64,000 nucleotides of DNA. Source: Selaginella moellendorffii (taxonomy: Eukaryota; Plantae; Lycopodiophyta). The DNA lies in NCBI RefSeq assembly GCF_000143415.4, contig NW_003314350.1, positions 62,001 through 126,000 of the forward strand, read 5' to 3'. The notes below the pieces were generated by a model. It was not told the DNA's origin, made no database searches, and saw only the letters and a program-made list of their open reading frames with translations. Below are positions 1 through 64,000 of the stretch, piece by piece. Within the stretch, counting starts at the first letter, position 1, and each line of letters begins with the position of its first letter. The position numbers and the translations under genes were made by a program.

Positions 1-490
1 TAGGAGCTCATTTGCACTTTCTGTTGTTGCCATTTTCATAGCCATACTACAATCTTCTGTCTCGCAATCAAAATCTGAAAAGAACGAAGGAAGAGAATTT
101 ATTTCAACCAAGAAAACAATTGTAGTTGAAGCACCTTTGAGACGAAGTTCATCTAGGAGCTCATTTGCAGTTTCTCTTGTTGCCATTTTCATAGCCATAC
201 TACAATCTTCTGTCTCGCAATCAAAATCTGAAAAGAAAGAATTTGTTTCAACCAAGAAAACAATTGTAGTTGAAGCACCTTTGAGACGAAGTTCCTCTAG
301 GAGCTCATTTGCAGTTTCTGTTGTTGCCATTTTCATAGCCATACTACAATCTTCTGTCTCGCAAGTTGGAGCACAAGCTTCTGTCTCGCAAGTTGGAGCA
401 CAGTCTTCTGTCTCGCAAGTTGGAGTACAATCTTCTGTTGGAGCAAAATCTTCTGTTGGAGCAAAATCTACTGTCTCGCAAGTTGGAGCA
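1..490. repeat. Tandem repeat array: 153/144-bp units followed by 27/18-bp units
   Basis: TAGGAGCTCATTTGCA recurs at 1, 154 and 298; TCTTCTGTCTCGCAAGTTGGAGCA-type units lie at ~350-490. All unit lengths are multiples of 3. Confidence 0.9.
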
Positions 491-1074
491 CTTAAGCTCA
501 CAGTTTCCGGTACTTGGGGTTTCATAAAAGAAAGGTCCAGTGTGTGTTTGATTCGCCTGAAACTTTCACTTTTCCCCAATGAAAGAAGAAAAAACAAGAC
601 AAACCTCGCACTGTTCTTTGATCGAACCCGCGACAACCGGGACATGAAGCTCGGATTTTCTTCTCTGCCCTCCTCACGGTCCCAAAACTCGGCGACGTCC
701 ATCAATCCACCTTTTGAACAAGAGGGAATCGATGGCATCACTCGCGACTTGTTGGTGGCATTTTTCTTGGATCGAACCCGCGACAAACGACACACTAGGC
801 TCTGATCTTCATCTTCGACTGTGCAAATCAAGAACCTCAAGAAAAGCTACAGGAGGAAAAAGAAGAGATAAAAGAAAGTACCTTCGTTACTCTTGGATTG
901 AGAAGGACCGGACTCCCCCATCTCCTCCCAGTCGCAAAATGTAGCAAGATCCTGCTCGCGGAGGAACCCCAGCGACGCTGGCATGAGCCGGAAGATATCA
1001 TTCTCCTCATCCTCATCGTCGTCCTCGCTCAGCGGCATCTCCTGCCGCTCCACGATCATCCTCCCTGCCCACAA
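1..1074 (-). CDS. Spliced gene of unknown function with repetitive acidic C-terminal exons; runs off the left edge
   Basis: Exon 1 reads MWAGRMIVERQEMPLSEDDDEDEEND... with a GT donor near 880. A stop-free minus frame from ~540 to 1 reads APTCETEDC repeats and MAMKMATTETANELLEELRLK repeats. Confidence 0.45.
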
Positions 1075-1261
1075 ACCCTAGCCCTCGCAAAAGCAAATTC
1101 AAATTAATTGGCTGCCCCAGGAATCGAGCCCGAGACTTTTCCGCGTTATCCACCGTGGACGGCTAGGATGCGGCTAGCTCTTTCACTGTCAGCTGACACG
1201 TCAGCAGCAATGCAGTGTTGTGCTTGTTCTTGCTCTTGGCTATTAGGGTTTGTGGCGGGCG

Positions 1262-2804
1262 ATGGAGGATGTGCTGCCCGCGCTGCTGCTGCAAACAATC
1301 CTGGCACGGACGGATGCCGTGGACTGCGCTAGGGTAGCTTGCGTCAATCGGCGATGGCGGGCGCTGGCGCACGACGACACGCTCTGGTCGCAGCACTGCC
1401 GGGACGAGTATGGCGTGTGCGCTGCCGCGGATTTCATGGGCAATCCCTGCTGCAGCTTCAAGGTGAGCCAGAGAGCGAGAGATTGTAGCATTTTCTAGCG
1501 GGCATTCTAGGACAAGAAGTGGATTTAAATCCCACCATTGGTTCTCTCGCAGGAAACTTACGCTGCCTGGCACGACGAATTCAACCAGTATGGTGGGCTC
1601 GTCTATCGGACCAAGAAACTCTGGGATGATTTGAAGGGCGTGCTGCGCTCCAATTATCCCGCAGTGGCCGATTCTCTCGCCCGCCAGGCCTCGGAGGCGG
1701 ACATTGTCGCGGCCGAGAGCACGTTGGGCTGGCCTCTGCCTCCTCACGTCCGCCTTCTCTATCGCTTCTGCGATGGCCAGCAGATCGTGGATGGCGACGA
1801 GATCGCTCACCAGTACGTGGGTCTTCTCGGAGGATACTACTTCTACAATCACTTTGTCAACGTCCAGCTCCTGCCGCTCCAGCAAGTTGTCTCCTACACC
1901 CAGCGCCTCCTCTCGCGAGCTCCCGCTGGAACCAAGAGGATCGTCATCGCCGCGTCGTGCAACTTAAACAAGTTCTTCCTCCTCGACTGCGACAGTGGGA
2001 TGGTGCTGGTTGGCACCAAGAACTTCCTCAAGAAGTACGAGGTCATGCCTTGCCTGCCGCTGGCGAGCAGCAATCCCGGCGATGGCATGCTGCGGTGGCT
2101 CGAGGAATACCGGGATGGACTTTTGAGTGGCAAGTATACAGTGCGCAACGACGATGGGATCCGGAGCATCAGCCTCTATCCGGAGAATGGATCCACTTGC
2201 ACAGAGGCTGTGACACAGGGAATCCAGGTGCGTTCTTAAGGTTCTTGCGGTCTCTTTGTTGTGACGTTCTGTGAATTTTTCCAGGTGAGAGCTTCTGCGG
2301 TGTTTGTTCCTGAGCTGTCTGATCCAGAGGCTCAAGAGAAGTATCTCTTCAGTTACTCCGTTCGAATGCGGTTCCTGCCCGTCAGTGGCTTGGCTTTTAA
2401 CCAGTGTCAACTTTCGAGGCGCCACTGGGTCGTGACCGCCGACGATGAAATCGTCGATGAAGTGCGCGCTGAGGCTGTGGTTGGCATGGTAAGCTCCAGG
2501 ATCTCGTAGCAAAACAGGACTTTTTTATGTGAGCTTACCCTTGCTTCTTCCAGTATCCGCTTCTCAAGCTCGGTGGCGACGCCTTCGTTTACGAGAGCTG
2601 TAGCACGCAGAACACGCTGTCCGGATCGCTGGAGGGCGATTTCACGTTCGTGCCTGGATGGTATGTTGGTTTCTCTCTTTTGGTTTAGCTCGCTAAAGAA
2701 TTTGCTCTCTCTCTCTCTCTTGCAGCCTTAGCAGGCAAGAAGGTCCAGAGTTTTGCGTGAGAGTGGCACCTTTCCCTATGCAAGTTCCTCGGTACATATT
2801 CTAA
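1262..2804 (+). CDS. SKIP16: F-box protein SKIP16-like (F-box + SMI1/KNR4-like + ApaG/DUF525), 5 exons
   Basis: F-box (LLLQTILARTDAVDCARVACVNRRW), SMI1-like LGWPLPPHVRLLYRFCDGQ, ApaG motifs YLFSYSVRM, CQLSRRHW, YPLLK...FVYESC and GSLEGDFTF; GT-AG introns. Confidence 0.9.
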
Positions 2805-3193
2805 GCGCGCACGAATTGGATTGATGGTTTGTGTTGTAAATACTCTGGAAATTTTTCTTCTTTTTTCTCCTGTGCTGTGCTAAGTTATACCTCTAAGCTC
2901 TGGTGCTCCTGTATGTAACTCTAGCGTGGAAGAAGAAAGAAAAACATTCATACAGTTATAAAACAAGCCTTGTGTGGAAGTGCTCTCGTCCAATCAGATG
3001 GTGTCCATTTGGCACCTCTCCCAAATTGGCAGCAAAGCTGCCACGCGTCACGAATATTCCCCCGGCCGGCTCTATCCGTCATTCTCTGACGGGCGGGCAT
3101 ATTCCGTCAAGAGGAGAATATTCTTTCCCCTTGGCACTAGGCTTTTCTCTTTTCTCTCTGTCTCTCTCTCTGCCCGCGGCGAAAGAAGAAGCT

Positions 3194-3877
3194 ATGGCGG
3201 TAGCGTCGCCTCTTTCCATCTCGGTGTCCAACGATGTGGACCAATTCGTGTCCGGCGATGGCGATGGGTTCGAGCTGGAGCCGTCGCGCGTCGTCAAGGT
3301 GGAATCGGAGGAGGCGTGGGAGCAATTCCTCAAGGAGGCCAATGCACAGAGCGCCATTGTAAGTGTTTGACCTACGGCTCTAGCTCCACTTGTAGTTCCA
3401 GCGCGCAGCTACAAACGCGATCCTTGGGAATCCTTAAAGGATCTAATCCTTGTTTCTTAGGTGGTGGCTCATTTCAGTGCCGAGTGGTGCGCGCCTTGCA
3501 AATTCATGGAGCCGGCCTTCAACAACATGTCCAAGCGATTGTCTCACGTTATTTTCTTGGAAGTAGACATGGACGTCCAACATGTAAGTGGTTCTCTCTT
3601 CTTTCTCTCTTTGCTCCAAACTTCGAGAACGCGCAGGAATGAGAATGAAGAACAAAACAAAAGAGTGTTTTTTTTTGTGTGTGTTCTTGGTTTGTGGCCT
3701 TCGTACTGATTGATTGCTCCTTTGGGTGGAACTTGGCAGGAGCTGGCTTCCAAGTTGCAAGTGAAAGCACTGCCGACTTTTCTCTTCATCAAGGACGAGG
3801 CAGTGATCGACAAAATCGTGGGAGCCAATCCGGAGGAGCTGGAGAAGAAGATCGAGACACTGGCCTCGCCGTGTTGA
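3194..3877 (+). CDS. Thioredoxin h-type (CXXS1-like lineage) with WCAPC active site, 3 exons
   Basis: VVAHFSAEWCAPCKFM, FLEVDMD, VKALPTFLFIKD...DKIVGANPEEL. Confidence 0.9.
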
Positions 3878-4314
3878 TGAGCACGCACGACTCGACTGGA
3901 CGGGTCTCGTTTTTTTTTTTCTCTCCCCCTTTTCTTTGTTTGATCGCTACGTAGGAGGCCATGGAATAAGTGCTGCTACAAGCCGGGGTTCCATTTCATC
4001 ACCATCGTCACGGTCGTTGTCGTCATTCAGCCCGCCCAAGGATTTTCGATTTCTCCCACGAGTTTTCTTCTTCTTTTATCTTCGTGTAGGTAGCTCACAG
4101 ACTGTGCATATGAATCTATAGATGTTTGCGCTCTACACCGATTGAATCAATCTACGAGAGTTTGATGCGTTACCCCGTGATCACGCCAGGTTCTTGGTTG
4201 CTGTTGGTTCCAGAGATTTGGATTGGGATTCTGCGAATGGTGAGTCTGTTCGTCACGTCGCAATCGCTTCGTTCGTGTCCGAGAATGAGAAGACGAGTGG
4301 TTTCGTCCAAGCGA

Positions 4315-4412
4315 GAAACTCTGCGTGGCTCCCCGTAAGCCAGCTATGGAGCTTATCATCGTCAGCTGATAAATCCCCCCCAGATGGCATACAGGGAGCC
4401 AGGCAGAGTGAT
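4315..4412 (-). ncRNA. MIR160: pre-miR160 hairpin; mature miR160 at 4385-4405
   Basis: The minus strand has an exact TGCCTGGCTCCCTGTATGCCA (canonical plant miR160). The star arm GGCTTACGGGGAGCCACGCAGAGT at ~4318-4341 pairs with it. Confidence 0.97.
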
Positions 4413-4868
4413 TTTGTTTCTTCTTTCTTGCTCGGCTCCACACAAACTTCGAAGAATCCTGGCAACCAAAAAAAACAACAAAAAAAAACCAGTTTTTTTT
4501 TCCTCTCTTCTCTTCCCAGAGACCGTGAGAGAATGATTCATGCGTTTGTTTTTACGAGGAAGAAGATGTAAACGAGAACTTTTACCTGGAAACTTGGATG
4601 GATCATCGCCAGGATTTGACAGATCGCTTTCGACTGTAACAGCGAGCAATTTGGAGTCTTTGTGACCTGGAAAGCTGCGAGCTTGAATCGGAGCAGTTCC
4701 CAGTCCTCGTCAAACAAAGCTTAAACAAAAGAAAAAAAGAGAGTAGCGATGAGCATGAAAAAGTTTAATCGCGAGAGAGTGTGAAGACCACCGACTTGTG
4801 TGCGATAGGAATGAATGAATGCTTGTGTTGCTGCGAGTCTTGTCGCCAGTTGGTCTAGATCTCTCCGC

Positions 4869-4877
4869 GCTATATAC
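4869..4877 (-). promoter_or_regulatory. Candidate TATA box of pri-miR160
   Basis: TATATAG on the minus strand upstream of a UTR-like exon and a GT-AG intron (4585-4459) that precedes the hairpin. Confidence 0.4.
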
Positions 4878-6357
4878 AGTTCAATCAATTCAATCATGGC
4901 AGGGAATAGTCAATCCAATCACACTCGAGCTCTTCGCCAATCCAATGCAGCATGAATTCAAGCACTCACCATGGAGAATTCGGATAGAAATCTCGCCTTT
5001 GCGTCACTTGCATTGTCGAATTCTCGGTTGGATCCCGTTTGGATGGGGATGGACTACTGCAATGGAATGGAGGACAGCTCTCGATCTCCATGCCCGCTCG
5101 CTCGCTCGCAGCAATCTCGCAGTCGATCGAAACGCACAAAGAGTGGATTGAGAGAAGAAACGAGAGGAAGAAGAAGAAAGAACGTTGTTCCGCAAAGCAC
5201 CTTCTTCCTTTTTATTGCCCAACAGAGTTTTCAATCCACAGCACGTCACGCCCGTCGGCGCCCGTCAGTAGTTCGTTTCTGCCACGTGCCACGCTCCCAG
5301 CCGTCCGTGGCGAACAACGAAGAACACACGCATCAACCTCCGTTATAGACTAAACTCTTTTTCTATTTCTTCTTCTTCTTTCGTTACGCGTTTGCTTTGC
5401 TTTGCCTCGCATCGCAGCTCCATTGCATGCTTGCCCGTGAAACGGCCGTGATGTAGGTAGCCATCTTCGCTCGAGAGATTTCTTTTCGTTTCTTCTACTC
5501 GCTCCAACCGTTGCCAAAGGGGAAGCTTGTAGCCCGCTGCTAGATTTCCTGCCTCGCTCCATGGATCACTCCTCCAGAGCATCACTTATCCCATCATCTC
5601 CGCTCGTTCGATCGCTCGCTCGCTACTGCCACTGCCACTGGAATCCAAAGAAGCATTAAGTTAGTCCAATCCACAAAGCTTTTCTTAATCCAGGAAGAAC
5701 TTACTCGCAGGACGATTCCAACCAACCCACCAACGCTTGCGTACTCTGCGGTACCCGAGCTGCAAGGAAAAGCCCGGAGCAATTACAAACTCCCGCCCCC
5801 ACTCGATCCAAACATCCCAGTCACAGGATTGATTCAGCAATATCACAACCAGAGCTTCAGTGGTCGTGGTCACAGCTTTGCTGGCTGGACGTTTCCTGTA
5901 TACGACTTCTCGACTTTATGGAAAACAAGTGAGTGAGAAAGAAGAAGATGAAGCTCACTTCCTTCCATTGGCTTATCTCCAAACTCTTGGGCGGAGGACG
6001 AGTTGGGATAACTTAGCAAGCAAACGCCTTGTAGTATACACAGCCCCTGGTGGTTTTTCCTTTCTTTCCAACTGAAGAAATGCCTTACCATCGTACGTTC
6101 CCTGCTTGTAAAATAAATGACGCAAGGAACTCACATGGGATATGGCTGGCCGGTGGACTGACCAGTCTCACCATGACCGAGTCTGATCACCAGGGCACCA
6201 GCACCTGCAAAGCATTTATCAGAATCTTCAATGGAAGGAATAGACACAAGTTGAAAGCCAAGCAACCGACATGAGGCACTTACCCTTGACAGAGATGAGA
6301 GAATAGTTCGTATGGAGCGCGCGTAAGCATGAGCGCTGTCCTAGAGCCGGTCCTAGG

Positions 6358-8177
6358 CTACTTCTGCAACTTTGCGGGTGTAGGCTTCTTCTTGACCGCT
6401 GCTGCTGTTGCTGCTGCTGCTCCTGCTGCCGCTCCTGCTGCCGTCGTTGTCGGGGTTTGATCGGCTCCCTCAACTTGTTGCTTGTTCTGGCTCAGTACCA
6501 TTTGAACGTAACAGTGCAGCTGCCACAGCGTCCCCGTATCCTGTCGAGCGAAACAGTCTTGGTTTAGTATCATCAACGTACTGTACGAGAGATTTCTCAC
6601 CAGGGCATCAATATCCACCTCGACTTCAGCAACTGCGGCATTGAAACTGGGATTATTCTTTGCGATTATCTGGATCACGCGGTTCAGGCCCGTTGGAGGC
6701 AAGCGCCCGAGACTCTGACCAAGTTGTCTTTTCTCTTCGATCGACATTGGCCTACACACACGCAGGTAAGAATAGGAAGAGAAACCATCGAGCATTTGCC
6801 TGTATTTTGATGTAGCACTGATTTTAATCTCCTCGAGCTCGTCTTCTAGATTGTTTAGCTGTGAACGTTCTAGGTGAGAAGGAACTCTAGCCTCACAAGA
6901 CGTGTACCTTTTTGCAGATCTCGTGAGCCATCCTATCAAGCGCAACTTCCTCTGCGGCTTTAGCCTCCTCGCCTTCGTGAACTTCCAATTCCACCATTTC
7001 CTGCTTTCGTTTAGCACCCTTAAAGACACACACAATTACCAAGTGGTGTCAAGTTTAAACACAAAAATCTCCTGATACCGACTTACCTCTTCTAGAAGCT
7101 TTGGTTCCAGAACGAATTTATATTTCTCCTCAAACTTTTCAGAAAGCGTCTTAGCCATGACATACACGTCGGTTCCCACTTCGTTATATGTCATCGCGTT
7201 CGAGAAAACAAGCCTCACGTCCTCGGCAATTTCTTGCACGCTCCGGTATCCACTCCCATCTTTGGCTTCCATCTTTTCTCGAATAGTTCTAAAGTCCATA
7301 GGACGTTTAATTACCTGCAAACAAAATAAAACCACGATGATCAGCAGGGAAGACAAGAAGTAAAAAAGCGCTCCTTACATCGTAGTAATCGTGTAATTGC
7401 AAGCCCTCCACATCAACAGGTTGCATGAAAGGCCAAGCCCACTTGTGTTGTGTAACCTGCATAAGAATAGAACGGGGTTTGTCAGCTCACAACTCTACAT
7501 TGCCTTACCTGTCGAAGAATGTTGCTAAATATTCTCAAGTGATCCTGTGCACGCTTCATATGCAGAGCTTCGCGGCGAGCGTTCTCTAGAGCTCGCTGCT
7601 TCTTAATGGCCGCGACTGCCTTTTCTCTATCATCGTCAGTCACTGTAATTCCAACCGGTCTATCTTTCAGGGAAGCTCTTCGCATCCTGAGAATATCAGA
7701 AACTTGCCGCTCCATCTGTTTATTCACACAAAAATTTGCAGGAGAGATGGAAGGAAAAACAAAAGAAAAAACTTACATCTTCTACTTTGGAATTCATCTC
7801 CGTGACCTGGACTTTCAAGCTTCGCTTAAACTCGTCTTTGTCTGGCGATGCTTGCTGCGAGCCTGTGATAGACTGTGTAAGTGGAATAAAAAAAACCAAA
7901 GTTTAATCTATATACCCGGCATTCGACTTCGATCGTTCACAGCCGGAGACTCTCCAGCTTTGCCTTCTTCCACGCCTTCCATGGCTTCGTCCCGTCCATT
8001 ACTATCGGCGGAGCCATCGGTAGCTTGAGCGGACATAAGCGTGGACAAACTCCGGCATGGACGCTTTGCATCCCTCTCGTTGCTGTTGCTGGGACTAACC
8101 ACGGAGGTGTTCTTGAGATGAGACATTCCTTTGGAGATCTTTCGCTTCCTCTCACCTGTATCATCCCTCTCCTCCAT
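6358..8177 (-). CDS. Bromodomain + ET-domain transcription factor, GTE1/GTE6 (IMB1)-like; start may instead be the ATG at 7982
   Basis: Bromodomain HKWAWPFMQPVDVEGLQLHDYYD|VIKRPMDF...VRLVFSNAMTYN; ET domain CRPMSIEEKRQLGQSLGRLPP...VEVDIDAL. Confidence 0.9.
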
Positions 8178-8211
8178 CCAGGGTTAGGGCAAAATCACAC
8201 TCTAAGAAAGC

Positions 8212-8586
8212 ATGGCGTCCTTGCAGCTCCAGGTTTGTGATTCTCCTTTTCGTCACCGATGATCGAAATCTCTACCAGGAGCGCGCGCTTGGAGCAACCC
8301 TGGGACTGATCGCTGGAGCTGGAGCTGTTCTCTACGAGCGCCGGCTGCTGTGGCGATCTACTGCCATCACAGGACACGCATTGTCTGGCGGAAACATGCC
8401 ACTGCCTCCCCCGATCCCTGTGAGCCCCAAAATCTCGATTTCTATCTCTGCCTGACTCGCGATTCACAGCCTCCGGAGCCGCTCTTCGGGAAGAAAGATC
8501 GAGAGGAGCTCGCGCACGCCTGGAATCTCAGCATCGATCGCTACTTCAAGCCGATCATCGCCGAGCTCTCGGCCAGAGGCTGGTAG
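8212..8586 (+). CDS. Small single-TM protein of unknown function, 3 exons
   Basis: MASLQLQ|ERALGATLGLIAGAGAVLYERRLLW...|PPEPLFGKKDREELAHAWNLSIDRYFKPIIAELSARGW; clean GT-AG introns. Confidence 0.7.
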
Positions 8587-8722
8587 AAGGAAATGGAATT
8601 GAGAGAAACATTTTGACCTAAAAATAAGTTTAGTCTAGCCTAGTCTCCCAAGTGCCCTAATCGAACAGGAGCTCGCGATTGCCCCAGATTTCTCCAGAGC
8701 GCGCGAGCTAGGGGGGATTTCC

Positions 8723-9795
8723 ATGGCGTGGCAGCAGCAGCAGCCGCCGCGGCCAATGCAGGTATGCTTCTTCCGCTTGGATCTCGCGTTTGATTCGAGA
8801 GAAGAGATTTCTCGTCGCAGCCGTATGGATACAACAATTTTGTTCCTCAGCCCGGTATGCCTGGAATGCCACCACAGCCGCCGCCTGGATCCGGCGATTC
8901 AGCCTTCTACAACTCGGATCTCATTCGCACGGGGCTGGGCGCCTACGGCGAGAAATTGTTTGGCAGCAGCAAAGATTATGTACAAAGCAATGTAAGCTTT
9001 CACAAAAGAGAATTTTTTTTTTTTTCCTCTCGTTTCTTAGAGTGTTCTTCCTTCGTCGCAGATTTCCAGGTTCTTGGCCGGGCAAGACATTCACTATTAC
9101 TTCCAGCTCAACGAGCAATACGTGAAGAACAAGCTCAAGATCATTTTGTTTCCATTTCTACACAAGGTGGGAGGCTTGACAAAATCTTGCTAGAGATTGA
9201 GAGATTGTGTTCCAGGGACACTGGACGAGAATCGCCGAGCAAGTCGCGGGAGGCATCACTTACAAGCCTCCTCGGTATGATATCAACGCTCCCGACTTAT
9301 ACATTCCTCTCATGGCTCTCGCGACGTATGTGGTTCTTCGCTGCTACGCTCTTGGCTTCACCGGAAAGTAAGATCTCGATCTCGTTCAAGCTCTCTCTCA
9401 CCATCGCTCTTCGTCACAGGTTCTCGCCGGCAGTGATGCAATCCAGCTTCTCCCACGGGATTGGAGCGTGGCTCGTGGAAGTGATCCTCGTCAAGGGGAT
9501 GCTCTTCGCGGTGGGCAGTGGCGAAGTCCCATGGCTCGACACGCTCGCCTACAGCGGCTACTCACTCGTCGGTATGTCTCTCTCCATCGCCGCGACGATC
9601 TCGAGCAAGTACCTCTTCTACTTCGCGCTCCTCTGGACGGGGATTTGCATGGGTGTGTTCCTCGTCAAAACGCTCAAGAGAGTGTTCCTGGCGGAGGTCC
9701 GGAGCTACGAGCGCGACTCGAGCAAGCACCACTACTTGCTGCTCTTCGTCGCCATCGCCCAAGTTCCAATCTTTCTATGGTTTACTCGGCTCTAG
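8723..9795 (+). CDS. YIF1: YIF1 family ER-Golgi membrane protein
   Basis: [24 protein letters not shown]|GHWTR...[19 protein letters not shown] and [10 protein letters not shown]. Confidence 0.92.
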
Positions 9796-9930
9796 CTTTG
9801 CCGCAAAGCTTTCGTGCGTTTTAATTTAGTCGCGGCGCGTATATTCCCCATAAACCCTAGAATTTTTTTTGAAAGGCAGCGCCTTGGAGAAGATACTAGG
9901 GGAGGAGGGCTTTCTCTCTCTCCCGGGGCG

Positions 9931-12895
9931 ATGGCGAGCGCGATGGCGGTGGATTTCTCCGCCGCCGCCGACGAGGAGGATGCGATCAACGAGCCTATCC
10001 TGGTGGGATCACTCATGGCCGAGGTGAGAGGTTTAGCACATCATCGCGGGAAGCTGTCCGGCGACGGGCTCGCGCAGCTCGTCCGCGATCCGACGAATCG
10101 TTTCGATACGAATGCGTTCCGGGTGATCAACGAGCGCGGCGAGCAAGTCGGGTACATCCAGAAGGAAAAGGCCAAGAGTCTAGCGCCGCTGGTGGACAAG
10201 GGGCTGGCGCAGCTCCAGTGTATCGGTGCTGGGAGTGGGAGCTCTAACAGGGTCTCGTGTGAGGTCTTCGTGTTTAGCTTGCCGGCGATGGTCGACGCTG
10301 TCCGGGATCATCTCGAGTACTATGGCGAGCAGCTGAGAAGTCCTTACGATCCTCCAGTTGATAATGTAGATGATGGTCGTGGTGGTGGTGGTAGCGATCA
10401 ACGAGTAGCAAATGGTAGTTCTTCAAGAGGTGGTGGTGGTAGCGACCAACGAGTAGCAAACGGTGCTAGTTCTTCAAGAGCTTCGACTAGTTCTTCCAGC
10501 AGAGCTTCGACGAGGCGTGATTATCGTGATCACCACCAGCAGCACCAAAGGCCTCCTCGTGATCAGCATCACCGAGTCGATCGGTCGTTAAGTGTAGCGG
10601 CGCCACCACCGGCCAGGAGAAAGTTGATGATGACTCCTCCGCCTCCTCCGCCTCCTCCTCCTCAAGCTCCAAAGGCTCCAAGCATCGATGATATCTTCGA
10701 GAGCATGACGGCTGGAGCAAAGATCCGGCAGCGCATGGAAGCTGACAACAGTGTCATCAAGTCCTCGTTGATGCAACACCAGAAGGAGGCTCTGGCTTGG
10801 ATGGTCCAGCGAGAAAACTCGTCAGCTCTTCCTCCATTCTGGGAGAAGAAAGGCACGACAATGTATACCAACACTCTGACCAACGTTACGTCCGCCAAGC
10901 GCCCCGAGTCTCTCCGGGGTGGGATCTTAGCTGACGATATGGGACTCGGGAAGACACTCACGGTTCTAGCGCTCATTGCCACCAACAAGCCCGGTGCTGT
11001 TCTTCCACCGATCGAAGACATCAAGGAGCCAGAGCAAAGTCAGGGTGGCGAGCCAGCCTCGAAGAAGCTCAAAACTTCCGATGACAAAGGAAAGGCAAAG
11101 ACAGCAGCTCCGGTGCCCGTTTCCAACGACGGACCTCCCTGTGTTCCAGCAGCCGATGGTCCTCGAGGAACTCTGGTGATTTGCCCGCTCTCGGTGCTCA
11201 GCAACTGGGAGTCGCAGCTAAAGGATCACACGTACCCCGCGGGGCTCAAAGTCCACAAGTATCACGGACCGAATCGCACCGCCAACGCCAGGATTCTTGC
11301 AGACTATGACATCGTTTTCACGACTTACAACATGCTTACCGAGAGAAATTCTCCTCTCAAGAAGGTCCACTGGCTGAGGCTGGTGCTGGACGAGGCTCAC
11401 ATTATCAAGAACCCGAGAGCGCAGCAAACCAAGAGTGCGGTGGCCTTGAATGCCGACCGGAGATGGGCCGTGACGGGCACTCCAATCCAGAACAGTGCCA
11501 AGGATCTCCTCAGTCTCATGCAGTTTTTGCATTTCGAGCCTCTCAACGAGCAGAGTTTCTGGACGAAGACTATACAGAAGCCACTGACGAGCGGCGAGCC
11601 TGTTGGATTCGCTCGGCTCCAGGTAAAGTTCCTTCTTTCCTTTCGTTTATAACCGGCGGTTTCAACCAATCATTCAGGGACTTATGTCTTCCATCTCGCT
11701 GAGGAGAACGAAAGAGACGAAGGTGAACGGCAAGAAGCTCGTTGACTTGCCTCCCAAGATCATCACAGTCTTCCCGGTGGATCTCAGCCCTGAAGATCGC
11801 AGTCTGTACGACAAGATGGAAAAAGATGGCAGGAATATGATCCGGCGCTTCCTGGACAACGGCACGGTGACGAAGAACTACGCCGTGGTGCTACAGATGA
11901 TTCTCCGGTTGCGTCAGATATGCGATCACACGAGTATGTGCCCGGCGGAAATCGTTAATATGAGCACTTCATCAGACACCGACACTCAAGGTATGCCTAT
12001 GATCAGAAAAAATAAAAGGGAAACTTGACTTTTCTGAAACTTTGCAGGAGCAGGACCGAAAGCGGCCAGTCCAGAGCTGCTGAAAAAAATGCTGGCCACG
12101 TTGGGCGATGATTTCGACTGTCCGATCTGCCTCGCTCCTCCTTCGGGAGCCGTGATCACATCCTGCGCTCACGTTTTCTGCCGCCGGTGCCTCGAGAAAG
12201 CACTGGAAGACGAGGACAAGCAGTGTCCAATGTGCCACGAGGAGTTGAGCGAGGACGATATCTTCTCTTCCGGGAAACCAGACGAGGAGGAAGATGAAGA
12301 GCTGTCCAACAAAAACGATGTCGAGGACGACGATGACAAAATCGACGTGAAAGGAGTGAAGCCGAGCGCCAAGATCAACGCGCTGGTATCTATGCTGGAG
12401 AAGACGAGAGCCAAGGATCCAAATATCAAGTCGGTGGTGTTCTCCCAGTTCTCCACGATGCTCAAGCTCATCGAGGGGCCACTCCAAAAGGCCGGCTTCA
12501 AGTTCGTCAAGCTCGAGGGCGGCATGAGCGCCAGCAAGAGGGAAGAAAACATGGAAGCGTTCAAGTCGACACGCAGTGGCTCGCCGACGGTGTTCCTTCT
12601 CAGCCTCAAGGCCGCTGGAGTGGGATTGAATCTGGTGACGGCGTCCAACGTGTTCATGATGGACCCGTGGTGGAATCCGGCGGTGGAGGAACAGGCCATG
12701 GATCGAGTTCACAGGCTGGGACAGACGAGAGACGTTCATGTGTTTCGGCTCATTGCCACGGACAGCATCGAGGAGAGGCTGCTCCAAGTCCAGGAGAAGA
12801 AGAGGGCGTACGCCCAGATCGCGCTGGGAAAGGAGGCGTCCGAGCAGCGGAAGAAGAAGTGCGTGGAAGAAGTGAAGCTGCTCATGAAGTGCTAG
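9931..12895 (+). CDS. HLTF/RAD5-type SNF2 helicase with HIRAN and RING domains (SMARCA3-like)
   Basis: HIRAN LVRDPTNRFDTNAFRV; GGILADDMGLGKT; LDEAH; TGTPIQN; RING CPIC...CAHVFC...CPMC; helicase C-terminal DPWWNP...QAMDRVHRLGQ. Confidence 0.95.
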
Positions 12896-13479
12896 ATCGC
12901 TGGCGAAAGAATTAAAATTGTTTGATTATTTTGTAGGTAAGATTTAAACAAACCAGTTTACTTTAGTTGACCATTATTGACCTGACTTCCAGGTTGCTTT
13001 AGGGGTCATTAAGACGAAAAAAGGCATTAATTTAATCTCTGCGTTTTATTTCCAAAGTTGCTATTCATCCTCACTTTTTGGTTTCTCGAGTGTGTTAAAG
13101 CCATCAACACAGAAAATAACCGAGCTCATGAATTCTCATAACAGGAGGAATTCCTACTGCTCTTTGCCTATCCCTCCCCAGAATCGCAAACCCCATGAAT
13201 CTTCTTTATTCCTTATTCCTTCAGGTCACGCTCTTGGGACGAGAGCCAGAGTCCACGCACTCAGAATTCGAGCGGCTTCTTCTATCCTGCGTCTCCAGGA
13301 AAGTTGTTAATCAACAACGCTCCAGCATCCGACGATCATCGCTAAATATCTGCTTTAAATGCTCCATCTACGTTGTTTGATGCCGACCACGCGAGGGGCT
13401 CGAGGAAACAAAAGTGGAAATTCAACTTTTAGTCTCTCTTCTCTTACACGTTTCGATTACAGGAGTTCTCTATCAGCCA

Positions 13480-15980
13480 TGGAAAAGGATAGAAACAATG
13501 GAGATGAAGGTCCAGGCCCCAGGCAGGCAGCTTCTGTGAGGATGTAGTACATCCGAGATCACCATACAGCTGAGACACGTGGTGACACGTGGTGGATCTG
13601 GACTCTCACCTGTATATGTGTAACAGTATGTATATAACGGTGATGATATCTGAGCGATAAAGTTTTTCTCTTCTTCCTTAGTTTTCAACATGGTATTGGA
13701 GCTCAGGGATTAAATTCTGGGCTGAATGGAGGAGGAAGAGGAGGAAGACGATGAGTGAGCGGCTGTGAATTGCAAATATCAAGATGGAGGTTTTCTTGCT
13801 TATTTTGTCTTGTGCAGGCAACCCTAAAATGGAGGCGGTTCTTGATCGAGACTGGCCTGGATTTGAATTGAGAGCTTGCAACACCGCTTGCTACTGCTGG
13901 AGACGATCTGATGCCCCTGCTGCTACAAGGGAAGGCTTCCTTGGGCTGGAGATTTGCTGATGCTGCCAAGAGGCTTCTCTTCTTCCTGGGAATTGCTGTG
14001 TGCAATGATGGAGATATCACATTTGAGTGGGGGACATGGAACAAGATGCTGGTTCCTGACAAGTCCTGATACAAACTGGGCTGTGTGCAAGTTTGGGTAC
14101 CTTGGAACATGCTGCTACTGTTGTTCAACACCACAAGATGCTGATTTCATGAGCTCAGCTTTTCTTGGCTAAGTGGGGGTGTGAGATAAATTCATAGTGG
14201 TTTAGCATTAGTTTCTTTTTTCTGATCCAGCCTTTGCACGCTGATCTCGGCTGAGTGGGGGTGTGAGGATGTAGTACATCCGAGATCACCATACAGCTGA
14301 GACACGTGGTGACATGTGGTGGATCTGGAGAGTCATGATTCTCACTTGTGTATGTATAGCAGTGATGATATCTGAGCGAGAATCTCTGATACCATGTTGG
14401 AAACTAAGGAAGAAGAGAAAAACTCTATTGCTCAGATATCATCACCACTATACATATACAGGTGAGAGTCGTGACTCTCCAGATCCACCACGTGTCACCA
14501 CATGTCTCAGCCATATGGTGATCTTAGATGTACTACATCCTCATCCGAGATCAGCATGCAAAGGCTGGATCAGGAAAAAGAAACTAATGCTAAACCACTG
14601 TGAATCTATCTCACTCCCCCACTTAGCCAAGAAAAGCTAAGCTCATGAAATTAGCATTTTGTGGTGTTGAACAACAGTAGCAGCACGTTCCAAGGTACCC
14701 AAGCTTGCACACAGCCCAGCTTGTATCAGGACCCGTCAGAACCAGCATCTTGTTCCATGTCCCCCACTCAAATGTGATCTCTCCATCAGCCTCAAGGCCC
14801 TTGCGCACAGCAATTCCCAGGAAGAAGAGAAGCCTCTTGGGAGCATCAGCAAATCTCCAGCCCAAGGAAGCCTTCCCTTGTAGCAGCAGGGGCATTAGAT
14901 CATCTCCAGCGGTAGCAAGCGGTGTTGCAAGCTTTCAATTCATATCCAGGCCAGTCTCGATCAAGAACTGCCTCCATTTTAGGGTTGCCTGTACAAGACA
15001 AAATAAACAAGAAAACCTCCATCTTGATATTTGCAATTCACAGCTGCTCCAGATCAGGGGGCTCATCGTCTTCCTCCTCTTCCTCCTCCATTCAGATATA
15101 ATCCCTGAGCTCCAATACCATGTTGAAAACTAAGGAAGAAGAGAAAAACTCTCTCACTCAAATATCATCACCGTTATACATACATAGGTGGGAGCCACGT
15201 GTCTCAGCTGTACGGTGATCTCGGATGTACTACATCCTCACAGCTTCACTTTGGAGAGGTTCATGGCAATCTTTTCATGCATTGCAACAGGGATTTAGAC
15301 ACAGGTTTTCTGCTCACTGTGCAGGAATGAAGGTCACGTCAGTGCAGCTACAACGCTCGTTGGCATTGGTCAAGGAATCACTCATCCACTTGAAGGATTT
15401 CCAAAGCTTCGGTGCATTGGTGTGCTTTCCTGTTTGATTCCTCTTTTAACGAAGCTTTGCATATCGCTCTGGGAGCACTAGTTTTCCAGTGGCCAAGGTG
15501 TTAAAACTGCTCAAGTGGAGTAGATCCATGTCGTCGTTGATGATGTTCCTGTGGGAACTTCGGGTGCTGAACTCGAACATCCAGGTCATTGTATGCTTAT
15601 CATGTTCGCCTTTCTTCGTCCTTACTGCTTCTTGTCTCTTTTTCAGGCTGAATATGTGGCGTATCTAACTGGTAGAGTAGAAGAAGATCGAAATGCAAGC
15701 AGCCTGTATCACCACACCGGCTGGGTGCCCATACTTTCTGCAAATCTCACTTTAGAGGAAATGTTGTAAAGCACAGATGAATTCGAGAAGTCTGAAGGCA
15801 GGTCACCATATAGAGAAATTCTCCCTAGCCTTGAACACGAGTTGCTACTTCCAGGGCTTGGGCCAGTGCTTGACACTGCATCGCTCATGTCAACGCTGCT
15901 TGTCCTAGTCCAGATTCTTGAATAGAACGAGGGAGATTCAACTGTGCTTGGGGCGAATACTTTGAGCGCCCCATGTTAAA
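13480..15980 (+). pseudogene. Unknown spliced gene remnant interrupted by the TRIM dimer
   Basis: Removing 13535-15242 and one TSD copy rejoins an open frame (...PRQAAS|LWRGSWQSF...). Downstream exon-like pieces contain in-frame stops. Confidence 0.35.
13535..15242. mobile_element. Tail-to-tail (palindromic) dimer of a TRIM-type non-autonomous LTR retroelement
   Basis: Left unit: LTR TG...CA 13535-13690, PBS TGGTATTGGAGC, internal region, PPT GAGTGGGGG, truncated LTR 14262-~14380. Inverted unit: PBS 14385-14394, LTR 14395-14543, internal region, PBS ending at 15120, LTR 15121-15242. TSD GCTTC at 13530-13534 and 15243-15247. Confidence 0.9.
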
Positions 15981-16198
15981 CGTTGGTGAGTCAACCAAAG
16001 GAGGCTATCAGTTTTTTGCCTTAGATTACCACTTGCAAAAAATCTAACAAAAAAGGAAAAATCTAACGTTTGCTGAATAAGCGCTTTGCTAAAGTTGGCA
16101 TGCAGCTAACCAAATAAGTTCTAAAGAGACCATACATAGGCAAAGCGACCATATAAACTAATCACCTTTCTAGACCTTAGGTTGATCGAGGCTGTGAT

Positions 16199-17548
16199 AT
16201 GAGGATCTCTTTGTTGACGTTAGTTTTTATTGTTTCTGTGGGACTTACCAAATCAAATGGCATGATCAAGAAGCCTCTGGTCATTCTCATATCTGTTGAT
16301 GGATTCAAATGGGGTTACCAGTTTAAGACGTCCACTCCAAACATTGACTTCATCAAGGAGAATGGTGTGGAAGCTTTTCCGGGTATGATTCCAGTGTTTC
16401 CCACAGTGACAATGCCAAATCACAATTCCATTGCTACTGGTACGTCATAAAAGATTTTCTTATTTGTTGGTAAATCAATTAATTTAAACAGGTTTGTATC
16501 CTGCATGGCACGGAATTATTGCCAATAGTTTCGTGGATCCATCAGACCCTTCATTTCCAAGGTTTAACGTCTCGTGGGCGGATCCAAGGTGGTGGCACGG
16601 AGAGCCTCTTTGGGAAACGGTAGTTAGGAATGGACTCAAGGCTGGAACTTATCTATGGCCGGGGAGTGAAGTTGTAAGAGGCCACTGGACTTGTCCTCAA
16701 GAGTACTGTGCTCGCCTTGCAAACTCATCTCTTGCCTTTGAGGACCGCATTGACTCCATTCTAAAGTTTGTGGACATGCCAGTTTCCAAGCGGCCAAGCT
16801 TCATTGCTGTTTACTTTGACAATCCGGATCACGCAGGGCATGCCTCGGGACCAGACTCGCAAGAGCTCACAGATGCTGTGAGCAACATTGACAAGATGGT
16901 TGGAAGACTCTTGGAAGGTCTGGAAGCGCGTGGGATACTCAATGATGTTCATATTATCATGGTTAGTGACCATGGCATGGTAATGAGCTGCGAGAGTAAG
17001 GTGATTTATCTTGAGGATTTGGCTCCATGGATCAGAATCCCTGATGAATGGTATGACTGGGTTGGAGCAGTAGTTGCATTGAGACCTCCAAGAGGTAATT
17101 TATGTGATAACTTTATTTTGACTCTTATTGACTAAGCTTTTGACCAGGTTTTGATGCAAAGCACATTGTGAAGAAGATGAACGAGGGATTGCAGTCAGGA
17201 AAGGTGAATAATGGACAGTTCCTCAAGGTTTTCCTCAAGGAAGATTTGCCAGAAAGGTTACATTTCTCACATGGCAAGTTTGGTCAACCTATCATTGGGT
17301 TGGCTTCAGAAAGCTATACTGTGAAGCTTGGGAGATCAACAAATAGTAGCTGTGGAGGTTTTCATGGTTATGACAATGCGTACTCCTCAATGCGGTCTGT
17401 TTTCTTTGCTCATGGTCCAAGATTTCCGAAACGAAAAGTGGCATCGTTCCCTAATGTGGAGATATATAACATAATCACCACAATTATAGGAATTCGAGGA
17501 GCCCCAAACAATGGAACACTGTCATTTGCTCCTGATATTTTGATTTGA
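16199..17548 (+). CDS. Secreted nucleotide pyrophosphatase/phosphodiesterase (type I phosphodiesterase, alkaline phosphatase superfamily), 3 exons
   Basis: Signal peptide; LISVDGF; PVFPTVTMPNHNSIATG; PDHAGH; SDHGM; GFHGYDN. Confidence 0.93.
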
Positions 17549-17640
17549 TATTCAAAAGGCATATATGTACTTCTTCAATTAGGCTATTAAGAAGAAAGAT
17601 TTGAGTACTCAAGGCTGTTGTAGCAAATGAACTTCTGTCA

Positions 17641-18996
17641 TCATTCGGGCTCTCTCCGCACTTTCCTATTGGAAGTGAAGTTGCAAATCTGCGTAATGTT
17701 CAGAGATGGATAAATGTATCGACCTGTGAGCAATGCCTTTGACAACTTCCGATAGAACGACTCAGTAAAGTGAACGCCATCCCAGCTGACGTACTCCGAA
17801 GGTTTCAAAGTGGTACCGTTTGGCTGGATAACTAGTCCGCATGGCTGAGTAACGTCAAAGTTATATTCCCCTCCATTCCCGCAACATGCTGATAGTTTAG
17901 TCTTGTTTTGGAATCCTGGAAAGACATAAATGAGTGTAATTACAACAACACCACATGATCTCACCATAAACTAGCGGTTTATCCAGGACATCCAAAGTGA
18001 ATTTGTAAGCATCTGCATAAAGAAGATGAAATCCCGTCCTGTTCTTTTGCAAGACTTGGATTTCATCATACAACTGCTTGTTGAACGCTTCCGCAACTTG
18101 GTTAAAAGGAAGAAGACAACCCCGAGAGTCCTTTGGCATATATTTTCCAAATACGCTCAGCAATACCGGCATGCAGCCGTGAGGGAACGTGCTGAAGACC
18201 AACAAGTTTTGTGCGCCATGCTCATGGAGACTCTATTAAAGGGTTTAGAACAACCTCAAGACTGAATGCAAATTTGTGTACCTGTAATGCGTGAGAGATG
18301 GCTCTCACAACGAATGGAACAACCTCAGCTGTTACATTCTCAGGGCTTCTATGCTCCAACAAGTAGGAATTGAGAAGGTCGTTAGTACTTATGACAACCG
18401 CATACAGAGCAGTCTTTAGATGATGATAATAAGGAACTAGCTTTTGCATCCCTACAGAGGAAACTATGAATGACACTACCTTTGCAAAGTCTGAGAAGAA
18501 TCATTACCTTTACCATGTCCGCTGTCGTAAGCATCCTGCTTGAACCTCAGAAACTGGTCAATCTGAACCGGAAGGTACAGTGGGACTTCGAAGCTGGTGT
18601 TCAAAGCAGTCGCTCCAGAGACCGCAAAATTCACCCCGTTGGCATAATTCGAGTTAATACTTTGCAAAATGGGATCCAGGAATCTATCATACTCAAAAGC
18701 CTCCGCTGCAAAAACATACACGAATAACATCAAATGCTGTTTAATCAACGCACACAATTACCAAAGAAGTCGACAACCAAGCGACCATCCGAGTATCTCT
18801 TCGATGGCTTACTGAAGAAAGTCATGCCATAAGGCTTATACTCTGCGGCACTAATAAACGGAGCTGCTGCTTGAACATTCCCTGTATCGACAATAGAATC
18901 CCCGAACCAGAACATGGCTTTTGGACACTGGAAACCCAAGCCTGGAGCAAATAACTCAGCAATCACTAGAACTGCCGCTATTGACAAGAACTCCAT
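17641..18996 (-). CDS. GDSL esterase/lipase
   Basis: Signal peptide; FGDSIVDTGN; RYSDGRLVVDF; GVNFAVSGATA; WDGVHFTE. Confidence 0.93.
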
Positions 18997-19605
18997 GATA
19001 ATCAATTGTTGAGCGAGCAGAATGTCGACTTGATGCCGCTGATCTTTTCTGGAGCTGCAGAAACGATGTGATCGTTGTCTTAAAACTCGAAGATTAACCT
19101 TGGTTCTGTGGACGACCACCTGGACTACTACTTTGTCGCGTATAATGACGAACTTTCTAGTTTCCCGATTTCATTTTATGTTTAAACAAACAAAACTTTA
19201 GTACAGTTTATTGCTCGTGGTGATTCGCCATGCTGCAGTTTGAAACATGTCAAAAGATGAAAGCAATCAAGCAAGCACTCACTCACCATTGTCTTCTTGC
19301 TCGGATCACTGGCTGGTTCTATGGCCGTTTCGATGCTCACGCTTAATCGCCCATAACGTAGTTGATCAGCAGTCAAACCCTCGAAGTCCCGATCCAGGTC
19401 CTGCCTACTTCCCGCAACTCGGCAAATCACTGAGCTTGAGCCTCTTTACACTCATAGCACTTAACGGAAGAACACAAAAATAGTGTACGACAAAGTGGTA
19501 CGGATAACATACGGATTGTACGTAATGTGGTCAAGATCGGACGGCTATCACCGACGCGGGAATTTGAGATCAATCGTTCGAGGCGTCTCTGGAGAGAAAT
19601 GGAAA

Positions 19606-20137
19606 TCACGCTTCTCCAGCCGCGGGCGCTTCCACAGTGATGGCATAGCATCCGGGAAGGAGCCTTTCTGCGAGAGAGAAAGAGAGAGAGAAGGAATGAG
19701 AAAGGAGCGATGGAATCGAGAAAGGCGAGAGCTTTATACCGATCCTCATCCACTTCGCGACCCAGCTCTGGCTGGAATCCATGATCGACACGACGCTGAG
19801 CAAAGATTTGGCGACATTGAGCAAGAAAGAGAAAAGAATCGAAATATTTTCCTTTCCTTACCCGGTGAAGAGGGAAGTGGTGCTCTCCTCCACGCTCCCG
19901 AAGAAATTCCCGCAGTTCTCACAGCCGTCCGTCGCGAACTGCGCAGTGGCATCGGGTCGATCGATCGATCGCTCGGCAAAGAAAGAGAGACGATCGACAA
20001 AGAACCTGGAGCTGCGATTTCACCAAATGGCAGCCAAGACAGGCGACGTAGGACGATTTCTTGCCGGATGGGAGCCCGGCGGACAGCGAAAGCGGCAGCT
20101 GAGCGACTGGAAGAATCGACCGCGACGTAGCTCCCAT
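19606..20137 (-). CDS. SPT4: Transcription elongation factor SPT4, 4 exons
   Basis: Spliced product ...ACLGCHLVKSQLQ|FATDGCENCGNFFGSVEESTTSLFTG|VVSIMDSSQSWVAKWMRI|ERLLPGCYAITV; both Zn-binding CxxC pairs and the SWVAKW motif are present. Confidence 0.9.
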
Positions 20138-20411
20138 TTCCGGTGCTCTGTCTTGGAAGAACCCTAAAACTGTGGGCTTTGTCTCTGTCTAGTTAACGGA
20201 GTCTGTGAGACTAACCGACAACCAGAGCGTTTCTAGGGTTGGATGGATCTGTGATCTGTGATGCGGAGCGTTGGAGAGTGCCGCATTCCTGTGAGCGCTG
20301 CGAATTTCGCGACGGTTGTGGATGATCCAGCTCGGGAGAGCTCGCATTTGATGCTATCTGGAGGAGAGATTTCCAGCTTCGGCGGTGGCGGCGGCGGTGG
20401 CGTTGGCAGGC

Positions 20412-22911
20412 ATGGCGAATGGATTCCACGCGCTATGGGAGCCACCAGGTAGTGCACAGATCTCGCAGAATGGAGGCCACGCCAAGGGAATCCATTCTTC
20501 TTCTTTCTCTTCGTCCATTCGCAAGCCGCTTCCATTGTCCTTGTTTGGAGAGCAAGACGATGAGGACGAGGAGGGGCAAGGAAAAGAGGAAGAATTCATC
20601 GCTGCTGATCGAGGAGGAGGAGGAGAAGATGGAGAAGAAGAAGAAGAAGAATTTGGAGAATTCGAGTCAGTGGCGACGCACATTGGCGAGCAGAATGGGA
20701 ATCGCGTGGAACAAGAGAGAATAGAGAAATCACAGGAGAATGGTTTTGGAGATTTGGAAGCGCACACTCCAGAGGAAAAGATCTCGAATGGCTGGGGTTC
20801 CACGGTTCCAACCAGCGAGCTGATGCTAGCGATGCATGGTATTCGCAGCGATCGTCAAGTCCCTCTCCACGTCCCAGCTCCGTCAACTCTACTTCCAGAT
20901 CTCCACGTCCCAGCTCCATCGATCCTACTTCCACATCTCCAGTTCCCAGCTCCATCAACTCTACTTCCAGAGACCACTTCCAACGATGATGAATGGGGAG
21001 AGTTTGCGGAGCCTTCCGTTTTAAAAGGTGGTGGTGCACAGGTTGGGCTCGTCGATCTTATCTCTATGTCCGACGATCAAGAATCTCTCGGGAAACCAAG
21101 CACGGTGGCAAAGGATTTATTCTGGAGTCCAGGTGTGGAGCAAGCTTTTCCACCTTCATTGCTGGATTCACAACAAGAGGTTCTTCCAGTCGATGCTGAT
21201 ACTGCCATCTTCAGTAGCGAGATCGCTCTAGAGAAACACGAACAGTCCAAACTCACTGGCTGGGATCTGGATGAATCTCGGTGGGGTGAGAAGCAAAGCA
21301 CCGTGGAGAACTCGCCACCGGATTTCTTCTTGGAGAATGGTAACAGTGCGGGCTTTGAGCATGACGCTTCACTGTCGTTGCTGGATGCACAGCCGGATGT
21401 TCTGCCAGTCGAGAAGGATTTGGACGCTGCCAACTTGATCACTCCAGACGGGTCGAAACTCGAAACCACGGTGGAGAAGGATTTTTTCTGGGATAGTAGC
21501 AGTGAAGTTCCTCCATCGTTGCTGGATTCGCAACAGGATGTGCCAGTGGAAATCGATGGCTTCGAGCTCGCAGATGATCGCAGCTGGGCTTTCAGTGCTG
21601 CGACGCTGGAGAGCAGCGGCTATTCTCGATCAGTCAGCCTCCCAGCTCCGAAAGCCGACGTGAGCTTTCCAGGCGACATTCTCTCCGGCGACGTAACGTC
21701 CACTGGCATCTCTCACCGCCGGAGCCACAGCCATGGAGGCTTCCATCCCAGCTTTACTGCCATAGACGAGTGGTCATCGTTCGAGGAGTTTGCCACTTCC
21801 ATCGGGCCTCGCAATGCTTCGCCCAAAGGTTTGCTGCCATCTTTCGTTCGTCATATCTGGAAACACTAACATCGATCATTCCAGAGATTGTGGAGGAGCA
21901 CGAGGAGCAAAGTTTGTGGGACACAAGCCCAGCTCTAAATGCATTACAAGATAATGCACTCGCAACAACGAACAGTGATCTTATGGATTTGCTTTCGCTC
22001 GACTGGGATTCAAAGGCAGTCCTGGCAGCGACTGCCACTGACGAGGTAGGTTTTTTCCCTGCTATGCAGTAGAACGTAAAGGATGCATAGCTAAAACAAT
22101 CGTTCCAGTTCGTCGTTCCAATGCATCATTCAAGATAGCTGTGTCTGTTTTCTACGTATGCTCTTGCAGGCATGATAATTTAACTCCTATCCTTCAGGCA
22201 CAACCAAACGCAGCAGACATGGAAGAAGGGATGAAGCCGAAGTACCTCAAATCGTGGACTCTTCTCGCCCGTGCTTGTGCCACCGAGTTAAAACTCGGCC
22301 TTGGCATCTGGAACGATGCCGTGTCCCGTGGCTGTTCTACGCGACTCGTCTCCACCGAGCAAGGTTGTACGAATCTAGGAGCGAAAGTTTTCCTGCGAAA
22401 GTAGCCACTGGTTAACTAACTTTCAGCTGAAACAGGTGAAAACTACTTCACTGCCCTCGTACACATTTACCGGGTTTTTCGCCTCCTGGGTGCCTCGGCG
22501 GAGCTCTACGCGTCGTGGCTTCTTCCCGGGATTTGTGAGGAGCTCGCGCTGGCCATGGACGAGTCCCGGCTGGCCTGGACTAGGCTCGAGAGCGTGGTGG
22601 AGCTCCTTGATTCGAGGACGAGCTTGACAAGATTGGAGGAGTGTCTTCGTTGCTTGCCATCGTCGCCACAGGCACCATCGTCGCCATCATCGTGCTGTGC
22701 GTTGTCTCTCTTGCGTTTCGACTCTTTTCCAGGTGAGTTGTCGAGGCTTTTCCATTTCTCTTGGATCCGTGCAGTTCGTCGATTGACTCGTGTAGCTTCT
22801 CTAGACGTGCCACTCGTTGTCTGGGACGACAGCACATATTTTTTACCCGTCGCCAATCTCTGGGCCAACCGCGTGTCCCGAATCTCTCCTGTGGCTTACT
22901 TTAGTGGATGA
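20412..22911 (+). CDS. Large acidic, repetitive plant protein of unknown function with a conserved C-terminal domain (possibly synergin-gamma-like)
   Basis: PLPLSLFGE, FGEF and WGEF motifs; C-terminal CALSLL...VVW...YFLPVANLWANRVS; multi-exon GT-AG structure. Confidence 0.7.
20864..20972 (+). repeat. Coding 36-bp tandem repeat x3 (LHVPAPSTLLPD)
   Basis: CTCCACGTCCCAGCTCC...CTACTTCCA recurs three times in frame. Confidence 0.85.
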
Positions 22912-23096
22912 AGGACGACGACACTGCCAAGAGCTTCCCGTGGGATTGCGTTTACGTGGTTTGTAGAGTTACTTGTTTAAAAGCGGCCGCCGCAATGTAC
23001 AAGAGGTTCCCGACAACTACCAAAGAAAGATCTTAAATATCTTCCTAGAGAAATAGACCAGCAAGAAAACGAACCTAGAAGGCATAGCCGCTTGCG

Positions 23097-24735
23097 TCAA
23101 GCGGTCACACCACGGCTTGCCATGTCTTTATGGACGAGCGTCAAGCTTTTCTCGAGCTCTTGACGTGTCAGGTCAGCAATTTCTACCTGGAAAGCACAAA
23201 GAAAACAAAACAGTGAAAGAACGATGACAACGAACTTAAAGATTTTTTGCCACCTTTCCAATCCATGTTTTGATCTCTTTCCTCAGACCGAAAGCTTTGT
23301 TTCGTGCTTTCATATAGTCCATGGCGGTCGGTTGTGGAGGCCCATCTTGATTTTGAAGAGCAATTATGACCGCGTCGTGGAGTTTTCTCTGCGATCAAGG
23401 AATGTTTTCAGGAAGAATCTCAGAAAAGATAACTAGACAGACACTCACCCGCTGAACTCTCTCGGCCATGATAAATCCATCTGCCGAGTTAACAAGTGGA
23501 AATCGATCCGTGAGTGATTGCTTCATTCGTAGTCCTTGGTCGTGGGCGTAAGATAGCATCTCCAGCGTGTTCTCGAGGACCTGCATTGCCAACACCGCTG
23601 TATCGAGAAACGGAGCAAAGACGGGAAGATCTGATTCATAAAGGAAGAAAAACTCGGAGAGCGCAGACACTACCTGCAACGTCGACTTGATCAAACGCTT
23701 TAGCCGACGTATCTCCTTAACTCGCTCGCGCATCCGGGCGTTGAGCTGACCATTTACGATCTTGAGCTCGTCAAAATCCACCACGTGAAGAATTTCCTCG
23801 AGATCTTTCTTGTTTCCGAATTGCTTGAGCAAACTGTTGCGCTCGGTCTTGGCTCTGGCGTTCTTTGCCAGAACGTTGTCCCTTAAGTTCTTCTTCCTTC
23901 TGTTCTTGTCCACGACGAATCTACATCAACGAAAGGAATAATCCAAGTTTCGGTATCCGAAAAAGCCGAGAAGAAAGAAAAGAAGCGACTGACCTGAGAA
24001 TATCTTCTGAGTATGGCTTGTCTACGGGATTGAGCTGTGCCAGCAGCAACACATCCCTGTTGAAATCAACACGATCCTTCCTGAATTCGGCAACTCGGTG
24101 CTTGGCCGCATTGAGAACCGCTCGGAGGTCGTCGAGAATGCGGTCTTGTTCCACTTTGATCTTCTCGATATACTGCCGCTGGAACAGGCACTCCTCGTCC
24201 ACAATCTCCAGTTTCTCCTCGGGGCTCAACGTCAAGACCACCATCTCCTGAGGCTTTGCTGCCACTTGCGAGAATCGGACGCCACTTCTCGCGGGTTGAT
24301 CCGCCGCAACTTCTGAAGCTGCTCTCGCCGCCGCTGCCGCCGCCTTGGCCTTCTCTTCCGCCTCGGCCTTTTCTTTCTCTTCCTGCTCCTTCTCCATGCT
24401 TTCCAGATGAAGCTGGAGGCTGGATTTTCGCGCTACAACCACGCGCTGGATCAAAGAGAAAAGAAAAGAGTCAGCGCTAGGCGATAACACGAAAGAAAAC
24501 AAGCAATGCACGATCTTGTCGAAAGGAAATAGAGGGAATATGGCCAAGAATCGTGAGATTTGGAGGCAATACACCGGATTTCGACCGGAGCTGGACGAAA
24601 TATCACAATGCGGGGGATGGAAAAACTCACCGAGAGATGCTCCGAGAGCATCGCGTTCTCGACGCGGATGAACATCTGCTGGCGATGGAGCTCTCTAAGC
24701 TGCTTGGCGCGCTCCTCCACCTCCAGATCGGCCAT
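23097..24735 (-). CDS. CCDC113: Cilia/flagella coiled-coil protein, CCDC113 (DUF4201)-like
   Basis: LSPEEKLEIV, EILHVVDFDELKIVN, STLQ|VL, P..MDY and KVEIA match the CCDC113/CCDC96 family pattern. Confidence 0.75.
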
Positions 24736-25097
24736 GGGGGCCGGGCGCGAGACCTAGCGCTCCTGGCGATGGCGCCCCAGCTCAAACCGCAAAGAATGAA
24801 GAGGAGGGAATTTTTCTGGGGTTGAGTCAGATAGGCTTTAGGGCTTAAAGAGCGGTTGGTCGTTAGAAATATCCTTTTGCCCGCTCCGCCAGTGCCGGAG
24901 AGCCACGTGGCTTCGTTATTAAACGAAGATGCCAATTAGACTAAGACATTGTTAGCTAGTTAATCGTGCTTAAGAAAAGCCAGATGGCCGATTTTCAACA
25001 CGTCCAGCGTTTTTGTGTGGCAATGGCGGGGCTTTTCTGTTTCTTTCAAAATCCCTGTTCTTCTTCCACTCCCTGTTCGTGGCTTTAGGTTTTGGCG

Positions 25098-26565
25098 ATG
25101 GCGGACATCCGCGCCAGCAATCTCACTGTTCATGCAGCGCTCCTGTTGACGCAGTTCCTCACGGCCTTCATGACGCTCGCGACGCAGGCGGTGCTCAAGG
25201 AAGGCGTGAATCGCCTCGTTCTCGGGTGCTACTGCCTCTTTCTCGCAGGAGCGGTGCTCGCGGTTGCTGCATTCGTGTTTGAGAGGTAAAGAACTGCGAG
25301 ATTTCGGCTGGATTCTCGCGTTTTCTTGAAATAACTCTCGTCGCCCCCCTTTCTTGGCACGAATGGCATCACACAGGGGGCGGGATCTTCGAATTACGTT
25401 TGGATTGATTCTCCAGCTGCTCGTCTTTGGTTTCTTGTAAGTGCTTTTGGATGATCGAGAGCAACTGACGGTCTAATCGAGGTATCTTGTTTGTGCTTTT
25501 CTCCTTTTTTCTCCCTTGAACAGTGTGTTTATCATACAAATTCTGGGATTAGTGGGGCTCTCCAAGACTTCGGCCAGCTTTGTCTCGGCAATGCATCCAC
25601 TGTCAACCGTTTTTACTGCCGCGTTCGCGATGCTCTTTGGGTGAGGACAAAGAAGCTCCAGTACTAAGTAAAGATCGAGCTAACTTTCCTCTTTTTCTAG
25701 GGTAGAGAAAGTGAAACTTCTCTCAGTGTACGGGCAAGCGAAGATCGCCGGCATTCTCGTTTGCGCTGGCGGTGCAATCTTGATGATCCTCTACAAAGGC
25801 CCGTGCGTTCTCGGCTTGCAGTGCTCGTCACCGTCCTCGACAACGCCGATCAAATCCGTAAGGACTGGGGTCGAGTTCCAGGTCGGTGCCTTTTGCATCG
25901 TTCTAAGCTCTATGGCCGCTGGAGCAATGGGAACTTTTGCGGTAAAAAATGCTCTCTTCTCTTTACATCTTCATTCGTTTTTTATTTTTCCAGGCAAAGC
26001 TGCTTGAGAAGCGCCCCACACCAGTCACAATCCTGGCAATCACTTTCTTGATAGGATCACTCGTCAGTGGGACGGCTGGGTTCTTCACAATCGACAGTTC
26101 CGCGTGGAGATTAACCGGGAGTTTAGTCCCCGTCGTTATGCTCATCGTAAGTTTCCATACTCTGGTGCTGCTTTGCCTAGGCTCAAAGTAACCATACACA
26201 CTGGTTTTTGGTTTTGCTCAGTCCGTTCTTTCCTTGTCCATATTTCCAGTTTTGATGCTTTGGAGCGTGATGCGGCTCGGCCCCACGATCGTCGGCTGCT
26301 ACACGCCTGTAAATACACTCATCACGTCGCTTTTCTCGAGCATTTTCCTGGGCAGGCAAGCAAGCAAAAGTCTAGACATCTAAAATGCTTCTTTTTTTGC
26401 TTTTGCTTTTGCTTTTGCAGCATCATCGGGGCACTTTTCATTTTGATCGGACTTTTGCTCGTTAGCTGGGCCCACGAGGAGTGCTCCAAATCAACCGCCG
26501 AACAAGAAGCACCATGCTCGGCGGAGCCCCTCATCGAGAAGATCGAAGCTATAAATCTCGCCTAG
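25098..26565 (+). CDS. WAT1-related / UMAMIT (EamA) transporter
   Basis: AAFVFER, GLSKTSASFVSAM, EKVKL...GQAKIAGILVCAGGA, LGPTIVGCYTP, SIIGALFILIGLLLVSWA. Confidence 0.88.
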
Positions 26566-26999
26566 CTCAACAGGAAAGTTGTAAATACTACTACCACTAC
26601 AGGCTACTCTCATATCATGGGTGAGTATCATTCGCTTCAACTTAGTCAGCACGGATTTCTCTGATCCGAAAGATGGTGTTTGACATGATTGAGATCTAAT
26701 CACTTTGGCACCCAATGAAGATAGAAAAGAAATTCAAGTAATGTGCCCAGACAGAAAGGGTCCGTAGCAAAATCGCCGAAGCCATTTGCTGCGGATGAGT
26801 GTGCTGGATCAATCTAGCAAGAGAAAAATAAGTCGCAAGCAACAGCGCATTGCTATCGACTGAGTGCCCTTGCCTTTGCATACAAACCCTAGGCGGCCAC
26901 AAGAGCCCTAATAAATCCAAACCTAGCATATTCCTAGAGCATCAAATAGTTTAGCATATTCGGTGAGTATCGCATATTCAACTTTTATTCTAGGCTCGC

Positions 27000-27680
27000 T
27001 GGATTGTCCAATCCCACACGCTCGATCAGCTTACCTCAGTGGTGAGGATGTCAAGATCGGACTCGAGCCTTATAACATCCGCACCAGCTCCAATGAAGTT
27101 CTCCGCGGTTTCGATGATGCTTAAGAACATAGTTTTTTCTAGTCTTTGGAACTCACCTTCTTCGAAGAGGAAGAGTCCAGGCTTCGTTCTTCAGATAGAG
27201 AAAGTCATCCTTGGCGATCTTGTCACACAGAACATCAAATTCGATCATATCGAAGTCAAGGTCTTTGCAGTCCTGGAGAAAAATTGACAAGAACACAAAA
27301 AAGCATTAGAACCGATCGACAAGAGAAAGAACTTCTCATTCATTCTCATCGTACCTGGACGTACTGTTTGAAAGATTTCCGGCCGCCCCCAAGAACATCT
27401 TCGGCCCATCCACCGGAGGTCACATAAATCCCGCGCCAATGAGCCAGCTCGATCATATCCCTGAGCGACCGCGACATCAAATTGGAGAACTGGAGCCCAG
27501 CGATCGAGCTCCCGCTGGACTCCAAAATTTGCTACACCACTCAGAAACTCACAATCTCGCAGTTCCTCCCTTCCTCGAGGTAGCGCGATCCCAAGAAAGA
27601 ATGGGAGTCCGCCCGGTGATCCGGCTTTTCCGTGCGACCATGAAGATCACATCGCCCAAACATCGCTCCTCTGACCAGAA
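27000..27680 (-). pseudogene. Degenerate duplicate of HSA32
   Basis: Near-identical to 31550-32320 but with internal deletions and no 3' exons. Confidence 0.85.
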
Positions 27681-27704
27681 GCTTAGTTTTGTACTAACGT
27701 TTTC

Positions 27705-28060
27705 TAGCAAAGTCCTTTGGTGGGCTTTTCCTCGTCGATCGAAGAACCGTCGCTACGATCGAGCAGCGCGACGCGCTGATTTCGAAGCTTTGGACGAGCT
27801 CTTCCTCTTCGCTTCGTTCCTCTTTGAGAAGAGAAATCAACAAGTTGATTCCAAGTCCACCAGCTCGAGTAGTAAGTAGGAAAACGAAACCCTCCCCTGC
27901 TTCAAATTTTTTACTCTGACATTTATGTGTGGCAAAACGAAAGAACGTAATCACCTGCTCTTGCCTGTCCTCTTGCTTGACATTTCCGTCCAAACGAAAC
28001 GGTGGCCCCCTTTCCCCGAGACAAAACTCAAGGATGTCTGTCATTTGAGAGAAAAAAGGA
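27705..28060 (-). pseudogene. Deleted duplicate of the DDM1 3' end
   Basis: [30 protein letters not shown]...[15 protein letters not shown] is fused directly to LISLLKEERSEEEELVQS; compare 32480-33310. Confidence 0.85.
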
Positions 28061-28781
28061 ACGTGATATAAGCACATTAAGTAGTGTTTACTTACATGTT
28101 TGTTATGTGATGGTTTGATTGTACACTTTTAGATATTATAAGTTTTAATATTAATTAGAACATAATTTTGGAAGACCATAGTTTCATAACGAAGGTACAC
28201 ATTTAACACTTCTAGCTAATATATATACATCAAATGTTGCAATAAATTAGAGATTTATTTCATACTGATAATGGTAAGGTGTAAATGTTTTCTACGGTTA
28301 AAGGTGGTGTTTTTTTTATATACTACATGCAATGCTAGGTGGTATGCCTATACCTGGCGCACTCTCAACACCAACTTGGAAGAATTTTTTTTTACCAACT
28401 TTCTCCTCTTCGCATTTCTTGGCTGCCTCCACTCTTGCCGTCTGATCAATGGAAGCATTCTGCACAAAAAAACCACACAATGATCACAAAAGAAAGTCAC
28501 GCTCTGTTTATTATTATTCCTGGAGTTGTAAAGTGTTCAACCTTTTTTCTCCCACATGTACTCCCCTAGAAACCAAACTACCCTCTGGGAGCTACTGCAC
28601 TACATTGCTCGAAGAAATTCCCTAATGCCACGACATATATCTGCCACTGACCATCGTCACCAAAGGGTGATGCATGACGCTCCTTTCGCCTTGAGTTTTG
28701 TAGACAAGTATTTTATATGATTCCTACATCTCCAACTAAGAATGTAGCTACAGCACCAGATACTTATCTCCAAACAGGTCC

Positions 28782-31046
28782 TTAGGGATATGACAATGGA
28801 AGCATGCGCTTCACAATATCCTCCTCCGTGTCAGTCATCTGCAGAACATGACCACGGGTGTTGAGCTTCAGCACATCCCTCATTGCATCCACAACAGAAT
28901 CCTCTAAAAGAAACGGGAACAGCTGACGAGACAGCCCGTAAATAACTATAGTCTGCTGGGCAGAACCTTCAACACTCACACGATTATCAGGTGAGCCGAG
29001 CTGGAAAACAAGACTAAGCATGAACCCCACGCCATCAACACCAGCCTCAAGCTTCTCAACCGCTTTTGCCATGCCAGTCTTTCTGTCAGCTTCCCATCGT
29101 TTTGCCTGGATCCCAATCGCACCCTTGCTGCTTGGCAGAACGTTGTGAACGGCCTTCTGTCCGGGCTTGCACGTTAATGCTCGATAGTGTTGGGAGCAGT
29201 CGTTGATCAGGGCGGCATCCAACCTTCCGTAAGTTGGCGAGAAGCTGTTAAACTGGAGCTCAGCGTCCAAGTGAACTGTGCTTGCTAGACCGTCTGGAAC
29301 CATTCCCAGCAGCGTAGTCAAGAACTCTCGGAGTGTTATCTTCTTTGTGTACATCACGTCCTTCTTGCCTTTGAGACACGTGAGCATGGCTAGCAGCACT
29401 AGTAACCTGGTGACCATCTCTCCCCTTGGATCACCAGTAACCACGCCTTTCTTGCACATCTTGGAGACGGACACAAGAATCTTGCAGAGCTTGTTCTTGT
29501 CAAGTAAGACTGATGCTGCGGCTGATGCAAGAACCGGTTCAGCAGCATTAGAGACGTGAACTCGTTGCATGTCTTCGGAAATCCACGATGCCGTCATCAT
29601 ATGATGGGCCATGCTGAGCTCCGCCACCTCCGACCATGATGCAACCTCCACTCCAACAGTGCACCCGAGAACACCAACCACCATCTCATCTTTTAGTTCC
29701 TCCTGCAGGTTAAGCTTGTCCCTCGCAAGGCCGAGCAACTTTTCAGGACTGCACCCTCGGTCGATAAAAGCGCGCCACAGAGGCCTTCCAAGGCGGAAGA
29801 CAGATTCTGCTCCACCAGGCCGAGGAGGTGCCGCTGTCCCTGTTAGCCAAAACGGCTTGAACAGCTTAAAGTCTCGAGAGGGCACTTTTCTTGTCGGATC
29901 CAAGGCTTGCGCCGGCACAGAATTTGACAAGCGCGGATTCGTACCAAGCATTACTGCCCAAAGACCAGAAGATGCTGTCCTGAGAACCCGCCTTAAAAGT
30001 GTGAATCCAGTATCCATTTCATCCGCCAACTCAGTATCCGCCAACGTTCTAGCCTCGTCAAAGCAAAACAACACCTTCAGCCGCTTGCCGTCGGGTCCCG
30101 CAACGCCAAGCACAGGCAACTTTTCGATGGCAGCCTTCAAGGCTCTCTGCACAGTACGGTATACATGGTTTTCCCCCCACAGAAAGTTTGTGGTCTGACG
30201 CTCAAACGTTATCAGGCCGGGCGCCTCTTGCGCCACAACTGCAGAGTCTTGAAGACGCTCCAGACAGCCTGGTATTTTGTCACGTATCATGGCTGCTATA
30301 GGAAATCCATGCTCAGGATGCGTCTGCTTCAAAATCCAGAGACCCGGGTTAGGACCTCCGCCGCCTTCTTCTTTAGAGTTTCCAGTGTCAGACTCCGGAA
30401 TGCCTTCCCCAACATACTCTCCGAGAGCCTCAATGCTGGCAATTAGAAACGCAGTCATCTTGAGTGCCGTTGCGTTTGTCGTACAGATCCAGTCGGCCAA
30501 ATGTGGAGTCCGGCCGGGCATTCCAGCCGAGTCAACCTTCATGCAGGAGACATAGATGGTGTACAAGCCTTTCCTGTGAAGCTCACACGCGAGCCTTGAC
30601 TTCCCCCAGCCGCTGCCCTGCACCACAGCAAAGTACGGCGCAAGATACCTGGAGCCGGGCGTTATCCAGGTCATGTAATCCTGCTCGATCTTACGCCACA
30701 GCTCCTCCAGTATGTCCATGTCCTGAAGTGGATAGTCGAAGAAAGCTTTCTGTGCTATCCCCATGCCCGGCGCTGCTCCTCTGCGAGCCCGCCACATGCG
30801 GACGTTGATATTCAGAGACTCCTCAGCCATGCTATCCACCGCAGCCAGAAACTCCTCCCTAGTGTTGAGATTTGCCAGCCGCGTTCGCTTACTACCGGTC
30901 GAGTGCAGCCAACCCGCAACTGCATCTATCTCCCCCGATGCAAAATTGGATCTCACCCATGAAGCGAGACATTCGAAGGTGAGGTCCTTCTCAGTTGGAG
31001 GCCTGAAACTTGCTGATTCAAAGATCTTCCTCGCTCGTTTCGCCAT
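28782..31046 (-). CDS. Intronless 754-aa Crinkler-like (CR) protein: P-loop NTPase + PD-(D/E)xK-fold C-terminal domain
   Basis: YLAPYFAVVQGSGWGKSRL (Walker A), VLFCFDEARTL (Walker B), GRPLW, AEPVLASAA, GDPRGEMVTRLLVLLA, FNSF, CKPGQKAVHNVLP...IGIQAK. Motif order resembles the fungal/oomycete NTPase-REase family. Confidence 0.8.
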   Translation of the reverse strand: MAKRARKIFESASFRPPTEKDLTFECLASWVRSNFASGEIDAVAGWLHSTGSKRTRLANLNTREEFLAAVDSMAEESLNINVRMWRARRGAAPGMGIAQKAFFDYPLQDMDILEELWRKIEQDYMTWITPGSRYLAPYFAVVQGSGWGKSRLACELHRKGLYTIYVSCMKVDSAGMPGRTPHLADWICTTNATALKMTAFLIASIEALGEYVGEGIPESDTGNSKEEGGGGPNPGLWILKQTHPEHGFPIAAMIRDKIPGCLERLQDSAVVAQEAPGLITFERQTTNFLWGENHVYRTVQRALKAAIEKLPVLGVAGPDGKRLKVLFCFDEARTLADTELADEMDTGFTLLRRVLRTASSGLWAVMLGTNPRLSNSVPAQALDPTRKVPSRDFKLFKPFWLTGTAAPPRPGGAESVFRLGRPLWRAFIDRGCSPEKLLGLARDKLNLQEELKDEMVVGVLGCTVGVEVASWSEVAELSMAHHMMTASWISEDMQRVHVSNAAEPVLASAAASVLLDKNKLCKILVSVSKMCKKGVVTGDPRGEMVTRLLVLLAMLTCLKGKKDVMYTKKITLREFLTTLLGMVPDGLASTVHLDAELQFNSFSPTYGRLDAALINDCSQHYRALTCKPGQKAVHNVLPSSKGAIGIQAKRWEADRKTGMAKAVEKLEAGVDGVGFMLSLVFQLGSPDNRVSVEGSAQQTIVIYGLSRQLFPFLLEDSVVDAMRDVLKLNTRGHVLQMTDTEEDIVKRMLPLSYP

Positions 31047-31328
31047 AACCCTTAGGTATGTAAAAGGTCCGGGTTATCTGCTAAAATAAAAAGATTGCTT
31101 TTGGCTTGATTTATTTTTTTTTTTCTATTTCAGGTATTGGGTAAAATCTTTTAGTTCCCATTAGGAATCCTTAAAGAAAAGACAAATCTATAATGCAACC
31201 ATGTAGTTTCTTAACCGTAACATCTGTTATATAAAACTAGAGTTTTTAGGTTAATTGATATGTACTTTCACTCGAATCCCGATAACACATCTTTTTAATC
31301 TCTTTGTTTCAACTAGTATTCGTAAATA

Positions 31329-32307
31329 TTATAACAGAGGAGCGAAAAGAGGACGTGGGCGACGGCCCTTTCCCGCGCGAAGGCATTCCAGCTGAGGAAC
31401 GTGCGAGTGATCCACGAACAGATTCACCTGTAAAACACAGTTTCGATTCGCTGTGATCGATCTCGAGTGTTTGTTTTCATTCGGTACCTGTCGACCGTAG
31501 TTTGTGATGAACCACTCGAACACCTTGGGCTCCCTGGCTTGAAAGATGAGTCTGTCCAATCCCACTCGCTCGATCAGCTTGGCGATTACGTCAGTGGTGA
31601 GGATGTCTAGATCGGACTCGAGCCGTATAACATCCGCACCAGCTCCAATGAAGTTCTCGGCGGTTTCGATGATAGTTTTGGCATCTGGAAGAGCAAACTT
31701 TGGATCAATCGATCAGAAAGCTAGTCTTCAGAACTTTACCTTCTTCGAAGAGGAAAAGTCCAGGCTTGGCTTTGAGACCCTCGTTCTTGATCATGCGAGT
31801 CAGGTAGAGAAAGTCGTCCTTGGCGATCTTGTCACACAGAACATCAAATTCGATCATATCGAAGCCAAGGTCTTTGCAGTCCTGGAAGAAAAATCGATAA
31901 GAACACAAGAAAGGCATTAGAAACGATCGACAAGAGAAAGAACTTCTCATTCATTCTCATCGCACCTGGACGTACTGCTTGAAAGATTTCCGGCCGCCCC
32001 CAAGAACATCTTCGCCCCATCCACCGGAGCTCACATAAATCCCGTGCCGATGAGCCAGCTCGATCATATCCCTGAGCAGCGACCGCGACATCAAATTGGA
32101 GAACTGGAGCCCATCGATCGAGCTCCCGCTGGACTCCAAAATTTGCTACACCACACAGAAACTCAAACTCTCGCATTCCCTCCCTGGAATCCATACCTCG
32201 AGGTAGCGCGATCCAAAGAAAGAATGGTAGGGGCTGCGAATCTCCGTCCGCCCGGTGATCCGCGGCTTCTCCGCGCGATCCATGAAGAACACATCGCCCC
32301 CAAACAT
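31329..32307 (-). CDS. HSA32: Heat-stress-associated 32 (phosphosulfolactate synthase-like)
   Basis: DRAEKPRITGRTEIRSPY, AHRHGIYVSSGGWGE, CKDLGFDMIE, GAGADVI, FEWFITNYG, VNLFVDHSHV..LECLR. Confidence 0.9.
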
Positions 32308-32419
32308 CGCTCCTCTAACTCTAGGGCTTTCCAGAAGCTTAGATTCCTTGGCATATTTTGTACTAACGTCTATATACCTTTTTCTTCCATAGCTATACAA
32401 AAAAAAATGGATGGGACGA

Positions 32420-35441
<3,022 letters not shown>

Positions 35442-35605
35442 AGAGAGAGAAAGAATCCCTCGCCGCTGTCAAAGCGGGAAGAGGGTTTTACGCCCAGCCC
35501 CAGATTCGAACCCCCGACTACCAAACAAAGTTATTTGCATTAAAATAAAGTAGGATTATTGAAAGGTCAAATGACCGTTAGAACTAGGGTTCTTGTAGAG
35601 AGCCT

Positions 35606-37033
35606 CTAGGATCGCTTGACGAGCTTGCAGAGATGGACGTCGAGCTTGGTGGCGCTCACGCTGGACTCCTGCGTCACCTCCCACGAATCGTAGCGCAGGA
35701 ACATCTCCGCGATGAACTGGACCGCGATGAGCTCCGCCTGGTTCTTCCCCGGGCACTGCTTGTTGGTGGGCGTCGGCGAGTCCGTCTCGCGCCCATTCGA
35801 CCACACGATGTGTGGCAGCAGCGCCGCGCCCTCGCTGCCCATGAATCGATCCGGCACGAAGCTGTGAGGATCCTTGAACACCACCGGATCTCTCATCACG
35901 AAGTACTGGTGCGTGCCAAGCAGCTCGCCCTTCTTGATCTTGTATCGCGCGTCGTGCGATTCCACCTCCAGATCCTGCCGCGCGCGCCCAAACGCCACGA
36001 AGATTGATGGCATGAGCCGGAACACCTCGAGCACAGTGGCCTTGACGAGCTTGAGATCCCCCAGCGCCTGGATCGAGGCCGCGTCCTTGCGCTTCTTGAT
36101 CCTCCCGCGGATCTCCTGCTTGAGCCTGGCCTGGAACTCCGCCCCGGCTCGCGCGATGAAGAAAAGGATCGGCGGGAACATCTTGAGCAGCCCAAGTCGA
36201 GTGTTGATCCCGAAAGAGAAGACGAGGTTGTGGAGCGCCTCCTCGCGATCCAGCCCGTACTTGGTCACGGCCAGATCCAAGAGCCCGGACCCGGCGGAGC
36301 GGAAGAACTCGACGATCTGTTCGTACTTCTTCTTGATCGGGAAGAACGGGAGCTGGAAGCTGTGCATGAGTAGCTCCTCGGTGATGTGAGGGAGACTGGT
36401 GTAGGCGATCCCCGCGAACTGGACGCCCGTCCAGGCCATGTACACCGAGTGTGGATCATCGCCCATGGTCGCCATGGGGTCCTGGTGAGTGATCGTCTTG
36501 TACAGGAACTGGATCACCATGTTTCCAGCAGTGCTCAGCGACTCCACCGAGCCATCCTTGGCGATCTTCGCCTCCCACTCCTGGGCAGTGCGATCGAAGG
36601 CGCTGCTCAGCTCCGGCCCGAATCGCTGCGCGCTCTCGTGGAGGATCTCGAACATGAGCGACTTGTACGTGGTGTGCTTCTCCTCGGCGGTGTCCAGGTA
36701 CGGAAGCGTACGGTAGCCGCCGGTGAAGGCCAGGTCGGGCATGTAGGAGCCAATCAGCGTGTCGCGCTTGTCCACCTTGGCGTTGTCGAGGAGGACGGAG
36801 TAACTGACCTGGTCGAGGAGGACGATGCCATGACCCTCGGGGAAGCCCGGCGGGCCCGGCGGGAAGTTGACACGGAAGACTGTGCTCTGGTTCTTCGCCA
36901 TCCGGGATTTGTAGAACTCTACCTCGCCCTGGAACCAGTAGAAGTCAAGGCGATCCTTGAGAGCTCCCACGACTGGGACGCCATAGCTGCCCGGGACGTC
37001 CTTGAGGGGCTTCTCTTTTCCACTGGCAGGCAT
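35606..37033 (-). CDS. CYP74: CYP74 family oxylipin P450 (intronless)
   Basis: DVPGSYG, STVFRVNFPPGPP, HNLVF, FVPDRF, WSNGRET, NKQCPGKN heme ligand. Confidence 0.95.
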   Translation of the reverse strand: MPASGKEKPLKDVPGSYGVPVVGALKDRLDFYWFQGEVEFYKSRMAKNQSTVFRVNFPPGPPGFPEGHGIVLLDQVSYSVLLDNAKVDKRDTLIGSYMPDLAFTGGYRTLPYLDTAEEKHTTYKSLMFEILHESAQRFGPELSSAFDRTAQEWEAKIAKDGSVESLSTAGNMVIQFLYKTITHQDPMATMGDDPHSVYMAWTGVQFAGIAYTSLPHITEELLMHSFQLPFFPIKKKYEQIVEFFRSAGSGLLDLAVTKYGLDREEALHNLVFSFGINTRLGLLKMFPPILFFIARAGAEFQARLKQEIRGRIKKRKDAASIQALGDLKLVKATVLEVFRLMPSIFVAFGRARQDLEVESHDARYKIKKGELLGTHQYFVMRDPVVFKDPHSFVPDRFMGSEGAALLPHIVWSNGRETDSPTPTNKQCPGKNQAELIAVQFIAEMFLRYDSWEVTQESSVSATKLDVHLCKLVKRS

Positions 37034-37399
37034 CCTCTTGCGCAAAGCTTCGACCTGGAGAGATTGCAATGTATAAGCCCAAGGGGAGATCTGGGATCTC
37101 GGATTTATACACGGACCTTGGGCGCGTGCTTCTCGTGGTCCTGGGCGCCCAGAGTCCACCAGACAGACCACGATGAGCCGCCACGTAAGGCTAATCGAAA
37201 ACAAAGTCCAAGAATTGTAAGAAAAAAGCTAAAAGCAAAGATACCTGAAGATTTCTGATAAGAAACAATCTCTCGCGAGATGTGGGCAACCACAAATGCC
37301 ACAGTTGTTTGATTGATCATGGGCAAGAAAACTATGGCAGGAGTCAGTGTCCTACAACCGTACAAGAGCGCCGTACCTTTCAAGGCGGCGGTCAATCAG

Positions 37400-37855
37400 T
37401 CAGGCCTGGAGGAGCTTGGAGGAATCGCGATGGGGGAAGAAAGCATCGAAATCGTGGATGATGAAGTAGTCGATGCGGCGCGGCGCGGCCCTGGCCACCG
37501 TTGCCCTGCGCTTGCGAGGAGCCGGCGGGCACTGGAGCATCTGGATCCTGGACGCCTTGAATTTGGGAGTGTGGCAGCCTTGATCGTCATCGACGGCCAT
37601 CGCCGTGTCCTCCCCGCATTCCCGACCGCCGCTGCGCTGCTCGCAATCATCCATGCTCCCATTGTTGCCCGCCGCGGCGTCTGGGCGATCGTCGAATCCT
37701 CCTGCTTCCTCCGTCTTGCGCCGCGATTCTTGATGATGGAGGTCGCCGAGCTGGAGCTGCCGGGGACGAGCTGGATGGCAACGCAGGGGAGAAGGCGACG
37801 ACGAGTGATGGAATCGCTCCAGAACACTGGAATCCGGAGCCGTGATCGCGGCCAT
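37400..37855 (-). CDS. SMR: SIAMESE-related (SMR) CDK inhibitor
   Basis: CHTP, CPPAPRK and YF...DFDAFF motifs. Confidence 0.85.
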   Translation of the reverse strand: MAAITAPDSSVLERFHHSSSPSPLRCHPARPRQLQLGDLHHQESRRKTEEAGGFDDRPDAAAGNNGSMDDCEQRSGGRECGEDTAMAVDDDQGCHTPKFKASRIQMLQCPPAPRKRRATVARAAPRRIDYFIIHDFDAFFPHRDSSKLLQA

Positions 37856-38699
37856 TGCTATCAATCCCTAGCAGCACCGCAGCTCTCCATACCGCCCGAA
37901 ATATCCCCTACACCATAGCCAAGAACAGATTCTGCGCAGATCGGGCACGAAATTCCAGCAAGATCGATCGAATCGCTGGCGAGGCGCGAGCGATCGAAAA
38001 GAATAGAGGTGCCGGCGCTCCCTCTCTTCCCTACGCTCCTCCTCCTCCTCGGCGCCTATTTATTTGTAGCGAGAGAAAAAGAGCGGGATTTCGAATCAAG
38101 GGCCTAGATTTGCCAGAGGAAACGCCCGGCGGGGATGGGATTCGAACCCGCGCGTGTCCGGCGGTTATATTCTCTCCGTTTCGAGTGTGCACGCTTGCTA
38201 GTGGTGGGAATTATCCACAAGCCAATCCCAGAGGGGCGGCATTTAAAGCATTGGGATGATTAGTTTCACTAGGGCAAAGAGATTGGAGTCAAGGTTGATC
38301 GATCAAACGAGTTTTCTTGATTAGGTTTGTGTTGTTGTCACGCAAGACCACACACACATTACATTGTTCTGGCTTAAATAGCGAGTGACACAAACTCCTC
38401 CTTGAGAATGAGACTTAAGCTCTGGACAGAAAACTCCACTCGTCTCACTTAAATGTTGGTGTGACCACGAAAGACAAAGAGCCTTGAATGGAGCAGTGGA
38501 ATTGGAGCATTGGATTCCCTTTCCTTGTGTTGTGTTGGAAGCATCAAGCGTTTGACTTGGGTTTGTTGATGGATTGATTGATGGTCATAGTAACAACGTG
38601 TGGGTTTTCGTTTGGATGGATCTTAGCTTAAGCTTCTTTGAAGAAATACTTGGCTTGTGTGCGTTATGATCGATCATCTTAACTTTGGCAGCGGCAAAG

Positions 38700-40019
38700 T
38701 TATGGTTTTGATGATGATGAAGCCCCGCAGAAGCCCTGCCAGCATTTACAATCGAGAACATCGTTGTTGTACAAGGCGGGGCTCGAGAGAGGGGCCGCGA
38801 GAGCCATGAAAGCAACGAGGCCGACGATGTGTACCACGGCCAGGACTAGTTGGTTTTTGAGGAACACCATGAAAACCAAGTTGAGAGTTAGTGGGTGAGT
38901 CGAGCGATGGAGCAATTGCGAATCAAACCTCGGTTTTGGCAGGCACGGACGAGATCCGGGAAGCCCATGATGTTGCAAAAAATGTGAGGAACTACGGCAG
39001 CAATGAGATGGCCTGCGATCGATCACCACAACAAGGGCATTGTGTTGGATCATGATGGACGACGCTGGGAATAACTTTAAAGCTCGAACCTGTTCGAACG
39101 TAGAGGAATGCGGCGTAGCAGCCAAACACGATTGTGTACCCAAGTTGAGCAACTGGAAAGTATAAAAGAGTAGCTTGTAGGATTAGAAACGAGCAGGAGG
39201 GGAAGGAAAACTTGCCTACGACAAAGGCGGCTCTTTTGGGGGTGTATCTTTCGTGATGAACGAGTTCCCAGAATCTATGGACGTGTGCTGCAACGATTCG
39301 AGATTAATCAGATGAAAGCAATAGTCCAAAGGAATGCTTAAGAGAGATTACTCCAAGTTCTATAAAACCAAAGGACAGAGGTTACCTGGATTCACCTAAG
39401 CTGAAAAATGTTGGAGAGATGAGTATGGCAGCTGTAGGCGAGTACCCTCCGCATAAAAGAAGAGGAATCATGCAGGCTCTGAAAACAATCTCCTCCGACA
39501 GCGGTGCCTGAAACAAAGAAAAATCTCAAAGAAAAATCTAGCAAAAAGAAGAACAATTTTACCACAACGTAGTTCCGCCAGGCAACCACGTCCTGCCCGA
39601 GAAAAATCAAGCTTGCCATGAAACCGTGATCATTAGCGGCGCCTTGTTCTCCATCGATAAGTTCCAAAAGCTCCACGAACAAAGGACCGAGATACAGCAA
39701 GGCAGTGAGCAGCAAAGGATATAGCGTGGCTTGCATCTAACAAAGAAGAAAGAAAATGTGAAGCATTGTAGGCCTAAAAGAAAACTAGACTTACCAAGTA
39801 ATCCGATCGAATTCCCATCAAATTGAGCTTGCTGGACGATCCCACCGGAAGAATGATGAAACACACAAGCGGTGACAGCACTGAGGCGAGAGTAGCACAG
39901 ACGAATCGCTGAAGGAGAAGCTGGCGCTGCGTCTTTGCCCGGATCTTGAGTAGAATGGGCGGCGCGTAGAGCACTCCCACGTACATTGCCGCCAGAGCGC
40001 CACACAAGAACAGCGCCAT
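38700..40019 (-). CDS. RCE1: CAAX prenyl protease 2 (RCE1/FACE-2)
   Basis: WRNYVV|APLSEEIVFRACM, FSL|AHVH, QLGYTIVFG.YAAF, HIFCNIMGFP. Confidence 0.92.
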
Positions 40020-43000
40020 GGCTTCCTCTCCTAAACCCTAAGCCTAGCTCTAAATGGTATAATGACATGAAAATTACCATTTTGTCGATATAAACCACTG
40101 TGTGGAGCGACGCAGCTCGCAACCACGCTCGCAGGAAAGATACGTCTTAAACGCGAGTCCAAATCCAAAACCAAAAGAAAATATACAGCCTTGTTTGTTC
40201 TTTGCAAAACGAATCCATTCTTTTGTCTGCATTTCCATCGAGTGTAGACTAATAGAACAAAAAAAGCAGTCCGGGAAGTAGGAAAAAGAAAGAACAATCA
40301 CAGCAGCACAGTGCATTGTTGTGTGGAAAGCCGTCCATTCCTCAATTTCTATGATTTCATTACTGCCTGCTACCTTGGGTTTAGGGTTTATTGTTGCTAG
40401 ATTCAAAATATTTTTTTTCGCTCATGCATCCTGAAAATGTCGTGGTTGGTAGTATAGATGCTATGCTGCTCTGTTCTTTTGGCTTAGTCTCCTTAGGAGG
40501 GGCAACCTGGAACACAATAGGCTGCAACGTATTGCACCTGATCATGAGCTCTTTCCGCCTGTTCGGAATGCGCTCACCTGAATTAAAGATCTTAATTGGA
40601 TTTGAAGGGCTAGTTAGGGTTAATGGGAGAGAAGAAGAAGAAACAGCAGCTGGAATTGGTGCGTGTGGAGAACAGAGAGAGCATGCTCACATTGGCGCAG
40701 TTGGAGGACAAGTTTAAGCTGTCATGTAACAAGGTCTTTTGGCAGATTCCTGAGACACATGACTCCTAATTTGTGGTGAGTTGAATGAGATTGACGAGGG
40801 CAACAAAGGAACAAAAGGATGATTGCTTGTATGGTGGGACATTCATAAAACAAGCAACCAAGAACAATTGAACGAAATTCAATATGGAAATGTCAGATGC
40901 AATAATCTGCCCTCGCTTAAAAGGAGACAGAAAGAAGTGATTGATTGCGAATGCTATGACAATCTACACCAACGATGATGAAAAAGAATTAAACAGGAAC
41001 TTTACTATTGAACTTTTACCTCCTAGGGTGGGGCAAACAGTCCAAGTCAAGATTGATCCATGTGGCAGCAGCAGAAGGGTACCATGTGGTGGTTGGCTGT
41101 TGCTTGTTTGTTAACTTCCTATCTTAGGTACGCCCAACTCCAATCCAGCCTAACGAGGGCTTTTCTCCATTGGCCTATATGGGTTTGCCTCACAAATGCT
41201 AATTCCTGGTCATATAAGCATTTCTTTCTCTCTCTAAGTGATGTTTGACACCTCTCTACGCTTGAGATCACCCTGTTTATATGGCTTACCAGAAGTCCTC
41301 ACAAATTCATGTAGTCATGACCAAAAAAATGCTAGACATTCCTTTCTCTCTCTCAGACTGGTGGGATAACTTAAACAAGCTTGGGAATGCCATGTTTCCA
41401 TGAAGCCACACTAAGATTCCTCTATGGGATGATGATTGAGTTTCTCCAAGGGCATTTTGGTATAGTTGAGTTTGCCAGTTAGGGATGGATTGACACTAGG
41501 AAAGTGAGTTTGCCCTGGTTATTTTCTGGATTATTTCTACATACTTGCATTATTGAGTTTGTAGTATGTTTTTGAGATTAGGCCCCAACAACTATGAGCA
41601 TTGGCTCTTAAATCTTGTAGAGAGAGTTTCCTTCCAGAGAAAAGTTATAAATCTTTATGTAGCTTGTGATCAATTGTGGTAACAGAGTGTTTCCAAGCTT
41701 ATTTGAATTTATGCAAGTCTGCTTTGGAGTTCTTCCACAACTCAGTCTTCAAACTCTTGCCTTTTATACTATTAGACTCAAGATCCTTCCACACTACTTT
41801 ATGATGCTCTTGCCTAAGATTCTTATGTCTAGATCTTCTAATGTTCTACCATCTTCTAGCCCTATTTTGTGAATCATGTTGTGGTTTTGCTAAGCCATAG
41901 CTCCTTTAACTCTTCTTCAAGTTCAAAAGTTTTCCAACTACCTCTGGTTGCATGAATTTCAAACTTCAAGCCCCTGAAACCACCCAATTTCAGAGCCATA
42001 CAAGATTATTAAGTTTTGGAAGATTAGGTCTACAATATAAAAACTATTTCATAATGGCAGATGTCAATGTGCATGTGTGTAATCCTTTTTCATTAAATGC
42101 CAAAACTTGGTGGCACTAAGTGTGTGCTAAAATAGGGCAGATTAGAAGTTGAACAAAGATGCAATCTCTTATTCAAAAGAAATACTTGCCAAATGATTTT
42201 TGTTTGAGAATTCATGCAAAGTTGTGATAGTTAAGGCAATTAGGGGATTTTATGCACTATGTTAATACATTTGCTTAAAAGTGACAAGGATGCTTAAAGT
42301 TATATCCTAGAAGATTTAAATTCACTTTTTCGTAATGAGATTTTGAAGTTTAAGCAAAAGAAGTATTTGGAGTGTAAGAAGACTATATAGCAAGTTGCCT
42401 TTAGTTACTTGCTTATGAAATAGTATCAACAGTTATACATTGGTACTTCAGATAAGAATTAAAACTCTAGGAATAAACAAAGTAAAGGGTAAAAAGAAGG
42501 TTCTACTTCAGATAAGAATTAAAACTCTAGTAGGAATAAACAAAGTAAAGGGTAAAAAGAAGGTTCTACTTCAGAGGCTCATAAGCAATGGTTAACAAGG
42601 TGGTGGTTGGTAACTATTGACAGCTTCTTTTAATCCTAGGCCCTCTATTCCTTTTTTTAGTGGGTACAAATAGTAGCAACTTGCAAAATCTGTTCCTAGT
42701 GAAATGGGTAATGTGGATCATTGCTACCATTATGGAGAGGTAGATTATAAATCCTTAAAATGTCCTAATAAACATAAGACAAAATTTTGTATCAATGTCA
42801 TAAGAGAAAATAGTGGTGGCAAAGTTAAGGGGGTTGATGAATTGGTTAATGCAAACTATAAGAAAGAGGAGGTAAGTTATTTTCCTCAAGTTTTTTTTAT
42901 AATTAAGCTCCCATGTTAATCATCACTTGGATTTGGTGTTTGCAAATAAAACTTACGAGATATAAGAACAAATTAGAGCTATGCATAACATAATATTTGA

Positions 43001-43239
43001 AGATTTAGATTGTTAGGATTTAAAGCTGAGTGACTGTCACCCATACATTTCTAGTTTGCAAAAGATAGACAAGTAGCTAAAAAATTTATGAGTGATGTTC
43101 TCATAAAGATATCAAAATAGAAAGAAAGAATGGATTTAGTATCAAATAATGTTTGGTATGGATTTCTTCAACAAGTACATTTGAGGGATATATAGTGTTG
43201 GACAAAGTTGTATTACATTGAGGTCAAAAGTGTAGCATA

Positions 43240-43900
43240 TGTGATTAAGGGATGAGATTTAGATATACTGTCACTATGGACTTTTGGAACCTTCGGGGAT
43301 AAATGAAGATAAAATAACTACTAAATGCTCTCTTATTAAGCAATTACCTTTTTTCCAGTTAACTTAAGGGGAGAGAAATAAGATGTACTACATGTGGTAT
43401 TAGAACAAATGGCACATTCCCATTGATTAGTGGCTACTTAAAATATAATATACCCTTGAGCAAAGTATATTTTTACCCTTAAATTTGAAATAATATGTAG
43501 CAAGTATCTATACATATGTTCTTCCTCTTGTGGGACATCCACAGACAAAGGTATCCACCTTGGGACTATAATATGGGTGGATAATTAGTTATCCCAATTG
43601 GAATAGTTAATCTACACTATGAAAGAATTGGTAGATTTAGTGCGGAAATAAAGATGTTGGTTCAGTAGGGGTTGTTAGTTAATAGTTAATGAAAATATTC
43701 ACATATCCACGGATGAAAGTATCTATAATGGGATTATAGTATGGATGGATAACTAGTTGTTTCAACTAGAATAGCTAGTCTACACTATGGAAATGGAAGG
43801 TTGGTAGATTTAGTGTAGAAATGAAGATGATGGTTCAATAGGGGTTGTTAATTAATAGTTAATGAGAATATTGACATCTCTGAAAGGGGGGTGATCATGG
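43240..43900. repeat. LTR-like insert with an internal ~170-bp tandem duplication; related copy at ~48135-48400
   Basis: GATGAGATTT(A/G)GATATACTGTCA... is shared with ~48140; ~43545-43710 is duplicated at ~43715-43880. Confidence 0.6.
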
Positions 43901-44747
43901 GATGAGAAACTGAGGGTGATGGTGATATCTTCCTAAAAGATTTACTACCAAGGTTATTTCTTAGTTGGGAGGTTAATCATTGGATTGAGATTGTTCTAGG
44001 TTTTTTTTGTTATTTGAACATCAAAGAGATGACTGAACTCAAGAAGCAACTTATGAAGATTATTGACAAAAGTATATCCAACCAAATAAATCATCTTATG
44101 AAGAACTGGTCCTTTTTTCTATGAAAAAGATGTATATTGATTATTGGGCTCTCAACAAGATAATAATTATCCTTTACCTCACATTAATGACTTGTTTGAC
44201 CAAAAGTGTTTTACATGACTTGATTTGCAATTTGGGTATTATCAGATCTGGGTGGTAGATCATGATGTGGAGAAGATAGTCTTTAAGATTTATTATAGAT
44301 CCTATGAGTTTCTTGTTATGCCATTCGGGACTATATAATGCCTTGGCTACATTCAATACAATGATGGATAGAATATTTAGAGATTATTTGGACACATTTA
44401 TTATTTTATATGTTGACGATGTTTTAGTCTTTAGTGAAACATTGGAGGATCATTTGAAATACTTAAAGTTAGTATTTTAGAAGTTTTATGAACATAAATT
44501 ATATGCTAAGGAGAGGAAATGTGATTTTGGTTAATTATATATGAACTTTCTTAGGCATATAATTAGTGGTGGTGTAGTTGAGGTGGATCCAAAAAATGTA
44601 TAAGTGGTGAAGTCTTAGGAAGTCTTTACTACTATATTAAATGTTTATTTCTTTTTCAGTTTGGTGGGATATTATTGCAAGTTTATTTGCAATTTTGCAA
44701 GTATAGTGAATCAAGGGTAGTATACCATTTTATTGATACTAATTTAT

Positions 44748-47422
44748 TGTAAGTGACTAAATTTTCTATTATACTTTAACCACACCTTCAACCACTTGAA
44801 AGAGTCTCACTCACAACCTTTATAAATTTTATTTCAGACTTGGGGACTTACTAGCCTCGTGAATGGCATTTATACCATTCAACCTTTGCACTTGGTCCAA
44901 ATGCTCTACGTATCCAATCCCATGATTGACAACCTAAAGATACTACCGACATATCAGCCTATTATACTAAAGCCATGTCCATTTACCCTTGTCTCATAGG
45001 TAGTCTAAGACCATCTATACCATAGTCCTATCTCTTAAACACTAAGCTATTTGTTTATGAGTAGTCATCCTGAAACCACTCTTTAGTATCCTTAGGATGC
45101 CCGGAGACATGGGGAATAACCTTCCCCAACATCCCTTTTTTCAGTCCCCACCAAATCCCTCTCCGTCCCTGGCTATATTCGCTAACATTGCTATTGGGTT
45201 AGGGCTTGAAGGCTCAATCATTACGTTCCATTGATATCTGGGATTTTCTTGCCACATAACTGCATCCTTGGTCACAAGAGGATTATTCCTCTTCCTTTCC
45301 ACAGTTTGGGACTTTATGATAACATTTTGAAACACTATAACCTTACATAAACCTTATAGGTACTCACCCCACTTTTCACCTTTGGGTGTCCTAGCCATAT
45401 AGTTAGAGCGAGGTTTTGATGAGCCACTCTAGGTATCCAAGTAAGTAGTGCCCCCCACACTTGGATTGAGAGTATCAACCATTCGATCTTCCAAGGGAGT
45501 TAGAGTTAACTCTTGAACACTTTACCAAGTTACCCCTTTTGTCCATCCATATTCACTCTAGCTTTGGACTCCTCAGTGGTTATATCATCACCCACCACAA
45601 GTATAGCCTTCCTTGGTCATACTATCATTTTTTAGCCAAACTAGCTCCCCCCCTTACTATATTTTTAGAGCTCACCAAACCCCCTAGGGTTTAGGAGACG
45701 ATTGCTTTGGGCTTTCACTCTCAAACTCGGACTCGGACTCGAATTCGGACTTGGTCTTAGTCTCGATCTTAGTCTCGCTCTCGATCTCGGTCTTAATCTG
45801 GGTCTTGGTCTCGATCTTGGATTTGGTCTTGGTCTCAGTCTTGGTCTTGATCTCGGTCTCTTTCTTGGCCTCGACCTCAGATTCCATCTCAGATCCATCT
45901 TGGACTTGACTTTAGACTCCATCTTGGGTCCATCTCGAGCCTATATTGGACTCCATCTTGGATTCCTTTTTGGACTCTATCTCAAATTCCTTCTCAGACT
46001 CCATTTCGGACTCTTTCTTGGACTCCATCTCGGACTCCTTCTTAGACTCTATCTCGGGTCCATCTCGGATTCCATCTCTGTCCTTTGTAAGGTACAACAC
46101 ACCTAAGTTTAAACATTTTCACTAATCCTTTAAGACCATTCCTTAACTCCACTTGAGTCATCTAGCTTTTGGTCTTTGTTAATCCCACAACTCATAAGGT
46201 CTTAGCCTCATAGTTACTTTTGAGGTGTGGCTACTTTTGAGGTGCTAACTCGCTAGAATACCACTTCTTGTATTCATGCCCTACTCAGAAGGACCATTTT
46301 TGCAAGTATTACTCCAAAGCTTGATTATTCTTTATTTCATATGGGCTACTTTTGCCTCTTAGGATTATTTAACCATATGATGAGAATACCAACTCATCCT
46401 CTTTAACTCCTTGGGTTATTCCAGCCTTTTTAAAGATAGCCTCAACTACTATTTCAAGGACTTGTGTCCTCTTCCGTATTTGATTTCCCACAGTCATTAA
46501 TTCTTGTATCAAATTTATCAACACCGTTCTCAACTATATGAGGATAATTCTATGACTTCTTTATTGTCTCAGAGTCTTCATCCTTCCCATGATCCCAACT
46601 ATACTTGTTTATTACAACCATATTAGCCAATTTGCTAAGTCAAATGCTCATCTAGATCACATCCTCAACTTTATGCGAAAAACTTTATACTGTTCCCAAG
46701 ATCCCAAAGTCATTCCTTTATTAGCCATTTTCTATCCACCATGTTATCTATATATTTACGTATGAATTAAAGTGGAGAGTAATGCCATTTTGATATACTA
46801 CTCTTTGAGAATAGGCCCACTTATGAGGCCTTCCAATGCTAATACAAGTGGTGATATACTCGACCACTAATAAAAGTCAAACTAAGGAACAGTTCCAAAA
46901 CCAGGTTATAAGTAACTAAATTTTCCATTCTACTTTAGTCACTTAACTACACCTCTGACTACTTGGAGGAGTCTCATTCACAACCTCCATAAATTCTATT
47001 CTAGACTTGAAGACTTGTTAACCCCATGAATAGCATCTATGCCACTCAGCTTTTGCACTTGGTCCAAGTGCTCCATGTATTCAATCTTATGATTGACACC
47101 TTAAAGTTACTACCAATATATCAACCTATTATACTAAAACTATATCCATTTACCCTTATCTTGTAGGTAGTTTTACACCACCCATACCATAATCCTGTCT
47201 CTCAAAGACTAGGCCATCTGTTAATGAGTGGTCATCCTAAAACCACTCTTTACCATCCTTAGCATCACTTTTTAGCATCTTTTACTAGGGGAGCTAAAGT
47301 TAGCTTTTGAACACTTCACAAAGTTACTCCACTTATCCATTTATATTTACTCTAGCCTTGGACTTCTTCATGATTATATCATTATCTACCATGTAGGTAT
47401 AACCTTCCTTGGTTACACTACC
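44748..47422 (-). mobile_element. Nested degenerate LTR element (LTR ~44748-46099, partial second LTR ~46907-47422)
   Basis: Direct repeats 44748-45095 / 46907-47262 and 45490-45625 / 47285-47422; TG and CA ends; hexamer repeat array at 45720-46080. Confidence 0.65.
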
Positions 47423-47519
47423 CTTAAGTTGAGAGCTACAGCTCTCCCGAGAGCTTCACTCTTTTGACATTTTATCACTTATGTCGAGCCCAGCAAGAGC
47501 AAACTAGACTCGAGACCTT

Positions 47520-47680
47520 CTATGATACCAAATGTATATCCTTGAATTTGGACTTCCCAAGAAGTCACCCATCCCAGTACTATTCAAACACAAAGATATT
47601 TAATCCTAAGTATCCCAAAACCATTAACTAATTGGAAAAAAGGGTTCATGGGCCCTTTCCCTTTATATTTGAACCCCATA
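47520..47680 (-). mobile_element. LTR end carrying 5S rRNA-derived sequence plus Met PBS (Cassandra-like)
   Basis: Minus strand AATAGTACTGGGATGGGTGACTTCTTGGGAAGTCC (47584-47550) matches the plant 5S C-box region; it is followed by ...ACA-TT-TGGTATCATAG. Confidence 0.75.
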
Positions 47681-48864
47681 GATCATCTATCAAATTGTTC
47701 TTTTTGGTTGCTTATATTTATCAATATGCTTTTATACAATTGAAAGAGATCTTGACTACAATTCCTATTCTCGGGATCCTAGATCTTGATAAACTCTTTG
47801 AAGTGCATTTTGATGCATCTGGCTATGCTATTAGTGTTATGTTACAACAAAATTATAACAATATGGTCAGTGTTACACTAAAGTGGCGTGGTTGTCATGG
47901 TTTGTTTTACTCCAAGAAATTGGATAAGATCCAACGAAAATGACCTATGCACAAGAAAGAGATGTTTGCTATAGTGTCAGCATTGGAATATTAAAGACAC
48001 TATTTAGATGGTCATACCAAGGTTTATATAAATAATAACACACTGAGCTACTTTGCAATGCAACTAAAACTTACACCAAAATACTCATTGGCAAGAGAAG
48101 CTTGCTAAGTTTGATATCAAAATATAACATATGTGATCATGAGATGAGATTTGGATATACTGTCATTGTGCATCCTTAGAACCTTGGGAGATAAATCGAG
48201 ATTAAAAAGCTATTAAAAACTCTTTCATCAAACAATTGCTATTTAGTTTAAGAGGAGATAAATGTGATATGTGGTATTAGAGTAAATGGCATGGGTTTGA
48301 TTCCCATTTATTAATGGGTACTTAAAATATAAAATACTTTTAAACAAAGTATATTCCTACCCTTAAAATTGAAATTGTATGTATTGAGCATCTATAGACA
48401 AAAGTATTTAATCAGTCAATATTATAATTGAGTTAAATACTGTTTGACACTATTTTCCATATAAAACCCCCTACAACCCCACCAAACCCAAACCCCACCA
48501 AATGAACTTGATCTTTCCAATTATTTTAGTTCATTAAATTTCATTTCATTTTTTTATGTTTTATTTTTTATTTTTTGTAGACTATACATTAAAATGTGGG
48601 ACTTGATCTTAGACTCAGTCTCAAATTTGATCGCATTCGACAAGCTCTTTATTATTCCGATCGTGATTTTAGGGGATCCTTTAACCTATGACACTTCAAT
48701 GAGGTGGTTCCTTACATTATGGTTGTCTAAACAGTGAAGTATAGCCTTAAAAAACATATTGCAAGCCTAGCAATGCAAATATATAAAAGCCTAGCTTTTA
48801 ATTCAAAAGATAAATCCCTCATCAAAGGCAAGCCCACCTTCTTAGAAACAATCTGATTCCTAAT

Positions 48865-51800
48865 TGTAGCGCACGTGGTTTTTACCCTTTATTCTATGGT
48901 TATTTACCATAGAATAACACCACGAAGCGGAACCTAAACCTTCTTTGTGCCACATGACAGATGCCACATGTCACATGCCACGTGTCCATGCCACGTGTCC
49001 ATAGCAACCCGAGGTTCAGGGCCTTGGGTCACTGAACGAAGGAACGGTGCCAAACTCCCAAGCATGGGGCCAAAGAGTGACGGAACCGATCCACGGCGCA
49101 ACTCCCGAGCGTAAAGCCCAAGGAGCGAAGGGATAGGAGCTCGGAGCGACTTGGAACAGTCCTAGAGTGACCAGCATCCTAATGCCAGGACCAGCACGCA
49201 AAACGGGGCCAAACGGAGTCTGGCGCTATTTCGGCATACCGGTGGCCTAACACGAGGACATGGGTACTCTACCAACTAGCATGGTGTGGAGCTTGGGCTT
49301 AGACCCAAGCCGGACGCAGAACAAGGACAGGCACGCAAGCAGGAGGTAGACTATGCCTTAGGTCGGTCGGCCATGCCCGACCTACCCACTATCCCTACTA
49401 TACATTTGGAACCCCCCACAGCCCCCCCCCCCCTTGAGGAACACATGCTTTGGGCTTTCACCCCAAGCCTCCCTTAATATCAGGAGTTAGTCTCTGGGAC
49501 AAGCTCGAAACTTACTAAATATGGAATGGCGCTAGATTGCGAATTTGGACACGGGACGAACACCATTGTGTTCAGGCCGATCTCTACATTCCGTAGATAT
49601 ACCAAATGAGCCAATCTGAACACTTTCCATAAATAGCATTTGGGACCGAAATGAGACTAACACAAAGGGTATGATAGCGAGGGTGTTTGGCAGACACGGT
49701 AAGCTATCATCTAGCGATATTGAGGGACCAATCTCAACATCGCGGGGGTTCTTGATACTAGCAAGTGCAAGCCAATGACACAAGTTTCTCAAACCAAGCC
49801 GAGTATGCTCAGCAAGAAACACATAGGGTTCCTACCTTATATTTATCCAATCTAAGTGCATGTTCATTGACCAGTTTCTCAACTAGCTCAAGTGGGAACT
49901 GATAACGGGCCCAGCAATATCGACCTCCTGCCGTCATGGCAGTAAGGTAAGAGTGTCCGAAAGGACTGGTTGACAGGTAACTTTCGATACCTGAAATCAC
50001 ATTCGCGACACTCTCCCCCCCTAGGGAAGATCGATGTCCTCGTCAATGCATACTCGAGTCTAGAATACCGCCAAGGAAACAACTCCAGAAAAAGTTCACG
50101 GTACTCACACTATGTGAGAAATGCACCAACTTAAATGAGTTAGGAGGCAACCTCTTTGTCTAACGCGGATGCGCTACCAGCTCAGACACCTTCCGGCCGT
50201 CGCCGACAAGGAAATGACCAACGGAGTCAGCCACCCTTGCTGCTCTAGGAGTCACCCAGCTTACAAAAGTGTGATACGCCCTGCCCATAGGGACATAGAG
50301 AGAGAAGCCAGAGGCCCCAACCCTCCTGAGCAAAGAAACCAAACCCGTCGGTAAGGTTTAGATAGACGACTGTAAACAGGCAGTTAAAGTTGTTTACACG
50401 GTCACGCCCTTTGAACGGAATAAGGAACATCGACAGAGAGGCGGGTGATGTGACCAGTCGACAGTAGTTACCCCATGATTAGAGATTTCACCATGCACAC
50501 GAAGTGCCGAAACCAGTCTGCCCATTACTGGCCCAAACTCAAAGATCAAGAGATGGACAATATCAAAGTCAGAGACAATGATATCTTAGAGACTTAATTA
50601 TCAATGAATATAGCTTAGATGAGAACACAAAAGTATTCCAAGTAAGTTATCATTCGATAAACCAATATGATAGTATAGGAACGACCAAGAGCATCATAAG
50701 TGGTAAACATAGGAATCACCATCCAACAAAATTCAATAGCAAGTATATCATCAAGTAAACTCAATGAGAAACTTAACTACCGAAGATAGCAGACAGTATG
50801 CCAAACAACTTACTAAAGATAACTCAAAGAATACCAAGTATCATTGACTAATAAGCATAATGCTCGCAAATGTATTACCCGAAGGAAATAACATCCCAAC
50901 CTATCAGAACTAACTCGAACAATAATCAACAGAATAGAATGAATGTTACATGGCTAACAAACACTCGTTTATGCCAACTATCACACTAGCCAATCTGAAT
51001 AGATCCCAGTCAATAATACCAAGGAACTAGAGTTGCTCAAGCAAGTGTGTGCAACATCCTACTTTGATGTCTCAAACCCAAGAGACCAATCCAGAGCAAA
51101 CCATGTGGTATTGCGGAAAGCCAAAAGCCATCAAAGAGAACACTAACCATCATGAAAGATCATCAATCATCCTATCAAAAAGAGAGATGCATAATCATTG
51201 TCGAAGAAAGAATCCACTATCCCGAAGAATAGCGAATCATTCTATATCAACAACAATCAAGCAAAACCTTTGATAAGGAAAATCAACTACTCTAAATGAT
51301 AGTCAATCATCACCAATGATTGCTAAATACAAATACTAACTCAACATCGAAGCTATGAGCCAAAAATGCCTTCCCCAACTACTTCTAACAAATGGAACAA
51401 TGAGCATGAAAACTCAAAGAACCAAAAGCTCGAAGAAGCCTAGAGCAAAGTCTTGCCTAACAATGATCACAAGAAGAAATCATGGTACAACCCACAATAT
51501 CCTCCTCAACACATCTATAAGCTAAACTTCATAATGCTAAAGCTAATGATGAGCATGTCTTCATCAATCCAAAAGCTAATTATAATGAAGCTATGCTCAA
51601 CAAGTGATCATTAATCGATCCTCCATGAATCTATCTATAGCAAGACGTAACTCACTTCATAACAAGCACAAAAAGAATCATCAATGATCGATATATCCCA
51701 ACTGAAATTCAACAAGGATTCAATCACTTCAATACCAATCACTAACTCTTCCTTTCATAGAGTTAACATAGTCCACGACTAAATCACTTTTCAAGGAAAA

Positions 51801-54800
51801 GCTAAAGCTCAACCCCTTACTAAATAATCTCGTCTAGAACACAACTAACTCAAACTTGCCACTCAGCTTGTTTGAACGTTAATACAGTTGCTAACTAGTA
51901 AATGCACGAATGCCAATAACACCAAGCCATAGCCAAATCATCAACACTATCTTCATCGAGGCTAATAAAACTCGACATCATTCTTTCGGAGAGACATCTC
52001 ATTTCACTTAAATCTCAACACCAATAATGTCAACGACAAGGCATCACTTCAATGCCATCAACATCATAACAAGCTAGAAGAAAGCAAGAGTGAATCACCA
52101 CTCAAAGCTCTTTAGCAACCAAGCTAACCAAAGTCGAAGATACTTTACTCAGTATCCAAGACCAATCCTTCAACAATACTCAGTTATAGATAACACTTCC
52201 TGAAGGAGTGGATCACCATATCCAAGACTCAATGAAATTCAACACCACGGACCAAATGCAACCAAATGATATCGACAAAGGTAAAGTCGACATACTAACA
52301 TGGAAAACCCATGTAAGTCTAACGACACGATCCTCCACAACACCATCTGGTAAAGCAAGTCTATCGTTGCTAAATCTTCATCGAGTGAAGAAAGTGTCAA
52401 CAATCCTCGACAAAGTCTACAACCAATCACTAGTCGCAAAGCAACTAACAATCACTCCTTCAACTTGCCTTCACAAGACCCAACACTGAACTCATGTCAT
52501 TGAGTCATATTCTTGTCCAACATGAACGTAATACCTCATGGACGAGATAAGGTTTATAGACAAGCACACACTAAATGACCACTCGAATCCAACTCAATTG
52601 CAATAAGCTCACCAATGCATTTAGCCAATAGCTTTGAGCATGCTTTGAAGAGGCTAGCTATGCATGACCAACACTTAGTTGAAACTAAAGTGAAGACCAT
52701 GAGATGGATCCACATCGGTACACAACCTCCTCATAGACAAAGCTATAGTATGGGTACCAACATCTCAACTTTAAACAACTAAGTTGGACATCACCATTCT
52801 CAGCCAAGGCACAGGGCTACCAAGACCAAGTCAAGATCAGTGAGAGTTCACTACTCTCATAGAGTCTAACGAAATGCAAGGTGCAACCTGCCACCAAGCA
52901 TAACGTTACAAAAGAAAGGCACAAGGGTCACCCTTCTTAGAAAAGCGCAACAGCCACTTTTCTACACCAACTCCAGACTCTATCCAACTCAATTGCCTTA
53001 GCCTCAAAAGTCAGCATCCCTTTCGGGTCGCATCATACAAACTACCTATTAAGGTCTAAGCCAACCGAAGTCAACTCCAACCCCTTCACTAGTTTGTACT
53101 GGCTTACGAAAATGGAATGGTTTTTTTTTTTGGGCAAAGTAATCAACAGATCAGCCATTGGAAAAGTCTAAGAAAATTTGTGAAAAGTTTTCCATCCTAG
53201 AGAAAGAATGACTCTCGGTCTAGAAATGCAAACTTTCAAGACTCAACCAACTTCCTCCTACCAACAACTTCACATAGGTTCACCTCAACACAAATTCTCA
53301 TGATCCATTAATATGCTTAAGCATCGAACATCTTTTGCCCATTTTTCCGATATCCAACACCGACATCTGCAAAAATGCAAAATGAACATCCAAGGCTTGA
53401 TCACGAAGACCACATCTTTGAACATCCATATTGCACTAACACTCTTCTTCAACCACTTTCAAGATCCAATGTGAAGCCAAAAACACTAACAGGAAAAATG
53501 ACATGGAAAATCAAGCTCCAAGGAAAATTTCTCATCACTCGATCAACAATGCCACTTCCACTAACACAAGTGCTAGTGATATCAATGCCTCAACTACACA
53601 TCTTCTCCATCCAACAATCTACTCTAAGTGCTAATAGATAAACCAACAAGCCATAGCAAGTTAATGCTATAACCTTTTTACAACACCTCCATGGGCAAAC
53701 ACATAGAACTAAGGAACCAACTTAAGCTTAGCATAATGGACCACCATCGAGAATCTAGTCAAAGTTACTACAATGCTACTACGTGCAAGTAGACTAGCTT
53801 CACTATCAACCACTTTGGGGTTGATCATCATTTAACCAAGCAACTTCGTAAACACATTACTCATTATCACATGGATATGATATAAGTATCACAATGATTT
53901 GATTATCAATTGAGCAACACTACAAGCAATACCCATGTCATTACTTCAAAGGTTTGTGTGAGTATCAAGTGCCAACTCAATCTGATAAAATGCAACATAA
54001 ATGCCACACTCCCCCGACAAAGATTTACAACACCCAACACCACTAACTTTTGTTCACAACACGGACAAGCTCATGCCACTCTCTTTCCAACCAAACTCAA
54101 AACTAATCCAACACCAAGCTACTCAAGGAGCGATAGCAAGGTTCCCGGAAAAAGATTTGAGCATTGCAACTCAAGTCTTCTAATAGCAAGCCTAGACAAA
54201 ATGGTATAGCAGTTCACTGCTATCCATCCCACAACTCACCATTATAAGACCATCATCTCCAACATACATCAAGATAGGGACTTTTGATTACATAATATGA
54301 ACACGAGCAATGAGTCACACCTCGTTGCAAATCATCTCTCCAAGAAGAGGAGATGATTTACGTGTTTGATCCTTCGTCCTTGACGACTCTCTTTTCGGCC
54401 TCATCTTGATTAAACCTCAAGCTTGTGTTCGCACTGCTTTCAGTCTAATCCAAGAAAAGTTTATGAGAGAGCACAACAATGATTACTTGAATCAATAGAC
54501 TCATCCCTACAGTCTTGGTTGATCCACTTGTAACCATGCCTAGGAAGGATCCACTAGTGCCATGCTAAATAGCTACGGACCAGCCTATTTGCCACTCATA
54601 GCAAACCTAGGGAGATTTGCTTTCACCCATGGTACATGGAACAACTCATGGAACCACCGATAGGCTATCATTAATCCTACCAACTCAAAGTGTAACCTTG
54701 AGTTGCTAATGTGCCTCACTCACGAGCCCAAGCACAAATTCGTGTGAAACGGAACATCTCAATCCCTCTTATGAGCCCAAGAGCAAGCTCACATTATTAT

Positions 54801-56105
54801 GGTACGAAAAGGTAACCAAATCCATACCCAAGGAACGATTGTGAAGCCTTTGCACCCAAACGTGTACCCACTCGGATCATCGTTTTCATCTCTGCGTATG
54901 CAATGAGACTAGTTGCCCAATCTCATTGGATAGTATTGCTGAGACGTATTCTCTGATACCAAATGTAGCGCACGTGGTTTTTACCCTTTATCCTATGGTT
55001 ATTTACCATAGAATAACACCACGAAGCGGAACCTAAACCCTCTTTGTGCCACGTGACAGATGCCACATGTCACATGCCACGTGTCCATGCCACGTGTCCA
55101 TAGGAACCCGAGGTTCAGGGCCTTGGGTCACTGAACGAAGGAACGGTGCCAAACTCCCAAGCATGGGGCCAAGGAGTGACGGAACCGATCCACGGCGCAA
55201 CTCCTGAGCGTAAAGCCCAAGGAGCGAAGGGACAGGAGCCCGAAGTGACTTGGAACAGTCCTAGAGCGACCAGCATCCTAATGCCAGGACCAGCACGCAA
55301 AACGGGGCCAAACGGAGTCTAGCGCTATTTTGGCATACCTGTGGCCTAACGCGAGGACATGGGTACTCTACCAACTAGCATGGTGTGGAGCTTAGGCTTA
55401 GACCCAAGCTGGACGCAGAACAAGGACAGGCACACAAGCAGGAGCTAGACTATGCCTTAGGTCGGTCGGCCATGCCCGACCTACCCACTATCCCTACTAT
55501 ACATTTGGAACCCCCCACAGCCCCCCCCTTGAGGAACACACGCTTTGGGCTTTCACCCCAAGCCTCCCTTAATATCAGGAGTTAGTCTCTGGGACAAACT
55601 CGAAACTTACTAAATATGGAATGACGCTAGATTGCGAATTTGGACACGGGACGAACACCATTGTGTTCAGGCCGATCTCTACATTCCGTAGATATGCCAA
55701 ATGAGCCAATCTGAACACTTTCCATAAATAGCATTTGGGACCGAAATGAGACTAACACAAAGGGTATGATAGCGAGGGTGTTTGGCAGACACGGTAAGCT
55801 ATCATCTAGCGATATTGAGGGACCAATCTCAACATCGCGGGGGTTCTTGATACTAGCAAGTGCAAGCCAATGACACAAGTTTCTCAAACTAGGCCGAGTA
55901 TGCTCAGCAAGAAACACATAGGGTTCCTACCTTATGTTTATCCAATCTAAGTGCATGTTCATTGACCAGTTTCTCAACTAGCTCAAGTGAGAACTGATAA
56001 CGGGCCCAACAATACCGACCTCCTGCCGTCGTGGCAGTAAGGTAAGAATGTCCGAAAGGACTGGTTGACAGGTAACTTTCGATACCCGAAGCCACATTCG
56101 CGACA
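48865..56105 (-). mobile_element. Structurally intact non-autonomous LTR retrotransposon (LARD-like, Gypsy-derived)
   Basis: LTRs 48865-50010 and 54964-56105 (TG...CA); TSD CTAAT on both sides; PBS TGGTATCAGAG at 54961-54951; PPT at 50011-50022; no long internal ORF. Confidence 0.95.
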
Positions 56106-56489
56106 CTAATTGGCAAGTCTAACTGCACCAAAAGGCCCAAAATGCCCTTGGACTTCAAACTCTTGCCTTTTATACTTCTAGACCCAAGATTCCTCCATAT
56201 TAATTGATGATGTTTTTACCCAAGACTCTTATATTTGGATCTTTCAACATTCTACTATCTTCTAGCCATGTCCTATGAATCATATTGTGGTTTTTCTATA
56301 ACTCATTTTAAAAGTTGGCACTTTAATTCTTTATAACCAACTCCTATAATGTTTAATTTTGCCATCTAACAATCTTTTTCCTTTATCATCCACCATATCA
56401 GCTATATGAATCAAACCTAGTATAGACTATTCTCCTAACTTTCTCTAAAATAAACTCATCTTTGGTATTTACAAACTATATATGCCAAG

Positions 56490-56830
56490 TTGGGAAAATG
56501 CTAAAATTCAAGTTGGCTTTTGGATAGTAGTGCCACCCACCACATAATATTGGATCAAATTGATTGGTTTTATAGCGAATAAGTTATAAATAAGATGAAA
56601 CATTAAGAATAATAGTTTTTGGAAAGATCTTTCTTCCTACATTACAATAGAGATCATTAATGTATTGTTTGCTTTGAATTTTTCCAAAAACTTGTTATCT
56701 ATTTCTAAACTAGCAAAGGATGGCATTTACACTTTCTTCCATTACACAGCAAGAAACTTCATCTTTAGATTGACACACTTTATATATGTAATATTAAAGA
56801 TGGATTTATTTTCTTCTTATGATATCTATC
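56490..56830 (+). mobile_element. Ty1/Copia pol fragment (protease region)
   Basis: WLLDSSATHH and NVLFALNFSKNLLSISKLAKDG. Confidence 0.7.
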
Positions 56831-57559
56831 ACTATTATAATAGTATCTTAATAAGGGACACTTTTTCCATCATCATTGAATGCTTTCCATGACAATATAG
56901 TGTGTCTATAATTGATTTTTAATCCAGTGCACCATGGAATAAATAAGCACTTTGACATATTCTATTATTTCATTTGAGAATAAATCAAGTTAGAAGAGAT
57001 TTAGCTGAAACATATGTCAACAATAAATATAGCACAAACTCTCTTTAATTTCTTTTACTTCTAAATCAATTCCTTTGCACAATTCTCTACTCCTCTTAAT
57101 CACTCCCTTAAATAATAGATTAAAACAACATAGGCCACTAATTCATTTTTTAGGAAGTTTAGCAATTGTTTTCTTTTCATGCTTCTTCAACCCAATATAA
57201 AAATTATCAATTTCTTCACTTCTTGAATGGGCTTTTTCATTGATATACTCATACATGATGGCGAGATGCAATTGTGTGTTATCTTAATATGCCATAACAC
57301 CCAAGCAACAAGACACTTTAGTGTCTAGAAGACATTGAAACTAGTCTAACAATAGTTATGGTAGCCTTATATATACTAGTATGTTAAACACTTTGTTTGT
57401 ACCTGTGATATATATCAGTAGACCAAGATGCCTTAATATGCTCTATCTAGTCTCCTCCAACCCTTTTCTTTTGCTCAAAAGTTAAGGAAATATCTTTATG
57501 AATTTCCTTACCAATCTTCCTTACCACATTGTGGGATCCAAGATTGTACATCTTCGAAG

Positions 57560-58647
57560 CTCTTTATATGCATCCTGGAGCTTGGTTGGCAGTCACCAAC
57601 AGGTTCATGGTCTGCCCTGGAGCAATCACCACGACATTGATGTGGAAAGGCTTGACATAGCCAGCGTCCACTTCCACCACGGTTAGAGTGTGGTTAGCTA
57701 TGGCGAAGAAGAGCTCCGTGTTGAGGACATTGTTTACAAGCCGGAGGAGATAAGTTTTCCCAGGAAGAGCATTGAGGACGAAGACATCTGCGATATAAAC
57801 TCGCTAGCTATCCAGAAAGGAGGCCTGGAAACGATCACCACACCGTGGGAGGAGCAATTGTAGAGAGGCCTTGGTTTTCCATTGATGGTGAAGGCATCCG
57901 AGATGTTTGGACTGCCGCCGGTTCCAAGCGCTTGCTTGACGACTTTGAGAATGTCGCTCTTCCACCACTCGCCTGGACGGAAAACTCTCAAAGTTAGACA
58001 AGCTCATTGGGTTTCTAGTGCAGTCTCTAACTGAAGACGAGTGGAACTTCCTTCTCGAGCTTTGGAAACGGGTAGCCGAGGCCGAGCTTTGGATGGATGA
58101 TGAAGGCTCCATGCACGGTTGCTCTCAGCCAGTTGATGTGTGTGTGCCACCACAGAGTTCCTCGCTGCTCAGTGACCGTGAAGTCGTACGTGAACGTCTG
58201 GTTTGGCTGGATCGGGCACTAGGTGATGTAGGCGGGTCCATCAAACCAGGTAGATCGCAGTTGCCTCACTCCATACCTGGTATAAACTCTTGAGCATTCA
58301 ATCATCTCTCTTTAATTTTCTTCTTTGCTTCAGGACTTACCAGTGAATGGTCATGTTGTGTGGGACTCGGTTCATGACTTTGACGACAACGCGATCGCCC
58401 TCGTTGAGGTGAATCGTTGGTCCTGGAACTTTCGGTTCACTGAGATTATGTGCTTGGTGCTGCAGAGCTTGCTCACTTTGTGCGATTGGATCTAGCAAAC
58501 AAGGCTGCAAGTTTCATCCATCCACTTTGGAGAAGAAAAATCCATTCTACTCACCATGAAGTTGTAGTGCCTGGTAACTCCGGCTTGGACTCCCTGTGCG
58601 AGCACAAGTACAATGCCGATGGCGAGCAGCAGCATGGTGGAATGCAT
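57560..58647 (-). pseudogene. LAC: Laccase pseudogene (5' half only)
   Basis: GVTRHYNF, PGPTIHLNEGD, TIHW|YGVRQ (His to Tyr), DGPAYIT*CP (stop), [24 protein letters not shown]; frameshifted and truncated. Confidence 0.9.
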
Positions 58648-60446
58648 TGCCTCTTCCCGAGCAAAGACAAAGCAAGAAAATCAAGAGCTCGAGCTGAGAA
58701 CTCCTGAGCTGCGATCCTGGTGATGGAAATTCCAGAGTGACGATGGCAGCCATTTATACCCGGGGCCAAGGTTTCCAGCAGACAAGAACAGCCAACAAAC
58801 TGCGTGGCCACACACACTTGAGGACCAAGGCAAGCAAAAGTGAGAGAGTAGTCGAAGCACAAAGACAGAACAACAATTCCACCAGCCAAGAAGTGCGCCA
58901 AATCACCAAACTTCAGCATTTCCCTTCTCTTCTTTTGGGTGCTGTATGAAGCAAGCCCTGCGTGCATCGGATGCACACCCCGGGCCGCACACTGGCCGTT
59001 GGATAACCAGTTAGCCATTGGCTTCCTAATTTTGAAAAGAATCGTGATCATTCTATCTATCCATTCCACTCCACTCTACCAACTAAAATCTAGGTAGATT
59101 TTAGGGCAAACTGTTGCGATTTTAGGGCCATATCAGTGCCTTGATCCTCCACGTGGACGGCGTCTTCCTCTCAAACTATGCCATCTTCTTTGCGGCAATA
59201 TCCAGGCTTCTTGGCTCCAAGCGCCTGCTCTTGCTTCACTCGCGGCGGGCAGTGCTCGTTCGGTGCTGCGCTGGTGAGTAACGCACATTCCTCCAGAGAT
59301 CCAAATTTCTCTGTGATTCGAAGGTCCCTCACATCAGTAAATGCAATCATATGGGAGAGATGACTAAGGACCATGGATAAGGCATGAAGTTCACAACCAC
59401 AAGGATTGGAAACATGTGTTTGTACAATGAGTTGCATGGATTTTAACTGCATCAAACTAGACTTTAGTTCCATTGATCCTTTCCTTTGTCACCAGTTTAA
59501 TGCCCCCATACTTTTTCCCAATTTCGAGCATGTTAAAATCGGATTATGGTTGACAATATTCTTGTTTTGGTCAACTGGTTTTCCAAAATGGCACATTTCT
59601 TGAGAGTAGTTGGTTTAGTTTATTTAAAAGGAGATTTTTCACTTTTATGGATTGCTAAATGATATTATCAGTGGTTGAAGGCTTTACTTTATTTTCACAT
59701 TTTAGCACTAGTTTCTTTCTTTACTTCACGTTAAAAGCAAATTGTCAATTCCTTAACATCCTCAAATTATCAACTTCTCAACATCCTTAATTAAAGCATA
59801 TTATTCAAACTCTTGAGTAGTATTTTTGATGTTTTATTTCCCATAAATAAGATAATTGAGTTGATCTCCTTCCTTCTACTAAGTTTGTTGATAATAATTC
59901 TTAACACTATTTAATATATCATTCTCCATTCTTTGTCAACTATAGCCTTCATCCTTATTAATTATATTCATTTTCTTTCAGCACTTGATCTTATAACTAT
60001 ATTTGTTGTTGCTCATGTTATTGCCATGGATTCTCTTCATGAGAAAGTTTACCATCACCTTTCTCATACACAAGCTACTCATTATTGTGCTATTGATCAT
60101 TCTCACCAACCTTGTCCTTCTTCAATTGGATCAAATGTTTAACTTCTTTATTGTTATTAGATGACCACACACCCTTCCTCCTCTAAATATTATTATTGGC
60201 AAGTAAAAGTTTAAGGTTCTTGCTATCCTTGACTTGAAGTATTAGGATCATAAACTTTATTATTTAGTTGATTAGCTTGGGTATCCTCCTAGTGATCATA
60301 CTTAAGAGCCTACTTCTCATTTTGCTCATGCTTCTAAGTTGATTGCAAATATCCACTTAAATTTTGCTTTACATCATTTTAGTTGCTGCATGAGTCTTGA
60401 CATCCTAGAAGGGAATAATGTCATGTATTTACCATCCATTGATTAT

Positions 60447-63400
60447 TGTAGGAAGCGAACCCCATACTATAAGGAACTAACTCCTTGAGGTGTCAAAAGC
60501 TAAAGGATCCTTGAAAGCATAACTAAAATGATAAAGAGTTTATTGGATGAGATCAAATTCGAGATCAAGTCCAAGATTGACTCTGAGACCGAGTTCAAAA
60601 CTATGTCTGAGATCGAGCCCGAGACCGACTCTGAGATCGAGTTCAAGACTGAGTTCGAAACCGAGATCAAGTCCGAGACCGAGTCCGAATACTAATACAA
60701 GTTGGGTGGTGAAAGCCCAAAGCGTGTGTCTCCCAAGGGAGAGGGGGGGGGGAGGGGGTGTTGTAGGGGGTTTCAAAAGTATAATAGGGATAGTGAGGTC
60801 CAGGAACCAGTTTTGAAGGAACTCTCCAGTGGTGTTGAGACTAGGGTTGAGGGGCCTTGGGTGGGAGTGAGTATGGATTCGGGTGGTGCTGGAGGGGCCA
60901 CCCAAGGAAGTGCTCAAGAGTAGCTCCCACTCCCGGAAGGGAAACTGTCTACTGCGCTCCCGGCTCATGTGGAATGGTGCCCCACTTGAGTACCTTGCAG
61001 CTCATTGGTCCTTGCTCTTCCTAGGGGCTTGGGCCTTCCTTTTGGGATAGAAGTGGAGGAGTAGGGGTACCCATATCGGGCCGTTAGGCCATGGTGTTTT
61101 CCTCTGATGTCCCGAAGCAAGTGTTGCACCCAAAACTTGGAATTTAGAGGGTCCCATGATCAAATTTTGTTATACCAAGGGATGTTAGGAATCTAGAGGC
61201 TTGGTGTGCTTGGCTACTTGTGTTTGCAAAGAATGTAATTGAACCTTAAATCCAGTCTAACTCGAAGAGGGGGATTGAAAGAGAATTTAGGAATCCGTGG
61301 ATGGATGGTTAATACTCCATCTCGTGTAGTGAGTTGTTGAAACCAAGTAGGGCCAAGTAAGAGTTGGTACAATAGGCGGGAACCTTCACAAGGGAACTTA
61401 ACTAAGGCCAAGGCTGTGGTGGTCGGATAGACAAGGTAAACTAGCAAATTGGAAAGGAAAAATTTATGGGGTATAATTTGGTATTGGAGCCTTTTTCTCA
61501 GTTCTAGTGAAGGATAGAGGTGGATTGCTGGGAGATGGCAAAAGCAGGGCATAAAAGAACTAAGGCAGAGACAAAACCTCTTTTAGAGCTAGAGCCTCCA
61601 GTCGAACAAAAAGCTATGGATGAGGAATTCTTGCATGAGGAGGACTTTAGTGAGGAAACTTCTAAACAGGAGTCCGGTGGTGAGTTTCAGTTGTCCAAGG
61701 CTTGATTAAATGTTCTAGAAGGACAATTGGCATAGACCAATGCCCTGTTGGAGACTCTCGTATGCAAGCTAAAGCATGACAAGAAAGGGAAGAAAAAACA
61801 AAAGACTGCAGATGTTGGCAGTGCAGAAGGCGTGGACCCTTCGGCAGGGACTAAAGTGGAACCGAACAAGGTTGAACAAACCAAAGTGGAATCAATCCCT
61901 CAAGCAGTTCCCAAATACAAACCAAAACCCCCACTAATATTCAAGGGAGTGAATGATTATAAGGTGGTGAAAGATTGGTTTTACGATATGGAAAATTACT
62001 TTCGAGCATTGTGGTTACCAAGCTTGAAGAAGGTCCCATGTGCAAAACTATACTTGGCAAATAATGCCAAGTTTTGGTGGAGAAAAATAGAGACCAATAA
62101 AGGACCAGTGGCCACTTGGGAAATGATGAAGGTGAGGATCTGTGTGACTTACGTTCCTCCGAATGCTACTTTGCACCTAAGGGATGAGCTGAGTAAGTTG
62201 AAGGAGACCAAAACTATTCAAGAGTATGTGAATGCGTTTATGACAAAGAGGACACTTGTTACGGATATGGGTGATATGATGTGTTTCATGCCTTCATATC
62301 AGGCTTGCAAATTTGGGCTCGAGGCAAGGTGATGCATTGGAACTTGACCAATTATAAGGAAGTATTGAATGCAACTATTAATGTGTATTTCGATGATAAC
62401 CTGTGAAAGGGAACACAATGGGGTTGGGATCCATGTTCAGCAAAGGAGCCAAACCAAGAGGGACATATGGCAAAGGGAAATTCAAGAAGAGTTTCTCTAA
62501 GAATGAGTCCTTAAGGTTTCAAAAAGGCACATTCGGTGGCTAGTAAGCAAGTACATGGGGGAGTCAAGCGAAAAAGGACAAACCCATGGATAAAAAGGTT
62601 AAGTCAGTTAGTAGCATGGGAAACAATATATATTTCAACTGCGGTGAAGCAAGACACTTTTCAAGAGAATGTCCTTACCCCAAAGAAGGCCAAAGTCAAT
62701 ATCGCCATTAAGTCGGGTGAAAACCAAACTGAGGTGTGTGATCCAGTCCTTAGCTCAAAGTTACTTATTACATAAAGAGTCATTCGCGACATTTACTAAC
62801 CCTCCAAGGGAAGCTCGGAAATAACTTTGTTAAGATCCTAGTGCTTTAGATAATTTTGTGATTGCAGACATAGTCCGGCAAGCCGGACTAATAGTGCAGA
62901 AGCTGGATGAACCAAGGACTATAGAGTTTGTTCAAGATAGCTAAAGCATCAATGAGGTACTTCGATAAACAAGAGTCGAAGTAGAGACATGGAAAGTAAA
63001 CATGGACTTTATCGTGTTGGACATGATGGGATTTGATGTGATCTTCGGGATGGATTGGTTCAATCGATTTGTGGTAGCCCTATATGGACAAGGTAGGAAC
63101 CTTATGGTACTGGCAAATGCCTGGAGGCCCAAGATCTAAAGGTAGGGCAATGTAAGGGTAAAGACTCCTTCTTGAACCTGGTGTCCACAAGAGGACAACT
63201 CACTAAAGGAACCAAGACAGCATTTTTGTGTTTACTCTCGGTGAGGAGTGACAAAAAGACGGGAATAAAAGAAGTACCTTTAGTGATCTAGTAGGTGTTG
63301 GATTAATTTCAAAATACTATGTCAAAGGAGCTACCAGCGAGATTACCCCCCACATGACCAATAGAATATAAAATTGAGTTGGTCGAGGGTGCTAAGGCGG

Positions 63401-64000
63401 TGGTTCGTCCCCCCTATCATTTGAACGAAAAGGATTTCAAGGAGCTCAAGCACCAACTGGAAAAGTTGGTGGATAAAAGGTATGTTAGGTTGAGCAAATT
63501 GCCATATGGGGTGTTGGTGTTATTTGTGAAAAAAAAAGATGGATCTATGCGCATGTGCATAGATTACCGATTGCTCAATAAATATACAAAGAAGAATAAG
63601 TACCCTTTACCAAGGATTGAGGACTTATTCGATAGGTTGGAAAAAGTAAAATACTTTTCGAGTATTGACCTAAGGTCAAAATATTACCAGATCAAGATAG
63701 CAGAGGAAGATGTCGAGAAAACAACCTATTAAACAAGGTATAGGAGCTTTGAGTTTTTAATGATGTCCTTTGGGCTGTGCAATATGCCAAGAATATTTTT
63801 GGTGTTAATGAACCACATTTTTGTACCCTATCTAGATCACTTCGCGGTCATTTATATTGACAACATCCTAATCTATAGCAAGACGCTAGAGGAGCATGCC
63901 GCACACTTGACAAAGGTGTTTGAGAAACTAAGGGAACACAAGTTGTATGCTAAAGAGAGCAAATATGACTTTGCTCAACAAGAGGTAAAGTTTCTCGGGC
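60447..64000 (+). mobile_element. Ty3/Gypsy LTR retrotransposon, 5' part (LTR, PBS, gag, PR, RT), degenerate; runs off the right edge; LTR start approximate
   Basis: PBS TGGTATTGGAGC at 61479; gag AKLYLANNAKFWW; knuckle FNCGEARHFSRECP; [22 protein letters not shown]...[13 protein letters not shown] and YIDNILIYS; internal stops. Confidence 0.92.

What the first reader, a model, noticed from the sequence alone, without database searches (positions are those of the whole stretch)
13530..15247. Palindromic TRIM dimer apparently inserted as one unit through two U3 ends (single TSD)
Seen: two copies of a miniature LTR element (LTR about 120-155 bp, Met-type PBS, ~570-bp internal region) are joined tail-to-tail into a ~1.7-kb near-perfect inverted repeat with almost no spacer. 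Both outer ends are the LTR 5' end (TGTGAGGATG... and ...CATCCTCACA), and the same GCTTC flanks both sides. The inner LTR of copy 2 is followed by another PBS and has lost its PPT, which suggests a tandem-array precursor. Known: normal LTR integration uses one U3 end and one U5 end and gives direct repeats. Inference: a fold-back or inverted cDNA dimer was integrated, so an LTR retroelement now looks like a TIR element, and any read-through transcript would form an ~850-bp hairpin siRNA source.
Basis: partly seen in the sequence, partly recalled or inferred. Interest (0 to 1): 0.8.

Follow-up and report, generated by a model that had tools for sequence, protein, structure and literature searches.

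The report
Inverted TRIM retrotransposon pair, one insertion
Two copies of a tiny non-coding plant retrotransposon sit tail-to-tail in Selaginella moellendorffii and were most likely pasted into the chromosome in one step through two identical element ends; this rare arrangement has already been catalogued in maize.

Summary
At 13535-15242, two ~0.85-kb TRIM-type LTR mini-elements (LTR ~150 bp, Met-tRNA PBS, PPT, no coding capacity) lie tail-to-tail. Both outer ends are the LTR 5' (U3) end, and GCTTC flanks both sides.

The genome is Selaginella moellendorffii. The second haplotype scaffold carries the same dimer, the same central junction and the same flanks (GCTTC / ACTTC). So this is not an assembly artefact, and it predates the haplotype split.

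When the haplotypes split, the two arms and all four LTRs were almost identical: 9 fixed differences in 748 columns. This fits one event.

The best reading (about 0.7) is a single integrase reaction that used two U3 ends. The two U5 ends were joined to each other, one cut back about 30 nt and the other keeping an 11-12 nt PBS tail.

- The "lost PPT" is a later 12-bp deletion found only in this haplotype.
- The centre is not spacer-free; it has about 50 nt of asymmetric sequence.

The idea is not new. Gao et al. 2016 (PMC4717578) reported inverted TRIM pairs with one TSD in maize (class R-L4I2, PCR-validated). This scan also flagged two other same-end LTR insertions in this genome. The hairpin-siRNA idea was not tested. 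One short-read contig hints at an empty allele but could not be resolved.

The parts
13530..13534 (.). left copy of the 5-bp target-site duplication, GCTTC
   Evidence: GCTTC in both haplotypes
13535..13690 (+). copy 1, 5' LTR (156 nt, TG...CA); outer end of the dimer is the U3 end
   Evidence: In one search, contigs of other family copies diverge at about 13531 (X1/X2) and at 13690 (X6), i.e. at or within 4 nt of these two LTR ends.
13691..13702 (+). copy 1 PBS, TGGTATTGGAGC (10 of 12 to the Met-tRNA type TGGTATCAGAGC)
13703..14252 (+). copy 1 internal region, non-coding; holds a second PPT/LTR-start-like stretch at 14158-14185
   Evidence: (D7)
14253..14261 (+). copy 1 polypurine tract, GAGTGGGGG
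14262..14382 (+). copy 1, 3' LTR, truncated at about nt 121 (last ~30 nt of U5 missing)
   Evidence: In one search an X6 contig of another family copy runs past 14381 into normal LTR sequence.
14383..14394 (-). PBS tail (TGGTATCAGAGA) following copy 2's 3' LTR; the central junction lies at 14382/14383
   Evidence: the same junction is present in the other haplotype
14395..14543 (-). copy 2, 3' LTR (149 nt). Its first two bases and the PPT are lost in this haplotype only.
14544..15108 (-). copy 2 internal region
15109..15120 (-). copy 2 PBS, TGGTATTGGAGC
15121..15242 (-). copy 2, 5' LTR (122 nt here; an internal deletion of about 30 nt is specific to this haplotype); outer end is the U3 end
15243..15247 (.). 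right copy of the target-site duplication, GCTTC (ACTTC in the other haplotype)

Best explanation
A single integrase-mediated insertion used two U3 ends.

Two cDNA copies of one TRIM source element were joined U5-to-U5. One U5 end had lost about 30 nt. The other still carried an 11-12 nt copy of the tRNA primer site. The joining could have happened in three ways:
- by end-joining before integration;
- by reverse-transcriptase strand switching;
- by host repair after an integrase complex had inserted the U3 ends of two separate cDNA molecules.

Both free ends then read 5'-TG...CA-3'. The integrase of an unknown autonomous partner inserted them in concert 640 bp downstream of an SNF2/RING helicase gene and duplicated GCTTC.

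Shown: the anatomy, the TSD, presence in both haplotypes, and near-identity of the arms at the haplotype split.

Inferred: the integrase step, how the two U5 ends were joined, and any later role as a hairpin RNA source.

Since insertion the element has decayed by transition-rich mutation and small deletions, with at least one arm-to-arm gene conversion.
For: (1) Both outer ends are exact LTR 5' termini (TGTGAGGATG...), and the same 5 bp flank them. The match is 5/5 here and 4/5 in the other haplotype, which differs by one G>A. A 5/5 match at fixed boundaries has a chance of about 1 in 1024.

(2) The flanks do not continue the inverted repeat beyond one base. This excludes a DNA-level inverted duplication of an older insertion.

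(3) The other haplotype scaffold (L001, GL377605.1) has the same dimer, the same central join and the same flanks, although it differs at 8.7% of element positions.

(4) In the four-arm comparison there are 631 invariant columns, only 9 differences fixed between copy 1 and copy 2, and 92 singletons. Only 2 differences are fixed among the four LTR positions. The arms are therefore the same age and came from the same or nearly the same template.

(5) The centre has no target-site sequence. It has the marks of processed cDNA ends: a U5 deletion on one side and a PBS tail of at most 12 nt on the other. A random breakpoint in a ~727-nt tandem unit would fall within 18 nt of the LTR only about 2.5% of the time.

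(6) Other family copies end at or within 4 nt of the normal U3 and U5 LTR ends (loose ends at 13531 and 13690), so the family is an ordinary LTR element.

(7) Ty1 integrase inserts any fragment ending TG...CA and makes a 5-bp TSD (PMC2939329).

(8) Inverted TRIM pairs with one TSD exist in maize (PMC4717578).
Against: - No empty site was recovered, so the single-TSD inference rests on 5 bp.
- No genome-wide survey of the family was possible, so I do not know how often monomers, tandem arrays or other inverted pairs occur.
- The PBS after copy 2's inner LTR could still come from a tandem (L3I2) precursor. Tandem arrays are reported for 5 of the 8 Selaginella TRIM subfamilies.
- One LTR position (GAGCGA[T/G]A) shows the pattern outer1 = inner2 and inner1 = outer2, which no simple model predicts.
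- Use of two U3 ends by an integrase in vivo is assumed from general knowledge of these enzymes. It was not shown for this family.
Confidence: 0.7

Rival explanations
1. Two successive ordinary insertions. Copy 1 inserted first and made GCTTC. A second element, itself a tandem form, then inserted in the opposite orientation exactly into the right-hand GCTTC. A later deletion removed the end of copy 1, the middle GCTTC and most of the second unit.
For: Tandem TRIMs are common (PMC4717578). An LTR followed by a PBS is what a tandem form would leave. Small deletions are frequent in this locus.
Against: This needs re-use of the identical 5-bp site, a tandem donor, and a deletion ending only 11-12 nt past an LTR. 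There is no trace of a central GCTTC. The arms are the same age and almost identical at the haplotype split.
Confidence: 0.07
2. A host DNA rearrangement made the palindrome from older TRIM DNA, for example a fold-back inverted duplication, or an inversion plus a deletion. The GCTTC match would then be chance.
For: Palindromes do arise by fold-back repair. The arms show arm-to-arm gene conversion, so DNA-level exchange acts on this locus.
Against: A fold-back copy of an inserted element would carry the inverted flank (GAAGC...) on the far side. Instead the right side has a direct GCTTC followed by unrelated sequence. Both outer ends stop exactly at TG/CA. A chance 5/5 match is about 0.1%.
Confidence: 0.1
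3. The 1.7-kb palindrome is itself a mobile unit. It would be a foldback or TIR-like element built from TRIM parts, moving in this form, with other copies that share the same centre.
For: TIR-like ends with a TSD. This scan flagged two other same-end LTR structures in this genome (s1-432137, s1-405264; unchecked).
Against: There is no second copy in the window or in the loci held. Read contigs of the family end at or close to the normal U3 and U5 LTR ends. No transposase gene is present and the ORFs have no relatives. A 5-bp TSD with TG/CA ends points to a retroelement integrase.
Confidence: 0.05
4. Assembly artefact: a collapsed or mis-joined repeat.
For: Palindromes are hard to assemble. No single long read across the locus was available.
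Against: Both haplotype scaffolds give the same architecture from sequences that differ at 8.7% of positions. A third genotype (runs X1/X2) has contigs across the left flank/LTR junction at single-copy depth.
Confidence: 0.02

Closest known systems
Inverted TA-TRIM, class 'R-L4I2' (Gao et al. 2016, Genome Biol 17:7, PMC4717578; Fig. 2C, Zma-SMART at AC220956:117725-118283, TSD CTTCA; Suppl. Table S3: 6 of 93 maize arrays)
   Same: Four LTRs, two internal regions, the two TRIMs in opposite orientation, and one 5-bp TSD around the whole. The structure was confirmed independently of the assembly: by PCR in maize, by a second haplotype here.
   Different: A different family and lineage (a lycophyte). 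The paper gives no junction anatomy, no statement of which ends face outward, and no mechanism. Here the outer ends are U3, and the centre is a truncated U5 joined to a PBS tail. I could not read the maize sequence to compare.
Tandemly arrayed TRIMs (L3I2 etc.) and Ty1 multimeric cDNA arrays
   Same: More than one element unit inserted with a single TSD. An LTR followed directly by a PBS.
   Different: Those arrays are head-to-tail, share LTRs, and keep one U3 and one U5 end. Here the units are inverted and both ends are U3.
Mu killer (maize; an inverted duplication of MuDR that gives a hairpin RNA and silences the family; Slotkin et al. 2005, cited in PMC11624286)
   Same: An inverted duplication of a transposon that would fold into a long hairpin if transcribed through. 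The predicted fold has 765 of 782 pairs between the arms.
   Different: No evidence here of read-through transcription or of small RNAs. The origin here is an integration event rather than a rearrangement with flanking DNA.
Aberrant retroviral cDNA end-joining products (LTR-LTR junctions with deletions or PBS insertions in 2-LTR circles; from my own knowledge, no paper retrieved)
   Same: A U5 end cut back, and a U5 end that keeps PBS nucleotides, ligated without microhomology.
   Different: Circles join U5 to U3 of one molecule and are dead ends. Here U5 is joined to U5, which leaves two usable U3 ends.

Membership tests
[quoted passage not shown] | short direct LTRs (about 100-250 bp) starting TG and ending CA | tested here: met
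   LTRs of 156/149 nt, and 121/122 nt where truncated or deleted
[quoted passage not shown] | PBS complementary to a tRNA 3' end directly after the 5' LTR, and a PPT directly before the 3' LTR | tested here: met
   TGGTATTGGAGC / TGGTATCAGAGA immediately after ...CA; GAGTGGGGG immediately before TG. The match to tRNA-iMet is judged against the consensus PBS motif from my own knowledge, not against a Selaginella tRNA gene.
[quoted passage not shown] | small size and no gag/pol coding capacity | tested here: met
   About 880 bp per unit. The ORFs have no Pfam hit and no homologues. No Rfam family is present, so it is not Cassandra or Helenus type.
[quoted passage not shown] | 5-bp TSD around each element | tested here: not met
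   Neither unit has its own TSD. Only the pair as a whole does.
Inverted TA-TRIM (R-L4I2, Gao et al. 2016) | two TRIM units in opposite orientation, four LTRs, two internal regions | tested here: met
Inverted TA-TRIM (R-L4I2, Gao et al. 2016) | one TSD flanking the whole pair | tested here: met
   GCTTC/GCTTC here and GCTTC/ACTTC in the other haplotype
Foldback / TIR DNA transposon | family copies share the inverted-terminal form and are moved by a transposase | tested here: inconclusive
   No other copy in the DNA held. Read contigs show family copies ending at or near the normal U3 and U5 LTR ends. A whole-genome search was not possible with these tools.
Hairpin silencing locus (Mu killer type) | read-through transcript and derived small RNAs | not testable with these tools
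   Only contigs of a run guessed to be RNA (X6) match parts of the element, e.g. 13821-13944 with no difference. Strand and extent are unknown.

The most novel reading that the evidence does not exclude
Same-end integration of joined cDNAs may be a recurrent pathway in Selaginella moellendorffii. This locus is U3-U3, and the scan flagged two other loci: a U5-U5 case and a 19-kb inverted-LTR block. The resulting palindromes might act as hairpin sources that silence their own family. They might also be lost again by precise excision between the 5-bp repeats, as the unresolved X2 contig joining 13451-13479 to 15261 onward may hint.
Probability: 0.15. Interest if true: 0.65.

Novelty: new member of a known kind. 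Interest (0 to 1): 0.4.

Why it matters
The locus records an integrase event that paired two identical LTR ends. It also preserves the join between the two discarded U5 ends, one cut back and one with a PBS tail. That join is a direct clue to how inverted TRIM pairs form, which the maize catalogue left unexplained. Because both haplotypes carry it, the later fate of a 1.7-kb palindrome can be read: fast transition-biased decay, haplotype-specific deletions and arm-to-arm conversion. It does not add a new class of element, and any silencing role is untested.

Tried and rejected
- Search for other family copies: window BLAST, the scan's own index by sequence, a metagenome pattern scan, and a protein search with the 142-aa ORF to reach annotated copies. 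All were blank.
- Rfam gave only sub-threshold miRNA-like hits caused by the hairpin. Pfam gave nothing.
- Reads. All four runs were Logan contigs, so no start, strand or long-read span was available.
  - Several 'opposite strands' joints (13582/14478, 13698/14395, 13729/15078) are best read as contigs of a third genotype. Their undeleted LTR or PBS stretches align better to another of the four homologous LTRs. I do not count them as support for, or against, the central join.
  - The joint 14288/14335 sits on a 16-nt palindrome inside the LTR and stays unexplained.
  - The X6 joint 13131->15371 rests on 27 nt and belongs to some other repeat.
- Microhomology at the central join: at most 3 nt with 1 nt of filler. 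The site has mutated differently in the two haplotypes, so I draw no conclusion from it.
- The PBS-like hits at 54950 (-) and 61479 (+) are unrelated to this family by sequence.
- Literature searches for 'inverted dimer' LTR insertions and for PBS insertions at LTR junctions found nothing usable.

Full report
**What is there.**

The stretch 13535-15242 consists of two units of one miniature LTR element in opposite orientation.

Copy 1 lies on the + strand:
- 5' LTR 13535-13690 (156 nt, TG...CA)
- PBS TGGTATTGGAGC at 13691-13702
- a ~550-nt non-coding internal region
- a polypurine tract GAGTGGGGG at 14253-14261
- a 3' LTR at 14262-14382 that stops at about LTR nt 121

Copy 2 lies on the - strand:
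- 5' LTR 15242->15121
- PBS 15120->15109
- internal region
- 3' LTR 14543->14395
- a further PBS, TGGTATCAGAGA (14394->14383), which directly abuts the truncated LTR of copy 1

Both outer ends are therefore the LTR 5' (U3) terminus. GCTTC lies on both sides (13530-13534 and 15243-15247). The flanks do not continue the inverted repeat beyond one base.

The 29-nt LTR start occurs three times in the window, where shuffles predict none. There is no further copy in the 64 kb.

The ORFs have no Pfam hit and no relatives. No Rfam family is present. Each unit is therefore a TRIM, and not a Cassandra or Helenus type.

- The arms are 92.7% identical over 794 aligned columns, with 118 gap columns, so they are not near-perfect.
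- About 50 nt at the centre has no partner (I3), so the palindrome is asymmetric.

**Where it is.**

The upstream gene is an SNF2/RING (HLTF-like) helicase. Its product is 100% identical to Selaginella moellendorffii XP_024518098. The window is scaffold GL377654.1; L002 is identical over 3601 bases. The pair lies 640 bp past that gene's stop codon and about 950 bp before a phosphodiesterase gene, so it is intergenic.

**The second haplotype.**

The assembly holds both haplotypes. The other one (L001, GL377605.1) carries the same pair, the same central join and the same flanks. Its left flank repeat is GCTTC and its right one is ACTTC, a single transition.

The two haplotypes differ at 8.66% of element positions, and 78% of those differences are transitions. 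The flanks differ by only 3.45% and 1.68%. They were therefore assembled from different reads, and an assembly artefact is very unlikely. The element mutates faster than its surroundings, as methylated repeats do; the methylation link is my inference.

L001 also shows that copy 2's PPT and the first TG of its inner LTR were originally present. Their absence in the window is a later 12-bp deletion. The deletion of about 30 nt in copy 2's outer LTR is also specific to this haplotype.

**Age and relation of the arms.**

I aligned the four arms: two copies in each of two haplotypes.
- 631 columns are invariant.
- 9 differences are fixed between copy 1 and copy 2.
- 92 differences are singletons; 56 of these are C>T or G>A.

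Among the four LTR positions only 2 differences are fixed. So when the haplotypes split, the arms and all four LTRs were almost identical. The two units are the same age and came from the same or nearly the same template. This fits one event and fits poorly with two unrelated insertions.

A cluster of differences at 13873-13885 is shared by both arms of this haplotype. It is absent from the other haplotype, and family contigs carry a different sequence at this spot. I read it as arm-to-arm gene conversion.

**The family.**

Contigs of a third genotype (runs X1/X2) cover the flanks at single-copy depth and the element at roughly 10-40 times that depth. The family therefore has tens of close copies.

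Contigs of other copies diverge from the window at about 13531, a few bases before the LTR start, and at 13690, the LTR end. One contig runs past 14381 into normal LTR sequence. So the LTR boundaries and the truncation point are real, and the family behaves as an ordinary LTR element.

A contig crosses the left flank/LTR junction in X1/X2.

One X2 contig, at single-allele depth, joins 13451-13479 to 15261 onward. It breaks exactly where the other haplotype has a 5-bp deletion and a SNP. I leave it unresolved.

**Mechanism.**

The right-hand junction (U3 end next to a direct GCTTC) cannot be derived from the junctions of a single older insertion. A fold-back copy would carry GAAGC and the inverted flank. 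Two exact TG/CA ends with a 5-bp duplication are the signature of a retroelement integrase.

The most economical account is one concerted integration that used two U3 ends, while the two U5 ends were joined to each other. The centre shows one U5 trimmed by about 30 nt and the other carrying 11-12 nt of PBS, with no target sequence, no clear microhomology and at most 1 nt of filler.

A PBS tail of at most 18 nt is what a plus strand gains by copying the tRNA primer (established reverse-transcription scheme, from my own knowledge). A random breakpoint in a ~727-nt tandem unit would fall that close to the LTR only about 2.5% of the time. A tandem (L3I2) precursor is still not excluded, because 5 of the 8 Selaginella TRIM subfamilies form arrays.

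I cannot tell which of three routes joined the U5 ends:
- end-joining before integration;
- reverse-transcriptase strand switching;
- host repair after an integrase complex had paired the U3 ends of two separate cDNAs.

That an integrase needs little more than TG...CA ends is shown for Ty1 (Friedl et al. 2010, PMC2939329).

**Comparison with what is known.**

Gao et al. 2016 (PMC4717578) first reported TRIMs in S. moellendorffii: 8 subfamilies, 1,177 complete copies, 1.19% of the genome. [quoted passage not shown] That locus was validated by PCR and sequencing. Their class 'R-L4I2' holds 6 of 93 arrays. They gave no junction anatomy and no mechanism.

The present locus is thus a new member of a recorded kind, and to my knowledge the first described in a lycophyte. 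It adds detail on the ends and the centre.

This scan also flagged two other same-end LTR structures in this genome: s1-405264 (U5-U5) and s1-432137 (a 19-kb block with inverted LTR ends and one TSD). I did not check them. They are leads for recurrence, not support.

**The hairpin idea.**

A read-through RNA would fold almost entirely arm on arm. In the predicted fold, 765 of 782 pairs join the two arms, and 11 perfect runs are 21 nt or longer. The parallel is Mu killer (cited in PMC11624286).

The only expression data are contigs of run X6, which is merely guessed to be RNA. They match 13821-13944 and 13915-13968 without a difference. X6 has depth over the end of the helicase gene (12600-12932) and none at 13205-13567 beside the element. 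This suggests that the element, or an identical copy elsewhere, is transcribed. It says nothing about strand, read-through or small RNAs.

**Verdict.**

- Observation: confirmed.
- Interpretation: partly supported.
- Best explanation: one integrase event with two U3 ends (0.7).
- Novelty: modest, because of the maize precedent.
- Interest: 0.4.

Noticed in passing
window 13873-13885 and the mirror stretch 14920-14937: A cluster of four substitutions plus an indel is shared by both arms of this haplotype. It is absent from both arms of the other haplotype, and family contigs carry a different sequence at this spot. This looks like arm-to-arm gene conversion inside the palindrome.
   Followed up: partly
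window 13535-15242 against L001 13614-15344: The haplotypes differ at 8.66% of element positions (78% transitions), against 1.7-3.5% in the flanks. The repeat decays about three times faster than its surroundings.
   Followed up: partly
window 13451-13479 joined to 15261 onward (run X2): One contig at single-allele depth skips the whole pair. It may be an empty allele or a precise loss of the palindrome. The letters between the two pieces are unknown.
   Followed up: partly
window 14158-14185 (and its mirror in copy 2): The internal region holds a second PPT-plus-LTR-start-like stretch (GCTAAGTGGGGGTGTGAG), about 80 nt upstream of the real PPT/LTR border. It may be a relic of an older LTR boundary in the family.
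   Followed up: no
window 14327-14342 and the homologous LTR positions: The LTR carries a palindrome of about 16 nt (GAGAGTCA / TGAYTCTC; perfect only in copy 2's inner LTR) and two CACGTG (G-box-like) motifs in its first 60 nt. A read joint (14288/14335) sits at the palindrome centre and remains unexplained.
   Followed up: no
window 54950-54961 (- strand) and 61479-61490 (+ strand): Further Met-tRNA-type PBS-like motifs are present, probably from other LTR elements. They have no sequence similarity to this TRIM.
   Followed up: partly
window 15262-15500: The right flank has about 3-4 times single-copy depth in run X1, and contigs of X6 match it. It may itself be part of another low-copy repeat.
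   Followed up: no
window 9814-12895 against L001 10001-12976: The SNF2/RING helicase products of the two haplotypes differ in length in the database records (948/950 aa against 928 aa; an older model has 851 aa). The N-terminal part holds a short tandem protein repeat (GGGGSDQRVANG...).
   Followed up: no
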